A DNA stretch of 64,000 nt from Patescibacteria group bacterium (GCA_028714495.1 JAQTMH010000003.1:8496-72495); one strand, 5' to 3'; positions 1 to 64,000 are shown, counted from the stretch's first letter. Notes: generated by a model from the letters alone, not told the origin. Translations and numbers: made by a program.

Positions 1-146
1 AAGGTTCCGGGCTGGCCCGTGCAAATCGGGCAAATCGTCGTATTGGCTGGCTGGTTTTCGCCGGCATTATCGCAGCCGCAAAACATCTTGCTCTTGGTTT
101 TGAGCTGAACGTGGATTTCAAGCCCAATGACTGGTTCAAGCTTCAT
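1..146 (-). CDS. gatB: Asp-tRNA(Asn)/Glu-tRNA(Gln) amidotransferase subunit B, N-terminal fragment (gene runs off the left edge of the window)
   Basis: The reverse-complement translation from the ATG at 144-146 gives [47 protein letters not shown], which matches the conserved GatB N-terminus (VIGLEVHVQL ... CxC ... CPVC). Its start overlaps the stop of the next gene in an ATGA arrangement. Confidence 0.7.
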
Positions 147-781
147 GGTTTATTTTTTTGCCAAATATCCTTTTGCCAAATATCCTTGCCGCGAAGGAAT
201 TGCGAAACTATTTCCAAAATATCTTCGTTGACCTGGGTAATCGTCTGATTGGCATTGACCATTTTCCAGCCGTACATCGAAGCCAGTTTCTGGTGCCAGC
301 GGCGGCAGCGTTCGATTAATATATCATCGTTCTCGTGGATGTGCTTTTTTTCCTTACCGTTAATGAAACGCTCACCGTCGATTAATATCGCCAGGTCTTC
401 ATGCACTAGCGGCTGGTTTATCTCCACCAGCCAGTCCAAATCAGCGCCTTTGGTCGCGCCCCAAGCCAGGCCCGTGCCGATATAATCTTCAGCCACGACT
501 ATCTTCCCTGCCGCCAGCTTCTTTTGCAGAGCTGGTTCGTATTGAAAACGGTTAAGCGTGTACCACATCTGAAATTCATTTTCGTTGATCGGCTGGTCAT
601 CGTGGCTCCGTAAAATCCGATTGATGAACGGGCCAGTCGGCGTAATCCGGTAAACCGGGTATTTGACGTATTCGGTCGGCCAGCTGTTCCGGTTTAAAAA
701 CTCCACCAGCATTTTTGCCTGGGTGGATTTGCCTAGATTATTGACCCCGTAAATCGTTATTAAATATCCATGTCGTTTCAT
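143..781 (-). CDS. thymidylate kinase-like P-loop nucleotide kinase
   Basis: 212-aa ORF with an N-terminal P-loop ([16 protein letters not shown]) and a DRY-like [13 protein letters not shown] segment, as in the dTMP kinase family. It sits in a thymidylate-metabolism neighbourhood. Confidence 0.55.
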
Positions 782-846
782 GACTCTATTGTATCACCTT
801 CTGAAAAATAAAAAAAGCCGTAAATTTGCTTTGTCTTAGGCTTAAA

Positions 847-1281
847 TTAGCGGATAAACAAGTACCAAATGGCGCCCGACAGCACTATGGCCCCCGGATA
901 TAAAACGGGTATGTGGTAAGACCCGACTCTCATCCAGGGATACCACCAAACCTTTTCATGGCGGAAATCTTTGAATTTAAACTTCGGGTTGACCACAAAC
1001 CAGAGAAAATCCTCTACCAAGATTCCCACGAGATAGCCGCAGGCAATGACTGCCAATAGCTTGCCGTCATAGCCATGCGTGATAATCGGCAAAAGCAGAA
1101 ATAGCGGCAGGCAGACCCCAAACAGCATAAAATGATAACCAGTCAGCCTCAAACCAAAAATCTTCCTAACCCAGCCCACCTGCTTTTCCGCGCCACCATG
1201 CTCGCCCTCAATATAGGCCTCCCAGAATGAAATCGAAGCAAAGGCTAATATTATCCAAAAGAAAGTAAGGGTATAGTGCAT
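847..1281 (-). CDS. hypothetical integral membrane protein
   Basis: 144-aa ORF with several hydrophobic helices and no recognisable catalytic motif. Confidence 0.45.
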   Translation of the reverse strand: MHYTLTFFWIILAFASISFWEAYIEGEHGGAEKQVGWVRKIFGLRLTGYHFMLFGVCLPLFLLLPIITHGYDGKLLAVIACGYLVGILVEDFLWFVVNPKFKFKDFRHEKVWWYPWMRVGSYHIPVLYPGAIVLSGAIWYLFIR

Positions 1282-1448
1282 GGCTTTATTATAGCATAAC
1301 TGGTGTGGCTATCAGAGAATTCAAAATTTATAATGTAAATTATTGTATCCGCCTAGGGAGGATTCCTTCATTTTTAATTTTGAATTTTTAATTTCTTCAT
1401 TTGACCCAAATAAAAAAGCCTTCACCCAAATGAGTGAAAGCTGAATCG

Positions 1449-2087
1449 CTAGATTACTCTGATGCCTATGTCCTGATATACCTGGATAAAACAGGAAAGG
1501 CAGACTGGTTCATAGCTGACACCTTTCGTACCCTGAACCAGGAACTGAGGTGAATCTCTCGGCGCGGGCATCCCATCAATCAGTCGGAGAGAACGAGTGG
1601 CTCCTTCTCCGCACCTGATGCAAACAGCATCGCGCAAACGGTAGACCTTTACCTCGGGCATCAGCACAACATCAGCCGTGGTAGTGAATGGACGACCCAT
1701 GTGGTCAGTATCGAGTCCGGCAAAAAACACAGACTTCCCCTGTTGATAAAGTTTCAACAAGGCTCGCCTGAGTCCTCGGCCCCAAAACTGTCCTTCATCG
1801 ACCAGGACAACCTTGGCCGCTCGGACCTTAGGGTGTCGCAGCATGTCGCTCGGTCGCTGGGCATTGATGATCACAATTTCAATCCCTTCCAGCTGCGGAC
1901 CCCCGTGACTGACAATCTGGTCAGTGCCTGCGTCACGAGTATCGCGAGACGGCCGAAGCCAGACAAACGGGATATCCTGACCATGCTGTCTCATTCGGAT
2001 AATCTGCCGCGCCACAGCACACAGCTTTTCGGTCTTACCCGAGCACATCGGACCGATAAACGCCAAAATCCTCTTCTCCCAGAGCAT
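1449..2087 (-). CDS. tdk: thymidine kinase
   Basis: P-loop IGPMCSGKT, a VLVDEGQF Walker B-like segment and a C-terminal zinc ribbon (CIRCG ... CLSC). The likely start is the second ATG (MLWEK), which is preceded by GAGGAGGG. Confidence 0.9.
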   Translation of the reverse strand: MLWEKRILAFIGPMCSGKTEKLCAVARQIIRMRQHGQDIPFVWLRPSRDTRDAGTDQIVSHGGPQLEGIEIVIINAQRPSDMLRHPKVRAAKVVLVDEGQFWGRGLRRALLKLYQQGKSVFFAGLDTDHMGRPFTTTADVVLMPEVKVYRLRDAVCIRCGEGATRSLRLIDGMPAPRDSPQFLVQGTKGVSYEPVCLSCFIQVYQDIGIRVI

Positions 2088-2383
2088 AATGGTTGACCCT
2101 CCTCTATTTGCCATTTGGTAATGTACGGTTTTCCTCCGCCTAGATTTTAGTTTCGAAGACTTCGACTGTCAATGTTAATAAGTATGACATCAGAATAATC
2201 AATGGTTACTCGATTGGTTGACAATTTGAATCATTTGTGATAAGTTATTTTATCAGTATAATTTGGCACTTTGATATTTCATCTCAACGGCGATATGGCT
2301 AGAATTTGTTGATTCCCGCTTTGTCGCTGTTGAGATAGATGAACTAGTCAATTGTCGGTAAGTAGTCAACCAAGGAGGTTGGG

Positions 2384-3151
2384 ATGTTCATCGGTTACAA
2401 TGATCACGAAGTCTGCGCCACGCCCCTGGGTGGATCGATCATCAGCTGGGACTGTGGCGGCATGGGTGTTCTTGGGCCGGTCTGCCAGAAAATGGTGGAG
2501 ACTCCCACGCCAAGCGGTTTCACTTTCAAACGGCGCGGACTGTCGCACTGGTGCTTCCCCAATTTTGGTTCGGTGCCGAACAAGGCGGGATTATTGGGCC
2601 TACCCAAGCATGGCGTTTTACGTGACACTCTGCTTTTGCCCAGCCAGATTCGTGGGCAACGGATGGAATTCTGGAACCACATCGAGCTGGGCGGAGTGCC
2701 TGACATCAGCGTGGGAATTTCCTTGACCATCGGCCACCACGGTCCCAATAACGGTTCAGCCCGTCTCAACCTGACCCTGATGGCTTATGTACAGCAAGAC
2801 GACGGGGAACCGATCAGACTTCCCATTCTTCCGGCCTGGCATCCCTACTTTGCCGGTCCTGCCACTGTTACCATCGGCGGTCATAAGATCGAGGTCGGTC
2901 CTGACCCGGCAATTATCGAACGAGCCGATACAATCACTATTGTTCTGAAGGATCGGGGCAGGGTTACAATGATCCCTTCATTCAGCTGCCACTGGTTGGT
3001 TGTCTGGAGCGACGACCCAGCCAAGTATGTCTGTGTCGAGCCAGTCTTCGGCGGACGTCCAGGTACCTTCGGTACCGACGAGCAGGAGACTTTCCTCGAG
3101 CCCGACAAACCGTTTACCTGTTTCGTGAACACGATCTTTACTCCCTTCTAG
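2384..3151 (+). CDS. aldose 1-epimerase-like (galactose mutarotase fold) protein
   Basis: 255-aa ORF with a strong SD (AAGGAGG) 6 nt upstream. An HG(V)LRD-type segment and the overall length fit the small YeaD-like mutarotase family. The region is GC-richer than its surroundings. Confidence 0.45.
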   Translation: MFIGYNDHEVCATPLGGSIISWDCGGMGVLGPVCQKMVETPTPSGFTFKRRGLSHWCFPNFGSVPNKAGLLGLPKHGVLRDTLLLPSQIRGQRMEFWNHIELGGVPDISVGISLTIGHHGPNNGSARLNLTLMAYVQQDDGEPIRLPILPAWHPYFAGPATVTIGGHKIEVGPDPAIIERADTITIVLKDRGRVTMIPSFSCHWLVVWSDDPAKYVCVEPVFGGRPGTFGTDEQETFLEPDKPFTCFVNTIFTPF

Positions 3152-3174
3152 CCGGAACTTCCGGCAGCAATCTG

Positions 3175-3217
3175 CCCCGCAGCGTTAGTACCAACTTTCG
3201 CCGCGGGGTTTTCTTTT
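3175..3217 (+). terminator. intrinsic terminator downstream of the epimerase-like gene
   Basis: GC-rich stem CCCCGCAGCG ... CGCCGCGGGG followed by TTTTCTTTT. Confidence 0.55.
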
Positions 3218-3319
3218 ATTGACAAATATCGAAACAGGTATAATGTATAACTGCTTCAGTGGATACATTGAAGCTGTCCTTCACACCCGATAGGGCCCTG
3301 GATGCAGGAGGAGATTCTT

Positions 3320-3748
3320 ATGAGAAGCATGCTTGATGTACAGCAGATCTTGGATGGTTCGGACAAGATCAACCGGATGAAACGGCAAATCGGACTGATC
3401 CTTTCCATGGTTTCCGGTTTTCTTGATTGCCAGACCAAAGGAAGCAGTGTCACCCCTCTCATTCAAGTGATTTTCACGTTTACCGACCAAAACGGCTATC
3501 TCTGGCAAGCGAGGTTCGCGAATAGGGGGGACCGGGGCGTGCGCTTCGAGGTTGAAATCTCGAAATGCAGCATTCTCCTTTATAACGCCCGCCGTGGAAG
3601 CGACTGTATCCCGCTCGAACACGTTGAGAAGATACACGAAGGTCTTCCCTCTTTTCTCGACCAAGTCGACAATAAATTCCCTGAGCTAAGAGATGTTCTC
3701 GATTTCCTGGCTGGAGTTGGATCGAGAACTAAATCACTCGCGTCCTGA
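3320..3748 (+). CDS. hypothetical protein
   Basis: ORF on the plus strand. The second in-frame ATG (MRSML) is preceded by AGGAGG. No family was recognised. Confidence 0.4.
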   Translation: MRSMLDVQQILDGSDKINRMKRQIGLILSMVSGFLDCQTKGSSVTPLIQVIFTFTDQNGYLWQARFANRGDRGVRFEVEISKCSILLYNARRGSDCIPLEHVEKIHEGLPSFLDQVDNKFPELRDVLDFLAGVGSRTKSLAS

Positions 3749-3837
3749 TCTTTCCCCGAGCCGCCCCCAAACGGCTCTTTTTTATTATTATATAATTCTT
3801 GGTTTGTTTAAGTATTACAGCAATAAAAAAGGGAGGT

Positions 3838-4030
3838 GATGGCTGCGCACATCACCTCATCTGTGCATGACGCTCTCATAAGAGACACCCAGAGCCGCAG
3901 CGGGTGCCTGACCCCTGGTGAGCGCTCACCTCACCTAAGGGTAAGCCTTCCCTGGTCAGAGCGTCCAAACCATCTCGGCTCTCAAGGAAGCCTCCATGGT
4001 TCACTGCGGCCCCTATTAGCCGCAGTGGTA
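3838..4030 (+). ncRNA. candidate structured ncRNA, possibly SRP RNA (4.5S-like) or alternatively 6S RNA
   Basis: A roughly 190-nt GC-rich block (about 58% GC) in AT-rich intergenic DNA. It contains CCUGGUCAG ... AAGGAAGC, which resembles the SRP RNA helix 8 motif (GGUCAG ... GGAAGGAAGC), a 9-bp hairpin at its 5' end and a perfect GGTGAGCGCTCACC palindrome. The overlapping 68-aa ORF is S/R/P/H-rich and not protein-like. Confidence 0.35.
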
Positions 4031-4181
4031 TTATTATGTTAAATAAGTATTTTATATTTGTCAATTTAATTAGCAGAACTCTATTCCAGTATATAACAAA
4101 AAAGAATCCATTATTGATATCGATGGAAAAATAGTAGTAGCAAGAAAACGGCTCATACAGCCGTTTTCTTGTATGAATTTA

Positions 4182-5930
4182 CTAATTTACTTTTTTATTA
4201 TCTTTGGCGATTTTCTCATCCAATTCCCTCTCCTTCACCCTCTGCTTCGCCTCTGAATCCGCCCTGGCCCAGTCATATTGATTGTAGTCGACGAATTTCA
4301 TATGGTCGGCGCGCCAGTCAGATCGCTCCTGGATCTTTCTATGGAGTTCTTGGCAGACTTTGCGATAGGCAGGATGTCCCTGGGGGCCGGTTCGCAGTTC
4401 CAGCAGATGATAAGCTTCGCGCTCGTTGAAAGCCAGAAGCCAGCGGACTTTTGAGCCGTGAAGAGTGGCGTAAGACGCTTCGCTCGGAAAGTCAGGATAT
4501 AGCCTGTTATAAAGCTCCATTGATTTCTCATGGCAAGCTTTTATTTTATCTTCAAAACCGGCTTTGATAATATCTGGAGGCATGGTAAATCCCAGCAGAG
4601 GTGAAAAACGCTGCTTGAGCTGGGAAGTCATCCGGTGACGCATCACGTCTTTATAAACTCCAAAATCCGTGACCAGGTCAAAGGTGTAGGGGTAACCGGC
4701 TTCAAAAGCTCGATATGGCCGATCCCGCCGAGTTTTTCTTTCGCCAATATAAGTATTGATTATCTTTTCTCGGCTTTCAACCGGAAGTTTTTCGACAATC
4801 TTGATTAATTGCTTCAAAGGGTGCCGGCAATAGGCATAAAGCATCATTGCCAAAGTGACATTGTCAAAACGGTCTTGCATAATCGATTTAACTTTGTCGA
4901 GAGTGATATATCCCTGGCTCAGCTTGTGGGCAATGTAATTCTCGCCGAAATCAAGAAGCGAAATATTCTCATCAGCCATCGGCTCTGTGTCTTTCAGCAA
5001 TTCAACAGCTAGGGCGTACATATTTTTCTCGATTGACGATTGATATTCATTTGCCTTGGCTCGGCGGACATAGGCTGGGATGATCTTGGCCAGTTCAAGA
5101 GCCGCTGATTTTCCAATTGTTTGGGCTTCGGGAAAAGGACTGCTCAGTAGCGCGCTGATAAATCCTTGATAAAATCTCCCATTGCCAAACCAGCCGACAT
5201 TCGTTTTCGTTGATAAAGGTAAAATGTAACGTAGCGTATCACAAGCTCTGGTACGAATATCCATCTGGTAAGTCGTTTTAAATGCCTTTTGATCGACCGG
5301 GTCAGTCAAATCATCGTAGCGTTGTTTTACTTTCGTGCCTTTGATGTCGTATTCAGCCTGCTTCAACGGCTTCAACTTCTGATAATATTTCTTCATCGGT
5401 TCAATCAATTCGCAATAGGTCTGAAAGAAAAAATCCATTGTCTCAATGTACGCCTGCCCATGCTTCGAGGCCACGATATTCGGGTCTCGGTAGTAGCGAT
5501 AATTCCCCGCCTCATCCTTTTGGTCGTAAAAAACATACCGCGTAGATTGCTCAATCGGCGAGCCCCCGATCCGGCATTCCTCCATCTCCTTAGTGGCTAT
5601 TATTGTAACATTCTCGGTTGAGAGGTGTGTGCCCTCCAGTTCGCCCACAGAATCGTCCCCAAACGCTATTAAAACGCGCTGGATGAGCTCTGCGGCGTGT
5701 TTGGGATCTACCACACCCTCTTTGATGAATTCCTTCAGCAGGGTCTCGCGAAAGCCCCCCCTGGCCCGGCTATATCGAGCATAGGCCGCGCCGACCATTC
5801 CCTGCATTCCGGTTACGCAAAAAACATCGCCGGTTGGATCGGTTACGTATTTCTTTAAGAGTTCGATTTCTTCGGGTGTGAATATCGGCATATATTTATC
5901 TTCCAGTGCTGCCAAATCCTCCTTGGCCAC
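4182..5930 (-). CDS. thyX: flavin-dependent thymidylate synthase ThyX, long (tandem-like) form
   Basis: Carries the ThyX signature RHR(x7)S (VMRHRMTSQ). At 582 aa it is about twice the canonical ThyX length, as in the long chlamydial-type ThyX. The track start is a GTG that overlaps the dut stop; an ATG (MPIFTPEE) 13 codons downstream is an alternative start. Confidence 0.65.
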   Translation of the reverse strand: MAKEDLAALEDKYMPIFTPEEIELLKKYVTDPTGDVFCVTGMQGMVGAAYARYSRARGGFRETLLKEFIKEGVVDPKHAAELIQRVLIAFGDDSVGELEGTHLSTENVTIIATKEMEECRIGGSPIEQSTRYVFYDQKDEAGNYRYYRDPNIVASKHGQAYIETMDFFFQTYCELIEPMKKYYQKLKPLKQAEYDIKGTKVKQRYDDLTDPVDQKAFKTTYQMDIRTRACDTLRYILPLSTKTNVGWFGNGRFYQGFISALLSSPFPEAQTIGKSAALELAKIIPAYVRRAKANEYQSSIEKNMYALAVELLKDTEPMADENISLLDFGENYIAHKLSQGYITLDKVKSIMQDRFDNVTLAMMLYAYCRHPLKQLIKIVEKLPVESREKIINTYIGERKTRRDRPYRAFEAGYPYTFDLVTDFGVYKDVMRHRMTSQLKQRFSPLLGFTMPPDIIKAGFEDKIKACHEKSMELYNRLYPDFPSEASYATLHGSKVRWLLAFNEREAYHLLELRTGPQGHPAYRKVCQELHRKIQERSDWRADHMKFVDYNQYDWARADSEAKQRVKERELDEKIAKDNKKVN

Positions 5931-6321
5931 GCTCGGTATCGCTTAATTTTTCGACTTCGACAATTTTAGCCTGTTCAACCGGCTGGACAAGCAGTTGCGC
6001 GATCTTATCGCCTTTTTTTATTTCCTGAGGGTTTTCGCCCGTGTTGAGGAGTACGATCATCAGTTCGCCGCGATAGCCCGAATCAAGCACGCCGCTAAGG
6101 CAATGGATCCCCTTTTTTGAAGCCAGCCCGCTCTTGTCCCAGACCAGTCCGACATAACCATTAGGAAGTTCCAGCGCGATACCCACGGGAAATGTGCGAC
6201 GCTCTGATGGCTTGATGGTGTAGTTTTCACAGCTAAACAAATCCAAGCCGGCATCTCCAGGAAAAGCGTATTCTGGCAATCTCGCCTCTGAATTCAACCT
6301 TTTTATTTTCACGCTTAGCAT
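5896..6321 (-). CDS. dut: dUTP diphosphatase
   Basis: Classic dUTPase motifs: GDAGLDL, GYRGE and a C-terminal GGFGSTG. Confidence 0.95.
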   Translation of the reverse strand: MLSVKIKRLNSEARLPEYAFPGDAGLDLFSCENYTIKPSERRTFPVGIALELPNGYVGLVWDKSGLASKKGIHCLSGVLDSGYRGELMIVLLNTGENPQEIKKGDKIAQLLVQPVEQAKIVEVEKLSDTERGQGGFGSTGR

Positions 6322-6394
6322 AGATATATATTAACGGATAAACAAAATCAGAGCAAATTTAAGAGATTTTGTAGTAAATGATAATGCGAACACT

Positions 6395-6420
6395 GCTATC
6401 ATGCTATATAGCATGATAGC
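6395..6420. promoter_or_regulatory. perfect 26-bp palindrome (candidate operator) in the dut-thyX upstream region
   Basis: GCTATCATGCTATATAGCATGATAGC is exactly self-complementary. It lies between the dut start and the stop of the TrpR-like gene. Confidence 0.5.
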
Positions 6421-6431
6421 ACGCGTCTGCT

Positions 6432-6743
6432 CTATTTTTTTATTGTTTTTAACGCTGTCTCATAACCGCCTCTGCCAAAATTTAACCAGCGGTCCACCCG
6501 TGAAATTGTCGGAAATCCTGCTTTTAGCTTCTCCCGGATTTCACGGTGGCTTTTACCACTGATTAGCATATCAGCAATGAGCAGTCGCCTAATTAGCATG
6601 ATTCTCTCCTGTCGGTTCAAGAGGTCTTTCAGGAAATTGCGAATGTCTGATTTTGTTTTCAATCTGGCCAACGTCTCGCAGAAATGATCCATCAACCGAT
6701 CCTGCAGTTTATAAGGAATCTTATTGGCATTGTAGCGTGCCAT
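6432..6743 (-). CDS. TrpR/YerC-YecD family putative DNA-binding protein
   Basis: About 104 aa from the MARYNANK start. A helix-turn-helix-like region (LISGKSHREIREKLKAGFPTISRV) fits the Trp repressor-like YerC family. Confidence 0.55.
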   Translation of the reverse strand: MARYNANKIPYKLQDRLMDHFCETLARLKTKSDIRNFLKDLLNRQERIMLIRRLLIADMLISGKSHREIREKLKAGFPTISRVDRWLNFGRGGYETALKTIKK

Positions 6744-6767
6744 AAATACTCCACGGCAAATCCCCCT

Positions 6768-6840
6768 GCTATCATGGCTACCCAGCACTGAGTCTGGTGC
6801 TGGGCTATATAGCATGAAACGTATACCAAATATAGCATTA
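6768..6840. promoter_or_regulatory. cluster of operator half-site repeats plus a hairpin upstream of the TrpR-like gene
   Basis: GCTATCATGGCTA (left half of the palindrome), then the hairpin CCCAGCAC ... GTGCTGGG, then CTATATAGCATGA and AATATAGCATTA. The TATAGCATGA half-site recurs. Confidence 0.35.
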
Positions 6841-8343
6841 TTTAATTATTCTCACAATTCCTTTGGTGGCATCCACCTCTACCATATCCCCGTCCTTCAG
6901 TACCCGCATGGCAAACCGCGTGCCGACGACACACGGGATTTTCAGCTCGCGTGCGATTATCGCGGCGTGCGAGGTTAGACCGCCTTCGTCCGTAATGATT
7001 CCCGCTGCCCGATGCATAAGTGGAACAAAATCAGGCCGCGTCATATACGTCAGCAGTATTTCGCCTGGCCGAAGATTCTTACCATGAATGGAAGGGGTTT
7101 CGATTTTTCTTATCCTCCCGCGAATACGGCCCGGGGATGCGGCAATGCCGGAAAAAACCGTGGTTTGAGTCGGCAGATTTAGACCAGCAATCCGCCGCCA
7201 GCAGGCCTCATACCGACGGCCGCTCATCATAATTTCCTGCCCGTCGACAAAAGTTATATAGGCACAACCGCTAATGCGCCGTTGGAGTTCAGGGCGCAAC
7301 ACTTTTTTCCCTCGATACGCCCTAAACAGTTCATGCGGCGTCAGATGCCATATTTCCGATACTGTATAACCGAGTTCCTTCGCAAACAGCTTAATAAATT
7401 TCTGACACCAGTAGTTGGCAATGAGATTCGCCTGCTTCCGCTCATCCTGCCAATGTCCGGCCCAGCCGACTGACTTTAATGCCCGCATCTCATAAGAAGT
7501 AAGGCTAGTGCGGCGGCTGGCCTTAAATTGTGTTTTTGCCAGCGACAACCGATAATTACGTAGCTCCTGCCGGCGCTGATTTTTCTTTCCGGACGTCATT
7601 TTAGTCAGCGCAAGCAACTTGTTATAAAAATATTCAAGGCTTAGCGGAACCGTGTCCCGATAATTGAACTGAACCCAGAAATACCGGCGCTGGATTCGCT
7701 CAAGGTCGCGATAGGCCTCCGGCCGGCGACGCTGAAATTCGGCCAAGCGAGTCGGCAACCGTTTCTGGCCGAGCGATTTTTCCAATTGCAATAGATCGAG
7801 TTCTAATCGTTGAAGAAACGACAGTTTTGGAGGCTGAGTAAAAACGATAATATCATCATCAAGCCTTTTGTATCCCGCATATTTCCTTTTCAGCTCGCGG
7901 ACAAATTTATCTCCACCGAGCGAATAATACTCAGTGATCAATGGCAAACTGTATTCATCTAGATACAGCCGATAAAAACGCTGGAATTCCTTGAGCGGCT
8001 GCCGCGAAATGTCCGTCTTTTCTAATCGTTCTATCTCCTGGTAGAAACGCCGTTTGAAAACTAGCCAGCGCCGAAAAACACGCTGGACATAATCCTTATT
8101 TTTGAAACACCAGTAGCCTTTACCCTCAAATTCATCCTCGTCGTAGATCCAGTACGATTTCAGACCATTCTGCGTGGAGACGACAACGATTTTTTCAGCG
8201 GCTAATTTCGGAAATTGCCGGCGGAGCACGTAGGTGATCGCTTGTCCGGGAATGATCGCCGTAAACGGCACAAAGACCCCGCCCTGGATCACCCAGTGCG
8301 TGGTACCCGAAAATAATCTTTTTTCCGCTTTGGCAATGTTCAT
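6838..8343 (-). CDS. PEP-utilising enzyme mobile (phosphohistidine swivel) domain protein, paralog 1
   Basis: The C-terminus reads ITDEGGLTSHAAIIARELKIPCVVG (PF00391-like, catalytic His). The roughly 400-aa N-terminal region is helical and of unknown function. There is no ATP-grasp domain and no PEP-binding TIM barrel. Confidence 0.8.
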   Translation of the reverse strand: MNIAKAEKRLFSGTTHWVIQGGVFVPFTAIIPGQAITYVLRRQFPKLAAEKIVVVSTQNGLKSYWIYDEDEFEGKGYWCFKNKDYVQRVFRRWLVFKRRFYQEIERLEKTDISRQPLKEFQRFYRLYLDEYSLPLITEYYSLGGDKFVRELKRKYAGYKRLDDDIIVFTQPPKLSFLQRLELDLLQLEKSLGQKRLPTRLAEFQRRRPEAYRDLERIQRRYFWVQFNYRDTVPLSLEYFYNKLLALTKMTSGKKNQRRQELRNYRLSLAKTQFKASRRTSLTSYEMRALKSVGWAGHWQDERKQANLIANYWCQKFIKLFAKELGYTVSEIWHLTPHELFRAYRGKKVLRPELQRRISGCAYITFVDGQEIMMSGRRYEACWRRIAGLNLPTQTTVFSGIAASPGRIRGRIRKIETPSIHGKNLRPGEILLTYMTRPDFVPLMHRAAGIITDEGGLTSHAAIIARELKIPCVVGTRFAMRVLKDGDMVEVDATKGIVRIIK

Positions 8344-9815
8344 GCTCTTGTTATTACGCCATGATCCGCATCCACCTCCACTCTATCCCCATCCTTCAGT
8401 ATATTAACCGCCCCCTGAACTCCGACTACGGTGGGTATTTTAAATTCGCGCGCTACAATGGCCGTGTGGCAGGTTAGCCCGCCTTCGTCAGCGACAACAG
8501 CCGCGGCGATCTTCATAATTGGCGAATATTCTGGTCTGGTATTTGGCGCGACTAATATATTGCCTGGTTTCATCTTATGGAAATCGCGCTTGTCTCTGAC
8601 AATTCTGACAGTGCCTTTAACAATCCCCGGATAGGCTGACCGGCCAGTCAGCTTGGCATTCTCTTTGATCTTATTTTTAAGATAGTTGTTCAAATTCCGG
8701 CCGGTTTCTCCGTAAAATTCAATAAAATTATCTAAATCTTTCAAATAGTAAAAAACCGGCTGACGGCGGTTTTTAATGTTTTTAATAAATTTAGGCGTTA
8801 GTCTAAAGATTTTCTCTATTTCCCAATGAAACAGGCGCTCGACTTCTTCAACAGTTAAACGGGTCCGCCGGCTGAATTCCTTGGCGAATTTTTGCAATAC
8901 ATTAGACGCCATCTGATTGTAAGCTTTTCTTTCATCGCGAAAATTTCCTAGTCTTGAAAGAAAATTTACCGTGCTATAGAAATGTTCGGTAAACTTGTAT
9001 CTTTGGTAAATCTCTCTTCTTAAATAGACCAGCTTATCCAAAAATTTAGCCGTGGCCTTTTCTTTTTTTATTTTAGCTTTGTTCTTCAGCAATACTTCCA
9101 GTTCCCTCTTAAAATACTGCGCATCCAAATATTCAGTCGTGGCGTAATCATTATGCAGCCAATAGAAATTTCGACTATGTTTGGCCAATTCGCGATTAAG
9201 GTATCTTTCATTTTTAATAATGCCTCCTCGTTTTATAACGCTCTCGGCGATTTTCAAAAGCGCTAGCCGCTCTTTTTGTAGAAATGACGGATTAGGCGGT
9301 GTCAGAATAATTTCCAAATCTCTAGGATTTATCTTCTTGTTTTCCTTTGTCAGCGCGTCGCTTAAGATATCGTCTCCGCAACAGTCGAAGCTGTCCAAGA
9401 ACACCGCTTCGTGCCATACCTTCATATACGCTTTGGTGAAAACGCGAAACTGAATAAGCAATTCTTGGTTCGAGTATCGACCAAGATCATCCCGCCTAAG
9501 TTGATTCAAAGCCCTCTTATATGGTTTGACGCATTCAACGTGCCAGTAATCAATTAATTTTTTGAGAAAGCGTTCGTTTTTATTTTGCTTGTTAAAATAA
9601 TAATCGGATATTTTTTTCAGCGACCTTTTTGAGAAATAAACTTCAAAATAGTGATTTTTAAAATAAACCAATGTTTCGTATTTAAACGACATCACTCTTC
9701 CCATTACCGACATCAGCGTGCAAGCGCGCCAAGGATATGACGCGTATAATAGCTTTGCCGCGCTGCCCTGTGTGTACCAGTCTAATTTCTTTATATTATC
9801 TATGTTTATTCGCAT
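8340..9815 (-). CDS. PEP-utilising enzyme mobile domain protein, paralog 2
   Basis: The C-terminus reads VADEGGLTCHTAIVAREFKIPTVVG. It shows a 4-bp overlap (ATGA) with paralog 1. Confidence 0.8.
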   Translation of the reverse strand: MRINIDNIKKLDWYTQGSAAKLLYASYPWRACTLMSVMGRVMSFKYETLVYFKNHYFEVYFSKRSLKKISDYYFNKQNKNERFLKKLIDYWHVECVKPYKRALNQLRRDDLGRYSNQELLIQFRVFTKAYMKVWHEAVFLDSFDCCGDDILSDALTKENKKINPRDLEIILTPPNPSFLQKERLALLKIAESVIKRGGIIKNERYLNRELAKHSRNFYWLHNDYATTEYLDAQYFKRELEVLLKNKAKIKKEKATAKFLDKLVYLRREIYQRYKFTEHFYSTVNFLSRLGNFRDERKAYNQMASNVLQKFAKEFSRRTRLTVEEVERLFHWEIEKIFRLTPKFIKNIKNRRQPVFYYLKDLDNFIEFYGETGRNLNNYLKNKIKENAKLTGRSAYPGIVKGTVRIVRDKRDFHKMKPGNILVAPNTRPEYSPIMKIAAAVVADEGGLTCHTAIVAREFKIPTVVGVQGAVNILKDGDRVEVDADHGVITRA

Positions 9816-9990
9816 ATTTTTCTAATTCCTTATCGATTTTCTCGTATAGCTCATCAAACGATCTGTTATTATCTATCGCGAAATCAGCCATGGTCATGCA
9901 TCGGCTGATATTCGGCCTTGTCGGATCAGTGGAATTCATTTCACGCCGTTCCCATTCCCACAACCATTTATTATTATACTCTAGATTCAT
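9796..9990 (-). pseudogene. remnant 3' fragment of a P-loop kinase gene (duplicate of the 3' end of the 12492..13058 gene)
   Basis: The 64-aa ORF contains MNSTDPTRPNISRCMTMADFAIDNNRSFDELYEKID, nearly identical to the C-terminus of the 188-aa kinase. It lies within a 120-bp direct repeat. Confidence 0.5.
9843..9962. repeat. about 120-bp direct repeat, copy A (about 93% identical to 12545..12664)
   Basis: Direct alignment of the two segments: CGTATAGCTCATCAAACGATCTGTTATTATCTATCGCGAAATCAGCCATGGTCATGCATCGGCTGATATTCGG ... Confidence 0.8.
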
Positions 9991-11072
9991 ATCTTCCTCA
10001 CAATCCCCTTATTTGCGTCCACCCCTACCCGGTCGCCATTCTTCAGCACCGTGGTCGCAATTTTTGTCCCGACAATCGTTGGAATTTTGAATTCTCTGGC
10101 GACAATCGCCGCGTGGCATGTTAACCCGCCCTCGTCGGTGATGATCGCTTTGGCATTGCGCAGATACTGGGAAAACCGAACCGTCGTCATCGGCGTTACG
10201 ATCACGTATCGCCCGCGAAGTTTTTTCAGATCTCGAAGTGTTCTGACCACCCGGGCAATGCCAATGACAGGCTTCAGCGCTGCGTACGCGGTTTGGCCAT
10301 GGAGAGCTACAGCATTGTTGCTTTCCCTGCCCGGTACTTCACGCTTGACTTGTTTCTGTATTTGTTTCGCGCGCTGGCCAATAAACAATTGTATTTTCCC
10401 GCCAACGGCTTGCAATGCATACAGACGGTAGCGCTTTTCAAGCTCTGACGCTGAAACCACCGGCCTGTTCCGGCGCAACGACTCAACCAATTCCTGGCAA
10501 TTCATAAACATGACTCGCTTTTTTTCTATCCCCAGCATGACACTCAGTGACGCTGCAAACGCCGGGATGACGACATCGTCAACCCAGGTTAATATCTTGC
10601 CACAATAATCTTTGGTGTAGCCGCAATCAGCGATTGTTGCGCGCGTAAAGGTATGGCGATGCGTATCGACGAGCGTGGGAAACCGGTAGACCGAATACAT
10701 TTCTCGGTAGGAGCGATAAAAATCCCCCAGCAACACGGCCAATGCTTTTGTCTCAAGATGTCTGCCTAACGCCCTGTTTATCCGGCCGATCTGAATGACA
10801 TTCCGCGCAAAAATCTTACGTATTTTGCCATTGATTCGACGGACAGCCGTGTCGTCTGATCGATCGAGAAAAGTTTGGAACGAACGTGAATCGCGTTCCG
10901 AAAAATAACTTTTTTCAATATCCTTTTCAGAAATAAAAAGCTGGTCGCGATAGCCCCAGCCGAGCGCTTTCTTCATATCGCGGACATACCCCTCAAGACC
11001 GAGACTCAGAATGAAATACGGAAAACCTTCCCGGGTAAAGACGGGGGTCCATTGTATGTTTTTATTTCCCAT
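9987..11072 (-). CDS. PEP-utilising enzyme mobile domain protein, paralog 3 (shorter N-terminus)
   Basis: The C-terminus reads ITDEGGLTCHAAIVAREFKIPTIVG. The protein is 361 aa. Confidence 0.75.
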   Translation of the reverse strand: MGNKNIQWTPVFTREGFPYFILSLGLEGYVRDMKKALGWGYRDQLFISEKDIEKSYFSERDSRSFQTFLDRSDDTAVRRINGKIRKIFARNVIQIGRINRALGRHLETKALAVLLGDFYRSYREMYSVYRFPTLVDTHRHTFTRATIADCGYTKDYCGKILTWVDDVVIPAFAASLSVMLGIEKKRVMFMNCQELVESLRRNRPVVSASELEKRYRLYALQAVGGKIQLFIGQRAKQIQKQVKREVPGRESNNAVALHGQTAYAALKPVIGIARVVRTLRDLKKLRGRYVIVTPMTTVRFSQYLRNAKAIITDEGGLTCHAAIVAREFKIPTIVGTKIATTVLKNGDRVGVDANKGIVRKI

Positions 11073-12486
11073 GCGTCCCGATCCAATTAAATTCCTCGCC
11101 CATCATGTCCATCGGACGTAAGCCGAGGTTTTTTCGTTCAGCGGCCGGAACATAGCTTTCATAGATTTCGAGAAGGGCGGGCTGAAGCAAATCCTTGTAT
11201 TTCATTGCTAATAGATGTTCAAGATAATCACGCGTCAGGCCGCCATCATAGATCACGTCAAAGGCGTATTGATTTATAATCGCGTTTTGCGCGTCACGGG
11301 CATAGGTCGCAATCGTGCCGCCAATCAATCCTTTTGTATCAATCGATTGTATTCTGGCGCATTCATCGGGCGCGTCAGTTAATACGGACAGCCAGGTTTC
11401 TTTCATCCGAGTAATATAATTGCAGGAACCGTGTCCAACCAGCGGCCGCACGCCCAGCCAAAACGTCAGATAGCCGAAAATGACAAATAAATTCGGGATA
11501 ATCGCGCCATCCGCAAGGCTTTTTATTACCTCAGCCGAATTGCCTAAATCAAGCTCAAACCGACCGTCAGTTGAACACAGGATCGTACCCCGCAGAAACA
11601 TGGGCTTGGCCTCGTTTTTCGCATCGCGATACCAGAAGAAGTGAGTACCCTTACCCTTCGCTTCGTTCCAACAACCGGTCAGGTCTTCAAAGGCGGCCAA
11701 AATACGAGCGCGAAAATCAGTATTGAAAAGACTGCGGCTCAGGATATTGTCCTCGGCCAATATCGACGGCAGAATCGTCCGCATAATATCTTCCTGGGTA
11801 ACATACAGTAAGTCGGGTATCGTCTCCCGGATCGACTTGTGAAATAGTTTTTTCCACAAAAACGCGTTGATGATTGCTATTTGGTCGTTGTAGCTTTTGG
11901 TCTGGGAAAAATCCAGTCCGCCTATCTCCTGTTCTATGGCTTTCAAAAAATCCTGTTCCTCGCCGGTAAAATCTTTCCAGCTGTCGGTCTTTCGCAAATT
12001 CTCGGTGAAATTAAAATCGCGCCGGCCGATAAAACAGCTGGCTTGATGCATTTCCTTATTCGAAAAAAGTGGCACGCGCTTGCCGTGGAGCTGAAACCCC
12101 TTACGATTGAAAAAATTGTTCGGTGGAACTACTGAACTTGTTAGTACGACGATCGGCTGTCGGTCGCCCGTGAGCAGGCGGTGGGCATTGGCGACAAGGT
12201 TCGTAGCGAGCAGTATTGGGTGGTTGAGGATGGAATGATGGTCGACAATATTGAGGCTCAGCGGCGGAGTAACGCATTCCTGGCGCTGAAAAACGCGCGC
12301 CAGATACTCAGCAATCGTTCGAGCCAAAAACCCTTGGCGTTGCGTATGGACCGAGTCGGCCGTATAGGTGAAGAGCGTATGTGAAAACTCAGTAATTGTA
12401 TCGTTGCAGTCAAAATATTCCGCCACCACCGGGGCGTATTTCCGTATACCGTTTTTCAGTATTTCGATGTTTTTTGAGTCAGGCAT
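11062..12486 (-). CDS. hypothetical protein (474 aa), co-operonic with the swivel-domain paralogs
   Basis: Long ORF overlapping paralog 3 by 11 bp. No family was recognised by eye. Confidence 0.6.
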   Translation of the reverse strand: MPDSKNIEILKNGIRKYAPVVAEYFDCNDTITEFSHTLFTYTADSVHTQRQGFLARTIAEYLARVFQRQECVTPPLSLNIVDHHSILNHPILLATNLVANAHRLLTGDRQPIVVLTSSVVPPNNFFNRKGFQLHGKRVPLFSNKEMHQASCFIGRRDFNFTENLRKTDSWKDFTGEEQDFLKAIEQEIGGLDFSQTKSYNDQIAIINAFLWKKLFHKSIRETIPDLLYVTQEDIMRTILPSILAEDNILSRSLFNTDFRARILAAFEDLTGCWNEAKGKGTHFFWYRDAKNEAKPMFLRGTILCSTDGRFELDLGNSAEVIKSLADGAIIPNLFVIFGYLTFWLGVRPLVGHGSCNYITRMKETWLSVLTDAPDECARIQSIDTKGLIGGTIATYARDAQNAIINQYAFDVIYDGGLTRDYLEHLLAMKYKDLLQPALLEIYESYVPAAERKNLGLRPMDMMGEEFNWIGTHGK

Positions 12487-12491
12487 AGTGG

Positions 12492-13058
12492 CTACTTCAC
12501 AAGATCGCCCAAGCCGATATCTTTTAATACGTCGTCGATCTTTGCATATAGCTCATCAAACGATCCGTTATTATCTATCACAAAATCAGCCATGGTCATG
12601 CATCGGCTGATATTCGGCTTTGTCGGATCAGTGGAATTCATTTCACGCTGTTCGTTTTCCACAAACTCCTCAAAATTTACGGCATCGGTTTCACTGTTAC
12701 GTTTTTTTATCCTCTCAAATCGAATTTTCAATTCCGCGTCAACAGCCAAAAGGTAAAATCTGTCTTTGTTTTTTAGGGCCTCAACTTCTCCGGGAGCGCG
12801 CAGGCTTTCAATAACGCAATTACCGCCGGCTTTTTCGGCTTCTTTATACAGCTCTTCGGCGATATAGCTTGGCGAATATTTTTTCCTCAGGTCATTCGCC
12901 ACCATCACCATGCTGTCGCGATTTTCCGGCAGACCCAGCTTTCTTATTTGCTTAAGCAAAAATTCCCTGACTGAGTAATGTTTATACCCTTTCTTTTTCA
13001 GGTATTCAACCACCGTGCCCTTGCCCGCTCCCAGTGTGCCGGTGATTCCGATGATCAT
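12492..13058 (-). CDS. P-loop nucleotide/nucleoside monophosphate kinase (dephospho-CoA kinase or dNMP kinase-like)
   Basis: N-terminal IIGITGTLGAGKGTV P-loop in a 188-aa protein. Its start overlaps the dCMP deaminase stop. Confidence 0.55.
   Translation of the reverse strand: MIIGITGTLGAGKGTVVEYLKKKGYKHYSVREFLLKQIRKLGLPENRDSMVMVANDLRKKYSPSYIAEELYKEAEKAGGNCVIESLRAPGEVEALKNKDRFYLLAVDAELKIRFERIKKRNSETDAVNFEEFVENEQREMNSTDPTKPNISRCMTMADFVIDNNGSFDELYAKIDDVLKDIGLGDLVK
12545..12664. repeat. about 120-bp direct repeat, copy B (3' end of the kinase gene)
   Basis: See copy A at 9843..9962. Confidence 0.8.
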
Positions 13059-13591
13059 TTTACATCCTTCATTACTACGTCGCCTTCGGGAGCTATCGTT
13101 TCCTCAACTTCATCCTCAAAAATTTCCCTGACCAAGGCGTTCCATTCGGAATTATCTTTGTACAGATCCACCCGCAGACCGGCGGCTCTCAAATAATCTG
13201 CTGATTTCGTGTTGCGATAAACTTTCGCGTAAACTACCCTTTTTATACCGGCAGCCACAACGTATTTGCAGCAATGGATGCAGGGCAGAAACTTCACATA
13301 CAATGTTGATCCTTCGGTGCTGGCTCCTGGTATGACCGCGGCCTGCAGAATGGTATTGTGCTCGGCGTGAATGGTCCTGACACAGTGACCTTCTTCCATT
13401 AAATGTCCCACCTCATCGCAATGCGGCAATCCTGGAGGAGAACCATTGTAACCGGTCGAGATAATCCTATTGTTTTTCACTAATACGGCGCCGCCTCTCA
13501 ATCGATCGCAAGTCCCTCTGGTGGCCACAATCCTGGCTAGAGCCATAAAATAGTCATCCCAAGTCGGGCGATAATACTTTGACTTTGCCAT
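13055..13591 (-). CDS. dCMP deaminase (ComEB-like)
   Basis: Zinc-binding motifs HAEHNTI and PCIHCCK of the cytidine/deoxycytidylate deaminase family. Confidence 0.9.
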   Translation of the reverse strand: MAKSKYYRPTWDDYFMALARIVATRGTCDRLRGGAVLVKNNRIISTGYNGSPPGLPHCDEVGHLMEEGHCVRTIHAEHNTILQAAVIPGASTEGSTLYVKFLPCIHCCKYVVAAGIKRVVYAKVYRNTKSADYLRAAGLRVDLYKDNSEWNALVREIFEDEVEETIAPEGDVVMKDVK

Positions 13592-13600
13592 AATATTAAT

Positions 13601-14281
13601 TTAAATGATAATTCTAATTCCCGGACCCATGGTGGAAGTCAGGGTAACATTGCGGACGTAAATTCCTTTCGAACCGTCAGGCTTGACCCGGCGAATCGCG
13701 TCAATGAAAGCCTTGGCGTTATCAGCCAGCATTTTCGCCTCGAATGAAGCCTTGCCGATAATTTGATGGACATTGCCGGTTTCATCGGAACGAAACGCCA
13801 CTTTACCGCTCTGCAAATCTTTGATCGTTTTCGCGACATCATTCGTCACGGTTTCATTTTTGGGGTTTGGCATTAAGCCTTTGGTTCCCAAGATCTTGGC
13901 AATCGGACCGAGCTTGCGCATCATTTCGGGTGTGGCCAGAGCCAAATCGAATTTCGTCTTCTCAGTGGTTTTTATCTCTTTGATCAGCTCTTCACCGCCG
14001 ACAATCGAAGCCCCGGCGTCTTTTGCCTTTGCCTGGTCGCTGTCATTAGCAAAAACTGCGATTACCAGCTTCCGGCCCGTGGGATGAGGCAATTGGGCCG
14101 TGGCGCGCACTTGCTGATCGGCTTTTTTTACGTCGATACCCAGACGGATATGCATCTCAATAGACTCGTCAAATTTTGCCGTGGAGCATTTCTTGACGAG
14201 TTCGATAGCTTCAGCCAGCGGATAGACCTTGTTTTTCTCAACACCATCCTTAACTGACCGATAGCGCTTACTCTTTTTCAT
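13601..14281 (-). CDS. rplA: 50S ribosomal protein L1
   Basis: Full-length similarity to the L1 family (226 aa) in the conserved rplK-rplA arrangement. Confidence 0.95.
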   Translation of the reverse strand: MKKSKRYRSVKDGVEKNKVYPLAEAIELVKKCSTAKFDESIEMHIRLGIDVKKADQQVRATAQLPHPTGRKLVIAVFANDSDQAKAKDAGASIVGGEELIKEIKTTEKTKFDLALATPEMMRKLGPIAKILGTKGLMPNPKNETVTNDVAKTIKDLQSGKVAFRSDETGNVHQIIGKASFEAKMLADNAKAFIDAIRRVKPDGSKGIYVRNVTLTSTMGPGIRIII

Positions 14282-14355
14282 TGTTTATCCCCTTCGTGGT
14301 TCAAGCGACTTCTCGACTTTGCCCGAAGTCTCCCACCTAGGTAAATTATTATTTA

Positions 14356-14778
14356 TCATTCAATGGTTATGCCCATGTTCCGAGCCGTACCTTCGATTAT
14401 CTTCATGGCTCCAGCGATGTCTTTGGCGTTCAAATCCGACATCTTCTTCTCGGCAATCTCTTTTATCTGCTGGCGCGTCACCTTGCCCACTTTGGTCCGA
14501 AGCGAATCGCCTGACCCCTTTTCTATGCCCGCCGCCTTTTTCAATAAGACCGCGGCCGGAGACGTCTTGCAGATAAACGCAAACGTCCGGTCCAGATAAA
14601 CCGTAATTTCAACCGGCACAATGTCATTGCCCAGACTACTGGTTTGAGCATTGAAGCGCGTGCAAAAATCCTGGATATTTAAGCCGTGCTGGCCCAGAGC
14701 CGGGCCGATTGGCGGCGCCGGAGTCGCTTTGCCGGCCGGAATTTGAAGCTTAACTACTGTTTTTACTTTTTTCGCCAT
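14356..14778 (-). CDS. rplK: 50S ribosomal protein L11
   Basis: MAKKV ... [19 protein letters not shown] is the typical L11 N-terminus. Confidence 0.95.
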
Positions 14779-14784
14779 ATGGTA

Positions 14785-15330
14785 TTAAATCTTTTTAATT
14801 TGGAGAAAGTCGAGTTCGATCGGCGTTTCGCGTCCGAACATTGAAACGAATATTTTAACCTTGCCGCGAGCTTCGTCAATTTCACTGACCTTGCCTTCAA
14901 AATCTTTGAACGGCCCGTCGATAATCCTGACCGGTGAATTCACGCTGACATCAATTTTATACTTTGGCTCTTCCACGCCCATGCGCTTCTGGAGCGATTT
15001 CACCTCGTTATCAGAAATCGGAGTGGGCGTAGTGCCGGAACCCACGAAGCCGGTGACATTGGGAGTATTTCGAACCACGTACCAAGAATCGTCAGTCACC
15101 ACCATCTCAATCAAGACATAGCCGGGAAAAATCTTTTCCGTGACGATTTTCCTCTTGCCGTTCCTGATTTTGATTTTTTTCTCGGTTGGGATTAAGACAT
15201 TAAAAATCTTATCCTCCATATCCATGGATTCGATTCTTTGCCTGAGATTGCGGGAGACGTTTTCCTCATAGCCCGAATAGGTGTGGAGGACATACCAGCG
15301 ACGACCTTGGGCGGCTGTTTGTTTCGGCAT
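14785..15330 (-). CDS. nusG: transcription termination/antitermination factor NusG
   Basis: NGN domain (WYVLHTYSGYE) plus a KOW domain. Conserved position between secE and rplK. Confidence 0.95.
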   Translation of the reverse strand: MPKQTAAQGRRWYVLHTYSGYEENVSRNLRQRIESMDMEDKIFNVLIPTEKKIKIRNGKRKIVTEKIFPGYVLIEMVVTDDSWYVVRNTPNVTGFVGSGTTPTPISDNEVKSLQKRMGVEEPKYKIDVSVNSPVRIIDGPFKDFEGKVSEIDEARGKVKIFVSMFGRETPIELDFLQIKKI

Positions 15331-15339
15331 AGCTTATTC

Positions 15340-15543
15340 TTAAATTGTTCTTGACAAAAGTTTTTCCAAACCGATATTGAAAATAAAATCCAGGACACCC
15401 AAAAATATGGCCACCCCCAGGCTGATACCGATTACCAGGAGCGTGTTTCGCACCGTTTCCTGGCGGGTAGGCCAAACCACCCTTTTCATTTCCCGTCGAG
15501 AATCTTTGAGATAGCGAACAATTTTATTATTGGCAATATCCAT
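15340..15543 (-). CDS. secE: preprotein translocase subunit SecE
   Basis: 67-aa single-TM protein immediately upstream of nusG. Confidence 0.85.
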   Translation of the reverse strand: MDIANNKIVRYLKDSRREMKRVVWPTRQETVRNTLLVIGISLGVAIFLGVLDFIFNIGLEKLLSRTI

Positions 15544-15658
15544 CGTGGTTTTTAAAATCCGCTTTCGGCGGACTTAGTTTCTAAGGCCATTATACAATAG
15601 GCTTTTCGCGGTCGTCAAGTTCAATTTACCCACAGGCCCACTACCGGCCAAAAAACGC

Positions 15659-16201
15659 CTACCAGCGCGATTCTTTCATTTTCAGAAAGAAACCGATATA
15701 GGAAACCGCGATATGGAAAAAAAATCCCAGGGCTAGCGTTACCAGCCAAATCCGCCAACTTAACGTAAAATAAAGGGCCGAGAACGCCAGACCGCCCAAG
15801 ACATAGTCAATCTGATCAAACGGCACCCAGGGCTGGCCGGGCAATACGCCGATCCGCCTTTTAACAAAGGCTCTGATTAAGTCTCCAAACAACGCTCCAA
15901 AACCAACCACAAATCCGTAATGCGACGGAATCGATGGATAATCAATCAGACTGAGATATTTAAACGACGGGATCTGGTAGATGGCCTGCTGGATTACAAA
16001 AGTGGCCCCTCCGGTCAGCGTGCCCAAAATAATTCCCCGCCAGGTTTTATGATCTCCAAACAGGGGCTGGCCACGAAACCTATGATTGTTATCGATTGGC
16101 CGAGCCAGCACGCTCAGCCTTCCTTTAAAAATTACCGGACTCATGTTCGCCACGCCAAACGGCAAAAGTAGCCAGCAGCATTGAAGAATAAATTGGACCA
16201 T
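15659..16201 (-). CDS. CDP-archaeol synthase-like (CarS/DUF46-type) membrane protein
   Basis: 180-aa polytopic membrane protein with a GDHKTWRG segment. It is adjacent to a CDP-alcohol phosphatidyltransferase. Confidence 0.4.
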   Translation of the reverse strand: MVQFILQCCWLLLPFGVANMSPVIFKGRLSVLARPIDNNHRFRGQPLFGDHKTWRGIILGTLTGGATFVIQQAIYQIPSFKYLSLIDYPSIPSHYGFVVGFGALFGDLIRAFVKRRIGVLPGQPWVPFDQIDYVLGGLAFSALYFTLSWRIWLVTLALGFFFHIAVSYIGFFLKMKESRW

Positions 16202-16203
16202 GG

Positions 16204-16653
16204 TTAGTTAAAATTTATTATCAAAAAATAAACTAGAAATACTAATCGGATAGGCAGAATAAAAGCAAACCTGCGCCAGTAGCTAACAATGGACAACAAA
16301 CAATTTAATATAAAAAAGCCAAACCAGGGAACGGGATAGTAAAGGAAAATAATTCCTTCAGACAAGCGATCTGCCACGATGTCAATGATCCAGCCTTTCC
16401 GGCTTGCCAGGCCATATTTTTTCGCGATTATTCCGTCAAACCAGTCACCCAGTAAATTAATTACCAAAAAAACTACGGCCAGCCAGATGATGTTTTGTTT
16501 GTAAAAAACCGCGAAGCCAAAAGCCGCCCCTACCGCCAAAGCGCTGATGAACGATGGATTGATCCTCGGCCAGGACAGATTTATCAGCCAACCATCAGTC
16601 AGCTTCCGCATGTTTATAACCCACTTCATTTTTGAGGGCGAATCTTTTTGCAC
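16204..16653 (-). CDS. CDP-alcohol phosphatidyltransferase family protein
   Basis: Family motif D-x2-DG-x2-AR ... G-x3-D-x3-D (GDWFDGIIAKKYGLASRKGWIIDIVADRL). Confidence 0.7.
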   Translation of the reverse strand: MQKDSPSKMKWVINMRKLTDGWLINLSWPRINPSFISALAVGAAFGFAVFYKQNIIWLAVVFLVINLLGDWFDGIIAKKYGLASRKGWIIDIVADRLSEGIIFLYYPVPWFGFFILNCLLSIVSYWRRFAFILPIRLVFLVYFLIINFN

Positions 16654-16721
16654 TTGCCACGTTTTATTAGGGTTGCTAAGATTAGATACTTTAACGTCCG
16701 GCTGGAAAGGAGGGATCGCCC

Positions 16722-17300
16722 ATGCTGTGGCTGAAGATTATCTCAGCTCTTTGGTGGGTGATCCAGAGATATATCTTTGGCCACCCCAAGCTCTTTGAAA
16801 AGCATATTGCCAGGGAACAATCAAAACTCGCTGGTCTGCCACCTACTGTCTGGGTTGGTGGGATCTGGATTTCGCTTTTGAAAACCTATCGATATGTCAT
16901 CGCGCCACCGAGGACCCAGTTGCCCACGCCAGTCATGATTGTTCAAAAGGAAGGCGTTCTTCAAGCCCGTTACTTCATCCGGGCTCCAGGCGTAGGGACC
17001 TTTTGGCATCTCAGGGAACAGGCAATTCGACCTAGGCCATATGAAGGCGTCGTTTACCGGTTTGGCAATGTCATCGGCGTGATGGTGGCCCTAAACCTTG
17101 AATGGCAGATCAAGCTGGATGTTGTTTGGCGCCTGACCGGCAGCGAGGACAATCCACGCTACCTAAAAGTGGAAGGTTTCTCAGCCGTCAGAATAATATC
17201 CGTACTGACGCCAAACGAGGGAATCATCGAATGGGGTCAGTCACTTTTTGAAGTCGCGCTGGTCGATAAAACAAGCCCTCCGGCACCATCCGCTCCTTAG
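16722..17300 (+). CDS. hypothetical protein (GC-rich, the only plus-strand gene in this stretch)
   Basis: AAAGGAGGG lies 7 nt before the ATG. About 55% GC. Confidence 0.5.
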   Translation: MLWLKIISALWWVIQRYIFGHPKLFEKHIAREQSKLAGLPPTVWVGGIWISLLKTYRYVIAPPRTQLPTPVMIVQKEGVLQARYFIRAPGVGTFWHLREQAIRPRPYEGVVYRFGNVIGVMVALNLEWQIKLDVVWRLTGSEDNPRYLKVEGFSAVRIISVLTPNEGIIEWGQSLFEVALVDKTSPPAPSAP

Positions 17301-17335
17301 CACCGCTTTCTTGTCCAATCAAGGAGGCGGCTTTT

Positions 17336-17338
<3 letters not shown>
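17289..17338 (+). terminator. intrinsic terminator (possibly bidirectional)
   Basis: CCGCTCCTT ... AAGGAGGCGG stem with one bulge, followed by CTTTTTTAT. Confidence 0.45.
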
Positions 17339-21828
<4,490 letters not shown>

Positions 21829-21833
21829 GAATG

Positions 21834-22139
21834 TTATTTAACAACCATTAAAGCAATTAAAGTAACAAATAGCAGGAAGCCAATGAACATCTTGCCGATC
21901 AATTCCACTTTTTCATTTTGCTTTCTCGTCAATTCGGGATTGAGCTTTTTTCCAGCCGGACGAAACAGCATTAATATCCCTATCAATAAGCTGAAGATTA
22001 AATCAAACATCACCGATTGCCCAGTAAATATTTCGTCCATGGCATAATCAATACCAAGCGCCAGAATAAGAAACAAGATAATACCTATCAAAGCGTCAAA
22101 TAGCTTGCTCTCAATAATTTCTTTTAAACTTTTATTCAT
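21834..22139 (-). CDS. small membrane protein (paralog a)
   Basis: 101 aa with 2-3 TM helices. Resembles the neighbouring ORF. Confidence 0.45.
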   Translation of the reverse strand: MNKSLKEIIESKLFDALIGIILFLILALGIDYAMDEIFTGQSVMFDLIFSLLIGILMLFRPAGKKLNPELTRKQNEKVELIGKMFIGFLLFVTLIALMVVK

Positions 22140-22456
22140 TTGATTATCAATTTACCGAGTAATTTATAAAGCAATAAACCGTACAAGATTGCCGCTAAAA
22201 TTATCTTGCCCATCAAATCATTCCGCGAACTGATGTTTGAAAGATGCCCGCCGCTCGCCCGTCCTTCCGATACCCGGCGGCCCTTAATGAAAAACATCAT
22301 TACAAAAATAGTGTAGCTAATCACCCCGACCATCGACCAAAGATCAATTTTCTCATCGACGACAAAATCCCAGCCTATTCCATAAAGAAAAATCAGAAGC
22401 GCGTAAACCACTATGTCGTAATTTTTGTCTCTGGCTTTTTTGTACCAATTATCCAT
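22136..22456 (-). CDS. small membrane protein (paralog b)
   Basis: 106 aa. Similar TM pattern, with a 4-bp overlap to paralog a. Confidence 0.45.
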   Translation of the reverse strand: MDNWYKKARDKNYDIVVYALLIFLYGIGWDFVVDEKIDLWSMVGVISYTIFVMMFFIKGRRVSEGRASGGHLSNISSRNDLMGKIILAAILYGLLLYKLLGKLIIK

Positions 22457-22465
22457 AAAATTTAC

Positions 22466-23506
22466 TTAAAATTGTCTTAAGAATCTTAGATCGCCCAAAT
22501 AAGACAAGCGGATATCCTTTACCCCATTTGACAGCATCATTAATCGGTCCAAACCGAGTCCAAAGGCAAAACCCGAGAACTTCTTAGAATCAACTCCCAT
22601 ATTCTTCAAAACTACCGGATGGACCAGGCCCGAACCGAGTATTTCCAGCCAACCGCGTTGACTGCACACTGAGCATCCCTGGCCGCCGCAAAGCTGGCAC
22701 CTGATATCAAAATCCAGGCCCGGTTCCACAAATGGGTAATACTCCGGTCTGACCCTGATCTTCACATTCTCACCGAAAATCCGCTTTAAAAATATCGACA
22801 GGGTGCCAATCAAATCCGTCACTTTCACGCCGGCGTCAATCACCAGGCCCTCGCACTGATAAAATGTTGATTCATGGGAAGAATCAGTTGCTTCATGACG
22901 AAAGACCCGGCCGGGCGCGATCAATCTGACGGGCGGCTGACGTTTAAGCATGGCTCTGATTTGAACTGGCGAGGTTTGGGTCCTGAGCAACAGCTGCTCC
23001 TTTTGTTCAAACGACTTATTTCCTTGCGCCGCCTTGATATAATACGTATCCCAGAGGTCCCGGGCCGGATGATCCTGGGGAATATTCAATAAATCAAAGT
23101 TGTATTTTGCCAATTCAATTTCTGGGCCGCTAACCACTTCGAAGCCCATTGATATAAAAATCGACTCTACCAATCTAATAAATTTTGTCAGCGGATGGTA
23201 ATGGCCCAGGGCCGGCATTATTCCCGGCAGTGTCCGATCAATCAATGTTTTATGGCCAGTCGGCGCTTTTAAACCCTGCCTCCTCGTTCTAATTCCTGAT
23301 TCGATGGCCTGACGAATCCGATTTGCCAAATTGCCTGTCTCACCTCGCTCCTGGACTGGCAGGTTTTTGATATTGCGAAGAAGATTTGTAAGTTTCGATT
23401 TGCGGCCGAGATATTCAATAAACAGACGCTCCAGCTCGGCTGAATCGCTGGCTCGCTCTATCTTTATCTTGGCCTCTTCGTAGATTGACTTAAGCTGGTC
23501 CTTCAT
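22466..23506 (-). CDS. pheS: phenylalanine--tRNA ligase alpha subunit
   Basis: Class II aaRS core motifs (FRHEATDSSHESTFYQCEGLV, GFAFGLGLDRL). Confidence 0.95.
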   Translation of the reverse strand: MKDQLKSIYEEAKIKIERASDSAELERLFIEYLGRKSKLTNLLRNIKNLPVQERGETGNLANRIRQAIESGIRTRRQGLKAPTGHKTLIDRTLPGIMPALGHYHPLTKFIRLVESIFISMGFEVVSGPEIELAKYNFDLLNIPQDHPARDLWDTYYIKAAQGNKSFEQKEQLLLRTQTSPVQIRAMLKRQPPVRLIAPGRVFRHEATDSSHESTFYQCEGLVIDAGVKVTDLIGTLSIFLKRIFGENVKIRVRPEYYPFVEPGLDFDIRCQLCGGQGCSVCSQRGWLEILGSGLVHPVVLKNMGVDSKKFSGFAFGLGLDRLMMLSNGVKDIRLSYLGDLRFLRQF

Positions 23507-23886
23507 GAATCACTGTCCTTTCTTGATAAAAAGAAAAATTCAAGGATTGATATTGAAACGATAAACAAAGCCGCGTTCCACCAAGTCAGTATTCTCAGCC
23601 CCTGAAGCGCCAGCGATCCGACCAGCAGCAATGAAAAAAGCAGAGCTTGCCGGAAGGAAATGCCCACGTGTTGAAAAACGATTTCCTTTCTGGAAAACCA
23701 AACCCGAAAAAAGAAACCCAGAAGCGAGAATGTTCCGATCAACGCGAAAAAAAGGCTTAAATAAAACAAAAATATCCCAATAAATTCAGTTTGGTCCGGG
23801 TCAATAAAAAACAGCACCGTGATCCAGCCAATCCAGCACAGAGTGGTTACGATCGACATCATTATAAGAAACTTCCTAAGAGACAT
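23503..23886 (-). CDS. hypothetical membrane protein
   Basis: 127 aa with 3-4 TM helices. Confidence 0.45.
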   Translation of the reverse strand: MSLRKFLIMMSIVTTLCWIGWITVLFFIDPDQTEFIGIFLFYLSLFFALIGTFSLLGFFFRVWFSRKEIVFQHVGISFRQALLFSLLLVGSLALQGLRILTWWNAALFIVSISILEFFFLSRKDSDS

Positions 23887-24041
23887 ACTATTGAATAATT
23901 AGAATCACTTATACAACTAAAAATTGCTTCTTTAATTCATGTTTATCATAACAGATTTTACCTGATTTTTCAAATACAAATATACCCAGTTTGGGGATAT
24001 CTTTTTGGCTAAAATAAGCGTAATAAACGTATAAAAACTGT

Positions 24042-26936
24042 CTATATTTGTCGATACTCACAGATATCACGAAAATCGCAAAACGAGCAATGAAACCCAG
24101 GCGTTGCTTTGAAGCTGCTTTTTTTCATTTGCTCAGCCGTTCTGATGATTTTGTCGCTGACCTTCTGAATCGCTTGGTCGGTCGCCTCAAAACCCACCTG
24201 CTGGCCGTCTTCGAGATAATGGTTAGACAACTTGGCAGGCTCCTTTTTCAGGCTTTCCCTGGCGGCCAGGGCGTAGATTAATAGCTGTTCTTGATCTTCT
24301 ACCTTTTTGCTTGACGGCCTTTTGCCTGTTTTATAATCAATGATCTCAACTGTTTTGTCTGATAGTTTATCAATTCGGTCAATCGCTCCCCTGATTGAAT
24401 ACTGGTCAATCTTGATGACAAATCCTTTTTCTAAAAAGAGAACCTCGGGAAATTTTCCTTGATACAAATTATAATAGGCTTTTAACGCTTTTAAACCTTG
24501 CGTTTTTCGTTCAGCCAGGTGAGCCGCCGATTCATACCATTCGTCAATCCAATTCTCCTCATAGAGTTTTTTCAGCGTCAGCCAATCATGCTTGAGATTG
24601 CGCTGGACTAGCTGAAAAAAATCTTTAAGCGTATTATGAATGGTTTTACCATAACTAAACGTATGTTTTGGCTCACCCGGCACTTTCAAGACAAATCTGA
24701 ACCGATATTGATAGGGGCAGATCCAAAAGGCTTTCAGCTGGGTAAAGCTTAAATACGTTGGTAAGCGATATTTAAAATGCTCGATTCGATGATTTAAGGT
24801 ATCTTCAGGATAATCCAGTCCGAGCGACTTTGCCCCGTCTACCGGTTTTACGAATCTATTATATTTTATTTCTTTCAAAAATCTTGAGGGCTTCTTTTTT
24901 TGCGGACCGCTATAGTGTTCAGCGGTAGTAAAAAACAGCCCATCTCTTGCCCGGGTCATCGCCACGTAAAAAAGCCTTCGTTCCTCCTGCAAATGAATGT
25001 CGCCGGTTGGAATAATTTCCTTGACCAAACCGTCCGGAACCTCGATTTGCTCCCGGCGCTCAATCGAGGGAAATCGCTTGTCCACCAGATTCACGATAAA
25101 AACATAGGGAAATTCTAAACCCTTGGCTGAATGAATCGTCAATATTTTTATCGCTTCCGGCCCTTCGCGAATCGCGCTCGGCGAAGGATCTTCGCCGATT
25201 TCCAGCATCATCGACAGTTCAGCCATGTAGGCTTTCACTGATTTGTCCTGATTGTGGCTCTCGAACTCCGAAATCCTGCTAAAAAATTTATTTATGTTCA
25301 ATATTTTTTCAGCATTGGCCAGGGATTCAGTCTTGGTTAGTCGCCCAATATAACCTGATTCCTTGATAAAACGATATAAAATCTGACCAACTGACTTGGT
25401 CCGGGTAAGCTCAGTATGATCTTCTATAAGCTGCTTTATTTTCTGCACCTTTTGGGCGTATCTGGCGGGCAAGCCGATTATTTTGGCCTCAGGCAAGGCC
25501 TCAAACAATGAAATGCTCTTCTGATCAGCGTAATAAAGAAGCTTGGTTAGTTCAATTAACGGAATACCAAAAACCGGCAAAGACAGAATCCGATAAACGG
25601 CTGAGCTTTCGTGATAATTATCAAGCAGTTTCAAATATGAAATTAAATCGATAATTTCCGGTTTTTGAAACAATCCCCGGGAAGCGATGAATTGAAAAGG
25701 CAGGCCTTGGGCTGACAGGGCCGTAATAAACAGATCAGCCATGTCATTCGCCCGCACCAGAATGGCAAAATCGTTCCAGCTGGAATTTTTCTTTTCTTTC
25801 AGTTCCACTATCTTCTTCAAAACCGCCATAACTTCCCGCTCTTGAGTTTCAGCGTGGATATGTTCAATTATCTGTTTTCCGGGGCGGTGTGATCTTAGTT
25901 TCTTGGTAATCGGCGTTCGGCCTCGGGACAATTGCGCTTCGAGGCGATTCGGGTTATTGAGCTGGATAAAGTCATAGGCCAGATCCAGTACCCCCTGCTT
26001 ATTTCGGTAATTCTCTGTTAAAACTATATTTGTCGCTTTGGGAAAGTCTTTTTTAAACTTCAAGATGTTGGAAATGGAAGCGCCGCGAAATTTAAAGATC
26101 GATTGGTCGTCGTCCCCGCAAACCGTTAAATTGTTCCGGGGAGCGGCTAAGAGCTTGACCAACTCATACTGAGCGTAGTTGGTATCTTGAAATTCATCAA
26201 CTAAAATATATTTAAATTGCCGCCGATATTTTTCCAGGATAGTTTTTCTGGTCTGGAGAAGCTTCAGCGCGTAGAGAATTAAATCGCCAAAATCGAGCCA
26301 GCCATTTTCGTGCAAAAGTTTTTGATATACCTCATAAGCTTGAGCGACCTCCAATATCTTTTCAGCCTCTTCTTTTTCCTCCGGGGTTTTGGCCGCGTCT
26401 TTGGCGATTCTCTCTGAGGCATAGCGCAGGTACGCGTCGGGTTCAATGTGTTCGTCTTTTAGCCTGGAAAAGTGCTTGACCAAGGCGTAGATAAAACGAT
26501 TCGGATTGCCCAGCGGCCGGTAGTATTTTAATTTGAAACGTTCGAAATTCTGCCTGACCAGAAACCATTGCTCCGGCGCCGAAAGAATCTTAAAACCGGG
26601 GCTCAAGCCCAGATCCAGGGCGTGATCTTTCAAGACCCTTTCGCCAAACGAATGAAAAGTCGAAACCCACAAATCCACGTAGCCGTAAGGCAAGAGCTGA
26701 TCAACCCGCTCTTCCATCTCGCCCGCGGCTTTGTCAGTGAAGGTCAGAGCCAATATCTGGTCAGGTTCAGCTTTCTTATTATAAATCAACCAGGCCAAAC
26801 GATGGGTAATCACCGTGGTCTTTCCGGTTCCGGCTCCGGCTACGATTAAGAGCGGCCCGTCACCAAATTTGACCGCTGCTTTTTGCTGGATATTTAATTG
26901 TTTAAATGTTTTATCAAAAAAATCTGTTTTTAGCAT
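24042..26936 (-). CDS. UvrD/PcrA-family helicase fused to a C-terminal PD-(D/E)xK (RecB/AddA-like) nuclease domain with a Cys cluster
   Basis: Walker A LIVAGAGTGKTTV and UvrD helicase motifs throughout. The C-terminus carries CPYQYRF ... CSFCDFRDIC, typical of RecB-family nuclease/iron-sulfur domains. Confidence 0.85.
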   Translation of the reverse strand: MLKTDFFDKTFKQLNIQQKAAVKFGDGPLLIVAGAGTGKTTVITHRLAWLIYNKKAEPDQILALTFTDKAAGEMEERVDQLLPYGYVDLWVSTFHSFGERVLKDHALDLGLSPGFKILSAPEQWFLVRQNFERFKLKYYRPLGNPNRFIYALVKHFSRLKDEHIEPDAYLRYASERIAKDAAKTPEEKEEAEKILEVAQAYEVYQKLLHENGWLDFGDLILYALKLLQTRKTILEKYRRQFKYILVDEFQDTNYAQYELVKLLAAPRNNLTVCGDDDQSIFKFRGASISNILKFKKDFPKATNIVLTENYRNKQGVLDLAYDFIQLNNPNRLEAQLSRGRTPITKKLRSHRPGKQIIEHIHAETQEREVMAVLKKIVELKEKKNSSWNDFAILVRANDMADLFITALSAQGLPFQFIASRGLFQKPEIIDLISYLKLLDNYHESSAVYRILSLPVFGIPLIELTKLLYYADQKSISLFEALPEAKIIGLPARYAQKVQKIKQLIEDHTELTRTKSVGQILYRFIKESGYIGRLTKTESLANAEKILNINKFFSRISEFESHNQDKSVKAYMAELSMMLEIGEDPSPSAIREGPEAIKILTIHSAKGLEFPYVFIVNLVDKRFPSIERREQIEVPDGLVKEIIPTGDIHLQEERRLFYVAMTRARDGLFFTTAEHYSGPQKKKPSRFLKEIKYNRFVKPVDGAKSLGLDYPEDTLNHRIEHFKYRLPTYLSFTQLKAFWICPYQYRFRFVLKVPGEPKHTFSYGKTIHNTLKDFFQLVQRNLKHDWLTLKKLYEENWIDEWYESAAHLAERKTQGLKALKAYYNLYQGKFPEVLFLEKGFVIKIDQYSIRGAIDRIDKLSDKTVEIIDYKTGKRPSSKKVEDQEQLLIYALAARESLKKEPAKLSNHYLEDGQQVGFEATDQAIQKVSDKIIRTAEQMKKSSFKATPGFHCSFCDFRDICEYRQI

Positions 26937-26938
26937 AT

Positions 26939-27655
26939 CTATATTTTAAACCTTTTTTCGGATGAATCAACCTTTATTTTATATTTCAGGAGTCTCCTGG
27001 CCAACCTGGGATGTTTCCGATAAAGCTTTGCCCAAGCCACTATTAACGCGTGATATTCATTGTAGAGGCTGGGCTTTTTCGGCAATCTAGTTTCAAACCA
27101 ATTTTGATATTCATCGTAATTACTAAATTGCTTATGAAAAACCTTGAGCCAGCGTTTGGTGTAGGTATCAACCACAAAAATCGGTTTTCCGCCGGCATAC
27201 AAAAGAATCGAATCAGATGTTTCTGGACCAAGCCCGTATAAACCTAAAAGCTCATTTCGGCATTGTGCCAATTCATTTCGAAAGAAAACTTTTAAATCTC
27301 CCAGGTAGTCTCTTTTGAGCCAATTTGAAAACGCCTTCAGCTTTTTTGCCTTTTGATTGTAGTAGCCGCTGGGCCGAATTAAATCAGCCAGGCGCTTTTG
27401 TTTCACCTTATTTAAGGCGTCTGGTTTAAGCAACCGACTCTTTTTTAAGTTTATCAAGGCCTTGGCCGCGTTTTTCCAAGCCGCGTTTTGGGTAAGAATC
27501 GCGCCAACCGCGATTTCAAACATTTGCCCAGAGGTTAATCTTGGCCGCTTTTTATAAACCGGCGTCCATTCTCCTTTTCGCTTTTCTAAAATCGGCCACC
27601 AACCTTGAGGGCCAAAATAGCGTAATATACGCCGGTACAGTACCAAGGGTTTCAT
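26939..27655 (-). CDS. HhH-GPD superfamily DNA glycosylase (endonuclease III/MagIII-like, no Fe-S cluster)
   Basis: Helix-hairpin-helix LYGLGPETSDSILLYA followed by a conserved Asp (VVDTY). Confidence 0.65.
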   Translation of the reverse strand: MKPLVLYRRILRYFGPQGWWPILEKRKGEWTPVYKKRPRLTSGQMFEIAVGAILTQNAAWKNAAKALINLKKSRLLKPDALNKVKQKRLADLIRPSGYYNQKAKKLKAFSNWLKRDYLGDLKVFFRNELAQCRNELLGLYGLGPETSDSILLYAGGKPIFVVDTYTKRWLKVFHKQFSNYDEYQNWFETRLPKKPSLYNEYHALIVAWAKLYRKHPRLARRLLKYKIKVDSSEKRFKI

Positions 27656-27759
27656 GTATCTATTATACCACGTGGATAAACGAATGCTTTTCTGTCTATT
27701 TTATTTATCACAAAACTCGCGAAACTTACGCGCTTCGAACCAAATCGATTATCGAGATG

Positions 27760-28212
27760 TTATATCTTTTCTACTAAAATTACTGCCTGCTGATCAGTAC
27801 CCAAACCCTGCGCCTGTTGCAGGGTAAAACGATAGCCATTCAATTCCTTTATTGGTTCATCCACAGTGCCGCTTTGTTCAGCCAAGCTCAGCAACAAACC
27901 ATCAGTGTCATTTATAGTCAGCCTGACCACGTAAACCCGACCTAGCTCCGCCCCCTCGGTCTTTATCGCGACCCCTTCATTTGTTATGGTTAAACTCCCT
28001 AAAACATTTTTCGCGGTCGCGCCGCTTTTGATAACAAGCTGCTGGCTGGTATTTTCTGGTTTATTTTCATTCGCTTCACCACCCGCGGCATTCGAATTGT
28101 CCGTTTTTGAACTGTCGTTAAAAAACGGCTTGAGATTGAATTTCCAAGCTGCGAATATTGTCCCGCCAATAATCAGAACAATGATGATTAGTATGATGTA
28201 GTTTTTGCTCAT
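27760..28212 (-). CDS. membrane-anchored hypothetical protein
   Basis: N-terminal TM helix followed by a low-complexity extracytoplasmic region. Confidence 0.45.
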   Translation of the reverse strand: MSKNYIILIIIVLIIGGTIFAAWKFNLKPFFNDSSKTDNSNAAGGEANENKPENTSQQLVIKSGATAKNVLGSLTITNEGVAIKTEGAELGRVYVVRLTINDTDGLLLSLAEQSGTVDEPIKELNGYRFTLQQAQGLGTDQQAVILVEKI

Positions 28213-28293
28213 GATGTAGATTTAATACTTTTCTTAATTCTAGTCAATTACTCCGTCCTTTACAATTATTAATTTTGAATTCTTAATTTCTTA

Positions 28294-29091
28294 CTAGACC
28301 GGTCTCAATGTTCCAAACCATACCTGCCAAGCCAAAAGAGATTTGGCGAGCAGGCTAAGTATGATATAAACTCGCTCGCCGTATAAATAATCTCGCCATT
28401 TTCCCACCTTTTTATACTGCAGCACCATATTTACGGCGAAGACGTTAAAGAATACGAAAAGTGAAAAGAAGATCCAATAGACAAAGGTCGGAGCCTGGCC
28501 AGTGGCACCGCCGGCAAAAAAGAGATAAAGCGCGATCGCCACCCAGGGTATTGCGCCAGCCAGTGAACCAAAATAAAACGACGTCCAATTTGTCTTGGCG
28601 GTTGTTTGGTTGTGCAGCTCCATCATCCAGCCAAAAAGTATCATCATCATATTCAGGAAAAACATCAGCATAAGGCTGACGCCATCATACATTCCCACCA
28701 GTGCGGCAATAACCACAATCATCAACGATGAACTGAAAGCATATTCTATCCAACGCGCGTAATTAGCGCCTTTGAGCAGATTCCGATTATACCATTCGTT
28801 AATCCCCGGCAATGAAATCATCAAATGCGCCAAGGCTGATAAAAACAAAAATCCGGCCACTAAGGGACCCAATCGAAGAGTAAACAACTCTTTTAAAACC
28901 GGCTCAAGCTTACCCGTTATTTTATTGAATTCCACAAAGGCCGAGTTGATGGGCAAGCTGAATTTATTGCTTAAAGCTAACATCAGAATGCCCTGGGCCA
29001 GATGAAGAAAAAACATCATTAAATTAAAACGCTTCAGTCTTTTAAAACGGTCGCTGTTGTCCGCAGTTGAGGAAATGTTTGAATCTTCCAT
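28294..29091 (-). CDS. heliorhodopsin
   Basis: 265-aa 7-TM protein. The match to heliorhodopsin 48C12 is compared from memory of its sequence: RWIEYAFSSSLMIVVIAAL vs RWVEYSLSSSVMIVLIAQ, MILFGWMME vs MILFGWLQE, GERVYIILSLLAKSLLAWQVWFGTL vs GERAYIVLSLVAKSALAWQIFSGTL. A TM7 lysine and a TM3 glutamate are both present. Confidence 0.9.
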   Translation of the reverse strand: MEDSNISSTADNSDRFKRLKRFNLMMFFLHLAQGILMLALSNKFSLPINSAFVEFNKITGKLEPVLKELFTLRLGPLVAGFLFLSALAHLMISLPGINEWYNRNLLKGANYARWIEYAFSSSLMIVVIAALVGMYDGVSLMLMFFLNMMMILFGWMMELHNQTTAKTNWTSFYFGSLAGAIPWVAIALYLFFAGGATGQAPTFVYWIFFSLFVFFNVFAVNMVLQYKKVGKWRDYLYGERVYIILSLLAKSLLAWQVWFGTLRPV

Positions 29092-29138
29092 GTGTTTAAA
29101 TAATGTAAACTATTTATAATATCTTGGATTCCTAACTT

Positions 29139-29345
29139 TTACTCTCCCAAAATCCACTCAAGCAGTTTGATTTGTTCTTTAGTAACCTTCTCTTTTAAAT
29201 CAAATTCCGCTCTCAGCTCTTTACTTTGTTCGGAATCCTCTTGTAAATCTTCGTCTTGAAGCGCCTCTTCAAATTCATCATCGATTCCGTCCTCAATCTC
29301 CTCTAGCTCTTCTATTTTTTGTCTGATTTCATCTTCAGTTTTCAT
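29139..29345 (-). CDS. small acidic hypothetical protein
   Basis: 68 aa, highly acidic (E/D-rich). Coding status is uncertain. Confidence 0.3.
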   Translation of the reverse strand: MKTEDEIRQKIEELEEIEDGIDDEFEEALQDEDLQEDSEQSKELRAEFDLKEKVTKEQIKLLEWILGE

Positions 29346-29505
29346 GTTTGATATTTAGCTAATAATAAAGATTTTTTCGTATTGACAATTCGAATTTATT
29401 TTATGTCTTATGAACTAATAAATCAAGCGTCCAGGCAGTGCTAACGAATACCGCCGGATTTTAAACCGGCGGCATTCTATTCGTTCTTATCGTTTGCCCT
29501 GCCTA

Positions 29506-30063
29506 TTATTCCGTTTCATTCGTATCAAAAGCATTTGTGTTATCCGAGGTGCTGTCAGTCTTCGAAGCGCTGATCACTACCGTGTTTTTCCCGTCTTCGC
29601 TACCCTTGTTTATCCCAACCGAAACCATGCGATTTTCCTTTTCGGCCCAGATCGCGGCTGAACCCTCATAAACCATTGAGCTGGTTATGGCCCAGCCGTC
29701 CGCCTTTAGTTCGGTATCATAGAGGGCTTTTACTTCGCTGACGGTCTTTGAAGTTTCAATCGAGATTGAATAATCCTTGTCTTTGGTGTAAGTGAAGGCG
29801 GCGGTAATATTTCCGTCAACCAAATAAATATCGTCAGGAAAACCGTCGGGCAAGCTGACGTTCTCGCCGGCCTCATATGAACTGTTGTTGGTATTGATTT
29901 TTACCGTATTTTTGCTGACATCGACGTCAGCCTGGCCTTTAGTCGCTGTTTCCAGAGCCTTTTCAGCGGCTTTCTCGGCTGAGGATTTGCCGCAGCCGGT
30001 TAAAACCAATGCGATCGCCACAACGAGCATTGGCGCAATAAACCAAATTTTTTTGTTAAGCAT
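29506..30063 (-). CDS. lipoprotein (signal peptide plus lipobox LTGC)
   Basis: MLNKKIWFIAPMLVVAIALVLTGCG. A TTGTCA-N17-TAATAT promoter lies upstream on the minus strand. Confidence 0.6.
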   Translation of the reverse strand: MLNKKIWFIAPMLVVAIALVLTGCGKSSAEKAAEKALETATKGQADVDVSKNTVKINTNNSSYEAGENVSLPDGFPDDIYLVDGNITAAFTYTKDKDYSISIETSKTVSEVKALYDTELKADGWAITSSMVYEGSAAIWAEKENRMVSVGINKGSEDGKNTVVISASKTDSTSDNTNAFDTNETE

Positions 30064-30141
30064 GGTTATATAATTAATTAAATATTAGCCAATTTAATAT
30101 TATCATATCATCAAACAAATGACAAATAAACTCGCACCCCC

Positions 30142-30169
30142 TTGACAAATATTAGGGGCGGTGTATAAT
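30142..30169 (+). promoter_or_regulatory. consensus sigma70-type promoter (TTGACA-N16-TATAAT)
   Basis: TTGACA at 30142-30147 and TATAAT at 30164-30169. It reads into the GC-rich ORF-free region. Confidence 0.6.
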
Positions 30170-30176
30170 GCCAAAG

Positions 30177-31075
30177 TTGCGTGTTTTTACGGGGTGATAT
30201 TGCTGCTACCGCTGGGGCGCTAGCTAGTCAGATCTTTTGGCTACCTAATGCCTCGGCAATACCCATAGGCCATATAGGAGGGACTTGCCAATGGGCTAGC
30301 AAGCTAATTACCGCGCGAACGGACTTGAGAAAACTGCAAGGAGCTTCAGTCCACCGGTTGTCTGACCCCGCTCTCAAAGTGGTGTCAGGCAACCACTCTA
30401 ATGCGGTCTACTGCGGTCCACCACAGGGAGGAAGGCCCATGCAGACACGCTACGAAAAGTAAGGTTTGCAGCCGGAAGGTTGCTCATGCGGAAACCTGGA
30501 CATACCCGCGGGTTACACCTGGCACTTTGCCGAAAACCCGAAAAGGAAAATCCGTCTTTCGAAGGCATCGCCAGATTGACGGAATGTCCCCTTGACGCCT
30601 GGGTATAAGGCGGAATCCTCCAAAATCCCTGGAGGTCCCTCTTTGCCAGTACGTCGCCGGCACTATGCAGAATGGCGATGATGCTGTCTCCGAGGTGTTC
30701 GCGGCACCGTTGTCGCCAGGGTATCGCGCTGCTGCTAATACGGCATCTCGCAGTGGCGCCACGAGGTTGCACTTTGATAAAATCAATTCGTTCGATCTTC
30801 CAGGGCAGGGGTCGCCCCACGCGTGTCGCCGGGCTTTCCGCGATCAGTCGCGCGCGGGCCACCCCTCCCTGGTCTGTCTGGACCCGTTATGGTGGCCGGG
30901 AGCCAATCTTCCGGTTGCGGTGGGGATTTGCCGCCGGCTTTCGCTGGCGGTGCCACTGCTGCGTGCTTCGCGCGCTGCGAGCACCACTCCTGGGGTCTGG
31001 GCACGGGGCGGAGAATTTCATTGGCCGGGGCAGCTTGCTGCCACCGACTCAATGAGACTCCGCCCCTCTTTTTAT
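30177..31075 (+). ncRNA. candidate large structured noncoding RNA (about 0.9 kb, unclassified)
   Basis: About 60% GC in a roughly 43% GC genome. No ORF longer than about 160 aa, and every ORF is Arg/Pro/Ala-rich and overlapping on both strands. Bounded by a perfect promoter and an intrinsic terminator. Internal hairpins are numerous (for example GGCAG-CTTG-CTGCC and AGTGG ... CCACT). Confidence 0.45.
31005..31075 (+). terminator. intrinsic terminator ending the GC-rich element
   Basis: GGGGCGGAG ... CTCCGCCCC 9-bp stem followed by TCTTTTTATTT. Confidence 0.55.
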
Positions 31076-31148
31076 TTGTTTAGAACCAATAAAAGTATCG
31101 AGTTACAATCATTAATTCAGTTTATACATAGCCGGAGCCACTACAAAT

Positions 31149-31272
31149 AACCCCGCCCCTATCCTAAAGATGTCTGTCGTAATAGTAAAAGCATAGCCGC
31201 TAGGCGGCTTCGCCTTACGTCCATGAAATACTTATGACATTACTGGGATAGGGGCGGGGTTTGATATTTTTT
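31149..31272 (+). terminator. 16-bp perfect GC-rich inverted repeat enclosing an 81-nt loop, followed by a T-run
   Basis: AACCCCGCCCCTATCC ... GGATAGGGGCGGGGTT then TGATATTTTTT. It shares the GGGGCGG core with the upstream terminator and the promoter spacer. Confidence 0.45.
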
Positions 31273-31302
31273 AATTTAGCACTACAAATGATCAAACGCA
31301 GG

Positions 31303-31347
31303 CGATGAAACCTTGCCCCATACTCGATACGATGGTTTCCTCGCCTA
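31303..31347 (-). terminator. probable terminator of the ATP synthase operon
   Basis: GGCGATGAAACC ... GGTTTCCTCGCC 12-bp stem, 27 nt downstream of atpC. Confidence 0.4.
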
Positions 31348-31373
31348 CGTTGATATTATCGTTATAAATACCT

Positions 31374-31841
31374 TTATTCACCCGACTGTTTTTTCTTCAG
31401 CTCGTCTTCTCTTATTACCCGATCAGCCCGTTTCGTGCGGTGGCGTTCAGCTACCCGAAGCCTGGCCAATTCCTTCTCGATCTTGGACATTACGGCGGCG
31501 AATTCCTTCTGATCGGTCCGGCGGGTTTTCAGAAGCTCTTCAGCCTTTTGATGCGCTTCTTTGGCTCTCTCAATGTCTATTTCCTCGGCCCGTTCCGCGG
31601 TTTCAGCCAGGACCACGACTTTATTTGGCTGGATCTCGGCAAAGCCGGCTGAAATGGCCATCGGGACCTCATCAGTCCCTTTCTTCACCCGCAGCTCGCC
31701 GGCTGACAGCGCCGTAATCAAAGGCACATGATGAGGCAGTACCGTAATCTCTCCCATTGGCGTAGGCAGAGATACCTGGTCAATCTCGTCATTGTAGACG
31801 ACGCGTTCAGGCGTGACAATTTGGAAATTTATCTTAGCCAT
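31374..31841 (-). CDS. atpC: ATP synthase F1 epsilon subunit
   Basis: Epsilon beta-sandwich N-terminus followed by a helical C-terminus (start at MAKINFQIVTPE). Last gene of the atp operon. Confidence 0.85.
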   Translation of the reverse strand: MAKINFQIVTPERVVYNDEIDQVSLPTPMGEITVLPHHVPLITALSAGELRVKKGTDEVPMAISAGFAEIQPNKVVVLAETAERAEEIDIERAKEAHQKAEELLKTRRTDQKEFAAVMSKIEKELARLRVAERHRTKRADRVIREDELKKKQSGE

Positions 31842-31851
31842 AGATAATTTA

Positions 31852-33243
<1,392 letters not shown>

Positions 33244-33316
33244 TTAATAATTCAGAATGTAAAATTATAGTGATAGAATTTGATGAGCGAGTGATTCACT
33301 TCTTTTTAATTATTAA

Positions 33317-34237
33317 TTAATCAGTCAATACGGTCCGTGAAGCGGAAATCTCAGCCAAGTCCCTGGTAATGCTCGCCTGCCGCGCCTGGTTGAAGCTCAA
33401 AGTCAGATCATTGATAAATTCATCGGCATTCTCAGTGGCATTGCGCATGGCCATCATTCTAGCCGAGTGTTCTGAGGCGTTTGACTCGAGCACGGCTTGG
33501 TAGATTTGAACCTCTACCAAACGGGGCAAAATTACCCGCAGTACTTCTTCGGGCGAAGGCTCAAAGAGATATTCGGAAAAATCCGCTTCAAATTTGGGTT
33601 GAGGCGTACTCTGACCGGCATCTTTTACCACGCCTAATTCTTCAATTTTTTGTCCAATCGGCAAAACCTGGCGCAATCTCGGTATCTGCTTCAGGGCTGA
33701 AACAAAATCGGTAAAGGCCATCATTACCCGGTCATATTTACCGCTGCTGAAATCATTGATAATTAAATACGATAAGGGCGTGATCTCTGACAAATCAGTA
33801 ACCACGTCCATTTTTTCAAACTCAGCCAGGATTTGATAGCCCAGCTTAAAAACAGCTTCCCGGCCCCGTTTGCCCAGAACAATCAGATTCAGCGCGACCT
33901 CTGGCTGTTCCAACTTGCGCTTCGTCACGTAATCAGAAACTAATCGGATGATCTGCTGATTAAACCCGCCGCATAATCCCCGGTTTGAGCTGATCAGCAC
34001 GATCGCTTCGCTTTTTACGGGCCGCTCCTGGAGCAGGACATATTGGCTTCGATCGGTTCGGCTGGCCAGATTTAAAACCGTTTCCCAGGCCAAACTGGAA
34101 TAGGGCCGGGTCGCTAAAACGGCTTTAATCGCCTTGCGCATCTTTGAGGCGGCGACCAGCTCCATGGCTTTGGTTATTTGCTTGGTGCTGGTGACTGAGC
34201 GGATGCGCCTTTTTATGTCTCTGGTATTGGCTGGCAT
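33317..34237 (-). CDS. atpG: ATP synthase F1 gamma subunit
   Basis: The N- and C-terminal helices and the ITxEL C-terminal region are typical of gamma. Confidence 0.9.
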   Translation of the reverse strand: MPANTRDIKRRIRSVTSTKQITKAMELVAASKMRKAIKAVLATRPYSSLAWETVLNLASRTDRSQYVLLQERPVKSEAIVLISSNRGLCGGFNQQIIRLVSDYVTKRKLEQPEVALNLIVLGKRGREAVFKLGYQILAEFEKMDVVTDLSEITPLSYLIINDFSSGKYDRVMMAFTDFVSALKQIPRLRQVLPIGQKIEELGVVKDAGQSTPQPKFEADFSEYLFEPSPEEVLRVILPRLVEVQIYQAVLESNASEHSARMMAMRNATENADEFINDLTLSFNQARQASITRDLAEISASRTVLTD

Positions 34238-34255
34238 GAATGATGATTAGATTCC

Positions 34256-35773
34256 CTATTTATTTTCTGATTGAAATACTTTCTTATACTCCTCAATCGC
34301 TTCTTTCAAGCCCGCTTCAATCTCGGGAGTGAGTTCGGCTTTTGTCTTAAGCTCGGCCATAAAACTCTCCTTCTGAGTGTCCAAATACTGATGCAGTCCG
34401 ATTTCAAACGCCGGGGCTTGTTCAACCGGCAAATCATCGAGCATCCCCTTGACCACTGCGTATAGAATGACAATCTGATTGGTCACGGGCAATGGAACGT
34501 ATTGCGGTTGTTTCAGAATCTCGGTTATCCGCTTGCCGCGTTCAAGCCTTTGCTGGGTGGTTTCATCCAGATCAGAGCCAAACTGGGCAAAGGCGGCTAA
34601 TTCGCGGTACTGGGCTAAATCGAGCCGCAGACTGCCAGCCACCTTTTTCATCGCCTTGCTCTGAGCGGCTGAGCCGACCCGCGATACTGACAAACCGATA
34701 TTCAAGGCCGGCCTGATGCCCTGGTAGAATAAATCGCCTTCCAGGAAAATCTGTCCGTCGGTAATGGAAATGACGTTCGTCGGTATGTAGGCCGAGATAT
34801 CTCCGGCCTGAGTTTCAATTATCGGCAGAGCGGTCAGCGAGCCTCCGCCGTGCTTTTTATCCATCTTGGCCGCGCGTTCGAGCAACCGTGAATGAAGATA
34901 GAAAATATCGCCTGGAAAAGCCTCGCGTCCGGGCGGCCGTCGTAGCAAAAGTGAAACCTGCCGGTATGATACGGCGTGCTTTGATAAATCGTCGTAAATC
35001 ACCAGGGCGTCCTTGCCGGCATCCATGAAATATTCACCCATGGCGCAGCCGGCATAGGGCGCGATGTATGAAAGCGAGGCTGGGTCAGAGGCTGAGGTGA
35101 CAATTACCGTAGTATATTTCATGGCTCCGCGTTTTTCGAGCTCAGCCACGATTCTGGCGATCTTCGATTCCTTTTGGCCGATCGCGACATAGAAACAGAA
35201 GACATTCTGGTTCTGCTGGTTGATAATCGTATCTATGGCAATGGCGGTTTTCCCAGTCTGCCGGTCGCCGATAATCAGCTCGCGCTGGCCCCGGCCGATC
35301 GGAATCATCGAATCAATCGCTTTTAATCCGGTCTGCAGCGGGGTGTTTACCGCTTGCCTGGTTACCACGCCCGGTGCGATCTTTTCCACCGGATAATATT
35401 TTTCACCCCTGATCTCGCCTTTTCCGTCCAGAGGCCGGCCCAGAGGATCAATCACCCGGCCGATCACAGCTTTGCCAACCGGCACTTCGAGAATCCGACC
35501 CGTGCTTTTGACTGTGTCGCCTTCTTTAAGATGATTGTATTCGCCCAGAATAATCGCGCCGACCGAATCTTCATCAAGATTTAGGGCCACGCCCATGGTG
35601 TTTCCTGGGAACTCAAGCATTTCCGAAGAGCGGCATTCGCTTAAACCCGATATCCGGGCAATGCCGTCGCCGACTTCGATAATCTGGCCGACTTTTTCGA
35701 CCTTGACGCTTTCCCGGAAACCGGCGATCTGCTTTTTTAATGACTCGATTACGTAATCTTTTGTCGTTGACAT
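34256..35773 (-). CDS. atpA: ATP synthase F1 alpha subunit
   Basis: GDRQTGKT P-loop and the alpha family C-terminal domain. Confidence 0.97.
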
Positions 35774-35801
35774 AATTTTATGACTTTCAAATATGAAATA
35801 A

Positions 35802-36209
35802 TTAATTAGCTGAAATCATTGACTCTTTGAGATTCGCAAGCCTGTTTTTTAAACTGGCGTCAATTAACAGGTCTGGGAATCTCACCATAATCCCGCCCAA
35901 AAGCGTTGCATCAATACTTTCGTTTAACCTGACGGTTTGCTTCAATAATTTGGCCAAGGCTTCTTCGATTATTTTCTTGTCCCGGACTGACAGCGCCTGG
36001 GCTGTAACCAGCTCTCCTTCTGTAATATTTTCCTTGATCAATGAATAGCGGTGGAATTCTGCGGCGATTCTCTCAGCCAAGGATATTTGATTTCGATCAG
36101 CCAGCAGATGCACGAACTTTTTCATGACAGCATCAATTTCCTGATGAGTCAGACCCTCAGTCAATTCATAGAGAAGAATCGCGTAGTGTTTTGGGGTGAT
36201 TCGCTTCAT
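35802..36209 (-). CDS. atpH: ATP synthase F1 delta (OSCP) subunit, short form
   Basis: Position between atpF and atpA, and the C-terminal [22 protein letters not shown] motif. Confidence 0.75.
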
Positions 36210-36712
36210 GCTCTATTTTTCATTACCTCGGCTAAAGCCGACTCAATTAATTCCCGGTCCTTTTTCTCGTCTAAACGCTCTTTCAGTACCTTTTCCGCGG
36301 CCTGAACCACCAGATCAGCGACTTCAGCCCGGACTTCCTTCACCAGGGCGACTTTTGCCTTGGCCAGCTCTTCTTTGGTCCGGCGGACGATTTCCTCCAC
36401 TTCCTTATTGGCCGCCTGGAGTTTTTCCTGCCGCATATTTTCGCCTCTTAAGGTTACTTCTTCGAGAATCCGCTGCGCTTGTTTCCTCGCCTCTCTCAAA
36501 ATTTCATCTTTTTTACTGTTGGAAATCGCGAGATTCTCTTCGATCTGCTTGGCGTCAGTCAGGCTTTTGGCGATAGTTTCCGTCCGTTTATTCAGCATTC
36601 GAAGAATCGGCTTGTAAGCGTACCGGTAAAGGACAAACAGCAATATGCCAAAATTAATTATCTGAGCAATTATTAAGCGCCAGTCAATACCCAGTTTTTC
36701 TATTAGTTCCAT
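36206..36712 (-). CDS. atpF: ATP synthase F0 b subunit
   Basis: A single N-terminal TM helix followed by a long charged coiled coil. Confidence 0.8.
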   Translation of the reverse strand: MELIEKLGIDWRLIIAQIINFGILLFVLYRYAYKPILRMLNKRTETIAKSLTDAKQIEENLAISNSKKDEILREARKQAQRILEEVTLRGENMRQEKLQAANKEVEEIVRRTKEELAKAKVALVKEVRAEVADLVVQAAEKVLKERLDEKKDRELIESALAEVMKNRA

Positions 36713-36790
36713 TGATATAACATCTTAATTGTTAACAAATCTGATCGGCCGCCGGTTTTATCCCGACAGCCAATCGTCATCTATCAGCAA

Positions 36791-37018
36791 TTAAACGAAC
36801 TTGATTATCAAGGCTACCACCAGCGCGTAAATCGCGATAGCTTCGGCAAAAGCGATGGCAATCAACATCGGCACTTGGATTTTTGAAGCTGCCTCGGGAT
36901 TTCGGCCGATCGATTCCATGGCTTTAGCCGCCAATTTGCCAATGGCCATAGCCGGCGAGAATCCGCCGATCGCGATGGTCAGGGCCGCGGCCCACATTTT
37001 TACTGATTCTGGTTCCAT
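36791..37018 (-). CDS. atpE: ATP synthase F0 c subunit
   Basis: 75-aa hairpin proteolipid with a conserved carboxylate ([15 protein letters not shown]). Confidence 0.9.
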
Positions 37019-37110
37019 TTTTTTAGTTCCTTATTGGCACCGGTATGGCTTACGACTAGGTAGGTTGTTTAAAGTCGGCCAAACTGATGCCGTTTAATTA
37101 ATATTAATTA

Positions 37111-37842
37111 TCAATGCGGCTCCATTGACGCCACCTTGAAAAATACCAGCGTTAATACGGCGAAGACGAAAGCCTGAATCGCTCCGACAAACAGCTCAAG
37201 AAAATAAAACGGCAGCGGCACCACGTAAGGTATCAAGGACGAAACGATCACCAGCAATACTTCGCCGGCAAAGATATTTCCGAACAACCGGAAAGAAAAC
37301 GATACCAGAACCGCGAATTGATCGATAAACTCCAAAATCCCGATAATCGGGTTTTTGAAATTCAAAAAACGCTTTGAGTATTTGATTACGCCGATGGCCA
37401 TAATTCCGAAAATCTGGGTCATCACAACTGAAATTACGGCCAGAGCTACTGTGACATTCAAATCTGAATTTACCGTGCGCAAAAAAGGCAAAAACGTAGT
37501 TTCGCCGTGCTCCACCTCGTTAATCCCGATCGTGCCAAATCCCGGCAAAATACCCATCCAGTTGGAGGTGATGATAAATAGAAAAATAGTCATCACCCAG
37601 GGGAAAAATCGGATTGATTGCGCCCTGTCCTGGGTCACGCCATCCATCAGTTTCAAAAATGCCTCGATCACAAACTCAAAAACATTCTGAATCCCTTTTG
37701 GTATGGCCTTCAGCCCCTTGGCCTGGAGTCTGGCTGTCGAAGAAACCAAAAACAGCACGCTAACCCAAGAAGCGATCAGGGTGTTGGTAATCGGAAATCC
37801 TCCTAAGTGGAATATCGGCTCAGCCGCTAAAGAAATTGTCAT
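37111..37842 (-). CDS. atpB: ATP synthase F0 a subunit
   Basis: The subunit a signature FSFRLFGNIFAGEVLL, with the essential Arg. Confidence 0.9.
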   Translation of the reverse strand: MTISLAAEPIFHLGGFPITNTLIASWVSVLFLVSSTARLQAKGLKAIPKGIQNVFEFVIEAFLKLMDGVTQDRAQSIRFFPWVMTIFLFIITSNWMGILPGFGTIGINEVEHGETTFLPFLRTVNSDLNVTVALAVISVVMTQIFGIMAIGVIKYSKRFLNFKNPIIGILEFIDQFAVLVSFSFRLFGNIFAGEVLLVIVSSLIPYVVPLPFYFLELFVGAIQAFVFAVLTLVFFKVASMEPH

Positions 37843-37848
37843 ATAATG

Positions 37849-38142
37849 CTACTTTTCTTTTTTGTCTTCCTGGTTCGTTTTTGAATTGTCTTTTGGATTT
37901 CCCCGGTTTTGGGAAATGACCTTTATCGCCTTTAAATACATTCCCACTGTTGATATCCCCATCGAGAGTAATACGCCGCCCAGAAGAAACCATGGCTTAG
38001 TCCCGAGCCAGCGGTCAAGGAGCGCTCCGCCTATTGCCAAAACAACCAGCGGGATGGCGATGGTATAGCCAAGCTCCCAGGCAAATCTAACGGCCGACCA
38101 TTTTGCCTCTGCTTCACTTTTTTCTCTCTGTTCGTCAGACAT
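37849..38142 (-). CDS. AtpZ/AtpI-like small membrane protein
   Basis: 97-aa two-TM protein, first gene of the atp operon. Confidence 0.5.
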   Translation of the reverse strand: MSDEQREKSEAEAKWSAVRFAWELGYTIAIPLVVLAIGGALLDRWLGTKPWFLLGGVLLSMGISTVGMYLKAIKVISQNRGNPKDNSKTNQEDKKEK

Positions 38143-38372
38143 TTTTTAATAACTCATAAAAGAGTGGCTATCCACATCTTTTCCAGGGCATTTTACCTAA
38201 AACTAGCCAATGAATCAAGGGGTGTTGAATAATATGTCTAACCTTAGCCATATTTTCAATATCTTTGTGAAATATTTTTTATTTAGTAACAATTTTTCAA
38301 TATGAATATTTCATACCAAGTATCACGAACAGTTCATAATCTAATTTTTTTAGTTATAGAAATATTTTTTTG

Positions 38373-38401
38373 ACACAAAATCTTGGCCTTGACAATAACC
38401 T
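38373..38401 (+). promoter_or_regulatory. sigma70-like promoter (TTGACA-N17-TAATAT) for a short plus-strand transcript
   Basis: TTGACAATAACCTAAATTTGCGATAATAT, followed by the hairpin ACGTCCGACAGGGACGT. Confidence 0.4.
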
Positions 38402-38599
38402 AAATTTGCGATAATATTATATTATTACAACGTCCGACAGGGACGTTTTATGAATATAAAAAATAAATACCCAAACATTGCATCAGGAATTCCCAGATTC
38501 AAAGGTCGATCCTAGAAAAAGCAGCCAGAAACTATTTACCGAACTCGAGGAAGCTTTTAAAAAATTCCGTGAAGCCAGCCGCAAATTAAAAAATGAGAC

Positions 38600-38640
38600 A
38601 AAATAAAACCACGCGCACCCGTGGGTTGTGCTCCGTTTTT
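38600..38640. terminator. bidirectional intrinsic terminator
   Basis: Hairpin CACGCGCACCCGTGGGTTGTGC, with TTTTTTT on the plus strand and TTTTATTTTGTCTC on the minus strand. Confidence 0.5.
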
Positions 38641-38723
38641 TTACCATCCCCCGAGCGTAACTCCCCGCCTGCCAAAGTACGGCGGGCAGGTCCGTGGTTG
38701 CGCGATGTGTTTTCGATGTTCGA

Positions 38724-39317
38724 TTATTTTAATGTTTTGCTTATTATATCCCAATTAAAATATTGATATGGTGATTTATGATATTTGCTTGGCAATGATC
38801 CTTTTATGGGATTACGTTTGATGTAATTTAACACCGCTTTAAAATACTCATCATTATTGATAATCCGGGTATAAAAACGGCGCTGCCAAATCGTATATGG
38901 AATATCGTGTTTTTTACGCAATTCGTTGATAAAATAGGATTTGATGCCGTGTAATAAATCGGTAATATTATATCCGCCATCCTCCCTTTCCCCGTTCCGA
39001 ACGCGGGCCGCCGTGCCCGCGTTTGTTGTTTTATGTCTAACATTTTTTATTTGTCGCGCAACCACTGCGGTCATGTATGTACGTCCACGCGCAACCACTG
39101 CGGGTTGCGCTCGGGTGTTCTTCATTACCAATAAATGTATATGATCTGGCATAATTTGATACGATATGACATCAAAACACTTAATATTGCATGTCTTAAA
39201 TATTACCCTGCTTAATAAACGCGTATATTTTATATCCTCAAAAAACGGCAATCCTTCGTTTGTCCGAAACGTTACGAAATACGGATATTCATCTTGATAG
39301 ATTCTTCTTTGAGTCAT
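38724..39317 (-). CDS. IS200/IS605-family HUH tyrosine transposase-like protein (RAYT-like), possibly degenerate
   Basis: HUH motif MPDHIHLLV. The C-terminal IWQRRFYTRII resembles the RAYT WQRRFHDH motif, but the HDH is lost. An in-frame low-complexity insertion is encoded by a duplicated CGCGCAACCACTGCGG hairpin repeat (39046..39120). Confidence 0.6.
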   Translation of the reverse strand: MTQRRIYQDEYPYFVTFRTNEGLPFFEDIKYTRLLSRVIFKTCNIKCFDVISYQIMPDHIHLLVMKNTRAQPAVVARGRTYMTAVVARQIKNVRHKTTNAGTAARVRNGEREDGGYNITDLLHGIKSYFINELRKKHDIPYTIWQRRFYTRIINNDEYFKAVLNYIKRNPIKGSLPSKYHKSPYQYFNWDIISKTLK

Positions 39318-39391
39318 ACAAAAAACGGCAAAGTGGTTAACTTCCCGTCATTTCTATAATATTACAAAGCGTGATTTATATCAATACCACG

Positions 39392-39997
39392 CTATATCAA
39401 CTTTGGATCCATACTCTCAAACTCATCTTTCGAAGGAATGGGTATCCCGCAATAATCAGGGTTCTTTCTCTCGCCTTTTGTGAATAGAGTGACATGGGAG
39501 ATCTGAGTGGGCAGCTTTGTCCCTAACAAACTATTGAGTTTGTTATAAAACTTCTCCATGGCCGGAAGGTATAATAACTGTATGTAAGCTTCGCGATCCT
39601 CCGTGATACTTATTTTTTCACTAAACTGGCCGCTCTTTTTAATATGATAGCGCTGGGACAGTTTAAACGACCAGTTAAGCGATTGTAATAAATCCTGGAT
39701 CTTTTTTATTAATATTTCCTGCCCTGGCTGATTAAGCTTTGCTAAAGTTTTCTTAATCGCGTCAGCACCCTCGAAACCTATCACCCTGATATGAAAATCC
39801 TTGTTTCTTTTAAATCCTTCCTGCTTCGCCCTTTCTTCAATATCTGAATATTTAATAGCGTCGAAAGCAACCGGAATCACTGCCTGATAATCAGTTTGCA
39901 GTAAAGGTTGTGAGGGAGTTTGTTTCTGCTGGTTGTTCATTGTTTTCGTATCAATGTCATGTTTCCCTAGCCTACTCCAAAACCCTAATAAAATCAA
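39392..39997 (-). CDS. hypothetical protein
   Basis: 201-aa ORF. The start may be the internal MNNQQ. Confidence 0.4.
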   Translation of the reverse strand: MILLGFWSRLGKHDIDTKTMNNQQKQTPSQPLLQTDYQAVIPVAFDAIKYSDIEERAKQEGFKRNKDFHIRVIGFEGADAIKKTLAKLNQPGQEILIKKIQDLLQSLNWSFKLSQRYHIKKSGQFSEKISITEDREAYIQLLYLPAMEKFYNKLNSLLGTKLPTQISHVTLFTKGERKNPDYCGIPIPSKDEFESMDPKLI

Positions 39998-40191
39998 GCC
40001 CTATGCTATATTATTATCATAGCGCAGGCGAGTTGCTTGCCCCGAATTCATTTCGGGGTTTACGCTCGCTATCTATATTACGCGCGCCTAAAGGCGCGCT
40101 TGCGGAGTTGGTATTATTGTTTATTTGGTGTGGGGGCAAAAAGACCGCCCTCATCGAGCGGCCTTTTCTATTGTAATCCTGTCTGAATTAT

Positions 40192-40929
40192 TTAATTCAC
40201 GACAACCTGATACGCGCCGGTGGTCCAATTGGTATCGGCAAACGTTCCAGCGCAAGTTTCTGTCTCAGTTTTGTAGGTAAAATAGACTGAGCCATCGCCG
40301 ATTGTATACCCGACTGACTGCCAGACATTATTTCCTTCAGGATTTGGACCGATTATATAACTCGCGTCAGCAGCCGGCTTATAAAATACTCGGATATTGA
40401 TCGGCTCGGTAATGCTGGCCTCTGCCACCGCGACTTTTTTATAGTGGTAGTAATAATATTTGATGTATTCATCGCTATCCGGGGCAGTGCAGTCTGTTTC
40501 GTAGTCATACTTGGAAACGAAATCCCCGTCAGCAGCGAGATCGACTGTGCCGGTATATCGTTTGGTGCCCGTTACATTGTTCCCGCCGACTGTTAGCGTA
40601 CCTGCGATTTCCGCGTTGTCATTGATGATAAAAGGCTTGGTGTCGGACGTGCCCGCTTCACTCCCGCGATAGACGCGGCCGTCGATCCGGACATTGTCCC
40701 CAAAGGTCACGGGCTGGTCAGCGTTGTTCGCGCCTGTCGTGTTGTTGATGATCGTACCGTTAAAGGCGGTTACCCCGCCAGAACCCTGGGTGCCGACCTT
40801 GAGCGAGTCGACTTCGAGCGTCCCCTGCCCTTTGAACGTGCTGACGGCGCTTCTGGCGACGCTGGCTACGACAAAGACGGCCAGGACGGAGACCGCGCCG
40901 ACGATCACACTGCGTACTCGATTGTTCAT
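40192..40929 (-). CDS. secreted/membrane-anchored hypothetical protein (Thr/Gly/Asn-rich)
   Basis: An N-terminal hydrophobic signal-anchor is followed by a T/G/N-rich beta-like region. Confidence 0.5.
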   Translation of the reverse strand: MNNRVRSVIVGAVSVLAVFVVASVARSAVSTFKGQGTLEVDSLKVGTQGSGGVTAFNGTIINNTTGANNADQPVTFGDNVRIDGRVYRGSEAGTSDTKPFIINDNAEIAGTLTVGGNNVTGTKRYTGTVDLAADGDFVSKYDYETDCTAPDSDEYIKYYYYHYKKVAVAEASITEPINIRVFYKPAADASYIIGPNPEGNNVWQSVGYTIGDGSVYFTYKTETETCAGTFADTNWTTGAYQVVVN

Positions 40930-41128
40930 GTGTTTCGATATTAGTTATTAATTAGCCAACAAACATGTTGATGGCCTTGGCGTTATTTCTAACGTCAATT
41001 ATATCATAAGCCAATTCAAAAAATCTGTAAACTTAATTCTTTCTAATCAAAAAAGCCGCCTGGGGGAGGGGCGAAAACTGTCTTCGACCGAGTACGGCAC
41101 AAGCTGCTGTAATTAAAGTACGGATATT

Positions 41129-43357
41129 TTACAAACTATTGTATAAATCAAGCCAATCGCCAAGATCGCCAGGTTCAAATTTTTTACTTGACTCATCAAA
41201 ATATACCCATCTTCCAGTATAATTTCTTTGATCGGTGTTTGTTACTATACCACCAAAAATCTTTTTTCCTTTTTTCTTTTCACAATATATATATTTATAA
41301 AACCCATCAATTTTTGGACCAGCCATTTGTTTTGTAAAACCTGACTTTGTGTCAAATAACCCAATTCTGCCATCCTTCAATTTTACTATAAAATCCACAT
41401 AAAAAGGTTTTTGTTCACCATTCTTGTATGGAATAGCAAAAAATATGGAATCACGATCTCCATTTTTAAACCACCATTCTATCTTATTTGAACCATTTAT
41501 ATATTCAATAAAGGCTTTTTCCGTCCTCCATTCATTCTTACTATAAAAAGGCTGCATTATTGATTTCTTTCTTTCTTCTTGTGCATAATCCTCATTAAAC
41601 CGCATAGACTTAGGTATATTCCATTTTTCTTGAACAATTAATTCACTATCCCTTTTTTCTACCTCTTTTTGGTATTCATCTTTAGTCTTACTTAAAACAT
41701 TGAGAAAATGCTTACTATTTTTTTCACTTAATACTATTTGAACAATTTCATCCCATTTTTCGGCATATTTCATTTTAAGTTCATTTTCAAAAAACTTGTA
41801 TATTGATTCTTTAACTCTACCCACTGACCGATCTTCTGGATAGAAAGGAGCCAAATTTTTTCTAACGAAGTAATCAATTAATTTCTGTAAATCAAAGCCA
41901 CTGGCTTTTATTTCCTTATTCCCCGAAATTTTCACTTTTGCCAAAATATCAATGTCTTCTGCCCGCCAGTTAGTCACTATTTTTTGATCAATTTTTTTTG
42001 ACTTGATATCTACTTTACTTTTTAAACCATACACTTTCGCAAATTTCAAAAATAACTCGATAAAAAACGGAGATAATCTAGTTTTTTCTCTATGACGCCT
42101 AGAATAATAGGATTTTAAATTAATTGGTTTATAGCTTTTTATTCTCTTACTAATATAAATTGTGATGTAATTCCTCGCGATATCTTCTTGAATTTCAATA
42201 TTATCTAAATTCGTGTAAACATAGCCGTAATTTAAAATCTCATTTGGATAGTGACCAAAATCTGGCTCGGGCATACGCATTATTCTGCCGACTGTTTGAA
42301 TAGAAAAAATTGGGCTGTGCCATTCTCTAAATAAAACCAAAATCTGCGCCCTGGGGCAGTCCCAGCCCAAAGCTATTGCCTGTTTAAAAATTAAGACTTC
42401 AACTTTACTATCATTCTTTTCAACATATTCCTTATTAACATGTTCGCCAGAAAGCCAGATAGCGAGTTTGCTATTATCCTTTTCTGTCGTAATTTTATAT
42501 TTATTTTTCAAAATACTTTCCACTCTTTCCCTTATTCTATCTTCTAAGCTTGATTTTCTGTCGGGTAATTGTATTAAAATTAATGGATTAACATTAACTC
42601 CTTCTTTTTTGAAGGCTTTTACAATTTCAATTCTTTTTTGAATAGCCGCGCCTATAACTAACTCTTCGCTGCCACCACTTAGATTTTGCGTCTTTATTTT
42701 TCCTTGCTTTATAATATTGTCAAAATTATCGTTCAGAATGACCGCCTTTTTGATCATACCATCTTTTTTTACATCTTCTAGTAATACATCAACTTGGAGA
42801 TCGCCACTTAGAACTGGCGTGGCCGAGACCTCAATCGTTAATTTAGGATTAATCATCTCAATTAAACCTTGTGAAATTTCGCTGGTGGCGTGGTGGTGGG
42901 CTTCATCAATGACCAAGATTATTTCTCTGCCTTCTTCCCTTGTATTTTCAATAACTTTTGATAAATTGAAATCTTGTTCATTGTCGCGAATATATATATT
43001 GTCTTTTTTATTAATGCTTTCCCAATTGAAAAACAAAATTTCGTTCTGATCAATTCTTATATCGTCTAAATCATCAAAATATGAACACTTTATAGCACGG
43101 CTTTTTTCAAAATAATTTTCCAGCTTCTCTTTACTTTGGATATGAAGTTGCCGGGGAGCGGTCCAAATAAAGCCGAATAATTGTTTGATTTCTCTATCAT
43201 CTGCCAATTGCTTTAAAAACTCGGCCATCATTATTGTCTTGCCAGAACCCGTGGGCGCTTTAAAAACTAATTTTTTACTACCAGAGTACTCCAAAAGTCT
43301 TTTAGTTTTGTTCATTAAATCGTCTATTGCATTTTCCTGGTATATTTTTAGTTGCAT
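41129..43357 (-). CDS. res: Type III restriction enzyme Res subunit (SF2 helicase-like)
   Basis: Walker A KAPTGSGKT and the DEAH box VIDEAHH. Very low GC. Confidence 0.8.
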   Translation of the reverse strand: MQLKIYQENAIDDLMNKTKRLLEYSGSKKLVFKAPTGSGKTIMMAEFLKQLADDREIKQLFGFIWTAPRQLHIQSKEKLENYFEKSRAIKCSYFDDLDDIRIDQNEILFFNWESINKKDNIYIRDNEQDFNLSKVIENTREEGREIILVIDEAHHHATSEISQGLIEMINPKLTIEVSATPVLSGDLQVDVLLEDVKKDGMIKKAVILNDNFDNIIKQGKIKTQNLSGGSEELVIGAAIQKRIEIVKAFKKEGVNVNPLILIQLPDRKSSLEDRIRERVESILKNKYKITTEKDNSKLAIWLSGEHVNKEYVEKNDSKVEVLIFKQAIALGWDCPRAQILVLFREWHSPIFSIQTVGRIMRMPEPDFGHYPNEILNYGYVYTNLDNIEIQEDIARNYITIYISKRIKSYKPINLKSYYSRRHREKTRLSPFFIELFLKFAKVYGLKSKVDIKSKKIDQKIVTNWRAEDIDILAKVKISGNKEIKASGFDLQKLIDYFVRKNLAPFYPEDRSVGRVKESIYKFFENELKMKYAEKWDEIVQIVLSEKNSKHFLNVLSKTKDEYQKEVEKRDSELIVQEKWNIPKSMRFNEDYAQEERKKSIMQPFYSKNEWRTEKAFIEYINGSNKIEWWFKNGDRDSIFFAIPYKNGEQKPFYVDFIVKLKDGRIGLFDTKSGFTKQMAGPKIDGFYKYIYCEKKKGKKIFGGIVTNTDQRNYTGRWVYFDESSKKFEPGDLGDWLDLYNSL

Positions 43358-43361
43358 AATT

Positions 43362-44213
43362 TTATAATAACGCTTTTCCTAATCTTATTTTTGATAAACA
43401 ATTAATTAGTGTTTTAAATGTCATATAATAATTAGCTGCTATTTTAAGATAATTTGTATAAAAATCGCTAAATTGTTCGTCGCTAATGTCTTTATCTAAA
43501 AATTCTAAATCTCTATAATTTGATTTTATTCTATAGCAGTAAAAAAATTCAAAAAGATTAACTGTACTATATTCTAAAAATTCTTTTTTTTCAAGTCTAT
43601 TTTTTTTAGATCTATAATCTCTTATTTTCCTTTTTCTTTGAAAATCTTCAAGTTTATAACTAATAAGCTTTTTAAGTAATTGTGTAATTCTTTCGCCTAA
43701 ATTTATACCAATTACTTTTAGATTAGCGCCTGATTTAGCCTTATAATTCATAATTTTTAAACACTGAAAATTTGAGTTGAACATCTTTTTATTAAAAATT
43801 ATTTCTTTCCTTTCGATGTGACCCTTTAAACTTTTTATCAAGCCCTCGTGCGAACAATTAAATGAAGATTCTTGACCAGAAATAAGATATTCTAATATCA
43901 AAAATAAATTAAACATTAAATAATATATTTTTACGGCTATCCATGGTACACAAACCTCGGCAAAACCAATATTTGTTTTAATATTCTCCGATTCAAGTTG
44001 AAGGTTCTTTATTATCAATTTTATTAGATTGATCTTTTTTTTAAGAATTTTCCCTTCGTATATTTTTTTCTTAAAATCTAATTTACATTCAGCACTTAAA
44101 CCTTCGGAAATAGTGTTAAAACAGATAACATAATTCAAGTGCGTCATAAAATCCGGAGGGTGTTCTTTTTTATACTCTTCGTTTTCTTTTTCTATCCACT
44201 TACTTAAATCCAT
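43362..44213 (-). CDS. hypothetical protein encoded between mod and res (283 aa, K/N/I/L-rich)
   Basis: Overlaps both the mod stop and the res start by a few bp, which suggests translational coupling. About 25% GC. No family recognised. Confidence 0.55.
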   Translation of the reverse strand: MDLSKWIEKENEEYKKEHPPDFMTHLNYVICFNTISEGLSAECKLDFKKKIYEGKILKKKINLIKLIIKNLQLESENIKTNIGFAEVCVPWIAVKIYYLMFNLFLILEYLISGQESSFNCSHEGLIKSLKGHIERKEIIFNKKMFNSNFQCLKIMNYKAKSGANLKVIGINLGERITQLLKKLISYKLEDFQRKRKIRDYRSKKNRLEKKEFLEYSTVNLFEFFYCYRIKSNYRDLEFLDKDISDEQFSDFYTNYLKIAANYYMTFKTLINCLSKIRLGKALL

Positions 44214-44217
44214 TTCT

Positions 44218-45903
44218 TTATTTAAAAATTCTTCTATAAACTCTCAAAATTGCCTCAGGTATCGGAGATAATCTTACTTTTTGTTTTATATCTTCAAATT
44301 CTTCGTCAAATGTTTCATCGCCTAACGAAAATATGTAGACACTAAATTTACCTTTAAAATTCTTTATTACCTTCTTAAAGACGGAAATTGCCAATGGATC
44401 ATAAATTATACCAGTATAGTGATCAGTATTTTTGAAAATTTTATAATTGTTCTGGGCCAATACGGGTTTGAAAGTACCCTCTTTTACACAAAGCATCTCG
44501 GTCGCCTCGGCGGTAAGTTTAATTTTATTTTTATCTGTGGGTTCGCCATCAACAAAATCAGTTTTGAAATATTTTAGTATACCACCCAAACCTTTTATTT
44601 TTTCGCCTTTCAAATTTTCATAACCCATAATAACTTTCTTGACTCGTGGATAACAAATGTTTGTGGCTATGTCATTTTCATTGTTTGTACATAAAATAAA
44701 CTGGCGATTACCATTATCTTCTTTATTTAGTTCTAAAACCGCTTGACTAGTCGTACCTGTTCCAGCCATAAAATCCAAAATTACAGAATTTTTTTCAGTC
44801 GATAAATTCAACAAATATTTGATTAAAAGATAAGGTTTTGGATAACTAAATACTTTACCATGGAACATTTTTTCTAATTCCTTCGTAGCCATAGTGCTTG
44901 AGTATTGTGAGATTACTGCAAATGGAGGCCGTTGTCTCTCAATAGGATTATTCTCATTATCTACATTTAAATATTGCTTTGAATATACTACCCAATTACC
45001 TGATTTATTCTTATCAATTTTTATAAAGCCGTTTGCAAGACCCCACTTAACCTTTTCTTTGGACCACCTCCAACAAGCTTTTTTATGTTTGAAACTAGGC
45101 CAAATTTCTTTTCTATCGGGTGCAATAATTGGGTAGTCTAGTGATTTTGAGTACTGAATACTAGCACTATTTAGTTTAATCAATTTATGTTTTCCTCTTT
45201 CTTTTTCATATTTATCTGTATAGGTATAGGCATCTTCATCTGGAATTTTTTCTTTATTTATTAAAAATTTGGGCTTATTTTTTGCATACACCAAAACGTA
45301 TTCATGTTTAATTTTGAAGTGCTTACTATCCGAACTACCTCCACCCTCGCGATTTTCCCATACTAAAATGGCAACAAAATTATCTTCACCAAACAACCCA
45401 ATATTTTTATCATCCATTAAAAGTTTTAATTGCGCCACTTCATTATCATCTATAGAAATAAAAATTGCTCCGGTATCTTTTAATAAATATTTTGCTAATT
45501 TTAAACGTTTTTCCATAAACGCAAGCCATTTAGAATGGCGGTAGGCATCTTCTCTATCAACATAGAGGTCATTAAAAATAAAATCTTTACTACCTGTGTT
45601 ATAGGGAGGATCAATATATATGACATCAATTTTTTTGCTATGAGTATAATTCAAAACTGAAAGCGCATGATAATTATCGCCTTCAATCAATAGATTAACC
45701 GGCTTGGTTTTGTCCGTTTCAATTTCTTTGTTTTTAACTTCTTTCAATATCGGCAATTTTTCTTTACACAATTCTACCACGTCCTCCAGCTTCTCTTCCC
45801 AAACCAAACCATATTTTTTACTTTTCTTTAATTCTTTCTTCAATCGTGCCACTTCGGCAAGAAGCTTTGCTTTGGATAAATTTTTATTATCATTTGTTTC
45901 CAT
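44218..45903 (-). CDS. mod: Type III RM Mod subunit (beta-class N6-adenine/N4-cytosine DNA methyltransferase)
   Basis: DPPY motif IV (VIYIDPPYNTG) precedes motif I (FMAGTGTT). This motif order defines the beta class typical of Type III Mod. Confidence 0.85.
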   Translation of the reverse strand: METNDNKNLSKAKLLAEVARLKKELKKSKKYGLVWEEKLEDVVELCKEKLPILKEVKNKEIETDKTKPVNLLIEGDNYHALSVLNYTHSKKIDVIYIDPPYNTGSKDFIFNDLYVDREDAYRHSKWLAFMEKRLKLAKYLLKDTGAIFISIDDNEVAQLKLLMDDKNIGLFGEDNFVAILVWENREGGGSSDSKHFKIKHEYVLVYAKNKPKFLINKEKIPDEDAYTYTDKYEKERGKHKLIKLNSASIQYSKSLDYPIIAPDRKEIWPSFKHKKACWRWSKEKVKWGLANGFIKIDKNKSGNWVVYSKQYLNVDNENNPIERQRPPFAVISQYSSTMATKELEKMFHGKVFSYPKPYLLIKYLLNLSTEKNSVILDFMAGTGTTSQAVLELNKEDNGNRQFILCTNNENDIATNICYPRVKKVIMGYENLKGEKIKGLGGILKYFKTDFVDGEPTDKNKIKLTAEATEMLCVKEGTFKPVLAQNNYKIFKNTDHYTGIIYDPLAISVFKKVIKNFKGKFSVYIFSLGDETFDEEFEDIKQKVRLSPIPEAILRVYRRIFK

Positions 45904-46087
45904 ATTTTCTAGGATTTCATTAAATCATCAATACCAACACCAAGCGCTAAGATGATTTTTCCCCTTTTTCATACCCCCATCATACCCCCAAACCAAGCCA
46001 AAATCAAGGGCAAAAGAAAAAAGGCCCCTCTTGATTTAGAGCGGCCTGTTGAAAAGGCTTTACGGGAATGATGTCCTGGGAACCATT

Positions 46088-46729
46088 TCACTGGCAGTCC
46101 CAACTCCAGATATCAGGATCAAACACACCGGTAATGCTGAGGCTGTCAATCATCCCAAGCGTATCAACATACGCCACGATATACACGTCGTCAAAGACGT
46201 TGTTGTACGTCGGATGGGTAATCATCTTCCAGAAAATAGTGCTGTCGCAGATGGCGCCATAGTCGGGGTAAGCAGCCTTGAATTTCGCAATCGGATCGCC
46301 CATGCGCAATCCGCTCTGCTTGACCTTGCCTGGGTAGTTCCTGGAGAAATGAAACCCTAACAATCGGTTAAACGCCCAGTAGAGATGTATGCCGCACTCT
46401 TCGCTCGCGAATTCCAGGGTATTGCCATACCCCCCGGTCCGGCCGTCCACGTAGTGGAATCCGCAATGCCCTTTGAGCGAGTGATTGTCTGGTTGGTCGT
46501 AGGAAAATCCGCCGAGACTGATATCGCTGGTAGAAAAGCTGACATCGCCGTCGCACACGTCCTTGCACGGCTCTTCTGGCTTGAAAATACTGCAGCTGAC
46601 AAGACATGCGGCAAAGATGCAGACAGCGAAAGCCATCATGCGCCGCCAGTGTCGAGAGTACATACCCACCTCCTCTTTGTGCGGGTAGTTATTGCCGATA
46701 AAATGAACAGCTCCCCATCTTACCCCCAT
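46088..46729 (-). CDS. lipoprotein, hypothetical (GC-rich)
   Basis: The probable start is MYSRHWRRMMAFAVCIFAACLVSCS (lipobox LVSC). About 55% GC. Confidence 0.45.
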   Translation of the reverse strand: MGVRWGAVHFIGNNYPHKEEVGMYSRHWRRMMAFAVCIFAACLVSCSIFKPEEPCKDVCDGDVSFSTSDISLGGFSYDQPDNHSLKGHCGFHYVDGRTGGYGNTLEFASEECGIHLYWAFNRLLGFHFSRNYPGKVKQSGLRMGDPIAKFKAAYPDYGAICDSTIFWKMITHPTYNNVFDDVYIVAYVDTLGMIDSLSITGVFDPDIWSWDCQ

Positions 46730-46780
46730 TTTATGCTAAAAGCAAGAAAAACCGCCATTCCTGGCGGCCCCTGTAATTAT

Positions 46781-47326
46781 TTACTCAAATATTTCATGTA
46801 TTAATTTTTCGTTGATATAAAGGTAGGGATAATATTCGCCTTCCTTCACCAAACCATGCTTGATGGGATTGAGACGGAGATATTCGACGTGGCGGTTAAA
46901 GTCTTTATCATTAAGAATGATGTGATCATGATAAGATTTTAGCCAACCAAATTTGCGAATATATATTTTGTGGGTGATCACAAATCTTCGTAGGCGAACA
47001 AGCGCTTGTTCGCCTACGGTTGTTGCTATCCTCGAGTTCACGCCGATTAAACGATTCACTTCGTGAGAAAATTGTTTTTTTATAGTAAACATTATTTTGG
47101 ATATGTTGTATTTACCACTTGGTTGTATGAGTATGTGAACGTGGTCAGGTATAACGACGAAGCCAAACAACCGGAAACGCATACTTTGTTCAGCAATACT
47201 TAACCGATTTATAAACAACCCGGTTAGTATTTCATTCCGAAAATACGGATAGTTATCTTTGGTTTTTGTGGTCACAAAATATATCGCATTTTCAATATAT
47301 ATTCGTTTCTGGCTGTTTTTGTACAT
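46781..47326 (-). CDS. IS200/IS605-family HUH tyrosine transposase-like protein (RAYT-like)
   Basis: HUH motif IPDHVHILI and a RAYT-like SYHDHII C-terminal motif. An in-frame insertion is encoded by a perfect 28-bp palindrome GTAGGCGAACAAGCGCTTGTTCGCCTAC (46988..47015). Confidence 0.65.
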   Translation of the reverse strand: MYKNSQKRIYIENAIYFVTTKTKDNYPYFRNEILTGLFINRLSIAEQSMRFRLFGFVVIPDHVHILIQPSGKYNISKIMFTIKKQFSHEVNRLIGVNSRIATTVGEQALVRLRRFVITHKIYIRKFGWLKSYHDHIILNDKDFNRHVEYLRLNPIKHGLVKEGEYYPYLYINEKLIHEIFE

Positions 47327-47369
47327 AAAAACAAGGAGTCATATCTCCCTGTTGTCTTTTCTACGTTGC

Positions 47370-48404
47370 CTAATTTTCTTCCGCCGGCTTTTCCAATTCA
47401 ATGGTTTCAGCCTGACCGCCCTTGCCGGATATTTTCAAAACGTCTTTGTCGATTTTCTTGAATTCTTTAGCTGCCGTGTTATAAGTGTTCACGGTAGTGC
47501 CTATCTGATTCCCTAATCGGGTAAAATAGCCCTCATAGCTCATCAGATGCCTGGCTAATTGCTCGACATTTTTTCTAATTTCTTTGGCTGATTCCTCAAT
47601 GCGCAATGCCCTCAAACCCTGAAGCACAGTCTGGAGATAGGCGAAAAACGAAGTCGGTGATACGATAATCACGTGCTTGTCTTTAAAGGCGTATTCGATC
47701 AGATCGCGGGTGTTCAGCTTTACGGTGCCGACCTGATTGACCAGCAGATCGTAGTAGATGGCTTCGGCTGGAATGAACATAAAGGCGAAGTCCATGGTAT
47801 TTTCGCCCGGCCGGATGTATTTGGCTGTTTCATCGATCCGGTTTTTCAAATCCTGCTTAAAGACTTTTTCCAGCCTGGCGCGTTCAGCCGGATCGCGTTC
47901 AACAGAAATGCGGTTGTAATTCTCCAGGGAGAATTTGGAATCGATTGGAATTATCTTTTCGCCCACGAAAATTACCGCGTCAGCCATGTCTCCGTTTTTG
48001 AAGCCGTACTGCAACTTATAATTGCTCGGCGGCAAGACGTTTTTTAACACGGTTTCGAGAAAATACTCGCCCAAGACCCCGCGCTGTTTCGGATTTTGAA
48101 GGATGTCCTGGAGATTCTGCAATTGGTCGGCAAAACCCACGACCTGGCGGTTGGTTTCATCGAGCTTGGTCAGTTTTTCAGTCACGTCTTGGATTACCTT
48201 CATGCTGCCGATCAGCTGATTCTGCATATCTTGGCGCACGCCCTGGATATTTTGGTTCAGCAGAGCAAAGGGCTCGCTTTTCGAATCCTTTTCCAGCTGG
48301 CGCATTTGCTGAAAATGCCGGAACTGCCAGATTATCACCATTATTACAACTCCAAAACCGACTATTATTATTCCGGCAATTATTATTGTCCAGGTTTGAG
48401 ACAT
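47370..48404 (-). CDS. rmuC: DNA recombination protein RmuC
   Basis: N-terminal TM anchor, a coiled coil, and a C-terminal RmuC nuclease-like domain. Confidence 0.8.
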   Translation of the reverse strand: MSQTWTIIIAGIIIVGFGVVIMVIIWQFRHFQQMRQLEKDSKSEPFALLNQNIQGVRQDMQNQLIGSMKVIQDVTEKLTKLDETNRQVVGFADQLQNLQDILQNPKQRGVLGEYFLETVLKNVLPPSNYKLQYGFKNGDMADAVIFVGEKIIPIDSKFSLENYNRISVERDPAERARLEKVFKQDLKNRIDETAKYIRPGENTMDFAFMFIPAEAIYYDLLVNQVGTVKLNTRDLIEYAFKDKHVIIVSPTSFFAYLQTVLQGLRALRIEESAKEIRKNVEQLARHLMSYEGYFTRLGNQIGTTVNTYNTAAKEFKKIDKDVLKISGKGGQAETIELEKPAEEN

Positions 48405-48411
48405 ATGGTGA

Positions 48412-49209
48412 TTATCTATTATCTAATCGAAAGAGTCGTTTGGCGTTATTAGTCGTTGCTTCAACCACCTCTTCAAAAGCGAGGTTTTTTATCTGGGCAA
48501 TCTTTTCAGCCACGTATCGGACATAGAGCGGCTCATTGCGCTGTCCGCGATACGGCACTGGCGCCAGGTAAGGAGAGTCAGTTTCGATTAACACCTTGTC
48601 CAGCGGTATTTCCTTGATCACGCCGATTAAATCCTGATCTTTTGTAAAAGTGATAATTCCGGTGAAACCAAGGTAAAACCCGAGCTTGAGAAACTTCTGG
48701 GCTATTTCTCGATTGCCCAAAAAGCAATGAACCACTCCGGCTGGCAACTCGCCTTTTTCAATCTGATCAATCAAATCAGTGTAAGCGTCGCGGCAATGCA
48801 TGATAATCGGCAAGCCATGTTCTTTGGCCAGATTTATTTGCGACTGAAGAATCTCTTTCTGGTGATTTTTTATCGCATCGATCTCTTCCTGGGATTCAGC
48901 CTCCAAGTGATAATAATCCAGCCCGATTTCACCTATGGCCTTGATTGAAGATGGATGTTCTTTGATCAGATGCCTGAAATCCTCAAGTTCAAATTTCATC
49001 TTGGCCGAGTGAATCGGATGGAAACCCACTGCCGCGAAAAGCTGTCCCGGATGCTGCTCGGCCAACTCAACGGCTAATTGACTGGTATCAAGCTGCGAAC
49101 CGGGATTTATAACGCTTAAATCCTGATCCAGGCAGCGCTGGATGACCTCGTTCCGGTCTTTTTGAAACGCCTTATAATTCAAATGGGCGTGACTGTCAAT
49201 CATCTTCAC
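48412..49209 (-). CDS. tatD: TatD-family metal-dependent DNase
   Basis: MIDSHAHL N-terminus with the His/Glu/Asp metal ligands of TIM-barrel hydrolases. Confidence 0.9.
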   Translation of the reverse strand: MKMIDSHAHLNYKAFQKDRNEVIQRCLDQDLSVINPGSQLDTSQLAVELAEQHPGQLFAAVGFHPIHSAKMKFELEDFRHLIKEHPSSIKAIGEIGLDYYHLEAESQEEIDAIKNHQKEILQSQINLAKEHGLPIIMHCRDAYTDLIDQIEKGELPAGVVHCFLGNREIAQKFLKLGFYLGFTGIITFTKDQDLIGVIKEIPLDKVLIETDSPYLAPVPYRGQRNEPLYVRYVAEKIAQIKNLAFEEVVEATTNNAKRLFRLDNR

Positions 49210-49718
49210 AGGACTGACTCCAATGCGGAAAAGGCGTCTGGGAAAATACTCTCAACTATGCCGGCCGCGTTGATCATCAGCTGGGCCAACTGTGAATTGG
49301 CCACCTGTTCCGCTAGATCCGGAGATTGCACGAATCGATCGATCACCACCAGGATGATCCCGATGGCAAACAGCCCCTCGATAAAACCCAGCACGGCTCC
49401 GCCCAATTTATTTAAAATACTAAAAAACGGGATGAATTTTAATAGTTGAAAAGCTTTCGCGATAAACCAAAATACCAGGCCGACTAATTGGCTGGTTAAT
49501 AAAAAGATTAAAATAAACGCCACCACGTCGGCAATATCTCCCCGACCGAATACTATCGGCTCAATCATGTCGCCGAACGGCGCGTAGTATTGGGCAGCGA
49601 CAAAATAGCCGGCCAGGATGCCGATGATTGAACCAAAGGTTTGGAAAAGACCGGCAAAAAAGCCCGCTACAATAAACCCGCCTAAGACTCCCAGGAGGAC
49701 CAAATCGATTGTCGCCAT
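49206..49718 (-). CDS. CvpA-family membrane protein
   Basis: 170-aa four-TM protein with the colicin V production protein topology. Confidence 0.6.
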   Translation of the reverse strand: MATIDLVLLGVLGGFIVAGFFAGLFQTFGSIIGILAGYFVAAQYYAPFGDMIEPIVFGRGDIADVVAFILIFLLTSQLVGLVFWFIAKAFQLLKFIPFFSILNKLGGAVLGFIEGLFAIGIILVVIDRFVQSPDLAEQVANSQLAQLMINAAGIVESIFPDAFSALESVL

Positions 49719-49783
49719 ATATGTTTATTTAAAAGAATTATCTCGCCTTTATCTTAATCCTCAACTAACCAAGCAGTCAATCG

Positions 49784-51213
49784 CTACTTCCTCGGAAACA
49801 GCCCTTCTTCCTTTTTCACCTTTGGTCCGGTGAATTGTTCAACCAAACTATGACTGGCAATGGGCATAAACGGGTAAAATAGCCGAGCCATAGTCGTAAT
49901 CCAGCTGGCGACATTATTTAATACTTCGCTTCGACGCTCTGAATCAGCCTCGGTCAATTTCCATGGCGCCTCTTGATCCAGATATTTATTGGCCTCAGCC
50001 ACTAAACGCATGATGGATTTCAAAGCCTCGTCAAATTTATATCTCTCAATCTGATCGTTGATATCGTCAATTACTTTGTCTGATATCGGCTGTTTGGCAG
50101 ATTTAATTTCTATTTCGTTCTTCTCCAGAAGCTTGGCTGTGCGGCTGGCTAAATTACCCAGACCATTGGCTAAATCGGAATTATACTTCTCGGCAAAGAG
50201 TGATTCTTTGATATCTCCATCCTGGCCAAAAGGAAACTGCGAAAGAAGCAGGTAGCGCGTGGCGTCAGAGCCGTATTGTTCCACCAGATCATTTGGATTA
50301 ATAACATTGCCCAGGCTTTTGCTCATCTTTTGCCCATTGATGGAAAAAAAGCCGTGGATAAAAAGACCTTTGGGCGGTTTTTCGCCCACGGCCAGAAGCA
50401 GGGCCGGCCAATAAATGGCGTGAAATTTCAGAATATCTTTGGCCATGAGGTGGCAGTCGGCCGGCCACCAGCGTTCAAACTCATCTCGATTATCGCCATA
50501 GCCGATAGCCGAAATATAATTCTGGAGAGCTTCCACCCAGACATAAATATTGTGCGCCGGATCAAACGGCAGAGGTATCCCCCATTTCACCTTTTGCCGG
50601 GAAACTGAGAAATCTCCCAGCCCCTGTTTAAATAATCCCAGAACCTCTTTTTTCATTTCCGCCGGCTGGATGTTTATCTGATCGGTTTGGATCAGATCCT
50701 TGACTTGGTCTAAATATTTCGCCAGTTTAAAAAAGTAATTTTTTTCTTTTATCTTTTTCGGCTTCTTCCGATGGTCGGGGCAATAGCCGTCAACCAGCTC
50801 TTTTTCAGTCATAAACTTTTCGCAGCCGACGCAATAGAGGCCTTCGTAGGTATCCTCATAAAGCCTGCCGTTGTCCATCAATTTCTGCATGAATTTTCCA
50901 ACGGCTTCGATGTGCGCCGGGTCAGTCGTCCTGATAAATTCGTCATGGGTAATGTTCAGGTTTTTCCAAGCGATCCGATAGAGTTCCACGACCTCATCAA
51001 CAAATTCTTTGGGTTTTTGCCCGGCCAGCTTGGCGCTCTCCGCCACCTTGGCCCCGTGTTCATCAGTTCCGGTCAGGAAAAAGACGTCATCGCCTTTTTG
51101 CCGGTGAAATCTCGCCAAAACATCAGCCGCTACCGTGGTATAAGCATGGCCAATGTGCGGCTGGTCATTAACGTAGTATATTGGTGTTGTGATGTAAAAC
51201 TTTTTATTCATAT
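49784..51213 (-). CDS. metG: methionine--tRNA ligase
   Basis: HIGH motif (PHIGHAY), zinc knuckles (CVGC ... CPDH) and KMSKS (KMSKSLGN). The start is placed at MNKKFYITTPIYY because the longer ORF has a non-conserved N-terminal extension. Confidence 0.9.
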
Positions 51214-51293
51214 TTAAATCATGGTAAATTGGTGTTGTAATGCTTGCCCCGCATTTGGCGCGAAGCGACATAGTGCGGGGTAGAACTTTTTGT

Positions 51294-52046
51294 TCATAAC
51301 TTTTCAGTAATATTGTTATCTTTACCCCTCCCCGAAACCACAACCACGAATTCCCCTCGCACTTTATCCGGATGTTCTTGAAAATATTTCCAGCAGGCCT
51401 CAATCGTTTCGCCAATACGCTCTTCATGTATTTTTGTCGCTTCACGGATTATTACCGTTTGGCGGTCAGGCTTTAAAATTTCTTTGAGCTGATCAAGGGT
51501 CTTCAATATTCGATGCGGCGATTCGTAAAATATTACGGTCATTTCGCTTTCAGAGATCCGCTTAATCAGAGACATTCGCCCCTTTTTGTGGGGTAAAAAG
51601 CCTAAAAACAAAAAATTGTCAGTCGGCAGCCCGGAAAGACTGGCCGCGGCAGCTAAAGCTGACGGCCCTGGTACTGCCACAATGGCTATTCCCGGGAGAC
51701 GCTCGACGACATAACGTATCAAAACATTGCCGGGATCAGATATGCCCGGGGTGCCGGCGTCGGATACTAATGCGAGAGAATCCCCGGCCCGCAGCCTTTC
51801 GACAATCGCGTCTAAGCGATCCAGCCGGCTATGGTGGTGATAGCTGATCAAAGGCCGATGGATCTCAAAATGGCTTAAAAGCTTTTGGGATACGCGGGTG
51901 TCCTCGCAGATAATCGCCGCCGCCTCTTTTAATACCCGTATCGCCCTAGGCGAAACATCCTCCAGATTACCGATTGGCGTAGCCACGACAAAAAGCTTGC
52001 CCATATCATTTTTAGCCCGAGTCAGTAGTTTCGAGCTGGTCATCAC
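51294..52046 (-). CDS. rsmI: 16S rRNA (cytidine1402-2'-O)-methyltransferase RsmI
   Basis: Tetrapyrrole-methylase fold with the GTPGISDPG motif. Confidence 0.85.
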   Translation of the reverse strand: MMTSSKLLTRAKNDMGKLFVVATPIGNLEDVSPRAIRVLKEAAAIICEDTRVSQKLLSHFEIHRPLISYHHHSRLDRLDAIVERLRAGDSLALVSDAGTPGISDPGNVLIRYVVERLPGIAIVAVPGPSALAAAASLSGLPTDNFLFLGFLPHKKGRMSLIKRISESEMTVIFYESPHRILKTLDQLKEILKPDRQTVIIREATKIHEERIGETIEACWKYFQEHPDKVRGEFVVVVSGRGKDNNITEKL

Positions 52047-53076
52047 GATTGCGTTTCTGCCCGAAGAAGTCGCTGGAAAATACCTGGATCACCGCCGCGA
52101 TCGGAATCGCCAGCACCATTCCGATAATACCGCCCAATTTGGCTCCGATCAGCATGGCGATAATAACCACGATTGGATTTAAACCCACTGAACGCTGCAT
52201 GACTTTCGGTACAATCAGATTATTTTCAAGCTGCTGAATCACGATATAGAGAATCAATACCAGAAGCGCCTTTAACGGCGACTGGGCGAAACTCAGGAAA
52301 ATAGCCGGCACCGCGCCGACAATCGGTCCGATGATCGGAACAAATTCTGTCAGACCGGCTATCAAAGCCAGCACCAAAGCGTATTTAACTCCCAGGATCG
52401 TCAAACCGATATATGACATCACAAAAATAATCACGCACAGGAGCAGCTGGCCTCTCAGCCAAGCACCCAGTTTCACGGTAATCCGATTGCCCAAATGAGT
52501 GAGATACGGCTGGTATTGCGATGGCGCCAGGGCATGCACCGTTTTTTTCCAGCCATTGCGTTCCAGGGTCAGATAAAAGGCAATGACCATAATGCTTAGG
52601 AAAGAGGCAAAGCCGCCAAAAACCGCCACCAAGCTTGAGAAAATACCGCTAGCCGCCTTGGTCAGACTTTGATTGATCGCGCCGAGTGACTGCTGGACGC
52701 TCGAAACCAGCGCGGTATCGCCCGATGACGCCTTTAAGGCTTCGAAGCCCTTCACGATCTTATCGTAGTATGAAGGGAAAACCGAGATAATCTGACCGAT
52801 TTGTTCAGACAAAACCGGGATTATTAAAATGACTACCAGGCTGAAAATGCCCAAAAGTATGACGTAGAGAATGGCTGTGCCCAGCACGCGCGGAATCTTT
52901 TTATTTTCGAGCCAATCCACCCAGGGCGTCATGCCGGCGGTAATAATTAGGGAAATGAACAGAATGCCTAGGACATTTTTAATCAGGTACAAAACCCAAA
53001 TTGCCAGGATAATCAAAATTACCTTCAGAATCGAGGTTGTGGAAATCGTTATATTTTGAGTGTTTTTGTCCGCCAT
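52012..53076 (-). CDS. AI-2E family transporter (UPF0118) membrane protein
   Basis: 354 aa with about 8 TM helices and a characteristic Gly/Pro-rich TM core. Confidence 0.65.
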   Translation of the reverse strand: MADKNTQNITISTTSILKVILIILAIWVLYLIKNVLGILFISLIITAGMTPWVDWLENKKIPRVLGTAILYVILLGIFSLVVILIIPVLSEQIGQIISVFPSYYDKIVKGFEALKASSGDTALVSSVQQSLGAINQSLTKAASGIFSSLVAVFGGFASFLSIMVIAFYLTLERNGWKKTVHALAPSQYQPYLTHLGNRITVKLGAWLRGQLLLCVIIFVMSYIGLTILGVKYALVLALIAGLTEFVPIIGPIVGAVPAIFLSFAQSPLKALLVLILYIVIQQLENNLIVPKVMQRSVGLNPIVVIIAMLIGAKLGGIIGMVLAIPIAAVIQVFSSDFFGQKRNRDDQLETTDSG

Positions 53077-53131
53077 ATTTTATATTTAACTATATCCAGT
53101 ATAACGAAAATCGGCCAATGGCGCAAAGTGT

Positions 53132-54409
53132 CTATAACCGCCCTCTGACGGCTCCTCGAATCTTGCTAATATCACCGATCGGGCCAATCAGGGCAATATT
53201 CAGCTTCGATTGCCGGAATATCTGTTTCGCAATTTTATTTATTTCGCTTCTGGTAACTTTCTTTATCCTGTTATAACGTTCCTCGGGTGTGATAATCTTG
53301 CCTTCAAGCGCCTCTTGCCGGCCATACCAGACAGCCAGATTGCTCGAATCCTCCAGCTCTAGAACAGTTTTTCCGCGAATGAATTCCTTAGCCTTTCGCA
53401 GCTCTGCCTGAGTAACCGGCTCTTTAACCACCTCTTCTAATTCTTTGAGGATCGCTTCGATCGCCTGAACCAATCGTGATTTATCCAAACCGGCCTGGAT
53501 TAAAAATGTTCCATTATCTTCATAAAAATTGGCGTCGGCTCTAATGTAATAAGCTAAACCCTGACGCTCCCGGATCGAAATAAACAGGCGTGAGCTCATG
53601 TTGCCGCCGAGAATTATCGTTAGCAGGCCGAGGGCGTAACGCCGAGGATCAGAACTCGCCAGAGTGGGAAATCCCAGACACAATTGAATCTGCTCGGTTT
53701 TCTTTTTAATTAAATTTATCCTAAGAGTCGGCTGTTTTGTCTTTTGGGACAGTAATTTCTTTTCAATGTTTCCCGGCTTGAGTTTGGAAAAATACCGGTT
53801 AACTTTTTTTGTAATCTCGGCTTTGACTGGCCCGGCCACCACGATGACAGCCCGCTTCGCCAGGTAATGACGGGCGTAATAATCGATTATCTGAGACCGG
53901 GATAGTTTTTTCACGCTGGCGCGGCTTCCGATAATCAGGCGGCCGAGCGGGTGGTCTTTGCCAAACACGGTTTGTTCGAAAACATCCTCGACGTACATTA
54001 GCGGATTGTCTTCGTACATGTTTATTTCCTCGGCAATCACGCCCTTTTCACGCTCGATCTCCCGAGGATCAAAAAGCGAATTTTGGAGCATGTCCGAAAG
54101 CATGTCCAGGGCGAGGTCCAGCCGCTCGTAATTTATTTTTATGTAATAGCCCGTGTGATCCTTGGTGGTAAAAGCGTTATATTCCGCGCCAACCTCGTCC
54201 AGGGCTTTTGATATGTCCAGCGTTGACGGACGACGCTTGGTGCCTTTGAACATCAGATGTTCGAGAAAATGCGAAACCCCGCCCCAGCCTCTATTTTCCT
54301 GGCGCGAGCCGACCTTAAATATTATCAAAACCGTCACGGCCTTGGTCTCCTTAACCGGTACGGTAATTACCCGCAGGCCGTTCGCCAGTACTTTTTTATA
54401 ATATCTCAT
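53132..54409 (-). CDS. M16-family (pitrilysin/insulinase-like) zinc peptidase
   Basis: Inverted zinc motif HFLEHLMFKGT (HxxEH). Confidence 0.85.
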   Translation of the reverse strand: MRYYKKVLANGLRVITVPVKETKAVTVLIIFKVGSRQENRGWGGVSHFLEHLMFKGTKRRPSTLDISKALDEVGAEYNAFTTKDHTGYYIKINYERLDLALDMLSDMLQNSLFDPREIEREKGVIAEEINMYEDNPLMYVEDVFEQTVFGKDHPLGRLIIGSRASVKKLSRSQIIDYYARHYLAKRAVIVVAGPVKAEITKKVNRYFSKLKPGNIEKKLLSQKTKQPTLRINLIKKKTEQIQLCLGFPTLASSDPRRYALGLLTIILGGNMSSRLFISIRERQGLAYYIRADANFYEDNGTFLIQAGLDKSRLVQAIEAILKELEEVVKEPVTQAELRKAKEFIRGKTVLELEDSSNLAVWYGRQEALEGKIITPEERYNRIKKVTRSEINKIAKQIFRQSKLNIALIGPIGDISKIRGAVRGRL

Positions 54410-55736
54410 TAAGCTTGTGGTTTAAATACTTTGACAGCTCAGCCATGGGGACGCGCTCTTGCTCCATCGTGTCTCGGTCGCGAACCGTAACCTTTTTATC
54501 GTTGAGCGATTCAAAATCAACCGTGACGCAGTAAGGCGTGCCAATTTCATCCTGCCGGCGGTAGCGTCGGCCGATTGAAGCCACATCGTCATAGGCTGAG
54601 ATAAAATTCTTTCTGATCGCCTCGTATAGATCGTTCGCCACCTTGGCCAGGTCGGTTTTCTTTGACAGCGGCAGAACCGCGACTTTTATCGGCGCTAAAC
54701 TTTTATGCAGATGAAGCACTACTTCCTTTTCTTTATTGCTCTCCGTTGTCGTGGTTCGGCCGCCCTTAACTTCATCATAGGCATCCAACAGAAACGCCAG
54801 GGCTGACCGCTCCACCCCGAATGACGGTTCGATCACATAAGGCACAAATTCACCGCTCTCATCCTTATACTTAAGTCCGTGCGCCTTCAGATCAAAATCG
54901 GTCCGGTTCGCCACGCCCATAAGCTCGGCCCAGCCTTTATCCCCGGCTCCGGTCGAAAACGGCCAATTATATTCAACGTCAACCGTGGCCTTGGCATAAT
55001 GGGCTAGCTCATCTTTGGCCTGTTCGTGCTCGCGCAAATTCTCTTTTTTAATTCCCAAATCCAAAAACCATTTTATCGTTTCCTTCACCCAATAACTGAA
55101 CCACCGGTCGTCTTCTTTCGGATTGACGAAATATTCCAGCTCCATCTGCTCGAATTCCCGAGTCCGGAAAACAAAATTGCCCGGGGTGATTTCATTGCGG
55201 AAGGCTTTGCCGATCTGGGCAATGCCGAATGGAACCTTTAAACGCGAAGTTTGGGCAATTGTTTCAAAATTCACATAAATATTTTGAGCGGTTTCCGGCC
55301 GCAAATACGCGACTGAAGTTGAGGCTTCGACCGGTCCGACAAACGTCTTAAACATGAGATTAAAATCCCTGGCTGGCTCAAAAACGCTTTTACCGCAATC
55401 CGGGCACTGGTTACTTTCTTTGATGTCTTCCTGCTTAAAACGATGGTGGCAATATTTGCATTCAACCAGCTTGTCTGCGAAACCGCCGATGTGCCCACTC
55501 TTTTTCCAAACCTCGGGATTCGTGACGATCGCGCTGTCCAAGCCAACGACATCGCGCCGCTCCTGGACAAACCGTTTCCACCACTCGCGCTTAATATTGT
55601 TTTTCAATTCAACTCCCAGCGGACCCCAGTCCCAGAAACCGCCCAGGCCGCCGTATTTTTCCGCTGTCGGAAATATAAAACCTCGGCGCTTAGCTAGCGA
55701 GACAATCTTTTCCATTAAATCGTTTTCTCTTGACAT
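54396..55736 (-). CDS. glyQS: glycine--tRNA ligase (dimeric alpha2 type)
   Basis: N-terminus IVSLAKRRGFIFPTAEKYGGLGGFWDWGPLG and class II motifs. 446 aa. Confidence 0.9.
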   Translation of the reverse strand: MSRENDLMEKIVSLAKRRGFIFPTAEKYGGLGGFWDWGPLGVELKNNIKREWWKRFVQERRDVVGLDSAIVTNPEVWKKSGHIGGFADKLVECKYCHHRFKQEDIKESNQCPDCGKSVFEPARDFNLMFKTFVGPVEASTSVAYLRPETAQNIYVNFETIAQTSRLKVPFGIAQIGKAFRNEITPGNFVFRTREFEQMELEYFVNPKEDDRWFSYWVKETIKWFLDLGIKKENLREHEQAKDELAHYAKATVDVEYNWPFSTGAGDKGWAELMGVANRTDFDLKAHGLKYKDESGEFVPYVIEPSFGVERSALAFLLDAYDEVKGGRTTTTESNKEKEVVLHLHKSLAPIKVAVLPLSKKTDLAKVANDLYEAIRKNFISAYDDVASIGRRYRRQDEIGTPYCVTVDFESLNDKKVTVRDRDTMEQERVPMAELSKYLNHKLNEIL

Positions 55737-56015
55737 TTAAAGCGTTATTGTTAATATATCAACATCGCACATCCTGGCTGTCTTCACAATCTTCCCGGGC
55801 GCATCAGCCGGAACTACCCAGACCTCTTATCGGGGCTTCGATCCACCTCTGGCCAGGTGGCCCTCCTACCTCGATAATGTCTGGGTGTTTTTTTTATTAC
55901 CTAAATATTATAACTAAATTTGGCAAAAAAAGCAAAAAACCAGCGTGCGCAATCTAAGTAGCGAGGGTCTTTAGACCCGATAGCCATTTCAATAATTCTA
56001 TTTAGCTGGAACTGC

Positions 56016-56051
56016 AAAAAAATACCCTTAAAGTAATCATACTCTAAGGGT
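56016..56051 (-). terminator. intrinsic terminator
   Basis: On the minus strand ACCCTTA ... TAAGGGT then ATTTTTTTGCAG. Confidence 0.4.
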
Positions 56052-56287
56052 TTGATCTCTACTTGAGGTCAATGAGCGCGGCAGTACCGCCGAAGCCGCA
56101 AGCTCTGCACAACACCCTGACTTGGTCATTACCCAGCTTTCTCCAGCGAGCTGGACTGAAACAACTCGGACAGGTTATTGAACCGGACTGTTTCTGTCCG
56201 CTAGCCAGATGGCGTTCGATGCCGAGTGCCTGTTGTTTCAGTAAACCTCTCAGGGGTTCGGCTAACTGAAGCTATTTACTGGCCATG

Positions 56288-57535
56288 TTATCCCTCCTGA
56301 GGTTCAAGTTCAGCCAGGTTTCCCGTCATCAGGGCTGAGGCGCGTTTCAATTCCTCGCGGAAATATCCGGGATCACCGACTGTCCCCTTTCCCCAACAAT
56401 CAAGCGCTGCTTCGGTAATAACCAATACCTCAGACCTGATTTGCCGGCTAAAGCCTGACTCGTCAATTGACCTGACAATCTGGGTAGCCGCGTAAAGGTC
56501 TCGCTTGATGGCTTCATAGGCAATGCGTTTCCATCCTCCCAAAATGGATATAAGCAGCCGGTAGATCACACGTTCAACTAGAATCTGGGCTTGCTTGATC
56601 CGGGCTGACATCAAGGCGCGGGTGATCAAAGAGCGGAACTCACGCCACTCCCCAGAAGCCAAACAGGCAGCTGCGCTTCGAAGCTCCCTGGCGCAGTAGC
56701 GGGCATTGACCACATAGGGATAGTAATCAATCCCATCCAAGCGCTGGGCCATTTCCCAGAGATGGCCTTGGAGGCGACGAACATCAATTCGGCTCATCCC
56801 TCGCAAGGCTCTCGGCCTCAACGACTTGTCGCAGAGATCAATCAGATCTCCGAAAATCCACTCAGCCCACTGAATCAGATTGATGAAGACCTGGCGTCGC
56901 ATGACCACAATCGGCTCAACCCGCATAATCGCCTCGAGCAGCCGTTCATCAGTGAGTTCAACGGTCCTTAGTGCTTCGACTATGAGGGCACCGGGATTTG
57001 CTCGACCGAGCGAATCCTCCGCCCGCTCAAGTTTCGCAAGAATCCGCTGAATTTCCCGCTTAGGTAGAGATCTGGGTTTGGTCATACCAGGTTGTTCCAG
57101 GATCTCCCGAATCAGTGGCTGGAGACTGGCCCGCACTTCTTCAACATTATGCTGTCTCAAACCAACCACCGCTGAATTGATGCGCTGGCCTAAGGTCCGG
57201 GCCTCCAAGACCACGCTTTTTTCACCCTGCTTCAGTGTCAGACCGTACTGATGACACACGATCACCTGCTGACGAAGAGCCTTGTACGCGCCACCAACAA
57301 CCTGGCACCTCAAGTCAGTCGGTTCCCAGCGATAACGCTGGCGACGACCAACTGGCAATTGGCTCAAAACATCTTCCCAGCGCGGCACCAGAAGGCAACC
57401 AGCCAAGTCAATTGGTTCGGTTGCCACTCCGATATCCGTGCCGAAGAGATTAACCCGAGCTTGGACCACACCTGGACGGTCGTCTGCGCCATAAACCCTC
57501 ACTTCTTCAATCCGTCTGCTGCCAATCGGCTTCAT
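56288..57535 (-). CDS. hypothetical protein, Arg-rich and GC-rich (415 aa)
   Basis: About 55% GC in a 43% background. The protein is helical. Rx4-6H patterns (RRLQGH, RQQVIVCH) are present but not diagnostic. Confidence 0.55.
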   Translation of the reverse strand: MKPIGSRRIEEVRVYGADDRPGVVQARVNLFGTDIGVATEPIDLAGCLLVPRWEDVLSQLPVGRRQRYRWEPTDLRCQVVGGAYKALRQQVIVCHQYGLTLKQGEKSVVLEARTLGQRINSAVVGLRQHNVEEVRASLQPLIREILEQPGMTKPRSLPKREIQRILAKLERAEDSLGRANPGALIVEALRTVELTDERLLEAIMRVEPIVVMRRQVFINLIQWAEWIFGDLIDLCDKSLRPRALRGMSRIDVRRLQGHLWEMAQRLDGIDYYPYVVNARYCARELRSAAACLASGEWREFRSLITRALMSARIKQAQILVERVIYRLLISILGGWKRIAYEAIKRDLYAATQIVRSIDESGFSRQIRSEVLVITEAALDCWGKGTVGDPGYFREELKRASALMTGNLAELEPQEG

Positions 57536-57670
57536 CTAACTCCCCTCCTCTTTATAGATTGTAAGGTGCAATTCAGAAGTCAATCTTAATTAATATGTTG
57601 CCAAAAGTCAATAAAAAAGACCAGCATTGTTACTACTGGTCGCTGAAAGTGCTTTGGCTGTTCTCAGCCA

Positions 57671-58114
57671 TTAGAACCGGCCCCGCTCACCCAAGGTTCG
57701 TATTTCTAATGACGAGGAAGTAATCTCGGGCAGTGGTTCGGGTCCCTGAATGGCAAACCCGCCTACTACCTTTACCAGAAAACTTCCGCTATCAACAAGA
57801 AATCCGTCGTTCTGGATTCTCCTCTCGCTGATGTGGGTGATTCGTCCGCTTGGCAATTGCACAGCCAGTTCGTTAGTCAATCCCGCCTCATCTGTTGTTT
57901 GGTACTTGGCCAAGACCAGGACCGTCTCGCCCAGTCGAGCTTCAAACCGATAGCGATTGATAGCCAGACAAATACCGGTGGCCGACGCGCTGACTGTCAA
58001 AACCAGCTCAAGAATTACAAACCAGAACTGTTTCTGATCCGGCTCAAACCAGGTGTTGATACAGATGAAAGCAACTGTGGTGATCAAGCCCCAGATTACT
58101 ATCTTCCAGTTCAT
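57671..58114 (-). CDS. hypothetical membrane protein (2 N-terminal TM helices plus a soluble domain)
   Basis: The probable start is MNWKIVIWGLITTVAFI. GC-rich like its neighbour. Confidence 0.45.
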   Translation of the reverse strand: MNWKIVIWGLITTVAFICINTWFEPDQKQFWFVILELVLTVSASATGICLAINRYRFEARLGETVLVLAKYQTTDEAGLTNELAVQLPSGRITHISERRIQNDGFLVDSGSFLVKVVGGFAIQGPEPLPEITSSSLEIRTLGERGRF

Positions 58115-58238
58115 CTTTCTGCCCTCCAGTTTTATTCCCAAAGAACAAACGCAACCCCCAGTATTATCCAAAAAGAATAATTGTCAAGCGCTTAAAATTA
58201 AAACAACCATAAGTTGTTTTAATTTATAGATTAATAAT

Positions 58239-60989
58239 CTATAATCTCTCTGCCTTCTCTACCCGAATGACACCGCCCGGTTCAAGCACTGCCACGTCGC
58301 GCCTGGTAAGCTTGCCCTGGAGCAAATGATTAGCCAAGGCGTTATCAACCTTGTTCTGAATCACTCGGCGGAGCGGCCTGGCGCCAAAAGCCGGGTCATA
58401 CCCTTCCTGGACCAATTCAGCAATCGCTTCAGGCGTGGCTTTGAGCGAAATCCCCTTTTCTTCCAGTCGGCCGGCTACTTTGCCTAGCAACAATTCAGCC
58501 ACTTGATATAGCTCTTCTTGGGCTAACGGCCGAAAGACCATTATTCCGTCAAAACGGTTTAGAAATTCCGGTCGAAAATACTTGCTCAATTCAGTATTGA
58601 TAAGTTCGTCGCGTATCTCCATAATCGGTTTATTCTCTCTGACCCGTTGCTGGATCAACGGCGTGCCGGCATTTGAAGTCGCAATCAGAATTATATTTGT
58701 GAAGTCTATAGTCCGGCCAAGCGAATCAGTCAGCCGGCCGTCATCCATTACCTGAAGAAAGACGTTTAAAATATCAGGGTGGGCTTTTTCGATTTCATCC
58801 AGCAGCAGCAGGGAAAAAGGCTGTCGTCGGACCGCTTCGGTGAGATAGCCACCCTCTTCGCCCTTAGTCAGGCCCGGCGGCGCGCCGATTAAGCGGTCAA
58901 TGCTTTTGCTTTCCTGATACTCAGACATATCAACCCGGATCATCGCTTCTTCAGAACCGAAATATACTTCAGCCACGGTTTTGGCCAATTCGGTTTTACC
59001 TACGCCAGTCGGCCCCAGAAAAAGCAAATTGACAATCGGCCGTTTCAAATCTCTCAGTTCAGCGCGCGCCCGGCGCAATGATTCAGCCACCATTTTGACT
59101 GCCTCGTCTTGGCCGACCAACCGCCCGTGAATCCGTTCTTCGAGATGAAGCAGTTTCTGGCTCTCCTTTTCCGTCACCTTGGTCACCGGCACGCCGACTT
59201 TGGCTGAAACCACCTGGGCGACATCTTCGCTAGTGACTATCTTGCGCTTGCCTCGTGTACGCCGAACATAGGCGCCCACTTCTTCCATGAACTGAGTCGC
59301 CTTTTCCGGCAAATATCGTTCGTGGATAAAACGCTGGCTGAACTTTACTATGGCCGCGATCGCGTCATAAGAAAAATAAACTTGCTGCTGGTATTCCACT
59401 ACGCCGGCCTTTGCCTCCAGTACCAGGATCGTCTGGTTTTCGTCCATTTCCTCCACTGGAATTCGGCGCAGGCACGCGCCCAGCGCGCCAGTCTCAACAT
59501 AGCGGCGATATTCGATTGGGTTTGACGTGGCGATGACAATGAAAGATTTTTTATTGACATACTCTGTAAAAACCTCGGACAAATCAAGACCCTCGCCCCG
59601 CTCGGTCGTCACGCCAACCATATTATGAATATCCTGGACGACCAAGATAATATTCCCCGAACGAATTACGTCAGCTAAAATTCCCAGCAAGCGTTGCTCC
59701 AATTCCCCGGGCGCGCTGGCCCCGGCGATTAATGAACTTAAACTAAGGCTGACCAATCTCTTGTCGCGGAAAAGCTCCGGAACGTCTTCAGTGACCATGC
59801 GTTCAGCCAGGCCGGCGATAATTGTGCGACGGCCTACCCCGGGATTGCCGATCAAAACGACTCCATTTGATTCTGATTCAACCGCCCGGTAGATTGACTC
59901 GATTTCTTGTTCCCGGTTAACGCAGTATGGCAGATATCCGGCCTTAGCCAGCTGGGTCAAATCAGTGCTGAAACGGTCGAGAAAAGGCGTGGCTACGGCT
60001 GTCATTGCCCGGTTCATATTGCCCTTTGGTTTAAATCTGGCTTGGCTGCGATAATGGCTCATATTTCGCCGTAAAGCCGACTGAATGTTAATCCAGATCA
60101 CAACGTTTCTGAGTTCTTCCAGCTCGATATCTAAATCGTATAGCACTGCTTGAGCCTCGCGTCCGGTTTTCATCATCGCGGTCAGTAAATCCGGTATCTC
60201 AACGGCTTTTGACCGGCGACGATAGGCTTCCTCGTAGGCGCCGAAGAGAAGCTGGTAAAATCCTTGGGACAAAGGAGGGCTGCCCCCGCTTGCGCCGTTC
60301 TTGGCCTTTAGGGTACGATTGACTTTGTCCGACAAAACCTTCATCGTCACGCCCAGTCTGGCAAAAACCAGCTGGACATCCTTGTGCCGGCAAATGACCG
60401 ACAGCAAATGCAGCGGTTCGACGGCCGGATGTTTTAACGCGTGCCCCAGATTAACCGCCCGCTCTATGGCTTTCAATGACTCGCGCGTAAAAAAGTGCGA
60501 GACGTCAATCCATTGCCGCTGGGGTATCCCGGCAATTACCGAGAAATCCACCCGGGCCAGCTGACTCGGCGCCGGCGGGGCTCGCCTGATTATTTTCTGC
60601 TTCTGTGATTCCCAGGACAAGCGGAAAAATACATATTCAAAAACCAACACCGCCACCCAGAACAGGAAAAATTCCGGCGCCCGCGTCTCCCAAATCGTTT
60701 CCAGAGAAACATCGCCGGACCAAACCTGGGAGAGCTTCCAAAAACCCAGGAGCAGGCCAAAAGCTCCAAAGATTATCAAAATCGAGAGATATACTTTTTG
60801 GCTGAATTCTTTTAATCTGGTCAGCCAAAGGCTAAATTCGTTAATGGGCCTCTTCCAATAAATCACCTGTCCGTTGAACCAGCCCAAAAGACTGCCTGCT
60901 TGTTCGGCCTTTTTATTCCCTCGGTTGCCGGCTGGGCCAGACCAGGGAAAATATTGGATTGGAGGAATTGTGATATTTGGTCCTGGCAT
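58239..60989 (-). CDS. ClpA/ClpB/ClpC-family AAA+ ATPase with an N-terminal transmembrane region and a degenerate D1 Walker A
   Basis: D2 has the canonical FLGPTGVGKTELAK and LLLDEIEKAH. D1 has GNPGVGRRT, where R replaces the Walker A K. Two N-terminal hydrophobic helices are present, and a Clp N-domain-like repeat. Confidence 0.8.
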   Translation of the reverse strand: MPGPNITIPPIQYFPWSGPAGNRGNKKAEQAGSLLGWFNGQVIYWKRPINEFSLWLTRLKEFSQKVYLSILIIFGAFGLLLGFWKLSQVWSGDVSLETIWETRAPEFFLFWVAVLVFEYVFFRLSWESQKQKIIRRAPPAPSQLARVDFSVIAGIPQRQWIDVSHFFTRESLKAIERAVNLGHALKHPAVEPLHLLSVICRHKDVQLVFARLGVTMKVLSDKVNRTLKAKNGASGGSPPLSQGFYQLLFGAYEEAYRRRSKAVEIPDLLTAMMKTGREAQAVLYDLDIELEELRNVVIWINIQSALRRNMSHYRSQARFKPKGNMNRAMTAVATPFLDRFSTDLTQLAKAGYLPYCVNREQEIESIYRAVESESNGVVLIGNPGVGRRTIIAGLAERMVTEDVPELFRDKRLVSLSLSSLIAGASAPGELEQRLLGILADVIRSGNIILVVQDIHNMVGVTTERGEGLDLSEVFTEYVNKKSFIVIATSNPIEYRRYVETGALGACLRRIPVEEMDENQTILVLEAKAGVVEYQQQVYFSYDAIAAIVKFSQRFIHERYLPEKATQFMEEVGAYVRRTRGKRKIVTSEDVAQVVSAKVGVPVTKVTEKESQKLLHLEERIHGRLVGQDEAVKMVAESLRRARAELRDLKRPIVNLLFLGPTGVGKTELAKTVAEVYFGSEEAMIRVDMSEYQESKSIDRLIGAPPGLTKGEEGGYLTEAVRRQPFSLLLLDEIEKAHPDILNVFLQVMDDGRLTDSLGRTIDFTNIILIATSNAGTPLIQQRVRENKPIMEIRDELINTELSKYFRPEFLNRFDGIMVFRPLAQEELYQVAELLLGKVAGRLEEKGISLKATPEAIAELVQEGYDPAFGARPLRRVIQNKVDNALANHLLQGKLTRRDVAVLEPGGVIRVEKAERL

Positions 60990-60991
60990 AT

Positions 60992-61357
60992 TTACAAGCC
61001 CTGGCTATTAAGAAAAACTATATAGATAGTGGCTGGCAATAGAACCAGCCAACCGACCAATAACAAAAGATTGGCTAAAGTAACTAGAGCCAACACTGCC
61101 AACATCACTAAGAGGTGGACAAACCTGACAACCAAACTTATTGCCCGGCCGCTCTTCGTGTAGTCGGCGTACATCGGTTTGAAGAAATACCTGAAAAGAA
61201 TACCGATGGCGAGCGCTTTTTCCGCGTTCGAAATATTTCTGAAAATCAAACCAGCCGCCTGTTTGGTGCCGCGGGTATACCACCAAATCGGGAAGTAAAT
61301 AATGCTTCCCAAGATATCCACTACCACAAATTTGACTGCGGAGAGTATAAAAACCAT
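60992..61357 (-). CDS. hypothetical membrane protein
   Basis: 121 aa with 3 TM helices. Adjacent to the Clp-like gene with a 3-bp gap. Confidence 0.45.
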   Translation of the reverse strand: MVFILSAVKFVVVDILGSIIYFPIWWYTRGTKQAAGLIFRNISNAEKALAIGILFRYFFKPMYADYTKSGRAISLVVRFVHLLVMLAVLALVTLANLLLLVGWLVLLPATIYIVFLNSQGL

Positions 61358-61549
61358 GGATTTTTTCTTTGGCTGTTTTAATTATATCATTTTTTTAGAA
61401 TTTTGGCAAGGAGATTGAAACAAAAAAAGAAGGAGCGGATTCTCTCGGATTACAGCGCTGAACAGGTGTTCATGCGCCTCATCGCTTGAGAGTTTCCGCC
61501 CCAGGGCTTGGCTTGGCATTTTGGCATTGGCAAGGATCAGTGAACTTGG

Positions 61550-62047
61550 TTACTGGCCAGCAACTGCTGACTCAGTATGCTCAGGCTTCTTGTCCCACCA
61601 CTCGGTCGGCTCCTCGTCGCCCCGCCGGATCCGGCAGTACAGGTCATACGCGCTGGCGAAGTTCGTGCCAGACACATTGATCCGCCAGACCGGGTAACTG
61701 TCCGTGGCTGGATTGCCATCAATGAACGAGTCGACCATTGCCGTCGATTGCCCTCGCTCATAGCGACCACGCCACGGCTTGATCGCCTGGTCATCCAGAT
61801 AGGCGTGCTCCTCGATCTCCACTCGGATCGGCGTGATTCCGTAGAGATCCAGCCAACCCTGGACTTGTGCGGCTTCTGGGTTGTCGAAGTCATACCTCCA
61901 GACATCCGGTTCGCCGACGCATGAGCTGAAACTTCCAGCTCTCGTTTTCCAGCTGGCTGCTGCATTGGTTCCATCGTGGAATGGTTCCTTGGTACTCACC
62001 CGAGCAGCCACCAGACCGTCCGCACCGAAATACAAACGAACGAACAT
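61550..62047 (-). CDS. hypothetical protein (GC-rich, 166 aa from MFVRLYF)
   Basis: GAGGAGGAAG lies 6 nt before the ATG. A TTGACA-N16-TAGTAT promoter is upstream on the minus strand. About 58% GC. Confidence 0.5.
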   Translation of the reverse strand: MFVRLYFGADGLVAARVSTKEPFHDGTNAAASWKTRAGSFSSCVGEPDVWRYDFDNPEAAQVQGWLDLYGITPIRVEIEEHAYLDDQAIKPWRGRYERGQSTAMVDSFIDGNPATDSYPVWRINVSGTNFASAYDLYCRIRRGDEEPTEWWDKKPEHTESAVAGQ

Positions 62048-62142
62048 GGCTTTCTTCCTCCTCTCATCTCTCTCCAGTTTCGCTCCAGTGCCAGAATTCC
62101 TGTCTGCCAATTTGCCGCCAAGCCAAAAACAACAACCAGGTA

Positions 62143-62170
62143 TACTATCAGAATATTATTATTTTGTCAA
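62143..62170 (-). promoter_or_regulatory. sigma70-like promoter for the GC-rich 166-aa gene
   Basis: Minus-strand TTGACA (plus 62165-62170), a 16-nt spacer, then TAGTAT (plus 62143-62148). Confidence 0.4.
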
Positions 62171-62177
62171 TAGTCTA

Positions 62178-62204
62178 TAAAAAAGGCTCACTTACGCAGT
62201 GAGC
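62178..62204 (-). terminator. intrinsic terminator of the 87-aa membrane protein gene
   Basis: GCTCACT-TACGC-AGTGAGC 7-bp stem followed by CTTTTTTAT on the minus strand. Confidence 0.55.
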
Positions 62205-62209
62205 TTGCC

Positions 62210-62473
62210 CTACACAGTATGTGCTAGGCTTATATCATCAGACGGATTGTCCACTTCACAGCAAAGCTTGAGCAGATAGCCGATGAGGGCTCCAAAAACA
62301 ATGAACGCAATCAGGGCCACCCACCATTTGCCCAGCCAGAAGTTGATCGCTGAATGGCCGGTAAGGTTCGGAATCGATGCGATGAGTGTCACGGGAAGTC
62401 CGACTATCCAAACAACCAGCACGACAAAAGACAGGACCAACAAACCCAGGTAGCCACGTTCGATGACGACCAT
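62210..62473 (-). CDS. small membrane protein
   Basis: 87 aa with 2 TM helices. Confidence 0.45.
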   Translation of the reverse strand: MVVIERGYLGLLVLSFVVLVVWIVGLPVTLIASIPNLTGHSAINFWLGKWWVALIAFIVFGALIGYLLKLCCEVDNPSDDISLAHTV

Positions 62474-62593
62474 ATTCCCCTCCTCGTGGAAAGAGCTAGA
62501 CTCGATTATTCAACGCTGGTAAATTATCAAAGTAATAATAAGATGTCAAATAAAAAGCCGCCCTGGTTAGAGTCGGCAAGTGGATTGATTAGT

Positions 62594-63709
<1,116 letters not shown>

Positions 63710-63835
63710 TCAATTAACCTTTTAGTTAAAAGGTTTATAATCTTAAAACCAACTACTCATCCAATAAATCAATCAACTAATTAACTAATAATCTAATCAA
63801 CTAATTAATTACTCCCTAATCCCCCCGCCCAATCA

Positions 63836-64000
63836 CCTTGCCTTTTCCCCGGCCAGTTTCATCATCGCTCAGAGACGTGCTCTTGGCGTCAACCGTGGCT
63901 TCGATTATGTCATTGACAAAACTGTCCGTGGCAGATAAAACTGTTATGTCGATCAACAAAACATAATCATTGAGCTGCTCGCGGGTCGGCACTAGGCTGA
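63836..64000 (-). CDS. C-terminal fragment of an unidentified gene running off the right edge
   Basis: The reverse-complement frame is open to the window end and terminates at TAG (63836). The tail reads ... TVDAKSTSLSDDETGRGKGKVIGRGD. Confidence 0.3.

Follow-up and report, generated by a model that had tools for sequence, protein, structure and literature searches.

REP-like palindromes in frame within two RAYT-like genes that flank an accessory island in Patescibacteria

The accessory island

We analysed a 64-kb stretch of Patescibacteria DNA, hereafter the window, which contains an island with an HUH-type gene at either end (Table 1). Both genes, ORF1 and ORF2, were recovered at the originally predicted positions and lie on the minus strand, with 197 and 181 amino acids and the motifs PDHIHLLV and PDHVHILI, respectively. 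GC content is 0.366 in the island and 0.305 in its restriction-modification (RM) cargo, compared with 0.455 in the window. In one related locus (L151) a 42-aa ORF and then the F-ATPase operon come straight after rmuC, and the whole block, including both RAYT genes, is absent; in another (L149) rmuC likewise adjoins an ATPase operon. Both RAYT genes are retained in the sister genome, where a Zn-ribbon gene and a Type I RM system take the place of the Type III cargo, and the flanks of the swapped cargo are 95–98% identical between the two genomes. Presence and absence, deviant GC and variable cargo mark this as a genuine accessory (genomic/defence) island, bracketed by the two genes and with the content first described for it. 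The 201-aa hypothetical and the 245-aa protein had no Pfam or NCBIfam matches.

Table 1 Features of the island and its two RAYT-like genes, with positions in the window.
Feature	Position	Strand	Basis
Accessory island, 8.8 kb, between rmuC and small ORF/atpZ-atpB operon	38608..47369	.	empty site, GC
REP-like GC-rich module in ORF1 3' flank, related but degenerate	38608..38722	.	
ORF1, 197-aa RAYT/TnpA_REP-like HUH-Tyr gene, family 1	38724..39317	-	Pfam, NCBIfam, fold match, motifs
GC-rich variable insert of ORF1, aa 66–117, between beta3 and alphaC	38967..39122	-	GC, pLDDT, ortholog comparison
Hairpin B in ORF1, AACGCGGGC-CGCCGT-GCCCGCGTT, 9-bp stem, encodes NAGTAARV	39000..39023	.	hairpin scan
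16-nt direct duplicate of hairpin A 5' half, lacking the complementary arm	39055..39070	.	
Hairpin A in ORF1, GCGCAACC-ACTGCG-GGTTGCGC, 8-bp stem, encodes AQPAVVA	39089..39110	.	hairpin scan, fold
Span of two sister-conserved island genes	39392..40929	-	
201-aa hypothetical, conserved with sister genome	39392–39997	-	96–98% nt identity
245-aa secreted/membrane-anchored protein, conserved with sister genome	40192–40929	-	96–98% nt identity
Exchangeable cargo, Type III-like RM system	41072..45976	-	Pfam N6_N4_Mtase + ResIII
res	41129–43357	-	
283-aa gene of unknown function, between mod and res	43362–44213	-	
mod	44218–45903	-	
Putative lipoprotein gene	46088..46729	-	98% nt identity to sister genome
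ORF2, 181-aa RAYT/TnpA_REP gene, family 2	46781..47326	-	NCBIfam, profile, fold, AF2
Perfect palindrome in ORF2, "double-foot" REP (5' GTAG...CTAC 3'), in frame, encodes TVGEQALVRLR	46989..47018	.	

Two RAYT-like genes

Judged from profiles and predicted structures, ORF1 and ORF2 appear to be intact TnpA_REP/RAYT-type HUH/Tyr genes from two distantly related Patescibacteria lineages. The RAYT-type assignment originally made is borne out by E. coli TnpA_REP (4ER8), which was the best match of both in profile and in fold. ORF1 matched Pfam Y1_Tnp (E=6.7e-10) and the 4er8 profile (E=1.8e-8, top match), and its model retrieved 4er8_A at rank 1 in Foldseek (E=2e-8, TMt 0.67). For ORF2, whose AF2 model has a mean pLDDT of 90.9, the corresponding matches were stronger in profile (E=1.5e-21, top match) and fold (rank 1, E=7e-10, TMt 0.73). 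NCBIfam REP_Tyr_transpos (NF047646) scored 108.5 bits on ORF2, above its cutoff of 80, and 78.8 bits on ORF1, just under the cutoff because the insert of ORF1 splits the match into two stretches. The proteins are 24% identical, and the window has no Y1 genes besides theirs.

An IS200/IS605 identity was rejected. With a cutoff of 55 bits, NCBIfam transpos_IS200 (NF033573) reached 23.4 and 25.3; the tyrosine motif ends in N rather than Q, and tnpB, LE/RE hairpins and identical extra copies are absent.

The motifs of ORF1 are intact (DHIH in PDHIHLLV, WQ, and Y165IKRN169P with the catalytic Y165 in NYIKRNP), and ORF2 carries DHVH in PDHVHILI, W128 with L replacing Q, and Y149LRLN153P (Y149 in EYLRLNP). 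The catalytic tyrosine is present in both proteins. Neither family alignment (A1, A2) varies at H, H, W or Y, and N169 is invariant only in A2, the ORF1 family. ORF1 had been suspected of inactivity through a change of HDH to YTR, which these data do not support. RFYTRI is the consensus of the whole ORF1 family, so that YTR is conserved family-wide rather than a private loss. ORF1 retains its HuH, Tyr and Asn residues, and comparison of its first 65 codons with the sister ortholog gives a dN/dS of 0.16. The value for ORF2 is 0.14, with a dS of 0.39. Where E. coli TnpA_REP contacts GTAG through Q95, E100, H101 and R104, ORF1 has Q, T, R and N and ORF2 has L, D, H and L; L129 and L138, equivalent to Q95 and R104, are private substitutions of ORF2.

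Palindromes within the genes

The perfect 28-bp palindrome first reported in ORF2 was found at 46990–47017 (GTAGGCGAACAAGCGCTTGTTCGCCTAC) and extends to 30 bp with the flanking C/G (46989–47018). It was matched in none of 100 shuffles, and no synonymous-codon shuffle of ORF2 (0/200) attained the observed stem. Its DNA fold has an energy of -19.4 kcal/mol (z = -4.9). The window and the sister genome carry the palindrome in identical form, and a near-identical one with the common arm GTAGGCGAACAA occurs in L084, whose protein is just 42% identical to ORF2. No flanking copy was found in the window. The insert lies between alphaC and beta4 (the W strand) and is predicted to form an extra helix at aa 104–118, with pLDDT block means of 82–86 over residues 91–130.

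In ORF1 the insert sits between the HuH strand (beta3) and alphaC, so the two insertion sites, previously considered equivalent, occupy different structural loops. The ORF1 insert has a GC content of 0.545 versus 0.369 for the whole gene (0.54 versus 0.31 for the gene remainder) and is predicted to be disordered (pLDDT <50 at residues 70–112). It cannot be aligned with the insert of the sister ortholog, which measures 198 nt versus 156 nt here. The duplicated hairpin of the original prediction stands in part: the 16-mer CGCGCAACCACTGCGG does occur twice, at 39055 and 39088, and two matches were seen in no shuffle, but the hairpin is formed by the second copy only (39089–39110), the first being a half-site duplicate. 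Hairpin A recurs in L001, L008, L010, L012 and L016 with compensatory stem changes, for example GCGCAACC/GGTTGCGC versus GCGCACCC/GGGTGCGC.

We also identified a separate second hairpin in ORF1, hairpin B, which had not been noted before. Its loop is the reverse complement of the hairpin A loop with one mismatch, and the two are therefore in inverted orientation. Neither has a GT[AG]G foot. Synonymous shuffling of ORF1 alone gave 12/200, a weak per-gene significance, and the palindrome case for ORF1 rests on the family-wide pattern.

The module in the ORF1 3' flank includes an arm, GTGGTTGCGCG (38694–38704), and a hairpin, CCCCGCCTGCC...GGCGGGCAGG (38663–38690); a degenerate hairpin of the module doubles as the terminator of the adjacent plus-strand ORF. 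In the sister ORF1 ortholog an in-frame 120-nt copy of that gene's own 3' flank module is present at 87.5% identity.

Palindromes across the two families

The palindromes exceed chance expectation. Three of the seven GC-rich perfect hairpins with a stem of at least 8 in the window fall inside ORF1 and ORF2. The elements, 30 bp in ORF2 and 22 and 24 nt in ORF1, are short stable hairpins within the REP size of 20–40 nt. Nearly all of the 54 family-2 genes contain a perfect palindrome with arms of 9–25 nt, most of them loopless (30/38 perfect and spacerless), and for 38/54 genes the observed stem was attained in 0/200 synonymous shuffles. The outer foot is conserved (GAAGGCG or GTAGGCG), with GAAGG rather than GT[AG]G the commonest form, and the interior is variable. 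Of 38 cases, 33 have this foot in frame 0, and the remaining two reading frames are used in L127, L095/L096 and L122. Family-1 inserts contain one to four hairpins each, with stem changes that are compensatory, and have a GC content of 0.50–0.71 versus 0.28–0.48 in the gene remainder. Their neighbouring hairpins alternate in orientation, adjacent loops coming within one mismatch of the neighbour's reverse complement in 12/18 and matching directly in 0/18.

Hairpins are denser in the genes than around them: family 1 has 2.7 per kb inside genes and 0.25 per kb in its 154 kb of flanking DNA, and family 2 has 1.4 and 0.13 per kb, respectively. Identical or near-identical palindromes also lie within ~150 bp up- or downstream of the gene in L068, L094, L100, L101, L111, L119, L133, L135 and L140, giving clear flanking copies in at least nine family-2 loci, and L011 has an intergenic copy. 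Sequence comparison shows, in other words, the same palindromes beside genes in related loci. Among the hairpins listed for families 1 and 2, none belongs to L031 or L082.

Since perfect symmetry is kept while the peptide varies, and a few palindromes are read in other frames, the conserved entity in these alignments is the DNA palindrome and not the peptide. A search for further copies of either palindrome in the window, allowing up to three mismatches, found none, and 24.6 kb of the sister genome held none besides the gene and its flank. A dispersed repetitive family, the defining REP trait, is thus absent from the 64-kb window and from 24.6 kb of sister DNA.

Origin of the palindromes

The extra segments, initially proposed to be palindromic insertions, do consist of inserted REP-like palindromic DNA and not of ordinary loops devoid of it. 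We consider it likely that REP-like hairpins, each enzyme's own, were copied into those parts of the RAYT genes that encode surface loops, in the stretch from the HuH to the Tyr motif. Placed amid its own REP cluster (a REPtron), the enzyme would cut and join single-stranded DNA at hairpins and might now and then copy one into its own gene in cis. Such copies would have landed in the beta3–alphaC loop of ORF1 and the alphaC–beta4 loop of ORF2. Selection would retain non-disruptive insertions only, and the inserts may persist because they are in frame, stop-free and structurally tolerated. The predicted disorder of the ORF1 insert and the predicted extra helix of ORF2 suggest such structural tolerance.

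Several observations speak against insertion of the enzyme's own REP. The family-2 palindrome occupies the same place, mostly in the same frame, which fits one ancient selected insertion equally well, and its perfect symmetry could stem from hairpin-templated correction instead of selection. The window and the sister DNA lack a second palindrome copy, including one flanking ORF2. The ORF1 hairpins are without the GT[AG]G foot, and the protein signatures differ from those of subclass 2.4, the published group discussed below.

An alternative that is compatible with a REP origin, though we think it rather unlikely, is that the internal palindromes are kept as cis-regulatory elements of their own gene. 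A very stable mRNA hairpin might, for instance, slow translation or serve as an RNase III cleavage site, or the hairpin might be bound by the encoded protein, autoregulating a potentially genotoxic nuclease. The constant position in almost all of the 54 family-2 homologues with a largely constant frame, the complete conservation of the ORF2 palindrome despite the dS of its gene, the arm shared with the distant L084 protein and the strong fold would all be expected of such an element. Family-1 inserts, however, are wholly remodelled between genomes whose flanking genes are ~95–99% identical, which argues against a fixed regulatory structure in that family. L031 and L082 have no listed hairpin, and comparable inserts have been interpreted in print as neutrally tolerated at a peripheral position (PMC6006769).

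It is improbable that the palindromes were never mobile and arose in situ, in a loop free of constraint, through template-switching during replication (quasi-palindrome correction). The same palindromes lie outside genes, immediately flanking them, proteins with just 30–45% identity share a conserved outer foot, a flank module was copied into the sister ORF1 ortholog, and the ORF2 palindrome has the GTAG/CTAC feet typical of RAYT-recognised REPs (PMC6006769). These features outweigh the perfect spacerless form of most family-2 palindromes, as snap-back copying yields, the tandem expansions within the inserts of L030, L032 and L143, the half-site duplicate of ORF1 and the lack of dispersed copies in the window.

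We find it very improbable that the two RAYT genes bound a composite mobile element and move the island as a unit, even though they lie in the same orientation at both ends of the block and are missing with it in L151. The sequences indicate two RAYT genes at the island ends and not two copies of one element: the proteins have the low identity given above, DNA similarity is absent, the palindromes differ, and the ends have no terminal structures in common. Apart from 19-nt chance matches, the two island ends share no DNA repeat, and a composite transposon, whose cargo would lie between copies of a single element, was rejected on these grounds. The junctions of the cargo swap are intergenic, hairpin-free, and 0.8 kb and 1.75 kb from the RAYT genes, and an RM gene is nearby in just 1/112 homologous loci. 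According to Bertels et al. 2017 (PMC5581495), RAYTs are generally held to be single-copy and non-self-mobilising. Nothing indicates that the RAYT genes move the island.

Least credible of all is that the segments are ordinary lineage-specific protein loops with palindromy as a by-product of amino-acid sequence: the recurring peptides EGxxxxxRL, AQPAVVAR and AGTAAR and the helix predicted in ORF2 might suggest features conserved in the protein, but one DNA palindrome encodes unrelated peptides in three frames and also occurs in intergenic DNA, which in these sequences already contradicts such a reading, stems show compensatory changes and are lost in synonymous shuffles, and insert GC lies far above gene GC in segments that are predicted, in ORF1, to be disordered.

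Comparison with known systems

Copying of REP-like hairpins into RAYT genes, the reading we favour, has a published counterpart, and in-gene palindromes are less peculiar than first supposed. Quentin, Siguier, Chandler & Fichant (2018, BMC Genomics 19:475, PMC6006769) described in-frame REPs in tnpA_REP genes of subclass 2.4 (RAYT group 4). There the beta3–alphaC insert is highly variable, built of short DNA repeats and peripheral in the structural model, and neutral tolerance in a peripheral loop was the interpretation given. The REPs include "double-foot" forms (5' GT[AG]G ... C[TC]AC 3'), with further copies on the flanks of the gene (REPtron). ORF1 and ORF2 resemble subclass 2.4 in having in-frame REPs between HuH and Y; the beta3:alphaC site is shared by the ORF1 family, whereas the ORF2 family uses alphaC:beta4. 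The published signatures (NH[IFV]H / WQ / YIxNNP, Table 1 of PMC6006769) are unmatched by DH[IV]H and YIKRNP or YLRLNP. Further differences are the mostly GAAGG foot of family 2, the lack of a tetranucleotide foot in family-1 hairpins and of a dispersed REP family in 64 kb, and the Patescibacteria/CPR host; neither Parcubacteria nor candidate phyla came up in a text search of PMC6006769.

With E. coli TnpA_REP (YafM/RayT; PDB 4ER8; Messing et al. 2012, PMC3479197) both proteins share the catalytic core of HuH, W and Y-xxx-N-P. Its substrate is a GTAG-footed hairpin (PMC3479197), and the ORF2 palindrome is GTAG-footed at both ends. The E. coli enzyme has ~4 residues where ORF2 has ~34 and ~8 where ORF1 has 52, and E. 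coli REPs (REP/BIME REPtron) are imperfect, bulged and extragenic, with hundreds of copies, unlike the palindromes of ORF1 and ORF2. The likeness to IS200/IS605 TnpA extends to the HUH-Y1 fold and to an enzyme that works on sub-terminal ssDNA hairpins.

Intragenic REPs and Rickettsia palindromic elements, in frame and tolerated in loops, were reported by Di Nocera et al. (2013, PMC3733652), as were REPtrons with REP-like elements in species without dispersed REP families. Those insertions affect unrelated host genes (DNA repair, replication), whereas the target here is the gene of the presumed processing enzyme. The in-frame palindromes of ORF1 and ORF2 are a fresh example, in a new lineage of uncultured Patescibacteria, of a kind known since 2018.

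The RAYT genes and their state

Both HUH/Tyr genes that the original prediction placed at the ends of the accessory island, and the palindromes inside them, are present, so that its basic observation was essentially right. The window derives from a Patescibacteria (CPR) metagenome-assembled genome, and exact matches of both proteins are annotated as 'transposase [Patescibacteria group bacterium]'.

Positions of the RAYT genes, their palindromes and other features in the window
Feature	Position	Strand	Description
ORF1 (family 1)	38724-39317	minus	197 aa, intact reading frame, PDHIHLLV
ORF2 (family 2)	46781-47326	minus	181 aa, intact reading frame, PDHVHILI
Hairpin A of ORF1	39089-39110		8-bp stem
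Hairpin B of ORF1	39000-39023		9-bp stem
ORF2 palindrome	46990-47017		exact, 28 bp (30 bp including flanking C/G)
Flank module	38608-38722		directly 3' of the ORF1 stop codon, also in the sister genome
Insertion relative to L151	~38608-47369		8.8 kb, both RAYT genes included
Type III-like RM block	41072-45976		GC 0.305; in the sister genome, Zn-ribbon gene and Type I RM
283-aa ORF	43362-44213	minus	between mod and res, GC 0.21-0.28
ORF-free stretch	3830-4030		~200 nt, GC-rich, between AT-rich spacers
Terminal hairpin of that stretch	4002-4027		9 bp

Pfam Y1_Tnp matched ORF1 and ORF2, and no further Y1 gene was found in the 64-kb window. The RAYT part of the proposed IS200/RAYT-like assignment is supported by hits to the NCBIfam REP_Tyr_transpos profile, against which ORF2 scored 108.5 bits (cutoff 80 bits) and ORF1 78.8 bits, just under the cutoff, in two separate stretches; the IS200 part fell away, with both proteins well under the cutoff of the IS200 transposase profile. 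E. coli TnpA_REP (PDB 4ER8) was the best solved structure for both family profiles in a profile search and the top Foldseek match of both AlphaFold models (mean pLDDT 90.9 for ORF2 and 78.4 for ORF1). The two proteins share 24% identity.

ORF1 had been suspected of being inactive on account of a YTR in its C-terminal motif. We reject this, as RFYTRI is the consensus of family 1 in our alignment and dN/dS is 0.16 over the first 195 nt relative to the ortholog in the sister genome. The stretch aligns with E100, H101 and R104 of E. coli TnpA_REP, which contact the GTAG guide, and a different motif at these positions fits the family-1 hairpins, which have no GTAG foot (the outer end of the palindrome). 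ORF2 carries two substitutions that are private relative to its 95%-identical sister gene, L129 and L138 (H129 and R138 in the sister; Q and R in the family-2 consensus). They are the equivalents of the guide-contacting residues Q95 and R104 of E. coli TnpA_REP and, judged from sequence, may alter or weaken substrate recognition. If either gene drifts, the candidate is ORF2, not ORF1. The dN/dS of ORF2 against its sister ortholog (0.14) indicates constraint, and both genes remain under purifying selection.

Palindromes conserved as DNA

The ORF2 palindrome, of the type GTAGGCGAACAA, folds at -19.4 kcal/mol (z = -4.9). ORF1 contains two copies of the 16-mer CGCGCAACCACTGCGG, at 39055 and 39088, and only the second is followed by its complement, which forms hairpin A. 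Three of the seven GC-rich perfect hairpins (stem >= 8) in the window lie inside these two genes; the 64-kb window holds no other copy of either gene's palindromes, and an Rfam scan of it matched the hairpins to no RNA family. None of 200 synonymous-codon shuffles matched the ORF2 stem, and 12 of 200 matched the ORF1 stem, a weak test as the peptide fixes most of that stem.

We compared homologue DNA from 32 relatives of ORF1 in a genome collection and 80 relatives of ORF2 in metagenomes. In family 1, the segment between the HuH strand and the 'ISxLMxxIKSYF' helix varies from 29 to 112 aa, has a GC content of 0.50-0.71 (0.28-0.48 in the remainder of the gene) and contains one to four perfect hairpins with stems of 7-11 and loops of 4, 6 or 8 nt. 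The genes carry 2.7 hairpins per kb and their flanks, over 154 kb, 0.25 per kb. The peptides AQPAVVAR/AHPAVGAR and AGTAAR/AGAETR are translated stems with compensatory changes (e.g., GCGCAACC/GGTTGCGC vs GCGCACCC/GGGTGCGC). Neighbouring hairpins alternate in orientation, with a loop at most one mismatch from the reverse complement of its neighbour's in 12 of 18 adjacent pairs and a direct loop match in none of the 18; in this they resemble the REP (repetitive extragenic palindrome) pairs of BIMEs and REPINs. A 151-aa Nitrospirae relative (L031) is without the insert.

Almost all family-2 genes contain a perfect palindrome, with arms of 9-25 nt and no spacer in 30 of 38. The palindromes agree in their outer foot (GAAGGCG in 24, GTAGGCG in 5) and vary in the interior. 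The palindrome usually translates as EG.....RL (33 cases), and the other two frames are also used, giving RRRGFESAPS in L127 and KADKRLSAF or KAGSRDPAF in L095/L096 and L122. Synonymous shuffling never reached the observed stem in 200 trials for 38 of 54 family-2 genes. The same held for only 3 of 28 family-1 genes, where power is weak since the peptide itself sets two thirds of each stem, and the case for family 1 therefore rests on density, GC content, compensatory changes and orientation. The conserved entity is thus the DNA palindrome. Compensatory stems, alternative reading frames, synonymous shuffles, GC content and hairpin density together dismiss the alternative that these segments are ordinary protein loops.

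The inserts of three RAYT genes (L030, L032 and L143) also contain in-frame tandem expansions (SVGIG repeats, QRGLSHI repeats and ESRFQGGDKAFLG x4); slippage is a further route of insert growth. An independent short-read assembly covering this locus (L147, Logan contig SRR22315509_1347130) ends in codon 112 of ORF2, exactly at the 30-bp palindrome. Perfect palindromes apparently break k-mer/short-read assemblies inside a gene, and such breaks could be a source of truncated RAYT gene calls.

Insertion sites and predicted structures

The two palindromes had been thought to occupy equivalent positions, which proved incorrect. Alignment and a profile comparison with 4ER8 place the family-1 insert after beta3 and before alphaC, whereas the family-2 profile has ~44 positions in the alphaC-beta4 loop, which in 4ER8 comprises 4 residues, flanked by residues 87 and 92 of the chain. 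Disorder is predicted for the ORF1 insert (pLDDT < 50 at residues 70-112); that of ORF2 is predicted to form an additional helix at 104-118, with pLDDT block means of 82-86 across residues 91-130. Host loops tolerate palindromes.

Copies beside the genes and in the sister genome

Nine family-2 loci (L068, L094, L100, L101, L111, L119, L133, L135 and L140) have identical or near-identical palindromes no more than ~150 bp from the gene, on its upstream side, its downstream side or both. The arrangement that defines RAYTs is the REPtron, a RAYT gene with its own flanking REPs, and the family-2 flanking copies match that layout. At L100 whole palindrome arrays lie beside the gene, in an organisation similar to that of BIMEs; these tandem arrays (1847-1995 and 2713-2840, period 27 nt) flank it on both sides and are built of half-palindromes, GCCACATCGCCTGCAGATGGCAC..., related to the gene's internal REP. 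For family 1, an intergenic hairpin copy was found in L011, and a search of the flanks for copies of the 8-nt arm with one mismatch gave mostly noise.

The sister genome (JAQUOI010000003.1, assembly GCA_028717285.1, loci L148 and L150), whose RmuC is 97% identical, provides the decisive natural experiment on whether flank and in-gene elements are the same. ORF1 and its sister ortholog are 73% identical over the first 195 nt (dS 1.33) and 99% identical over the last ~207 nt, and the break falls exactly at the hairpin insert, which is 156 nt long in ORF1 and 198 nt in the sister and cannot be aligned. Within the sister insert, the flank module recurs in frame as a 120-nt copy of 87.5% identity. 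An identical 28-nt hairpin, CCTGCCCGCCGTACTTTGGCAGGCGGGG, occurs in the flank module and the sister in-gene copy, and the arm CGCGCAACCAC of hairpin A is likewise part of the module. The copy and the common hairpin and arm show directly that one and the same DNA makes up the elements of flank and gene, that insert turnover is fast and that copying from flank into gene is possible. Together with palindromes kept across reading frames and copies in other flanks, this bears out the original interpretation of REP-like insertion.

The accessory island

Exact matching of RmuC gave a single short Logan contig; three contexts reached through RmuC homologues were informative (L151, L149 and the sister genome), and they confirmed and extended the proposal of an island. 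In L151, where RmuC is 75% identical, a 42-aa ORF and then the atpZ-atpB-... F-ATPase operon come straight after rmuC, and blastn places window segments 47431-48262 and 38553-38608 ~100 bp apart (L151 9344 and 9443), so that the window carries the insertion listed in the table. Island GC is 0.366 (0.455 for the window). No tRNA gene was found in the window, so the island is not at one.

The same rmuC-atp slot is occupied in the sister genome. There it contains orthologs of both RAYT genes, that of ORF2 within a colinear block (95% DNA identity, identical palindrome), and the genes for the lipoprotein and for the 245-aa and 201-aa proteins match at 96-98% identity. What is exchanged is the Type III-like RM block; HTH/Fic genes and a 241-aa gene, the latter adjoining the divergent half of the ORF1 ortholog, occur only in the sister. 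RM systems are exchanged at a hotspot between rmuC and the ATP synthase operon, with intergenic swap junctions in which neither hairpins nor repeats were found. The sister counterpart (L148 12430-20195) encodes Type I hsdR/M/S and a Dam-like methylase between flanks 95-98% identical. The 283-aa ORF of the window block, which has no Pfam or NCBIfam match, may have an accessory or specificity function in the Type III-like system.

A composite transposon is rejected, as ORF1 and ORF2 belong to unrelated lineages with different palindromes and the swap junctions have no hairpin. A general association of the RAYT families with RM genes is likewise rejected, with an RM gene nearby in 1 of 112 homologous loci. 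Comparison of the window with its relatives gave no sign of RAYT-driven island movement.

In L149, too, rmuC adjoins an ATPase operon. The metG-cvpA-tatD-rmuC synteny is common to L149, L151 and the window (RmuC ~75% identical), and the operon at that position is V-type in L149 and F-type in L151 and the window; the ATPase type is swapped in situ among these relatives. Elsewhere, nearly all long ORFs of the window are on the minus strand. The ORF-free stretch looks like a structured non-coding RNA; the Rfam scan of the window returned no family at the gathering threshold, and for this stretch none even at E <= 1.

Origin and possible roles of the internal palindromes

We propose that the HUH enzyme, or recombination among nearby REPs, would place copies, and that an insertion would survive only if in frame, stop-free and within a permissive loop. 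Less probably, the internal hairpin may have taken on a part in regulation or autoregulation; the position of the family-2 palindrome, which is fixed, and its full conservation between the sister genomes are compatible with this. Hairpin-templated correction, not selection, may also keep the symmetry perfect. We consider it improbable that internal REPs act as recombination and processing junctions that swap the HuH and Tyr halves of RAYTs and seed island rearrangement, or that the enzyme autoregulates by binding the hairpin of its gene or mRNA; half-swapping is suggested by the unequal halves of ORF1 and its sister ortholog, the break at the insert and the 241-aa gene by the divergent half.

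The two genes extend the published finding of in-frame REPs inside the processing enzyme's own gene to the candidate phyla radiation, whose members have tiny genomes with little intergenic space and for which, to our knowledge, no REP/RAYT systems have been described. The sister genomes, ~95-99% identical in common flanking genes and differing by an in-frame copy of the flank module, offer a clean natural example, and the rmuC-ATP synthase hotspot is documented here. These findings leave the understanding of RAYTs unchanged, and this locus alone does not make the cellular role of RAYTs and REPs more testable.

Comparison with published systems

In-frame REPs in RAYT genes are already in the literature. 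Quentin et al. 2018 described a highly variable beta3-alphaC insert, peripheral to the active site and containing short DNA repeats, and REPs with a 'double foot', GT[AG]G at the 5' end and C[TC]AC at the 3' end; Di Nocera et al. 2013 (PMC3733652) reported many genes with intragenic REPs. The host phylum here is a different one, as neither Parcubacteria nor candidate phyla turned up in a text search of Quentin et al. 2018, and Nunvar et al. 2010 (PMC2817692) does not mention intragenic REPs in RAYTs. Dispersed copies were not seen in the window or the other DNA examined here; REPtrons are also reported where a species has no dispersed REP family (Di Nocera et al. 2013).

The ORF2 sequence GTAGGCGAACAAGCGCTTGTTCGCCTAC is exactly a 'double foot' REP in the sense of Quentin et al. 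2018. However, the foot in family 2 is mostly GAAGG, in contrast to GT[AG]G, and the protein signatures are DH[IV]H with YIKRNP or YLRLNP, in contrast to NH[IFV]H with YIxNNP. The ORF2 family, unlike the beta3-alphaC inserts of that study, adds a second insertion site, alphaC-beta4.
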